This document shows, one piece after another, positions 1 to 24,991 of a stretch of 24,991 nt of DNA (position 1 is the first letter of the stretch; each line of letters starts with the position of its first letter). A program made the translations under genes and the position numbers. This stretch comes from a virus (lineage: Duplodnaviria; Caudoviricetes), in the IMG/VR virus record IMGVR_UViG_3300021356_000154, positions 1 through 24,991 of that record; one strand, written 5' to 3'. The notes beneath the pieces were generated by a model. It was given only the letters and a program-made list of their open reading frames with translations. It searched no databases and had not been told where the DNA came from.

Positions 1-1
1 T

Positions 2-622
2 GTAATCGATTATCTCGCACCAAGTGCAAGTAAATTATATGAAACTTTTTGTGATGAAGTAAGTCTTCCACCATCACAAGCAGCAACTGGTCAAGTTACT
101 GGTATGCATTTAGGTGAAGGGATGCGATCTTACGCACACACTAAAATGTACACTGATTTTAGTCTGGGGTGGATGTGTGATGCTAACATGGAACCATATA
201 AATTCGTTCAATCATGGTGGCAGTACATTTTTCAGGAATATGATGCATCAGGTGAGATCGATACAGCAGCTGGATCTCAAATTGGTGCTAGTGAGGGAGC
301 AATGATGGGAGTAGCACCTCAAGTATCAAATAGAGCAACCAGACTTAGATATCCTGACGATTATTACTGCACAATTAGGATTGCTAAAGCAGAGAAAGGA
401 CCTAATGGAGATGCATCTAGAATATCTGCAGTGCATATTCTTCAGGATGCATATCCATATCAAATAGATGCTGTTCCTCTTTCATTTGGACAGTCGCAAC
501 TTACAAAATGCACTGCTAATTTTTACTATTCTAAGCACAGAGTAGTGTATAATGATAATAGAGGTTCGGGAACACTAGCACTGAATTTCTTAAATGGATT
601 TGGATCCTCAACTACAGCATAA
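2..622 (+). CDS. Tail tube family protein (T4 gp19/gp54-like tail tube initiator), 5'-truncated by window
   Basis: The frame of ORF 104..622 is open from position 2 (VIDYLAPSASKLYETFCDEVSLPPSQAATGQV...). The C-x-x-x-S-L-P motif, 'FVQSWWQYIF', 'YPDDYYCTIRI' and 'DAYPYQIDAVPLSFG...CTANFYY' resemble T4-like tail tube/gp54 proteins, and the gene precedes a gp26-like gene. Confidence 0.7.
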   Translation, partial: VIDYLAPSASKLYETFCDEVSLPPSQAATGQVTGMHLGEGMRSYAHTKMYTDFSLGWMCDANMEPYKFVQSWWQYIFQEYDASGEIDTAAGSQIGASEGAMMGVAPQVSNRATRLRYPDDYYCTIRIAKAEKGPNGDASRISAVHILQDAYPYQIDAVPLSFGQSQLTKCTANFYYSKHRVVYNDNRGSGTLALNFLNGFGSSTTA

Positions 623-625
623 ATA
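619..625 (+). promoter_or_regulatory. T4-like late promoter (ATAAATA)
   Basis: ATAAATA lies about 20 nt upstream of the gp26 start and matches the T4/cyanomyovirus gp55 late-promoter core. Confidence 0.55.
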
Positions 626-644
626 TTTAAAATAGGATTTTATT

Positions 645-1355
645 ATGGCATTACCAAAGGTTACTGCACCAACCTATGAGTTGGAATTGCCTTCTACTGG
701 CAAAAAAGTTAAGTATCGTCCATTTCTCGTAAAAGAAGAAAAACTTCTCCTTATCGCTACAGACTCTGGAGATGAGAGTCAAATCACTCAAGCAGTCATG
801 GATGTTATGAGTGCTTGTATTATCACTCGTGGTGTAAAACCAGAGAACCTAGCAAGTTTTGATCTTGAATATCTTTTCCTGAGAATTCGTGCCGCTTCAG
901 TTGGTGAGGAGATTGTTCTCAATGTCCGTTGCTTGGATGATAACGAGACTGAAGTCAGTCATAGTGTTAACATCAATACGATTGAAGTTTACAAACCAGA
1001 AGGACATAGCGATAAGATTATGCTGAGTGATAAAGTTGGTGTAATCATGAAGTATCCTAGTGTCTCTCAGTTTATTAGAACTGGGTTTGTTACTGATCCA
1101 AATGCAGATCCTTTGGATATTGTTGTTGAATCTCTTGATCAAATCTTTGAAGGTGAAGAGATTACAGAAGCATCTGACTGTACAAAGAAAGAACTTCTGT
1201 CCTTTATTGAGAGTATGACTCAAGAACAGTTCCAAAAACTTACTACGTTCTTTGAGACGATGCCCAGACTTCAGCATACATTTGAAGTCAAGAATCCTAA
1301 TACAGGGAAGACATCTAATTATACTATTGAGGGTCTACAGAGTTTTTTCGCATAG
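645..1355 (+). CDS. gp26: Baseplate hub subunit / tail assembly chaperone (T4 gp26 family)
   Basis: MALPKVTAPTYELELPSTGKKVKYRPFLVKEEK, DLEYLFLRIRAASVGE and the C-terminal FFETMP...IEGLQSFF are characteristic of T4-like gp26. Confidence 0.9.
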   Translation: MALPKVTAPTYELELPSTGKKVKYRPFLVKEEKLLLIATDSGDESQITQAVMDVMSACIITRGVKPENLASFDLEYLFLRIRAASVGEEIVLNVRCLDDNETEVSHSVNINTIEVYKPEGHSDKIMLSDKVGVIMKYPSVSQFIRTGFVTDPNADPLDIVVESLDQIFEGEEITEASDCTKKELLSFIESMTQEQFQKLTTFFETMPRLQHTFEVKNPNTGKTSNYTIEGLQSFFA

Positions 1356-1382
1356 CACTCTTCCATACATCTTTGGAAGAGT
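1343..1382 (+). promoter_or_regulatory. Candidate -1 programmed ribosomal frameshift signal (T TTT TTC plus hairpin)
   Basis: An in-frame heptamer T-TTT-TTC (1343-1349) is followed by a 7-nt spacer and a perfect 9-bp stem ACTCTTCCA (1357-1365)/TGGAAGAGT (1374-1382). The -1 frame is open to TAA at 1526-1528. Confidence 0.75.
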
Positions 1383-1405
1383 ATTACCAGACTAATTTCG
1401 CCCTG

Positions 1406-1528
1406 ATGCAGCATCATAAATACTCTTTGACCGAGCTAGATAATATGATACCTTGGGAAAGAATCGTCTATTTGGCGTTACTTACCCAATTCATTGAAGA
1501 GCAAAAACAACAACAATCTAACTTCTAA
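1406..1528 (+). CDS. gp51: gp51-like baseplate hub assembly segment (probably made as the -1 frameshift extension of gp26)
   Basis: MQHHKYSLTELDNMIPWERIVYLALLTQFIEEQKQQQSNF is the typical short cyanophage gp51-like ORF. It is absent from the ORF track, its frame is open upstream to the slippery site, and its stop overlaps the next start (TAATG). Confidence 0.8.
   Translation: MQHHKYSLTELDNMIPWERIVYLALLTQFIEEQKQQQSNF
1416..1422 (+). promoter_or_regulatory. Possible late promoter (ATAAATA) for the tape-measure-like gene
   Basis: ATAAATA lies about 105 nt upstream of ATG 1528, inside gp51 coding sequence; it could simply reflect His-Lys-Tyr codons. Confidence 0.3.
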
Positions 1529-4449
1529 TGCCTTCAGGAACTCAGGGTTATGAAATTACTTCTGGTAGCATAACCGAATCCCTAATTAATAGATTTAGAA
1601 ACCGAAAGGATAAAGACGAAAAAAAGTCTGGTTCTGGGAAGGGTGGACCCTTAGCGCCAACTGGTGGTGGAGGAGGGGGAGCGGTTCCTGCTAGTGTATC
1701 TGTTGTTACTCCAAATCAAAAGTTACTAGTTTCTGGACAAGCAAATCTATTAAGTGCTGGAAGTAGTGCAATTGTTCCTACAGATGGTGGAGCAATTACA
1801 AAGTATGATGATAAGTTAGTCGCAGTAAACGTACAGGTATTAGAAGAGAATAAAAAGCAGACTAAGTTAATTACTGCACAATCTCAATTACTAGCACTTA
1901 TGCCTGGTAAAATGGGAGGTGCTCTTGCTAAGTTTAGTAAACAAGAATCTGAGTTAGAAGAGACAGAAGATCTCTCAGGAACTCAAGATTATGCTAGAGC
2001 GAAAAGACCCAAGTGGTTAGACTTTTTGCTGGGTCTACTCAATGGTGTAATATCTGCTGTTAAAGCATTAGCACCAATTATTATGAAAGCAGCGGCAATG
2101 GTTGCTGCTGCAATGGCGGCAAGAAAACTTGCAGGAGCACTTGCTGATGCTCTTAGAGTCGTACCTGTGCGAGTCAGGGAGATGCCTAAGGCAGCATTGC
2201 CGCCTGCTGCTGCTGTTAGAGGAGCACTACCACCTGCACGGTCTTCTCAACTTGCACTACCACCTGCTAGTGTAACACCACAATCTTCTGCATTAGCAAG
2301 AACAACTCCAGCACCAGTCTCTGGACAGAGAGCACTACCTCCTGGTCAAGGTCAAGCATTTAATCCTGAAGTAAAAGCACAGACTAGAGCTTTAGAACCA
2401 CTAGAAATTGGAAGAGTTGATACTTCTAAGGTTGATCCAAGAGCACTTAGAGTTGATGGTAGTGGTGAAAGTTCGGTTGATCGATTACTAAAACAAGCAC
2501 GAGATCAATCACTCGGAAGAGAGGCTCAGGAACAAGCTGTTGCGGCACTCAGAAGAAAAAAGGTCGATCTAGATGTAAAACCAGTAACTCCCGCTATTCC
2601 AAAACCAAAAGCACCTGATATTCCAACAAAAGGAATATCAAATGCTGCTGGAGCAATGAGTGATGCTTCTAAAATGGTAGATAAGGCTGGAGCAGGAAAG
2701 TATTTGGTTCCTGGCGCATCCGCTATTTCAGCAGGTTTATCTATCATGGCGGGCGATTACGCTGGTGCTATTGTTGATTCTGCTGACGCTGCAGGAGATG
2801 CTCTAATGCTCGGTGGTGCTACTGGTATTAAAGCTACAATTGGAACCGCTTTATCATCTGCTGCAGCAGTTATTGGCGCTGGTATCACATCATCTTATAT
2901 TGGAGAAATGACCCGTGGGGTCGGTGATTGGGTTCGTGGTGATGGAAATAATATGGCGTTGAATTTGGTGAGCAGCATTGTTGAAGGACTTTCTGCAGCA
3001 CTTGAGACAATTGGCGCTCCATTCCGCGCAATCTTTGAGTTTATCAACTCTGGATTTAACATGGAGAAATCCAATGAAGTGATGGCGGATATTGACTCTA
3101 ATATCCGTGAGTCTGCTAGACAAGGACTCAATGCTATTGACTTCTTAAACATCATTCCAGATGAGAAAGGATCATTTGGTACACTAGGATTGTATGGCGA
3201 TGCTGCTAAGAAAGCAGATGCTAAGATGCGTGGTGAGGGTGAAGTCAAGAATGCTAGTGGCGGTTCATACTTCCTAGACAATCCTTCTAACTTTGGACCA
3301 TTCCAAGGTGGTGAAGCGGGCGGTGAACTTGTATCCTTTACTCCATTTGGAGGAAGACAACTTGTTAATGAAATGGGCGCACATATGAAGACTGCCCTAG
3401 AGCAACCATTTAAGTTTGCAATTGGTGGTATTGCTGTCGCTATTAGTGAAGTTATCAAAATTCTCGGTCCTATTGGACAACTCATGGGTCCTGTACTCAG
3501 ACCAGTTCTTGATAAACTGCTCAAAATTAGTGGAATATCAAATCTCCAATTGTCTGGAATCAGTGGTGGGGCATTGGGTCAACTTGGGGGAATGTTGAAT
3601 AGTCCTGGTGGACCGATGAATAATTTATTCCAAGGAATGAGTGGAACGTTCCAAAGAATGATGAGATCGTTGGGAATGACTAATGTGCCTGGTGTAACTC
3701 CTGGATCTCAACCTTACACTGGTCAAACTAGCGAGAGTGATTTCTCTGCAGTTCTACCACAAGGAAGACCTCAATTCAACAGTGGTTTTGGTAAGAGAGA
3801 TCTTGGATATGGATCTAAAGATCATAGAGGAATTGATATTGGTGTTGATAGAGGATCACCAGTCACTTCAATGGAGAAAGGAACTGTCTCTCACATCATT
3901 CCAGATTTCATGCATGGATCTGCAGTTGTTGTGACTAGTGATGATGGAAACGCAACTTTATATGGTCACGTTGATCCAACAGTTGCTCAAGGAGACGAAG
4001 TAAATAAAGGTGATAAGATTGCTACAGTTAAATATTGGCCAGGCACTGGAGCAATGGCTTCCGATAATACTCACTTACACTTGGAAAGACATCCTGGTGG
4101 ATATCAAGGACGAGGTAGTGCTGTAGATCCATTGCAGTTCACTAAAGGTAAATCTAAAGTTAAAAACGCAGAACTTAAGGCTGCTCAAAATAATGCAGCT
4201 AATGTTGCTCCTCCAAACAATACAACTGGATCTGTTATGCTTCCAAGAATCCAAGCAGCAGCAAAAGAAAATCCTGAACTGGCAGCACTCGCTAAGGTCA
4301 TGGAATTCAATCAGGCTACTCAACAGAGAGCTGCACAACCTCAACAACAGCAATCTGGTGGTCTTGGCGCAAATCCATTCGTAATGCCTTTGACTGATCC
4401 TAACGCTGCTAACCTAGCACCACTTACACTGTTTAAGTTATCGCAATGA
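1528..4449 (+). CDS. Tape-measure-like / baseplate hub protein with C-terminal M23 metallopeptidase
   Basis: Ala/Gly-rich helical protein immediately after the chaperone pair, with a 'ASGG...GEAGGELV' motif common in tape-measure C-termini. M23 zinc motifs HRGID (HxxxD) and HLHLE (HxH) lie at about 3775-4140. Confidence 0.7.
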   Translation: MPSGTQGYEITSGSITESLINRFRNRKDKDEKKSGSGKGGPLAPTGGGGGGAVPASVSVVTPNQKLLVSGQANLLSAGSSAIVPTDGGAITKYDDKLVAVNVQVLEENKKQTKLITAQSQLLALMPGKMGGALAKFSKQESELEETEDLSGTQDYARAKRPKWLDFLLGLLNGVISAVKALAPIIMKAAAMVAAAMAARKLAGALADALRVVPVRVREMPKAALPPAAAVRGALPPARSSQLALPPASVTPQSSALARTTPAPVSGQRALPPGQGQAFNPEVKAQTRALEPLEIGRVDTSKVDPRALRVDGSGESSVDRLLKQARDQSLGREAQEQAVAALRRKKVDLDVKPVTPAIPKPKAPDIPTKGISNAAGAMSDASKMVDKAGAGKYLVPGASAISAGLSIMAGDYAGAIVDSADAAGDALMLGGATGIKATIGTALSSAAAVIGAGITSSYIGEMTRGVGDWVRGDGNNMALNLVSSIVEGLSAALETIGAPFRAIFEFINSGFNMEKSNEVMADIDSNIRESARQGLNAIDFLNIIPDEKGSFGTLGLYGDAAKKADAKMRGEGEVKNASGGSYFLDNPSNFGPFQGGEAGGELVSFTPFGGRQLVNEMGAHMKTALEQPFKFAIGGIAVAISEVIKILGPIGQLMGPVLRPVLDKLLKISGISNLQLSGISGGALGQLGGMLNSPGGPMNNLFQGMSGTFQRMMRSLGMTNVPGVTPGSQPYTGQTSESDFSAVLPQGRPQFNSGFGKRDLGYGSKDHRGIDIGVDRGSPVTSMEKGTVSHIIPDFMHGSAVVVTSDDGNATLYGHVDPTVAQGDEVNKGDKIATVKYWPGTGAMASDNTHLHLERHPGGYQGRGSAVDPLQFTKGKSKVKNAELKAAQNNAANVAPPNNTTGSVMLPRIQAAAKENPELAALAKVMEFNQATQQRAAQPQQQQSGGLGANPFVMPLTDPNAANLAPLTLFKLSQ

Positions 4450-5777
4450 AGAATAATAATAACGCTGCCTCTTTTGTATTTGAAAGCATCACACTTACCA
4501 CAAATACTGGTAAGGCGTATGGTATTGCTCCTTTGGTCATGGGGTATAGTTATTATGAAGATATCTCAAAACCATTCATTACTGCGAATTTAAATATTGT
4601 TGATTCTGCAATTAATATTATCGGATCTGAAGAAGATGGTGGGATTACTGGTGGTGAGAGTGTAGAGATTAAAGTGAAAGGACCTGACGAACAGACATAT
4701 ACTTACAACTTTATTGTGTATCGCGTTGGCGATCGAATGATTTCAAATAAGATTCAGAGATACAATATTGGTTTGATTAGTGCTGAGGCACTTACTAATG
4801 AAGGACGTAAGGTTAGTAATACACAAGAGGGATATCCTCATGAAATTGTTGAGAGTATATTGACCGAGTTTCTTGATACAGATAAAGAAGTTACATCTGA
4901 TCCATCACAGAATAGACTGAAAATTATTCCAAGTGGAAAGAGTCCATTCTCTGTAATCGCATCTATTCAGGATAAGACACTACTGAGTAAGTCATCTACA
5001 GCAGAGCAATCCAGTCAGTCTGGAGAGTTTTTATCTGGTAGTGCAGGATATTTCTTCTTTGAAAATCATAATGGATACAACTTCAGATCCATCGATTCTT
5101 TATGTGATCTACAAGGAAAGTTTGGTAATCAACAAACTGAAGTAAAAACGTTTGTTGATAGTGCCGCAGAAGACTCATATGATGATACTATCTTATCGGT
5201 GCAGTTTCTTGGTGAGATCAATCTCATGGAAGGATTGAGACTGGGAGCATATGCATCTAAGGCAGCTTTCTATAACATGTCTACAGGAGAATATGAGCAG
5301 AAAATTTTCTCTGCGAAAAAATCATTTGAAAACCAAGCACACTTAGGAGCACAAGATACACTAAATCCAGAACAAGAAAGACTATCTGATTATCCAACTC
5401 GACAGATTTCTGCTATAATTGATCATGAGACTTTTTACAGTGGTCAAGACTCTGCCTCTCCAAATGGAAGTGGAGATAATCAATTGCTAGACTGGAGTCG
5501 TGATGTTATATGTCAGTCTATCTCTAGGAATTATCTCCTAAATACTCAAGGATTGCGTATCGAGGTCCCAGGAAACCTTGATTTAGTTGTGGGCGATAAG
5601 GTGCGCGTTCTGCTTCCTAATTCTAGTAATCAAGAGGACAGAAAAAACAACAGTGTTGATAGGCTAAACAGTGGATATTACTTAGTTACTCAAATATCCA
5701 GAGCGTTTGCAGTTTCTAACATGCAGGTTAGAACATCATTAAGACTACAGAGAGACTCTCTTGGAATGGTAGAATAG
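4446..5777 (+). CDS. Baseplate hub protein (gp27/GpD-like)
   Basis: YYEDI..PFITANLNIVDS, GYFFFENHNGYNFRSIDSL, IEVPGNLDLVVGDKV and SGYYLVTQISR motifs; lies between the tape measure and gp5 with an ATGA overlap. Confidence 0.65.
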   Translation: MKNNNNAASFVFESITLTTNTGKAYGIAPLVMGYSYYEDISKPFITANLNIVDSAINIIGSEEDGGITGGESVEIKVKGPDEQTYTYNFIVYRVGDRMISNKIQRYNIGLISAEALTNEGRKVSNTQEGYPHEIVESILTEFLDTDKEVTSDPSQNRLKIIPSGKSPFSVIASIQDKTLLSKSSTAEQSSQSGEFLSGSAGYFFFENHNGYNFRSIDSLCDLQGKFGNQQTEVKTFVDSAAEDSYDDTILSVQFLGEINLMEGLRLGAYASKAAFYNMSTGEYEQKIFSAKKSFENQAHLGAQDTLNPEQERLSDYPTRQISAIIDHETFYSGQDSASPNGSGDNQLLDWSRDVICQSISRNYLLNTQGLRIEVPGNLDLVVGDKVRVLLPNSSNQEDRKNNSVDRLNSGYYLVTQISRAFAVSNMQVRTSLRLQRDSLGMVE

Positions 5778-5803
5778 GAAAACACGTTACACACAAACGA
5801 ACT

Positions 5804-6031
5804 ATGGAAAACATCGAAGCACATATCGCTAAGGACAAAGAGATTCTTCAGAATCCCATGACCTCTCCCCAACAACGTCGTCACATTGAAGAGGAACTGC
5901 ATGATCTAGAAGAATACGTTGAGCATCACAAAGAAGAAATCGAAGCAGGAGATCATCACGATCCCACACCCCTTGAACTCTATTGTGATCAAGAACCTGG
6001 CGCACCTGAGTGCAAAATTCATGATAACTGA
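5804..6031 (+). CDS. cp12: CP12 Calvin-cycle inhibitor (phage auxiliary metabolic gene)
   Basis: Acidic 75-aa protein ending PTPLELYCDQEPGAPECKIHDN, the CP12 C-terminal Cys pair. It lacks the N-terminal Cys pair, as in marine picocyanobacterial and cyanophage CP12. Confidence 0.93.
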   Translation: MENIEAHIAKDKEILQNPMTSPQQRRHIEEELHDLEEYVEHHKEEIEAGDHHDPTPLELYCDQEPGAPECKIHDN

Positions 6032-6036
6032 TTAGT

Positions 6037-8895
6037 ATGGATCCATCTATCCGATCTCTATTACCAACCCACCAATTAGGATCTGACGGTGCTGAATGGT
6101 GGATTGGTCAAGTTGAAGAAATTGATCAACCAAAGAAATCTAACCGTTTTAGAGTTAGAATCGTTGGGGTACATGATGCTGACTGTGAAAATGTAAAGAC
6201 CGAGGATTTGCCTTGGGCACACACTGCTCTACCAGTTACTGTACCTTACAAAACTGGTGGATCTTCTGGTGCTTCTGCAAACCTTGAGGAAGGAGATTGG
6301 GTATTTGGTTTTTGGTTGAATATTGAAAAAACAAAACCACTTATTCTTGGATCTATTGGACATACTGCTAACTCAGCGGATTCACCCCCTGAGGATGTTA
6401 TATCCACTACTTCTGAGGATAAGTGCTTAAGTTTTAAAGTTGCTGTAAATCCAAAGACAAACCCTACCGCTGATAGTAGCGCAAATGCAGCTACAAATAA
6501 GAACCTAGCATCTGGTCAACTTGCTGGTAACTCTCAAACAACCATGTCTCCAGCAGATGGAGCTCATGCTGCTGAGAATAGTGCAGCAAATCCATTTGGT
6601 ACACAAGTTTGTGTATCTACTGCTCAAGCAGAATGTAATCCTGATACGAAAAGCGAACTCAACCATGTTCTTGGTGAGTTGTTTAAAATGGTTCAGGATA
6701 GCAGTGGAAACATCGGAGATTATCTTGTCGGCAAAGTAAACGGTGAACTCTTTAAGTACACCTCAAAAGCACAGGGTTACATCAATAAAGTTCTGAGGAT
6801 TGTTAAATCTGCTCTCGCTCGCGTCAGAGGCGAGATTATTGCTAAGTTAAAAGAAGGTATTGAATACCTAGTAAAACTGATTTTAACTCCTTTTGAGGGC
6901 ATTCTAGAGGGTGTTCAGGAGTTTCTAGAGACAACACTAGAGAAGATTGGTTGTAGCATTGAAGATATTTACGAGAGATTGGTTGACTTCATCACTGCTC
7001 TCATCTTTGATTACCTCCTCAAAGTATTCAGAGCAGCAACATGTCAAGTTGATATTTTCGTCAACGCAATTATTAACAAGATTACTGGATTCGTTAGTGG
7101 ACTTCTAGATGCTGTTTTAGGTCCATTACAAGCGATCCTAGGCATTGCTGGTGGTGCTCTAAATCTTGTCGGTGGAGCAATGTTTAAGATTATGTCCATC
7201 CTAGGCATTTCTTGTGGTGGTATTGACTCTGCTTGTGGTAGTGAAGATACTCGCTGCAATAAGAAAAAGAAAGATGAAGTTGGTGATTTCTTGGATGGTC
7301 TACTTGATGGACTTGAAAATGGTCCACTAGATTATGGTCAGAGTGTATGTGATGACGCAAGATCTTATGCTCCACCAGAATTAGCAGGTGGTATTATTTT
7401 TGGTGGTCTTCCTGATGTTCCTCCTGGTGGTGGTAATAGTCCCATTTATCCTGGTCCTGGAGATGAAAATCCCCCAGGTGGATCTACCTTACCGCCAGGA
7501 GAAACTACCCCAACAGATCCTCCTGCAGAAGCAATTACTTACGAAATCAAAGATACCAATGTCTTTGAGGGTGATATAGCACAAGTAAAAGTAATAAGAT
7601 CTGGTAATATTCAGGCATCTAGTTCTGTTACTTTCCAAACTTATGAATTAAGTGCAACCAAAGATGTCGATTATCAAGATGTTAGTGGTATTTTAGGATT
7701 TGGACCTAACCAAACCGAGAGAGTAATTTCTATTCAGACATATCAAGATGGCGAGCAGGATACTCCCGAAGATTTTGAAGTAGCGATTGAGTATTCTACA
7801 GGAACACAAGATGTATCATTCATTCAATCTACTGCTATTGTTACTATTGGGTTGAAACCTGATGTTGATCCTAATGATCCAACTCCATCAACACCACCAA
7901 ACATTATCGTTGGTCCTACACCTCCCTCACCACCACCAGGAGATGGAGGAACTGGTGATCTAGAAGACGATGATCCAGATCCTGATGCATTCATTCCTGA
8001 GGTTATTGTAGCTGAAGAAGTATCCGTAATTGTTAAGAGTGATAAGACTCAGGTCGAAGAAGGAGAGTTTATTACATACACCATTACAACAAATGGTATT
8101 CCAAACGATACTATATTGAGCTACAGTTTGTTCGGTTTAAACATTAATCAGGATGATATCATTGGTGGAAACCTATATGGAACTTTCGCAATTGTAAATA
8201 ACCAATCAACAGTTGTTGTTGGTATTAGAGAGGATGCTGAGATTGAAGGAACCGAAACACTTGTCTTCACTGTAAACGGAACTGGTGCTAAAACTTCAGT
8301 CGATATTAACGGACAAGATGAGTCACCAGTAAAACCACTAGTACCATCACCACCTGCAGATCATAAACCACCTACCATTGGTGATATTATTGTTGATGAT
8401 GACGGTAAGATTATTGATATTACGATTGATGATCCTGGAGATCCATACTTGCTACCACCACACATAGCAATCACTGGTCAAGGATGGGGAGCACTTGCAG
8501 TTCCTCTGCTTGATTCCAATGGATACGTTACTGAGATTCGTGTTACTCAGAGAGGAAGAAACTTTGTACCAAATAAACCAGATAACATCAATTGTGTGCT
8601 AGACTCACTAACACTAACTAGACCTGGAACTGGATATACTTCTATTCCAACTGTTTACATTAATGGAGATTCATCTCTAGTCACCGCTAGAATTAATGCT
8701 AGTGGATTTGTGATTGGATTTGATGTCTTAGATAGAACACAAATCTTTGATAATGCTCCTACGGTAGAAATTGTTGGTGGTGGTGGATTTGGTGCTAAGG
8801 CACTCGCTAGCCTATCATGTCTAGATAGTGATACTCGCGATCTACTTGGATATGCGAAGATTGGAACTGGTCGTTACGTTGATTGCCCATCATGA
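6037..8895 (+). CDS. gp5: gp5-like baseplate hub/spike, N-terminal part (OB-fold, helical region, Calx-beta/Ig-like domains)
   Basis: WWIGQVEE...RFRVRIVGVH...LPWA...GDWVFGFW...PLILGSIG is the gp5 N-terminal OB-fold. A Calx-beta-like domain lies at about 7534-7790, followed by Pro-rich linkers and PGxGY repeats; no lysozyme domain is recognisable. Confidence 0.85.
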   Translation: MDPSIRSLLPTHQLGSDGAEWWIGQVEEIDQPKKSNRFRVRIVGVHDADCENVKTEDLPWAHTALPVTVPYKTGGSSGASANLEEGDWVFGFWLNIEKTKPLILGSIGHTANSADSPPEDVISTTSEDKCLSFKVAVNPKTNPTADSSANAATNKNLASGQLAGNSQTTMSPADGAHAAENSAANPFGTQVCVSTAQAECNPDTKSELNHVLGELFKMVQDSSGNIGDYLVGKVNGELFKYTSKAQGYINKVLRIVKSALARVRGEIIAKLKEGIEYLVKLILTPFEGILEGVQEFLETTLEKIGCSIEDIYERLVDFITALIFDYLLKVFRAATCQVDIFVNAIINKITGFVSGLLDAVLGPLQAILGIAGGALNLVGGAMFKIMSILGISCGGIDSACGSEDTRCNKKKKDEVGDFLDGLLDGLENGPLDYGQSVCDDARSYAPPELAGGIIFGGLPDVPPGGGNSPIYPGPGDENPPGGSTLPPGETTPTDPPAEAITYEIKDTNVFEGDIAQVKVIRSGNIQASSSVTFQTYELSATKDVDYQDVSGILGFGPNQTERVISIQTYQDGEQDTPEDFEVAIEYSTGTQDVSFIQSTAIVTIGLKPDVDPNDPTPSTPPNIIVGPTPPSPPPGDGGTGDLEDDDPDPDAFIPEVIVAEEVSVIVKSDKTQVEEGEFITYTITTNGIPNDTILSYSLFGLNINQDDIIGGNLYGTFAIVNNQSTVVVGIREDAEIEGTETLVFTVNGTGAKTSVDINGQDESPVKPLVPSPPADHKPPTIGDIIVDDDGKIIDITIDDPGDPYLLPPHIAITGQGWGALAVPLLDSNGYVTEIRVTQRGRNFVPNKPDNINCVLDSLTLTRPGTGYTSIPTVYINGDSSLVTARINASGFVIGFDVLDRTQIFDNAPTVEIVGGGGFGAKALASLSCLDSDTRDLLGYAKIGTGRYVDCPS

Positions 8896-10094
8896 GTCTT
8901 ACAAAAGAAGCACTACAAAATTATCTAACAAGTTTAAACAACTTCGTTGCTGATCTTCCCGATGGTGGTAATATCAACGAAGCAGTTGTTACACCACCAC
9001 ACTCAGCAGATCAGAGATCGACATCTGTTGATAAGATCAATGGTGTAAAGATTACAAAAGCACAGAATGAAGAAGGGAGAGTTACCCTAATCATATGTAC
9101 TGATAATGGACAGTCCATTCACATGGATGATACTGGAAACATTTTCTTTGGATGTGGAAAGATCGGTGAAGATGAAACTGGTGGTCAAATTACTATGAGA
9201 CCACAAGGTGATATGACTGTGAAGGTTGGTGGTAGATTCGCCATGGAAGTTGAAAACATGCTTGACGAAGAGAAACCAGTCTCTGTCGTGTCTTATGGTG
9301 ATATTAACGTAGAATCTAAAGGTGGAGATGTATTTCTCAAAGGAGATAACGTAACTGTTCGTGCTCTAAAAGACCTAAACCTATCAGGAAGCACTGTTAA
9401 CATTCAAGGTGGAGATGGTGCTGGTGGAGCAGTCTCTCTTGTAGCAAATACTTTCAAGACCGATACTACTTTTATTAACCAGACAGTTTCTGGTGGTATC
9501 ACACAGAACGTTCTGGGTGAGGCAACTATTAGACAGATTCTAGATCCTAGAGCATGTCATACTATTTCAAGTGCTGGACACTTGAAACTTACTGCAGCTG
9601 GTGATTTTTCCATTGATGTTGGTGGAAAGATGGAGGTGAATGTCGCTGGTACACCACCAAAACCAATTCCAACAGTTAAGAATCCCAGTTCATTCTCTCT
9701 TAGCGTTGCTCAGGGTAATGTTACGCATACTATTGCTGCTGGAAATCTAACTGAAAAGTATACTGGTAATGTTACTACTGCGATTGAAGGAAACGTTACC
9801 GAACAAATTACTGGTAACTTGACTGAGAGTGCTACTGGAAACTATTCAAACACAGTAGAAGGTAACTTTGTTGAGGCTATCACTGGTAATTTTAGTGAGA
9901 CTATTACTGGAAATAATACTACAGAAATTACTGGAAACTTCACTAATACGGTGACTGGTAACACCACAGAAACCTTCACTGGTCCTTATTCAGGCACGTA
10001 CTCTGGTAATCTCACTGAGACAGTCGCTGGTCTGATGAACATCACAGTCACGGGTATCGTTAATATCACGGGTTCTCAGATCAATCTCAACTGA
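8892..10094 (+). CDS. gp5 C-terminal-like triple beta-helix spike protein
   Basis: About 15 octapeptide GNxTxxxT repeats and a terminal 'INLN', as in gp5/VgrG needles. ATG 8892 (ATGA overlap with the upstream stop) is preferred over TTG 8883. Confidence 0.8.
   Translation: MSLTKEALQNYLTSLNNFVADLPDGGNINEAVVTPPHSADQRSTSVDKINGVKITKAQNEEGRVTLIICTDNGQSIHMDDTGNIFFGCGKIGEDETGGQITMRPQGDMTVKVGGRFAMEVENMLDEEKPVSVVSYGDINVESKGGDVFLKGDNVTVRALKDLNLSGSTVNIQGGDGAGGAVSLVANTFKTDTTFINQTVSGGITQNVLGEATIRQILDPRACHTISSAGHLKLTAAGDFSIDVGGKMEVNVAGTPPKPIPTVKNPSSFSLSVAQGNVTHTIAAGNLTEKYTGNVTTAIEGNVTEQITGNLTESATGNYSNTVEGNFVEAITGNFSETITGNNTTEITGNFTNTVTGNTTETFTGPYSGTYSGNLTETVAGLMNITVTGIVNITGSQINLN
9714..10075 (+). repeat. 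Degenerate 24-bp coding repeat (gp5-type octapeptide beta-helix)
   Basis: GNLTEKYT GNVTTAIE GNVTEQIT GNLTESAT GNYSNTVE GNFVEAIT GNFSETIT GNNTTEIT GNFTNTVT GNTTETFT... Confidence 0.85.
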
Positions 10095-10125
10095 TTACAA
10101 AATGTGACCGAGAACAAACTGGCAC

Positions 10126-10151
10126 AAGGGGGCTTGCATTGCCCCCTTTTT
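10126..10151 (+). terminator. Rho-independent terminator of the baseplate operon
   Basis: AAGGGGGC-TTGCATT-GCCCCCTT hairpin running into a T tract. Confidence 0.85.
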
Positions 10152-10162
10152 GCTGATAAATT
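10134..10162 (+). promoter_or_regulatory. Sigma70-type promoter for the outer-membrane protein gene
   Basis: TTGCAT (10134-10139), a 17-nt spacer, then TAAATT (10157-10162) preceded by TGn (extended -10). Confidence 0.55.
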
Positions 10163-10240
10163 GTATTCATGCGATGGGGAAAACCTCATCCAACATCTGC
10201 GGGTAACCACTCCGCAAGTAAACTACAAAGGTAAACAAAA

Positions 10241-10612
10241 ATGATCAAAACTGCTTTCGCAGCTGCTGCTGCTCTCGCTTTCGCTCCTGCTGCTGCCCTT
10301 GCAGGACCCTACGTCAACGTGGAAACCAATGCTGGTTGGACGGGTTCGGAGTACAATGGTGCCGCTACGGATCTCCACGTAGGCTACGAAGGAACTTTCG
10401 GTGAGTCTGGTTCCTACTACGTTCAGGGCGGTGCTACCGTGCTGACTCCAGACGGCGGTGACGCTGATACCGTCCCCTCTGGTAAGGCAGGTGTCGGTCT
10501 GGGTCTGACCGAGGCACTTGGTGCATATGGTGAGGTCTCGTTCGTTGGTTCTGGTGATGACGATATCGATCGTGGATATGGTGCTAAGCTGGGTCTGAAG
10601 TATTCCTTCTGA
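10241..10612 (+). CDS. Small secreted outer-membrane beta-barrel-like protein
   Basis: Ala-rich signal peptide ending ALA|GP, alternating amphipathic beta-strands, and a C-terminal beta-signal LGLKYSF ending in Phe. Codons are visibly more GC-rich than in flanking genes. Confidence 0.75.
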   Translation: MIKTAFAAAAALAFAPAAALAGPYVNVETNAGWTGSEYNGAATDLHVGYEGTFGESGSYYVQGGATVLTPDGGDADTVPSGKAGVGLGLTEALGAYGEVSFVGSGDDDIDRGYGAKLGLKYSF

Positions 10613-10637
10613 TCTAAATAGGTTATATCGTCGCCGC

Positions 10638-10677
10638 AGGGGAGAGTCTGGTCAGAATCAGACTTCTCCCCTTTTTT
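10638..10677 (+). terminator. Rho-independent terminator
   Basis: AGGGGAGA-GTCTGGT/CAGA/ATCAGAC-T-TCTCCCCT followed by TTTTT. Confidence 0.85.
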
Positions 10678-10687
10678 ATGCTATACT
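10659..10687 (+). promoter_or_regulatory. Sigma70-type extended -10 promoter for tRNA-Leu
   Basis: TGcTATACT (10679-10687) lies 8 nt before the tRNA; a weak -35 CAGACT sits at 17-nt spacing inside the terminator stem. Confidence 0.6.
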
Positions 10688-10695
10688 ATGGACAT

Positions 10696-10781
10696 GCGAG
10701 CGTGGCGGAATCGGTAGACGCATCGGACTTAAAATCCGCTGATTGTAAAAAATCGTGGGGGTTCAATTCCCCCCGCTCGCA
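10696..10781 (+). tRNA. trnL: tRNA-Leu (anticodon TAA)
   Basis: Acceptor GCGAGCG/CGCTCGC, D-loop GG, anticodon loop CTTAAAA, long variable arm, T-loop TTCAATT; CCA not encoded. Confidence 0.95.
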
Positions 10782-10819
10782 TAAGTGTTAAATACTTATG
10801 TGTAAATGCAAACAAAGGC

Positions 10820-11098
10820 ATGTCTTTCAAAGGGTATGAGCTAGAAACAAAATATTGCTGGGTAGACAATACACCAGTCAAGATGTATTTTATTGCTGGT
10901 ATGCCCTTTACATTCGATTCATTAGAAAAAGAAGACAAAGAGAATCAGTGGATACTAGCAGAATGTGCTACAAATCCAGAATTTACTCTAGATTATATCT
11001 ACTCAGCGTCTGATTATTTGATCATGGAAGAAGCACACCCATTATTGTTCAATGTACCTGTATTGAATCCTGAGTTGATGCCTGATGAAACCGTTTGA
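10820..11098 (+). CDS. Hypothetical protein
   Basis: 92-aa ORF between tRNA-Leu and cpeT, overlapping the cpeT start; TAAATA at 10789-10794 upstream. Confidence 0.75.
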   Translation: MSFKGYELETKYCWVDNTPVKMYFIAGMPFTFDSLEKEDKENQWILAECATNPEFTLDYIYSASDYLIMEEAHPLLFNVPVLNPELMPDETV

Positions 11099-11612
11099 AG
11101 ATTGTCTGGAAGGACGTTTTAGTAATAAGTATCAAGCGATGAAGCAACCCACTAGGTATGCACACATCAACATCGCACACATTAAACTGGGTGATCATTT
11201 GTTTTATGGTGAGCAAGCATATGATTATAATCCTAGGCAACCATATCGTCAGTTCATTCTAAAAATACTCCCTATCGGAGATGACTACATAGTACAGAAC
11301 TACGAAGTTCAGGATCCTGAACAACACGTTGGTTGCAAGAATCTAGATATTCTTCGCGAAAAACCCTTGCAAAGACGACTGGGTTGTGATATACTTTTCA
11401 AGTTGGACGGCGAGATGTACAAAGGTTCTCTCGCAGGCAAGGAATGCACGGTTCAGTGGAGAGGTAAGAAGACTTATCTCAAGAACCAAATTGAACTCGG
11501 TGATGATTATTACTGGGTCCTAGATCAGGGATTCGACTTTGAAACTGATCGACAAGTTTGGGGAAGTGAGTGGGGATTCTTGAAATTCTACCGAGAACGT
11601 GGTATAATTTGA
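11085..11612 (+). CDS. cpeT: CpeT/CpcT-family (T-type) phycobiliprotein chromophore lyase
   Basis: GRFSNKYQAMKQP..YAHI, YGEQAYDY..RQPYRQ, GCDILF, CTVQWRGKKTYL and DQGFD...QVWGSEWGFLKF are conserved T-type lyase motifs. Confidence 0.93.
   Translation: MKPFEDCLEGRFSNKYQAMKQPTRYAHINIAHIKLGDHLFYGEQAYDYNPRQPYRQFILKILPIGDDYIVQNYEVQDPEQHVGCKNLDILREKPLQRRLGCDILFKLDGEMYKGSLAGKECTVQWRGKKTYLKNQIELGDDYYWVLDQGFDFETDRQVWGSEWGFLKFYRERGII
11580..11608 (+). promoter_or_regulatory. Strong sigma70-type promoter for the tmRNA/tRNA cluster
   Basis: TTGAAA (11580-11585), a 17-nt spacer, then TGgTATAAT (-10 at 11603-11608), inside the 3' end of cpeT. Confidence 0.8.
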
Positions 11613-11613
11613 G

Positions 11614-11888
11614 CATAGTCCTGATGGATGACTCTAAAAGACATGTAGGTGACGCCACCGACATTTCGGACAGGGGTTCGATTCCCCTCACTTCCACTTC
11701 ATGGGGGTGCCATGGTCTCGACGGGGTATACGGAGCGTGACTGAAACCTGCTTGGATAAGCAACCAATAGATGCAAAAACATCTGATGTCGCAGCGAACA
11801 ATATCGTTGCATTCTCCCGCACTCGCGACCTCGCGACTGCCTGAACGGAGATCGGGGTTAGGTTAGCCTTGTTACCCAAATAACCTAT
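11614..11888 (+). ncRNA. ssrA: Two-piece (circularly permuted) tmRNA
   Basis: The acceptor piece comes first (GGAC, T-arm AGGGG-TTCGATT-CCCCT, CACTTCC-A ending 11696). After a short spacer the 5' piece starts GGGGGTG CCATGGTCTCGAC at 11703. G3.U70 is present, the tag frame reads ...ANNIVAFSRTRDLATA* (stop 11842-11844), and a pseudoknot follows at about 11854-11887. Outer ends are approximate. Confidence 0.92.
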
Positions 11889-11912
11889 TGGGGGTGGGAT
11901 ACCCCCTCCCTC

Positions 11913-11984
11913 GCCCTTGTAGCTCAGTGGTAGAGCAGGGCTTTTGTAAAGCTCAGGTCGTCTGTTCAAATCAGATCGGGGGCT
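11913..11984 (+). tRNA. trnT: tRNA-Thr (anticodon TGT)
   Basis: Acceptor GCCCTTG/CGGGGGC, anticodon arm GGGCT-TTTGTAA-AGCTC, T-loop TTCAAAT. Confidence 0.93.
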
Positions 11985-11986
11985 TA

Positions 11987-12112
11987 CACGGGATGGCGAC
12001 ACCCGTGCTCACGTCTCCAGGAGAAAAAAGAACTGGAAATCCAACCCGCGTGAGAGAGAGGTGGGACCCCTCTTGACTGCTACCGCTGTGGGACGCTGCA
12101 GCGGTTATTTTT
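11987..12112 (+). ncRNA. Unassigned structured RNA between tRNA-Thr and tRNA-Ala
   Basis: Four consecutive GC-rich stems, including a GCGA (GNRA) tetraloop hairpin, fill the whole spacer. Confidence 0.55.
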
Positions 12113-12113
12113 A

Positions 12114-12186
12114 GGGGAATTAGCTCAGTTGGTAGAGCGCCTGCTTTGCAAGCAGGATGTCAGGAGTTCGAGTCTCCTATTCTCCA
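12114..12186 (+). tRNA. trnA: tRNA-Ala (anticodon TGC)
   Basis: Acceptor GGGGAAT/ATTCTCC with G3.U70, anticodon arm CCTGC-TTTGCAA-GCAGG, T-loop TTCGAGT. Confidence 0.96.
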
Positions 12187-12204
12187 TTCGCGAATAGCGA
12201 ATAT

Positions 12205-12277
12205 TCCTCTATAGCTCAGTCGGTAGAGCGTTTGACTGTTAATCAAAATGTCCCTGGTTCGAGCCCAGGTGGAGGAG
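12205..12277 (+). tRNA. trnN: tRNA-Asn (anticodon GTT)
   Basis: Acceptor TCCTCTA/TGGAGGA, anticodon arm TTTGA-CTGTTAA-TCAAA, T-loop TTCGAGC. Confidence 0.96.
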
Positions 12278-12279
12278 TT

Positions 12280-12711
12280 ATGAAAATAATCAGAGATCAC
12301 GTAAAATCTAGAGTCACTTGGGATGACGTGATTAAAAAAATTGATCTAGATTCAAGTCAAGACAGTGATACTCCACTTGTGTTGATAATTAGTGATGATA
12401 GCATGTTGCCGTCACTTCAATTGAAGCACGGCGATCTTTCTAGTTTTCCTGGTAGTCTTCAAGATGCAATGGACGAGTTAAATCCTAAAACTATGGATGT
12501 CTACGTCTCGTTTTCAAAAGTTTCTAAAATATTTCCTTTGCATACTGACCCATATGATGTTATAATAACTCAGATGCTAGGAGAAATTTCTTATGCATTT
12601 GAAGACCAATCTATACATACACTATATCCAGGTGATTCTATCTTCATCCCAGCTTTTGTACCACATAAGGCAGTTTTACATGGACCTAGAATTACACTAA
12701 GTTGTACTTAA
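12280..12711 (+). CDS. JmjC/cupin-like Fe(II)/2-oxoglutarate oxygenase
   Basis: The likely start is ATG 12280, after the tRNAs. HxD...H triad: FPLHTDPYDVIITQMLG ... LYPGDSIFIPAFVPHKA ... RITLS. Confidence 0.8.
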   Translation: MKIIRDHVKSRVTWDDVIKKIDLDSSQDSDTPLVLIISDDSMLPSLQLKHGDLSSFPGSLQDAMDELNPKTMDVYVSFSKVSKIFPLHTDPYDVIITQMLGEISYAFEDQSIHTLYPGDSIFIPAFVPHKAVLHGPRITLSCT

Positions 12712-12717
12712 TTTATT

Positions 12718-12915
12718 ATGAACTACAAACCTTACAGTCAAGAGTGGCATAGATACAGGTATCTCAAGGAAGCAATCGATAAATACCTAGAAGATGGTAT
12801 CGATCCCACTTTCATTATGGATGACCTTCGTGATATCCTTCACATTCGCTCTGAAGCAGCGTATGCTGAGTTCCAACGGATCAACCAACTAGAGCACTAT
12901 CTCTCGGAAGAATAA
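12718..12915 (+). CDS. Hypothetical protein
   Basis: 65-aa ORF tightly packed in the operon. Confidence 0.75.
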   Translation: MNYKPYSQEWHRYRYLKEAIDKYLEDGIDPTFIMDDLRDILHIRSEAAYAEFQRINQLEHYLSEE

Positions 12916-12916
12916 T

Positions 12917-13231
12917 ATGCTGTCTACCAAATACAGACTAAGACTGGAATTTATCTGTAAAAAGATCGCAAACAAGGAGGATGTAAAATTAGAGGATATG
13001 ATCTGGGCAGAGAAACTCGCCAAGTCATATACAACTGCTAGAGACTGGTTAAACAAAGCTCGCCGTCAGGCAGCACAGGATATTCAGGAGGGCAGTATGG
13101 ATGATTTTATGAATAAGATGGGACTAGGCGACCCCGACCCATCTAATTACAGAACGGGGTTCAGTGGTGCCGATGAAATTGTAGATTGGTTCAAGCAAGA
13201 TAAACCTGACGACTGGAGGCAACGTGACTGA
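12917..13231 (+). CDS. Hypothetical protein (cyanophage-type)
   Basis: 104-aa ORF MLSTKYRLRLEFICKKI...DWRQRD, tightly packed with neighbours. Confidence 0.8.
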   Translation: MLSTKYRLRLEFICKKIANKEDVKLEDMIWAEKLAKSYTTARDWLNKARRQAAQDIQEGSMDDFMNKMGLGDPDPSNYRTGFSGADEIVDWFKQDKPDDWRQRD

Positions 13232-13466
13232 TACTGTCGTAATTTATAGTAATGGTAGTCAAGAGTGTGAGCGTATGTCTATGCTGCTCAAAGCACTTGA
13301 TGGTGAGTTCCACGAATACAAATTGGGTCAGCACTTCACAGAACATCAGTTCCGTGGTGAGTTTGGTTCTGAAGCAACCTACCCACAAATCGCTATCGGT
13401 AGACAACATATCGGTAGCATGAAAGAAACACTACAATACATGTCTGAAAAAGGATTATTCTTATGA
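13224..13466 (+). CDS. Glutaredoxin-like protein (SxxC)
   Basis: VVIYS..SQEC, then FGSEATYPQI (cis-Pro motif) and HIGS, consistent with a glutaredoxin fold; GTG start. Confidence 0.8.
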   Translation: MTDTVVIYSNGSQECERMSMLLKALDGEFHEYKLGQHFTEHQFRGEFGSEATYPQIAIGRQHIGSMKETLQYMSEKGLFL

Positions 13467-13618
13467 GCAAAACAATTAAACGTCAATTTGTAACCAAGTC
13501 TGGTGATACCTGGGAGTGGGAAGAGACTGAAGAAACTCGTAAAGCAGTAGCGAAACTGCATCAAACTATTCAATCTAATCTGGAGTCAACTGCATCCGAC
13601 TATGGAGTCGGTAAATAA
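13463..13618 (+). CDS. Small hypothetical protein (51 aa)
   Basis: MSKTIKRQFVTKSGDTWEWEETEETRKAVAKLHQTIQSNLESTASDYGVGK*. ATGA overlap with the glutaredoxin stop; fills the gap; not in the ORF track. Confidence 0.7.
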   Translation: MSKTIKRQFVTKSGDTWEWEETEETRKAVAKLHQTIQSNLESTASDYGVGK

Positions 13619-13623
13619 CTCTG

Positions 13624-13630
13624 ATAAATA
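13624..13630 (+). promoter_or_regulatory. T4-like late promoter (ATAAATA)
   Basis: Intergenic ATAAATA 40 nt upstream of the giant structural gene. Confidence 0.7.
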
Positions 13631-13670
13631 ATCCGAGGACTAACAACACCAGTATTGGTAACACTGAATT

Positions 13671-16600
13671 ATGCCGCTAACTAGACTAGATAACCTGATT
13701 TCCAGTAAGACAGGTCGCTATCTCTACGTCTCTCCAGACGACTTTAATGCTAGTGATGAGCTAGACAATAGAGGTAACTCTCCAAATCGTCCATTCAAGA
13801 CAATTCAGAGAGCATTTATTGAGGTAGCACGTTACTCGTACCTGCCTGGTATTGATAACGATAGATTTGATGAGTTCACCATCATGCTGATGCCTGGTGA
13901 TCACTACATCGATAACCGTCCTGGTCCAGCGAATAATTCAACAACACCAGTATTCAGTTTTGATCAGTCAAACAATGCTTGGACAGATTCTTCCCTCCTA
14001 GATCTATCTAATCCTAACAACGTTCTCTATCAGTTTAACGGCACTGAAGGTGGTTGTGTAGTTCCTCGTGGTTGTTCACTGGTTGGTTATGACCTCCGTC
14101 GTACAATCATTCGTCCTCTATATGTTCCTGATCCTGCAGACAAAGAGCAGGCAAGAACATCAATGTTCAATGTAACTGGTGGCGCATACATTTGGCAGTT
14201 CACAATCAAGGATGGAGATCTCACTACCAAGTCTCCTCTATATGATTCAAACACTGGTGTTGGTAAGGTTTACTATCGTAAAGATGATAGTGCTAACCTA
14301 GCAATTCCTGAGTTCTCTCACCACAAGATCACTGTATTTGAGTACGCTCAAAAGACTGAACTTGAGATCTATTACGAGAAGATTGCTAAAGCATTTGCTG
14401 AGTATCAACCAACGATTGATGATGCAAATGAGTTTGGTGCAAAGATTCAAGAGACCAGAATCGTTGGTCCTTTGTCTGACCTCAGAACGATTGATTCGAT
14501 CAGAGTTACTGATTCCTCACCAGCAGGAACTGTTACTGTTCAGGTAACAACTAAGATTGCTCACGGTTACATTGAAGGGCAGTACGTTGCTATTCAAGAG
14601 AACGGTCTAGATGATGCACTGAATGGTACGTTTGACGTTACTGCTCTCGACACTACCAACCGTAGAGTCTTTGAGTTTGAATTAACAGGAACTGTTGCTG
14701 GTCTGGGTCTACAAAATAACCAGACATATACTACAGGTAATGGTCTATCGACCAACGCATATGTTCAGGCAGAAGTTGACTCTGTTGAGTCTGCATCTCC
14801 TTACATGTTTAACCTGTCGATTCGTTCGACTTGGGGTATCTGTGGTCTGTGGGCAAATGGTGCGAAAGCATCTGGATTTAAGTCCATGGTTTGCGCTCAG
14901 TACACGGGTGTTTCGTTGCAGAAAGACGACAGAGCATTCATTCGTTATGATAGATTTACTAACACATGGAACCAGGCATCTCTAAGTGATGCTTTCGCAA
15001 CTACACCTTATCATACTAAGGGTGATGCATACTGGAAGGATGACTGGAGAAACTTCCACATTCGTGCATCGAATGATTCATTTGTTCAGTGTGTTTCGAT
15101 CTTCGCTGTTGGTTTCGCTGATCACTTCCTGATGGAGTCAGGTGGTGATATGTCCATCACCAACTCTAACTCTAACTTCGGTAACACATCACTTCATGCT
15201 ATCGGACACAAGGGTTACTCCTTCAATCAGGATAAGGGTGGATACATTTCAGATATTATCCCACCAGAAAGATTGGTCGAATCTTCTGCTAACGAAGAAG
15301 AAGTTGATTACTATACCTGGGATGTTCAGGCATCTCGTGGTACAAATACCAAACTATATTTTGCAGGAACAGGAATCACAGATCCTAAGAAGCGTCCTGC
15401 TGCTACTATTAATGGATATAGAATTGGTGCAAAATCGAATGATAAAATCTATGTCGAACTAGATCCTTATGCAGCAGGTTCTGGTAGAACTACCCCAACC
15501 GATGCTATCTTTAATGCAACTTTGGAACCATCAGGTTTCATCTCATATCCATCTTCGATGCAGATCCTCAACCCCACTACGGTGGTTGTTGATAACAAGA
15601 ACCAGGATGCTGCTAACAGAATTGAAGACAACAAAGATCTGATTGCAGAAGAAGCATATGGATACATTACTACAAAGTATCCTGCACTTCTAACTAAGAA
15701 TATCACCATCACTAAGTGTAAGCGAGATATTGGATATCTCCTTGATGCTATCATTGGTGACTTGAGACTTGGTGGTAACATCAATAGTGTTCAAGCTGCT
15801 GAAGCATACTTCACTGGTGGACAACTCAACTACATCGATGGTGAGAAGTTTGAGACCATTGAAGGTTTTGAGTATGCTCGTGACCTAGCAATCGCAGCGA
15901 TGCGTAACTGGGACTTCCTACAAACAGGATGTACAGTTACTAATGGTTCTGCATTTGTTACTGTTCCAACTACTGTCGGTCTATCAATCGGCATGAAGGT
16001 TGAGGAATATACTGTAGTCAACTCCAACAATACAACTGTTGATACTAACAGTCTGACTACATCAAACATTCCTGCTAACACTTACATCAGAAACATTGTT
16101 AACTCAACAACTATCGAACTTGGTAGTGTTGTAAATGGTGTGAGAGCATACTTGACTACTGGTCAAGCAGTTAATGCGATTGGAACCAATAGCAATGCGA
16201 AAATCCTCTTCAAGCTAGAAGATGATAATGGCGATCGTAAGGGTATTTGGTCAAGTGAAGAGGGTACAGTAGACACAACTATCACTCAAGACACAGTTTA
16301 TCCTGAGTGTGCTACCACTGCATCTGCAATTCAGTCTCTATTCGGTCAAGTTAAGACTATCCTTAACAATGGTATCAACCCTGTTGGTGATCGTTTTGCT
16401 GACGCATCTGATCTACTCCTAGCAAACAAAAACTACATCGCTGATGTAGCAGTTAAGGATATGGAAATCCAGTATCCTAACTTCAATGTTCCTGGTGGTA
16501 GCGTCAACTGTTTCGATGACGTTGTTGATGTTGTTGAAGCAATCGCATACAACGTTAAGTATGGTTCAAACAACCAAGTATATGATGCTGCTAATCTCTA

Positions 16601-19600
16601 TGTAACTGGTGCTCACGTTGCTGGTGAGGAAGAGCAATCAGTATATGTCTTCGATAAGGCACTGGAGATTGCTACAGCAGTCATCCAGAACATTGTATAC
16701 AACCCTCGCGCTGGTCTCACCACCACTTACACACAGACTAGAGATCTAACAATTACTGTTGATCCTAATCCTGTTGGTGGACAATATTGTGCTGATGTTA
16801 TCTCAGCAATGACCACTTTGTTCAACTTGATCGAAGCTGGTATTGATAATGCTGGTACTGTATATCCTGCGAACGCTGGTGTATTTGCTGGTACAACTAA
16901 GTCATCACCACAGCAGACAGTAGTTGCTCGTCAGAATCCAACGACATCTACGTCACAGTTTGCTAACCGTGCAACACTATTCACTGTTAATGCTGGTGGT
17001 ACTAATCCTCACCGCTTTGAAACTGGAACCCCAGTTCGTCTGGTTGCTAGAGCAAAAGCAGGAACAACTCCTGATGAAAGAGATATCCGTCTACCAGTTG
17101 GATTCCAACCAAACAGAACTTACTTTGTAATTGCTCCTGGTAGAGATACTCAACCATTTAACTATAACCAAGCAAGTGTTTATAGTGGTATCTTTGATGG
17201 TGGCGATCAGACTAAACTGATGCTTGCTAACACCAAAGAGAACGCTGCAGCAGGTATCTACATCTATTCACCTGAAACTGAGGCGATTGATGATGATGTT
17301 GAGATCTTAATCCAACAGTATGTTCTAGATGAAACATACAATCTTCACGAGTATCGTGTTACTTTCGATGGTAGCAGCGGTACAGTATTGAAGACGGATG
17401 TTGCACACATCTTCGACAAACCAACAACAGGATTGGGTGCTGATTATATTCAGAAGGTATTCTTCAGAGCAGAAGGTTCTGATGGTCAGGTAGGTACTCT
17501 ACCCACACTGTCTGGTATTGGCGGTACACAAATCTCTGGTACAACTGAGTATTATGTACGCTACAATAGCGATGATACCTTTAAGATCTTTGCTACGGCA
17601 CAAGATGCAATTACTGGTGCGCCAGAAGTAACACTAGTCAACAGCACGACTCAGTTCTGGTACGTCTTCGCTAACAAGCGTGTATCTCCAATGAGATTTG
17701 ACCCAACGTTTGTTGATACAAGTGCATCTAGAGCGCCTGCAATTACTGATGGTCTCTGGTATCTAAATCTTAAAGATGAGACTTCCAACGACGATAACAT
17801 CTTAGGAAGATTCAGTGAGAGTGACTATGATTCTGCTTCTGGTCAGGTTCAGACAACTGACTCTTTCTACACACGTCTTGAAGATAAGCGTGATAAAGAT
17901 GATAGAATCTATCGTTTGCGTTATGTCCAACCAAAAGACTTCCCTGGTGCTGTAAGAAAACCAAACAATGGTTTTGTTATCAAGATTCGTACTGATACGA
18001 AGAGAAATCTTCTACCTCAGAGAATCGTACTCGAACCTATTGGAGGTGCTCCCGCATTAGCAGAGTTCCGTAACCCAGATACAACCAATGCCGCTGAGGT
18101 TATTGGTATGTCTGTTAATCAGTTTGATGCTGCAGTTCAGGCTGGTACTCTAGATAAGGATAATATCTATGATCCAGATAACAATCCAGTTATTGTTAAC
18201 ACAGATAACTTCCTACGTTTCAGCATCCGCTCTGCTAGAACGGTTTCTATTAACTCTCAACCACTGTTAGAAGTTACCGCGTTTGACCATACTGTTGATG
18301 ATACAAACGCACCACAACTTAAGAACACAGTCTTCCACACTGTAGAGATTAATGCACCTCAAGCAGGTACATTTACTGTAAGTAAGACATCATCCACTGT
18401 ATCAAATAGAGTTGAGTGGACTGGTGGTTCCAGTGGTTTTGGTTACATTCACGCTTACTTTAATGTCGGTGCTAAGCATTTCATCATTCTGAAAGATGTT
18501 AGTGCTCGTCCAACATATGATCCATTGGTCAACACAAGATTTGATCAAAATGGTGTCTATGCTGATCAACAGGCAGATGTAAATGGTGGTAGAGATCTAA
18601 CTTCTGAGTATCTCTATGTTGTACAGGGTGCTAACGTATTCACTTTAACTCCTGGTGATACTGTAGACGACTCTGTTGGTAATACCTATAAGGTTCTTTC
18701 TGTTGAAGATGAGAATGATATCGATGATACTTTCTACATCTTTGATGCTGAAGAGATTCAAGAGCGTGTATCTGGTCAGCAAGATGGTATTTACTATCTA
18801 ACTGCTGTTCGTGGTAACGTCACTCCACTACCTCGTGGTGCTGGTGTTGCTAACAACTTCCAGAACTTTAAGTTCTCTCAACCTATTTCATCACTGTATC
18901 CTCTAGACTACAAGAACGATCCAACTTGGTATCAGGTTATCGATAACAATGGTACTAAGGATACTCTAATCAAAGATCCACAGGCATCTAGTTCTTTTGC
19001 TGATAACTATACTCATGGTCTAGTTTACGTCAACGACTACAAGCGTTCAATGACGAAAGAGGCAGTTGTTGATCTAACTGAAAGTGCATACTTTGAAGAT
19101 TACACCTACACTGGTGCTAACTCAATTGCTGCACAAGATGGTAATGCAACATCTGGTTCCGAGCAAAGAAAGATTCCTATTGCTGGTGATACTGCATCGG
19201 TTCACGATCAGAAAGTTTATGTTGAACTACGTAGACCATCTATCGCAAGATCTGGTAACCACACGTTTGAATACCTTGGTTTCGGTCCTGGTAACTACTC
19301 CACAGGTCTCCCAGCACGTCAGGAAGTCATTCTAACTGAGTTCCAAGACTACTATGCTCAAGCGAAGCGCCAAGACGGCGGTATCGTCTTCTACACGGGT
19401 CTAAACTCTAACGGTGACCTTTATATCGGTAACCGTAAGATTGACGCTATTACAGGCGAAGAGGAGTTCCTTGAGAGAGCAGTTCTAGCTGAGTCTGAGG
19501 ATGATTCTGATCCTATTGAGTCACTGGTCACATCATTTGATACTCCAGTTACATTTAAGGATAAGATCACTGTTGAAGGTATTTCTTACCTCAACAACAG

Positions 19601-22600
19601 AGTCATCATCAATACTCAACCACCTTCAGAATCACCAGCACTGGTCATTCAATCAAACCCAAGAAATGATGGTGGTAACGAAGATAATACTCTAACAAGA
19701 GGCAATTTCGCTAACCGAAGTGATGGCGACATTACCATTGATCGCAATAAAATTTCCGCGGCTATTTTTGAGACAAAAGGTCGCGGTACAGTTTCCTTCC
19801 CTGGACAGACATATAGTCAGAGAACTCACTATTCATACTCTGAGCAGATCCCAACTAACAGAACTCCTGATCAAAGTTCAACATTCTCATCTGACCAGTT
19901 TGTAAGATATTATCAATCTACAGATGTAGATGCGAATCCACAACCAGGAGATATGTTGCTGAAGGGCAATTCTATCCAAAACTCTGGTTCTCTTGGATGG
20001 ATCTATGCGAACTATTATCAAGAGATCCCTGCTGGTAGCATTCTTGATCTTGTAACCAATGGTTCTGCAACTGTTAGAATTAACTGGAGTGGTGTTCTAA
20101 CGAACGCAGACACCAGCATTAAGATGAGTGTTGGTAAGACAATCCGCATTCAAGGATTCTCTCAACCACTGATCAACGGTCTATGGACAGTTACAAGAGC
20201 AGATCAAACAGGTGCTGATAATGACTTTATTGAATTTGTTGTTGCTAATGCGATCACTGGTGCAACTTACACTTGGGATCCAACAAATCAACCAACTGCA
20301 GTTCTAGAGCGTTCTGAAGAATCGTGGAAAGAATTTGGTGTTCTTGGTTCTGAAGCACTTAGAACTGATACTGATGCTATCGGTGAGTATAAGTTGGGTG
20401 TTAACACACTTGCTCGTACTGCACATGCTGCACACGAATTTGGATTCCTAACATATTCTGCTGGTGGAACAACATATGATCAGCAAGAACCAAGAGCAAA
20501 CTTGGATGTTGTTGGTAATGCATTCATTAGTGGTAGAACAATCACTAATGCTCAGTACATGGCTGGTACTGGAACTGCAAAGGGTGAGACGAATGTTCAT
20601 GAAGCATTCCTAGTTGGCGGTGACTCTGCTTCACCACAATCTACAGCACTGTTTAGAGTTGATACAGTCAACAATCGTGTTGGTATTAACCTATCCAGAA
20701 GTGATCTAAGTGATACTTTAACAATTAATGGTACACTTAAACTACTTGGTGCAAATGCTAATGTAGATATTGACGGCGATCTCAATGTTGATGGTGGAGA
20801 TATCACAACAAATGAATCGACATTCAATCTACTGAATGATAATGCACTCACAGTCAATGCATTTGGTGATGCTACTGCACTTAACATTGCTGATGATGCA
20901 ACAGCAGATCAAACTATCAATATTGGTACATCTTCTGCAGGACTTGGTACTCTCAATATTCATACCAGTCTAGACAGATCGGTTATTAACATTGGTACAA
21001 CACCAAATAATAATCCTACATCAACGTCTGTTATTACAATTGGTGGTGGATTCCAGAATACTGCTAACTCCACACTGACTGTTAAGAACGCTCAGACAAT
21101 TCTTGATGGTGATCTAGATGTTAATGGTGGTGATATTCAGTCTAATTCTTCTACTATTAATCTCTTTACGAGATCTGGTGCTGGTAACATCGTCAACTTT
21201 GCATCGAGAGCGTCACAGTTCACTCTTGGTGGTGTTGCTGGAACAACAACAATTAGAAACTCTCTGATTGTTAACGGCGATACAGACATGATGGGTGATG
21301 TCACCATGAATGGTGGATCAAACAGTGGTACTGTTACTGTTACTAGAGCATCACTGAATACCAGTAAGATTGCACACTCTGCTGGTTCACTTTCAAATCT
21401 GAATGTTGACTTCTATGAGTTCATCGCTGATATTGATGGTGCTGAAATTATTACCAGTGTAAATGGTAGCAACGGTCAAATGGTTGTTGCAGATAACTAT
21501 TTCCTCGATGGTAACACAGTTAGATTCAGTGATACCACTGGTCTTTCTAACAATGTAAACACCACTACAACATACTTCGTCGTTAATAGTTCTGCTGCTA
21601 ATGGAACACTTCAGATTGCTGCTACTGAGGGTGGTACTCCTATTGTCTTCTCTGGTACTCCTGGTACTTCAACTGGCATCACACTTCAGAACACGTTGGT
21701 TGATACTGGATCAGGCACTAACGCTTGGACTGGTAATCCTTCTGATGCTGAGTATACTAGACTTCCTGTTAATAACGTTGAGGGTATTGAGATCGGTGAT
21801 ATTCTAATCATCGGTACTGAACTGGTTGAGGTTATCTCTCCTGGTCCAGATGCTAATACTAGAATCGTTCCTGTTAACAGAGGTGTTGATTGTACAACTA
21901 TTCCAACCAACACAGCAGATAACACGGTTATCAACAAACTTGCTAAGTCTCCTGGTGCAACATATACCGTTGGTAGAGTTCCACAGAACGCAGCAACTCC
22001 TGCAGTATCTAATCTAAATGCAGTTGCAGATACACTTGAAGTTCCCATTGGTGAACTACAAGAAGGTGATGCAGTTTCCTTTAGTTCAATCGGAAGCATT
22101 CAAGGTGCTATCGTACAAGGTACAACATACTTCGTAGCGAACGTTATTAACGATACTGCTAATAGCGTCACTAGATTTAATCTAGCAGCTGATCCTGGCG
22201 GTGGTGCTCTAGACATTACTGGCGGATCTACTACTGGTGCAGTCCTCAACTTCAGCGATACTTTGATTGCTCTCGCTGAGTTTGGTGGTCAGATTAAGGT
22301 TGGTGATTACCTGAGAATCAGTCCAAGCACCACTTGCCCATCAGGTGAATTTGTAGAAGTTATTACTGTTAACAGCACAAATGCTGAGAAGTTTACTGTT
22401 AATAACGGTGCAAATCAGGATAGATTTGTAATTGATTCTGTCTTTGGTGGTGTTGACTCAACCATTCTTGGTGAGCAAGACTTCAGCATTAACCTCACTG
22501 CTGTTGCATCAACCAATGCAGATGATAACAAGTTCAGAGTTATTAATGGAACTGGTCTCAATCCAACAGAGAGATTTACAATCAATGCTGCTGGTACTAC

Positions 22601-23474
22601 TGACTTTGTTGGTGATGGAACTACGGCAGATCCTAATGCTAGACTCAGATCTGATGGTATGTTCTGGTTGTCTAATGTCTTCAGAATTACCAACGGAAAT
22701 GGTGGTAATATTGATAGTGATAGTGATGACCTCGCTCTATTCTTCGACAATAGCAATGGTAACCTAGATGTTCAGGGTCATATCAGACTCGGTGATAATC
22801 TCTCGGTATTCAAAGATCATGGTACTGGTGTTGGATTTGGTAGCGCAGATCGTGTCTTCCATGTCGCAAATGCTGATGGTGATACAACAATCGGTGAAAC
22901 TGGTGGTGCATATGGTGAAGGTGATCTAACTGTTAACGGTGGTCATCTCACGTTGGTTGGTACATCAACCACAACCCCAAGTAGCACTGATTATCCACTA
23001 AGCATCACAAACATGGGTGAAAGTGGTAATAGAAACTATAGAATCCGTCGTGATGCTGCTATTGATGCATTCGGTGTTACTCAGTTCTATAACAAGAACG
23101 GTGGTCGTAGATGGGATTACATCAACGCTAACACAACACTTGAAACTGGTCACAACTACATCGTCGCAGTCTCTGCGGATACAGTTCTAACCCTACCAGA
23201 TGATGCAGAGACGGGTGATATGATTAGATTTATTGAAGTTACTGGTTCAATCTCATATGCACAGTCTATAATTCTTCGCGCTCCAACTGGTGTTGCTATT
23301 CAAGGTGATACCACTGGTACAAACGCTGGTGGTCTTCCTTCCGCTTATCAAGGTGGTGAGTTGATTGTCCAAACTAGAAATGCTGGTTTCGGACTAGTCT
23401 TTATGGGATCACAAGATGGTGGTGGTCAGTCAATCCCGACTACATATAGAGGATGGTGGTTAACCGAAATTTGA
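13671..23474 (+). CDS. Giant virion structural / tail-fibre-like protein (3267 aa)
   Basis: N-terminal LYVS...GNS...PFKTIQRA motif and pectin-lyase-like beta-helix segments, Gly/Thr/Asn-rich fibre repeats (DGDLNVDGGDI and DGDLDVNGGDI), and a C-terminal 'LTLP..A.TGD.IRF' module. Late promoter upstream; contains two phycobiliprotein-like helical segments. Confidence 0.85.
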   Translation: MPLTRLDNLISSKTGRYLYVSPDDFNASDELDNRGNSPNRPFKTIQRAFIEVARYSYLPGIDNDRFDEFTIMLMPGDHYIDNRPGPANNSTTPVFSFDQSNNAWTDSSLLDLSNPNNVLYQFNGTEGGCVVPRGCSLVGYDLRRTIIRPLYVPDPADKEQARTSMFNVTGGAYIWQFTIKDGDLTTKSPLYDSNTGVGKVYYRKDDSANLAIPEFSHHKITVFEYAQKTELEIYYEKIAKAFAEYQPTIDDANEFGAKIQETRIVGPLSDLRTIDSIRVTDSSPAGTVTVQVTTKIAHGYIEGQYVAIQENGLDDALNGTFDVTALDTTNRRVFEFELTGTVAGLGLQNNQTYTTGNGLSTNAYVQAEVDSVESASPYMFNLSIRSTWGICGLWANGAKASGFKSMVCAQYTGVSLQKDDRAFIRYDRFTNTWNQASLSDAFATTPYHTKGDAYWKDDWRNFHIRASNDSFVQCVSIFAVGFADHFLMESGGDMSITNSNSNFGNTSLHAIGHKGYSFNQDKGGYISDIIPPERLVESSANEEEVDYYTWDVQASRGTNTKLYFAGTGITDPKKRPAATINGYRIGAKSNDKIYVELDPYAAGSGRTTPTDAIFNATLEPSGFISYPSSMQILNPTTVVVDNKNQDAANRIEDNKDLIAEEAYGYITTKYPALLTKNITITKCKRDIGYLLDAIIGDLRLGGNINSVQAAEAYFTGGQLNYIDGEKFETIEGFEYARDLAIAAMRNWDFLQTGCTVTNGSAFVTVPTTVGLSIGMKVEEYTVVNSNNTTVDTNSLTTSNIPANTYIRNIVNSTTIELGSVVNGVRAYLTTGQAVNAIGTNSNAKILFKLEDDNGDRKGIWSSEEGTVDTTITQDTVYPECATTASAIQSLFGQVKTILNNGINPVGDRFADASDLLLANKNYIADVAVKDMEIQYPNFNVPGGSVNCFDDVVDVVEAIAYNVKYGSNNQVYDAANLYVTGAHVAGEEEQSVYVFDKALEIATAVIQNIVYNPRAGLTTTYTQTRDLTITVDPNPVGGQYCADVISAMTTLFNLIEAGIDNAGTVYPANAGVFAGTTKSSPQQTVVARQNPTTSTSQFANRATLFTVNAGGTNPHRFETGTPVRLVARAKAGTTPDERDIRLPVGFQPNRTYFVIAPGRDTQPFNYNQASVYSGIFDGGDQTKLMLANTKENAAAGIYIYSPETEAIDDDVEILIQQYVLDETYNLHEYRVTFDGSSGTVLKTDVAHIFDKPTTGLGADYIQKVFFRAEGSDGQVGTLPTLSGIGGTQISGTTEYYVRYNSDDTFKIFATAQDAITGAPEVTLVNSTTQFWYVFANKRVSPMRFDPTFVDTSASRAPAITDGLWYLNLKDETSNDDNILGRFSESDYDSASGQVQTTDSFYTRLEDKRDKDDRIYRLRYVQPKDFPGAVRKPNNGFVIKIRTDTKRNLLPQRIVLEPIGGAPALAEFRNPDTTNAAEVIGMSVNQFDAAVQAGTLDKDNIYDPDNNPVIVNTDNFLRFSIRSARTVSINSQPLLEVTAFDHTVDDTNAPQLKNTVFHTVEINAPQAGTFTVSKTSSTVSNRVEWTGGSSGFGYIHAYFNVGAKHFIILKDVSARPTYDPLVNTRFDQNGVYADQQADVNGGRDLTSEYLYVVQGANVFTLTPGDTVDDSVGNTYKVLSVEDENDIDDTFYIFDAEEIQERVSGQQDGIYYLTAVRGNVTPLPRGAGVANNFQNFKFSQPISSLYPLDYKNDPTWYQVIDNNGTKDTLIKDPQASSSFADNYTHGLVYVNDYKRSMTKEAVVDLTESAYFEDYTYTGANSIAAQDGNATSGSEQRKIPIAGDTASVHDQKVYVELRRPSIARSGNHTFEYLGFGPGNYSTGLPARQEVILTEFQDYYAQAKRQDGGIVFYTGLNSNGDLYIGNRKIDAITGEEEFLERAVLAESEDDSDPIESLVTSFDTPVTFKDKITVEGISYLNNRVIINTQPPSESPALVIQSNPRNDGGNEDNTLTRGNFANRSDGDITIDRNKISAAIFETKGRGTVSFPGQTYSQRTHYSYSEQIPTNRTPDQSSTFSSDQFVRYYQSTDVDANPQPGDMLLKGNSIQNSGSLGWIYANYYQEIPAGSILDLVTNGSATVRINWSGVLTNADTSIKMSVGKTIRIQGFSQPLINGLWTVTRADQTGADNDFIEFVVANAITGATYTWDPTNQPTAVLERSEESWKEFGVLGSEALRTDTDAIGEYKLGVNTLARTAHAAHEFGFLTYSAGGTTYDQQEPRANLDVVGNAFISGRTITNAQYMAGTGTAKGETNVHEAFLVGGDSASPQSTALFRVDTVNNRVGINLSRSDLSDTLTINGTLKLLGANANVDIDGDLNVDGGDITTNESTFNLLNDNALTVNAFGDATALNIADDATADQTINIGTSSAGLGTLNIHTSLDRSVINIGTTPNNNPTSTSVITIGGGFQNTANSTLTVKNAQTILDGDLDVNGGDIQSNSSTINLFTRSGAGNIVNFASRASQFTLGGVAGTTTIRNSLIVNGDTDMMGDVTMNGGSNSGTVTVTRASLNTSKIAHSAGSLSNLNVDFYEFIADIDGAEIITSVNGSNGQMVVADNYFLDGNTVRFSDTTGLSNNVNTTTTYFVVNSSAANGTLQIAATEGGTPIVFSGTPGTSTGITLQNTLVDTGSGTNAWTGNPSDAEYTRLPVNNVEGIEIGDILIIGTELVEVISPGPDANTRIVPVNRGVDCTTIPTNTADNTVINKLAKSPGATYTVGRVPQNAATPAVSNLNAVADTLEVPIGELQEGDAVSFSSIGSIQGAIVQGTTYFVANVINDTANSVTRFNLAADPGGGALDITGGSTTGAVLNFSDTLIALAEFGGQIKVGDYLRISPSTTCPSGEFVEVITVNSTNAEKFTVNNGANQDRFVIDSVFGGVDSTILGEQDFSINLTAVASTNADDNKFRVINGTGLNPTERFTINAAGTTDFVGDGTTADPNARLRSDGMFWLSNVFRITNGNGGNIDSDSDDLALFFDNSNGNLDVQGHIRLGDNLSVFKDHGTGVGFGSADRVFHVANADGDTTIGETGGAYGEGDLTVNGGHLTLVGTSTTTPSSTDYPLSITNMGESGNRNYRIRRDAAIDAFGVTQFYNKNGGRRWDYINANTTLETGHNYIVAVSADTVLTLPDDAETGDMIRFIEVTGSISYAQSIILRAPTGVAIQGDTTGTNAGGLPSAYQGGELIVQTRNAGFGLVFMGSQDGGGQSIPTTYRGWWLTEI

Positions 23475-23483
23475 TAACTAAAA

Positions 23484-24991
23484 ATGTCTAAAAGTTACGA
23501 AACAGAAAGGAGAATGCGTGCTGCTTCAATCGGCACCATTCTCCCTTGGACAGGAAGTGCAGGAGATAAACCTGATGGTTGGATCGAATGCAATGGACAA
23601 ACACTAGAAGCAATTGACTATCCAGTTCTTGCTTCAGTTATTGGTAACACCTATGGTCCTACTAATGGACTGAATGGTAGAGCTTATGGTGCATACATTC
23701 TTGGAGATCAGTTTAGACTGCCTACACTGAATGGTAGAGTCCTTGCTGATTACGAAGCAGATTATTTGTCTATAACTGCACTGCAGATGGGACAAAATTA
23801 TTCATCTGGTGCTGTCGGTGGTATCAACATTATTCAGGGCGAGGTTGACTTACTTAGAAGTGCTACTAATCCACAAACAATTACTAATGGAACCGCAAAC
23901 TTAGCAAATGGTACTGGAGTTTCTGGTACTGGACTGCAACTTAGTGTAAGTTGCAACTCTGCTGGTAGAGTTGGTATTGATAACGTTGTTGCACCTGGAT
24001 CTGGATTTGCAGCAGGAAATCAATTCACAATCCCTGCATCTTTGTTTGGTTCAAATGCTCAGGAAGATGTTGTTCTTGAAGTTCAGTGGGTTCTACCATC
24101 AGTTGCTGATGTTTTAACACCATCTGGAGCAGGAACTACACAACTTATTGCTGGTAACGGAGACACAACTACTCCACCAACATCAGCAAATGCTACAGCA
24201 GACATTAACTTTGTTGTTTCTGACTCCAGTAATCTAACCGCACAGATTAGAGATTTTAGTATCAACCCACCAGCATACTTCAAATCATTCTATACAGTTC
24301 CTAGAAGACTTTCTAAGGATCACATGCCTTCTCATAGACATGCTAATCCCTCAGGTGAGTCTGGATATAATCGTGCTGACCCTGATGCTGGTTTCGTTGA
24401 AGGATTCCAATGTCCCTCTTTTGGATCTTCTGTAGAAGGAAATCAAAAACAAAAATCACTACAATCACCACGAGATTCTGTTCTTCCTGGAGTTGGATTT
24501 GTTACTACATTTGAGGAAGGAATAACAATTGTTTCTACAGCTGGACCTGCAAAACTAAACACTAATAGTATTGGTGGTGGTCTTGGTGTTGATCAACCTG
24601 TTTGGTCTGGTCCTCATCCTAGACCTTTGAATGGTAACTCTGGTGCTAGTGGAAACTGTAACTACAGAGAAGCAGCAGCAAGTGGATTGTTTACCAATAG
24701 AAAAAACTGGTATGGTAATCAATCAGCAAACCAAATTGCTAATGCTGGCGGTACATCTAAAACATATCCAACAACTCTAAACCACAATGGTGAAGATCAT
24801 ACAGGAATTAGATCTCATAATCACTATAGTTTTGAGGTTTCTATGAACGCTGGATTCTTGAGACCACCAACAATTGTTCCTGTTAACAATTTGCAAATTG
24901 ATAGCACTTTGACTGGTGTAGCAACTAATGTTGCTGCTCAAAACCTCCCTGCAGCACTAAATATCAATGTGGACGTTAAAACTCCATCATT
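23484..24991 (+). CDS. Tail-collar-domain fibre protein, 3'-truncated by window
   Basis: MSKSYETERRMRAASIGTILPWTG...PDGWIECNGQTL...YPVLASVIGNTYG...FRLPTLNGR is a phage tail collar domain. The frame is consistent at the window end (…NINVDVKTPS). Confidence 0.88.
   Translation, partial: MSKSYETERRMRAASIGTILPWTGSAGDKPDGWIECNGQTLEAIDYPVLASVIGNTYGPTNGLNGRAYGAYILGDQFRLPTLNGRVLADYEADYLSITALQMGQNYSSGAVGGINIIQGEVDLLRSATNPQTITNGTANLANGTGVSGTGLQLSVSCNSAGRVGIDNVVAPGSGFAAGNQFTIPASLFGSNAQEDVVLEVQWVLPSVADVLTPSGAGTTQLIAGNGDTTTPPTSANATADINFVVSDSSNLTAQIRDFSINPPAYFKSFYTVPRRLSKDHMPSHRHANPSGESGYNRADPDAGFVEGFQCPSFGSSVEGNQKQKSLQSPRDSVLPGVGFVTTFEEGITIVSTAGPAKLNTNSIGGGLGVDQPVWSGPHPRPLNGNSGASGNCNYREAAASGLFTNRKNWYGNQSANQIANAGGTSKTYPTTLNHNGEDHTGIRSHNHYSFEVSMNAGFLRPPTIVPVNNLQIDSTLTGVATNVAAQNLPAALNINVDVKTPS

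Follow-up and report, generated by a model that had tools for sequence, protein, structure and literature searches.

The window analysed here, a 24,991-nucleotide stretch of a cyanophage genome (IMG/VR record IMGVR_UViG_3300021356_000154), encodes a homologue of the bilin lyase CpeT and, further downstream, a giant tail protein with two phycobiliprotein-like domains. Judging from the sequences of both proteins and their joint distribution across genomes, we consider it probable that CpeT chromophorylates these virion domains at Cys1040 and probably also at Cys880. The lyase chemistry would be of a known kind; new would be the proposed substrate and its place, a virus particle. A literature search, with subscription journals largely outside its coverage, returned no title or abstract describing the domain or its pairing with cpeT.

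The cpeT gene and its genomic context

The window comprises a tail module of the T4-like cyanophage type, with genes for tail tube, gp26, gp5, CP12, a cyanophage outer-membrane-like protein, cpeT, a tmRNA and four tRNAs, the tail protein of 3267 aa and a fibre with a collar domain. The cpeT gene (11085..11612, plus strand; PF06206, PHROG 488) encodes a T-type phycobiliprotein lyase homologue of 175 aa, the long, S-PM2-like form. The protein matched PF06206 over its full length (E 1.1e-42, 146 bits against a cut-off of 21, model positions 4-181). It also aligned over the full length with Nostoc CpcT (4o4o; 6e-28) and is thus nearer to this lyase than to CpeT of cyanophage P-HM1 (5hi8; 2e-9). 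The pocket motifs Tyr-Arg, two Cys, Asp and Trp-Gly are common to the window protein and Nostoc CpcT, and PYR, C and D are nearly invariant across 17 phage CpeTs. By its PF06206 match and pocket motifs the window CpeT is a member of the T-type lyase family, with predicted transfer activity.

As a preliminary description of this DNA had stated, T-type lyases act at the beta-153/155-type cysteine: a passage of PMC2327270 gives them as specific for beta-Cys155, and CpcS as nearly universal for Cys84. The window protein shares the family (PF06206) and the proposed type of site with CpcT/CpeT lyases such as Nostoc CpcT (4O4O), which serves Cys155 of CpcB/PecB. In contrast to these, it is encoded by a phage, stands outside a cpeESR/cpcBA context, and the phage genome offers no Cys155-type target other than a virion protein, its predicted substrate. 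CpeT of P-HM1 (PDB 5HI8) belongs to the same phage gene family and is encoded at the same position after gp5, but represents a short 134-aa form. Like the window phage, P-HM1 has the domains, in gp7 and in a fibre gene. Gasper et al. reportedly tried P-HM1 CpeT in 2017 on host subunits only; it is said to bind phycoerythrobilin (PEB) without transfer to the host beta subunit, and the very stable CpeT-PEB complex reportedly feeds host CpeS.

The gene is common, with matches in 269 of about 463 T4-like cyanophage records (one single-query search each), and its location in a tRNA-rich gene hot spot near gp5 was already known. Its role has been termed unresolved in the literature; in a passage of a modelling paper from 2026, cpeT is entered as helping host phycobiliprotein assembly (PMC13041748).

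The distance of about 2 kb between cpeT and a downstream gene with beta-Cys153-like motifs, as described previously, was confirmed: 2058 nt separate the cpeT stop from the start of the giant open reading frame, in which Cys947 and Cys1040 align with beta-chain Cys82 and Cys153. A two-piece tmRNA gene (11607..11935, plus strand) overlaps the cpeT stop, and a strong sigma-70-like promoter (11580-11608, plus strand; 11/12) precedes it within the 3' end of cpeT. These are followed by tRNA-Thr, a terminator-like hairpin (12082-12105), tRNA-Ala and tRNA-Asn (11913..12278, plus strand); five small genes also lie in the gap. Just 5' of the giant gene is the motif NATAAATA (13623..13630, plus strand), which resembles the consensus of T4-type late promoters. 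With the hairpin and the promoter-like and late-promoter-like motifs between them, cpeT and the giant gene do not form one transcription unit in the window. In most relatives, moreover, about 27-55 kb separate cpeT from the domain genes; in P-HM1, cpeT is located at 19 kb and the domain genes span 46-59 kb and 78-89 kb, and in S-CAM7 cpeT is located at 157 kb and the domain region at 187-197 kb. Adjacency recurs in S-PM2, S-RSM4 and the IMG/VR loci L002/L006 and L010, and no cpeT was seen in the other 22 of 24 IMG/VR domain loci, most of which are cut too near to tell. Because of the intervening tmRNA/tRNA unit, hairpin and late-promoter-like motif and the wide separation in most relatives, we regard the 2-kb proximity as weak evidence.

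In 12 of 19 reference phages the motif NATAAATA also occurs in the 1.2 kb preceding cpeT (other strand, 0 of 19). In at least four of them, however, it coincides in part with the upstream stop codon, and it precedes another small gene. It is absent ahead of the cpeT of the window, and this late-promoter test was not counted as support.

Phycobiliprotein-like domains in the giant tail protein

The giant tail/fibre protein (13671..23474, plus strand; PHROG 4527 short tail fiber, PHROG 529 tail fiber) contains 12 cysteines in 3267 aa, among them Cys683, Cys880, Cys947 and Cys1040, which are present as previously described. Domain B (aa 907-1058; 16389..16844, plus strand) is a complete phycobiliprotein-beta-like domain, recognised by phmmer, by profile and by AlphaFold2 with Foldseek. 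In a weak phmmer match to the phycocyanin beta chain 6jpr_B (E 0.43), its residues Asp911, Cys947 (codon 16509), Asp950 and Cys1040 (Cys155-type, codon 16788) fell on D39, C82, D85 and C153. A domain profile built from a 48-row alignment of the window and IMG/VR copies gave a best PDB match of 7e-5, and the best 60 of 88 matches (E<=1) were all phycobiliproteins. The AlphaFold2 model of domain B (pLDDT 86.4, pTM 0.85) had phycoerythrin beta chains as top Foldseek matches, with TM scores of 0.70-0.75 over about 160 columns and the best, 0.75, to 5aqd_M over 159 columns. As modelled, domain B thus has the globin-type phycobiliprotein fold.

Domain A is arranged differently. Its helices A-G (aa 642-750; 15594..15920, plus strand; PF00502 E 0.031, profile matches and model) carry Asp646 (Asp39-type), Cys683 (Cys84-type, codon 15717) and Asp686. 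A beta-rich insert of about 118 aa (about aa 751-868; 15921..16274, plus strand), visible in the alignment and as strands in the model, separates helix G from the displaced helix H (16275..16379, plus strand). The latter begins at Cys880 (Cys155-type, codon 16308), is modelled with pLDDT values of 81-84 and matches the helix-H profile with 12.9 bits. The domain A model resembles phycoerythrin weakly (Foldseek alignments of 106-131 columns, E>=0.037); none of the alignments spans the insert, and they cover helices A-G only. Cys880, which is kept in all six close relatives among those listed, is therefore assigned as a putative beta-155-type site by sequence only.

Cysteines of the 82/84 type with Asp at +3, and of the 153/155 type with Asp39, occur in both window domains. 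Arg at +2 of the Cys84-type cysteine is found in 33 of 78 reference domains; this position is Arg685 in domain A and Asp949 in domain B. The Pfam score for PF00502 was 14.7 bits, below the cut-off of 22.2, and 22 of the 48 aligned members matched at E<=0.1 (best 1.4e-5). Overall identity among domain copies is 20-45%. Of 78 reference-phage domains, 71 retain a cysteine of the Cys84 type and 74 an aspartate of the Asp87 type; an Asp39-type residue is present in 63 of 70. Compared with a background cysteine frequency of 0.42%, this pattern does not arise by chance.

The phage domains share with phycoerythrin and phycocyanin beta (CpeB, CpcB; PF00502) the globin-type core and the equivalents of Cys82, Cys153, Asp39 and Asp85. 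They differ in their low identity (15-19%) and in lacking the N-terminal X/Y helices for alpha-beta pairing, matches beginning at beta-chain residue 34-35. Furthermore, they occur as tandem or nested repeats within tail proteins of 900-7300 aa, often with helix H displaced by inserts; in the window, too, the domain is embedded in the 3267-aa frame and is not a free subunit of about 170 aa. That a large scaffold protein can harbour a bilin domain is known from ApcE (LCM); in contrast to the phage case, ApcE acts autocatalytically at a single Cys84-type site and resides in the phycobilisome core.

Of 50,697 phage records, a single-query search picked out 338 with the domain, every one of them assigned to Synechococcus, Prochlorococcus or 'Cyanophage'; structural matches were also obtained to three proteins from uncultured phages without an assigned host. 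As a cellular homologue, one 26-aa Acidobacteriota match was considered and dismissed, in a scan that detects close relatives only. The ESM Atlas yielded no usable match to the domain, which does not establish its absence from cells.

The family label (PHROG 4527, 'short tail fiber protein') and the late-promoter-like motif suggest that the giant protein is a virion component; the S-PM2 orthologue is likewise annotated as short tail fiber. For related carriers, proteomic data exist. Eight peptides of S-SM1 T4-GC969 (18543 nt) are listed from purified particles in an entry of the PMC3037559 supplement, and this size is that of the 6180-aa domain-bearing frame. ORF104 and ORF112 of S-SCSM2R, which contain all six domain matches of that phage, are part of its virion proteome and were named exoproteins by the authors; the proteome section of that paper does not remark on the phycobiliprotein-like domain in either (PMC12801897).

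Co-occurrence of cpeT with the domains

The sample consisted of 28 complete cyanophage records, chosen by us and spread over genera, and the non-cyanophage control Melnitz-2. Three records entered the sample as phages without a cpeT entry in a published table (PMC3037559 Table 3), several positive records were drawn from match lists, and S-SCSM2R was added only for having cpeT. Both genes were present in 20 of the 28 cyanophage records and cpeT alone in none; one record had the domain only (S-SKS1, with both cysteines kept) and seven had neither (P-SSM2, S-SM2, S-SSM7, S-CAM9, S-CRM01, P-TIM68 and MA01). Melnitz-2 also lacked both. The negatives stayed negative with broader profiles, although a loose first look such as this may miss very distant copies; cpeT of ACG-2014f was missed by Pfam alone and detected by the phage profile. 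IMG/VR provided 160 portal loci, with only four contigs longer than 100 kb, one of them a copy of S-CRM01.

The association between the two genes (Fisher p 7e-6) is uncorrected for kinship, and 14 of the 20 positives belong to one clade. On a portal-protein tree (Melnitz-2 left out), cpeT changed three times and the domain four times. Four independent pairs differed in the domain; cpeT followed in three of them and showed no difference in one, so that all three informative contrasts were concordant (sign test p 0.25). Within a mostly negative clade the traits appeared together twice, in S-CAM7/ACG-2014f and in S-SCSM2R, at unlinked positions; S-SCSM2R has six domain matches, and its sister S-SSM7 has neither cpeT nor the domain. 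The previously proposed check for co-occurrence across genomes thus came out in favour of a link. This genome-wide co-occurrence is better evidence than adjacency and gives real, independent support to the enzyme-substrate idea.

At least one Cys155-type site was retained in all 20 cpeT phages, in 16 by profile and in four by eye from cysteine lists (P-SSM4, P-RSM4, ACG-2014f and S-CAM7). In P-SSM4, the Cys84-type cysteine is lost in all three domains and one Cys155-type helix-H cysteine remains, in a domain with Asn at the Asp39 position.

No S-type lyase was found in the 21 domain-bearing records among the 29 searched. The single S-type-like match in the 29 records was in MA01, which has no detectable domain; phage lyases can therefore exist without a virion-domain substrate. 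Bilin reductases were detected in six of 28 records (S-SCSM2R left out). Four of these also have the domain (P-HM1, P-SSM4, P-RSM4 and P-SSM7, the four domain-bearing Prochlorococcus isolates), and two, P-SSM2 and S-SSM7, have neither cpeT nor the domain. The earlier suggestion that phage reductases supply the bilin could thus apply to four of the 20 domain-bearing records searched but not to the other 16.

Proposed mechanism, alternatives and role of the pigment

The S2 Table of PMC5082946 places cpeT of P-HM2, like psbA, among the middle genes, and gp7 and the fibre region among the late ones. This timing does not support the earlier view of cpeT as a morphogenesis gene; it is compatible with an enzyme made before its substrate. 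The other part of that view, the virion domains as substrate of CpeT, is supported by the co-occurrence, the retention of the Cys155-type site and the situation in Prochlorococcus MED4, but the independent contrasts number only three. Counting against it are also the middle timing of cpeT, S-SKS1 with its two cysteines and no cpeT, and the Asn at the Asp39 position of the P-SSM4 domain to which the surviving Cys155-type cysteine would belong. According to a passage of bioRxiv 2020.03.31.018853, the only phycobiliprotein of MED4 has a single site, Cys82, so that this host offers no Cys155 target, and its phages P-HM1 and P-HM2 carry cpeT and domains. Both phages also infect NATL2A and not MED4 alone, as a passage of PMC6628666 indicates.

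If CpeT does chromophorylate the virion domains, it would be made in the middle phase of infection, be loaded with host-made bilin (phage-made in Prochlorococcus phages) and pass it to the late-made fibre or baseplate protein before assembly. Cys1040 and probably Cys880 would be loaded in this way. The Cys84-type sites would be loaded by the broad S-type lyase of the host, for which these phages have no gene of their own, and the finished virion would be pigmented.

It is also conceivable, though in our estimate unlikely, that CpeT serves the virion domains indirectly by binding or storing bilin, and that host lyases or spontaneous addition form the thioether bonds. Such a bilin store accounts equally well for the co-occurrence and also for the middle timing, and the stable complex with PEB that reportedly feeds host CpeS is in keeping with it. 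Apoproteins can indeed take up bilin spontaneously, with low fidelity, according to a passage of PMC2327270. The retention of the Cys155-type site in every cpeT phage and the Cys155-only state of P-SSM4 would, however, remain unexplained. We assign a still smaller chance to the current view in the literature, by which cpeT is a host-directed photosynthesis gene for phycoerythrin or phycocyanin assembly and the domain co-occurs as an old feature of the same lineages. Expression together with psbA, the greater similarity of the window CpeT to Nostoc CpcT than to P-HM1 CpeT, the small number of independent contrasts and the known hot spot near gp5 all agree with this view; it is at odds with the absence of cpeT-only genomes (0 of 28), the two joint reappearances at unlinked positions and the lack of a Cys155 target in MED4. 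Improbable, finally, is that the domains are captured folds without bilin, plain structural or host-binding modules with cysteines for disulfides or other uses: one or both cysteines are lost in some copies, single cysteines are kept also in other repeats of the same proteins and the literature search gave no report of coloured virions, but cysteines and aspartates are jointly retained despite 20-45% identity, the two cysteines, which occupy separate chromophore sites in the phycobiliprotein fold, are lost independently, and the domains are linked to cpeT by co-occurrence.

For the pigment that CpeT is predicted to attach to the virion, light-gated adsorption is our leading guess. In a passage of PMC6628666, P-HM1 and P-HM2 show no adsorption in the dark, P-SSM2 adsorbs in the dark less well than in the light, and S-PM2 adsorption is described, citing Jia 2010, as requiring light but not photosynthesis. 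The domain is present in P-HM1, P-HM2 and S-PM2 and absent from P-SSM2, which matches the dark-adsorption pattern in four phages only. Tentatively, and with considerable doubt, it may be speculated that in most T4-like cyanophages a CpeT-pigmented biliprotein in the baseplate and fibres is the light switch for this photosynthesis-independent, light-dependent adsorption. Since photoswitching bilins isomerise at a double bond that is missing from PEB, other uses of a bound pigment, namely screening, stabilisation or host recognition, are possible as well.

Should the virion domains prove to be the substrate of CpeT, the long-standing question of what this common phage gene does would be answered, and cyanophage particles would be, to our knowledge, the first virions with an enzymatically attached chromophore. 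This would also bear on why some cyanophages adsorb only in light, independently of host photosynthesis. Surveys, and metabolic models such as the one described in the passage of PMC13041748 cited above, would then have cpeT wrongly classed among the auxiliary metabolic genes. The isolated domains, predicted to be small, monomer-like biliproteins with two sites, may serve as fluorescent tags.

Distribution of cpeT, bilin enzymes and the phycobiliprotein-beta-like domain

A single phycobiliprotein-beta-like domain that retains both bilin-site cysteines (Cys84-type and Cys155-type) is encoded at positions 7338-7781 of the S-SKS1 locus (L103), as part of a 928-amino-acid protein in a phage without cpeT, and represents a natural test case for loading by a host lyase or for spontaneous loading. 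For Syn1, cpeT is given as absent in Table 3 of PMC3037559. Contrary to this table, the Syn1 record NC_015288 contains cpeT at 19950-20465, and the domain is present as well.

Genes for other bilin-related enzymes were also observed. MA01 (PP110484) carries an S-type (CpeS/CpcS-like) lyase gene at 2584-2994, and profile searches of this genome record revealed neither cpeT nor a detectable phycobiliprotein-like domain. A pcyA-type bilin reductase gene (13650-14535) is located immediately 3' of cpeT in P-SSM7. P-SSM2 (51114-51698) and S-SSM7 (142303-142755) encode bilin reductases in searched genomes that contain neither cpeT nor the domain.

Comparison of domain B, the complete copy at residues 907-1058 of the 3267-amino-acid protein, with BFVD revealed structural matches to three proteins of uncultured phages (A0A6J5KPQ2, A0A6J7WHK8 and A0A6J5KU10; E-values of 5e-5 to 3e-4) and a weak match to an S-TIM5 virion protein (E-value 0.82). 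Based on these structural similarities, the domain may range more widely than the T4-like cyanophages.

Nested domains and a second repeat in the giant proteins

In several related phage loci (L009:3726-4163, L011, L012, L015, L021-L029), the domains are nested, being split between helices B and E or G and H by inserts or entire additional domains. Since helix H, which carries the Cys155-type residue, resumes hundreds of residues downstream, this architecture suggests an out-and-back fibre.

Furthermore, the giant open reading frames of L088, L089, L090, L099 and L105 contain a second repeat with a single conserved cysteine (F-T/S-C, often followed by an H-x-Y-P-R or YD motif), which occurs in up to about 40 copies per protein, both between and within the phycobiliprotein-like domains. 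This cysteine is possibly a metal or disulfide site.

Genomic surroundings of cpeT

Many relatives (L059-L068, L072, L073) contain a gene of 70-81 amino acids immediately upstream of cpeT, preceded by a late-promoter-like motif. This gene is probably CP12; in the window, CP12 is instead located at 5804-6031. An OMP-like beta-barrel gene of cyanophages (PF24653) is found at 10241-10612. In the region 11580-11935, a two-piece tmRNA gene overlaps tRNA-Thr as well as the stop codon of cpeT, and its sigma-70-like promoter (11/12 match) lies within cpeT. The listed start of a JmjC/cupin gene (12157-12711) overlaps tRNA-Ala/Asn, and the real start is therefore probably further downstream.
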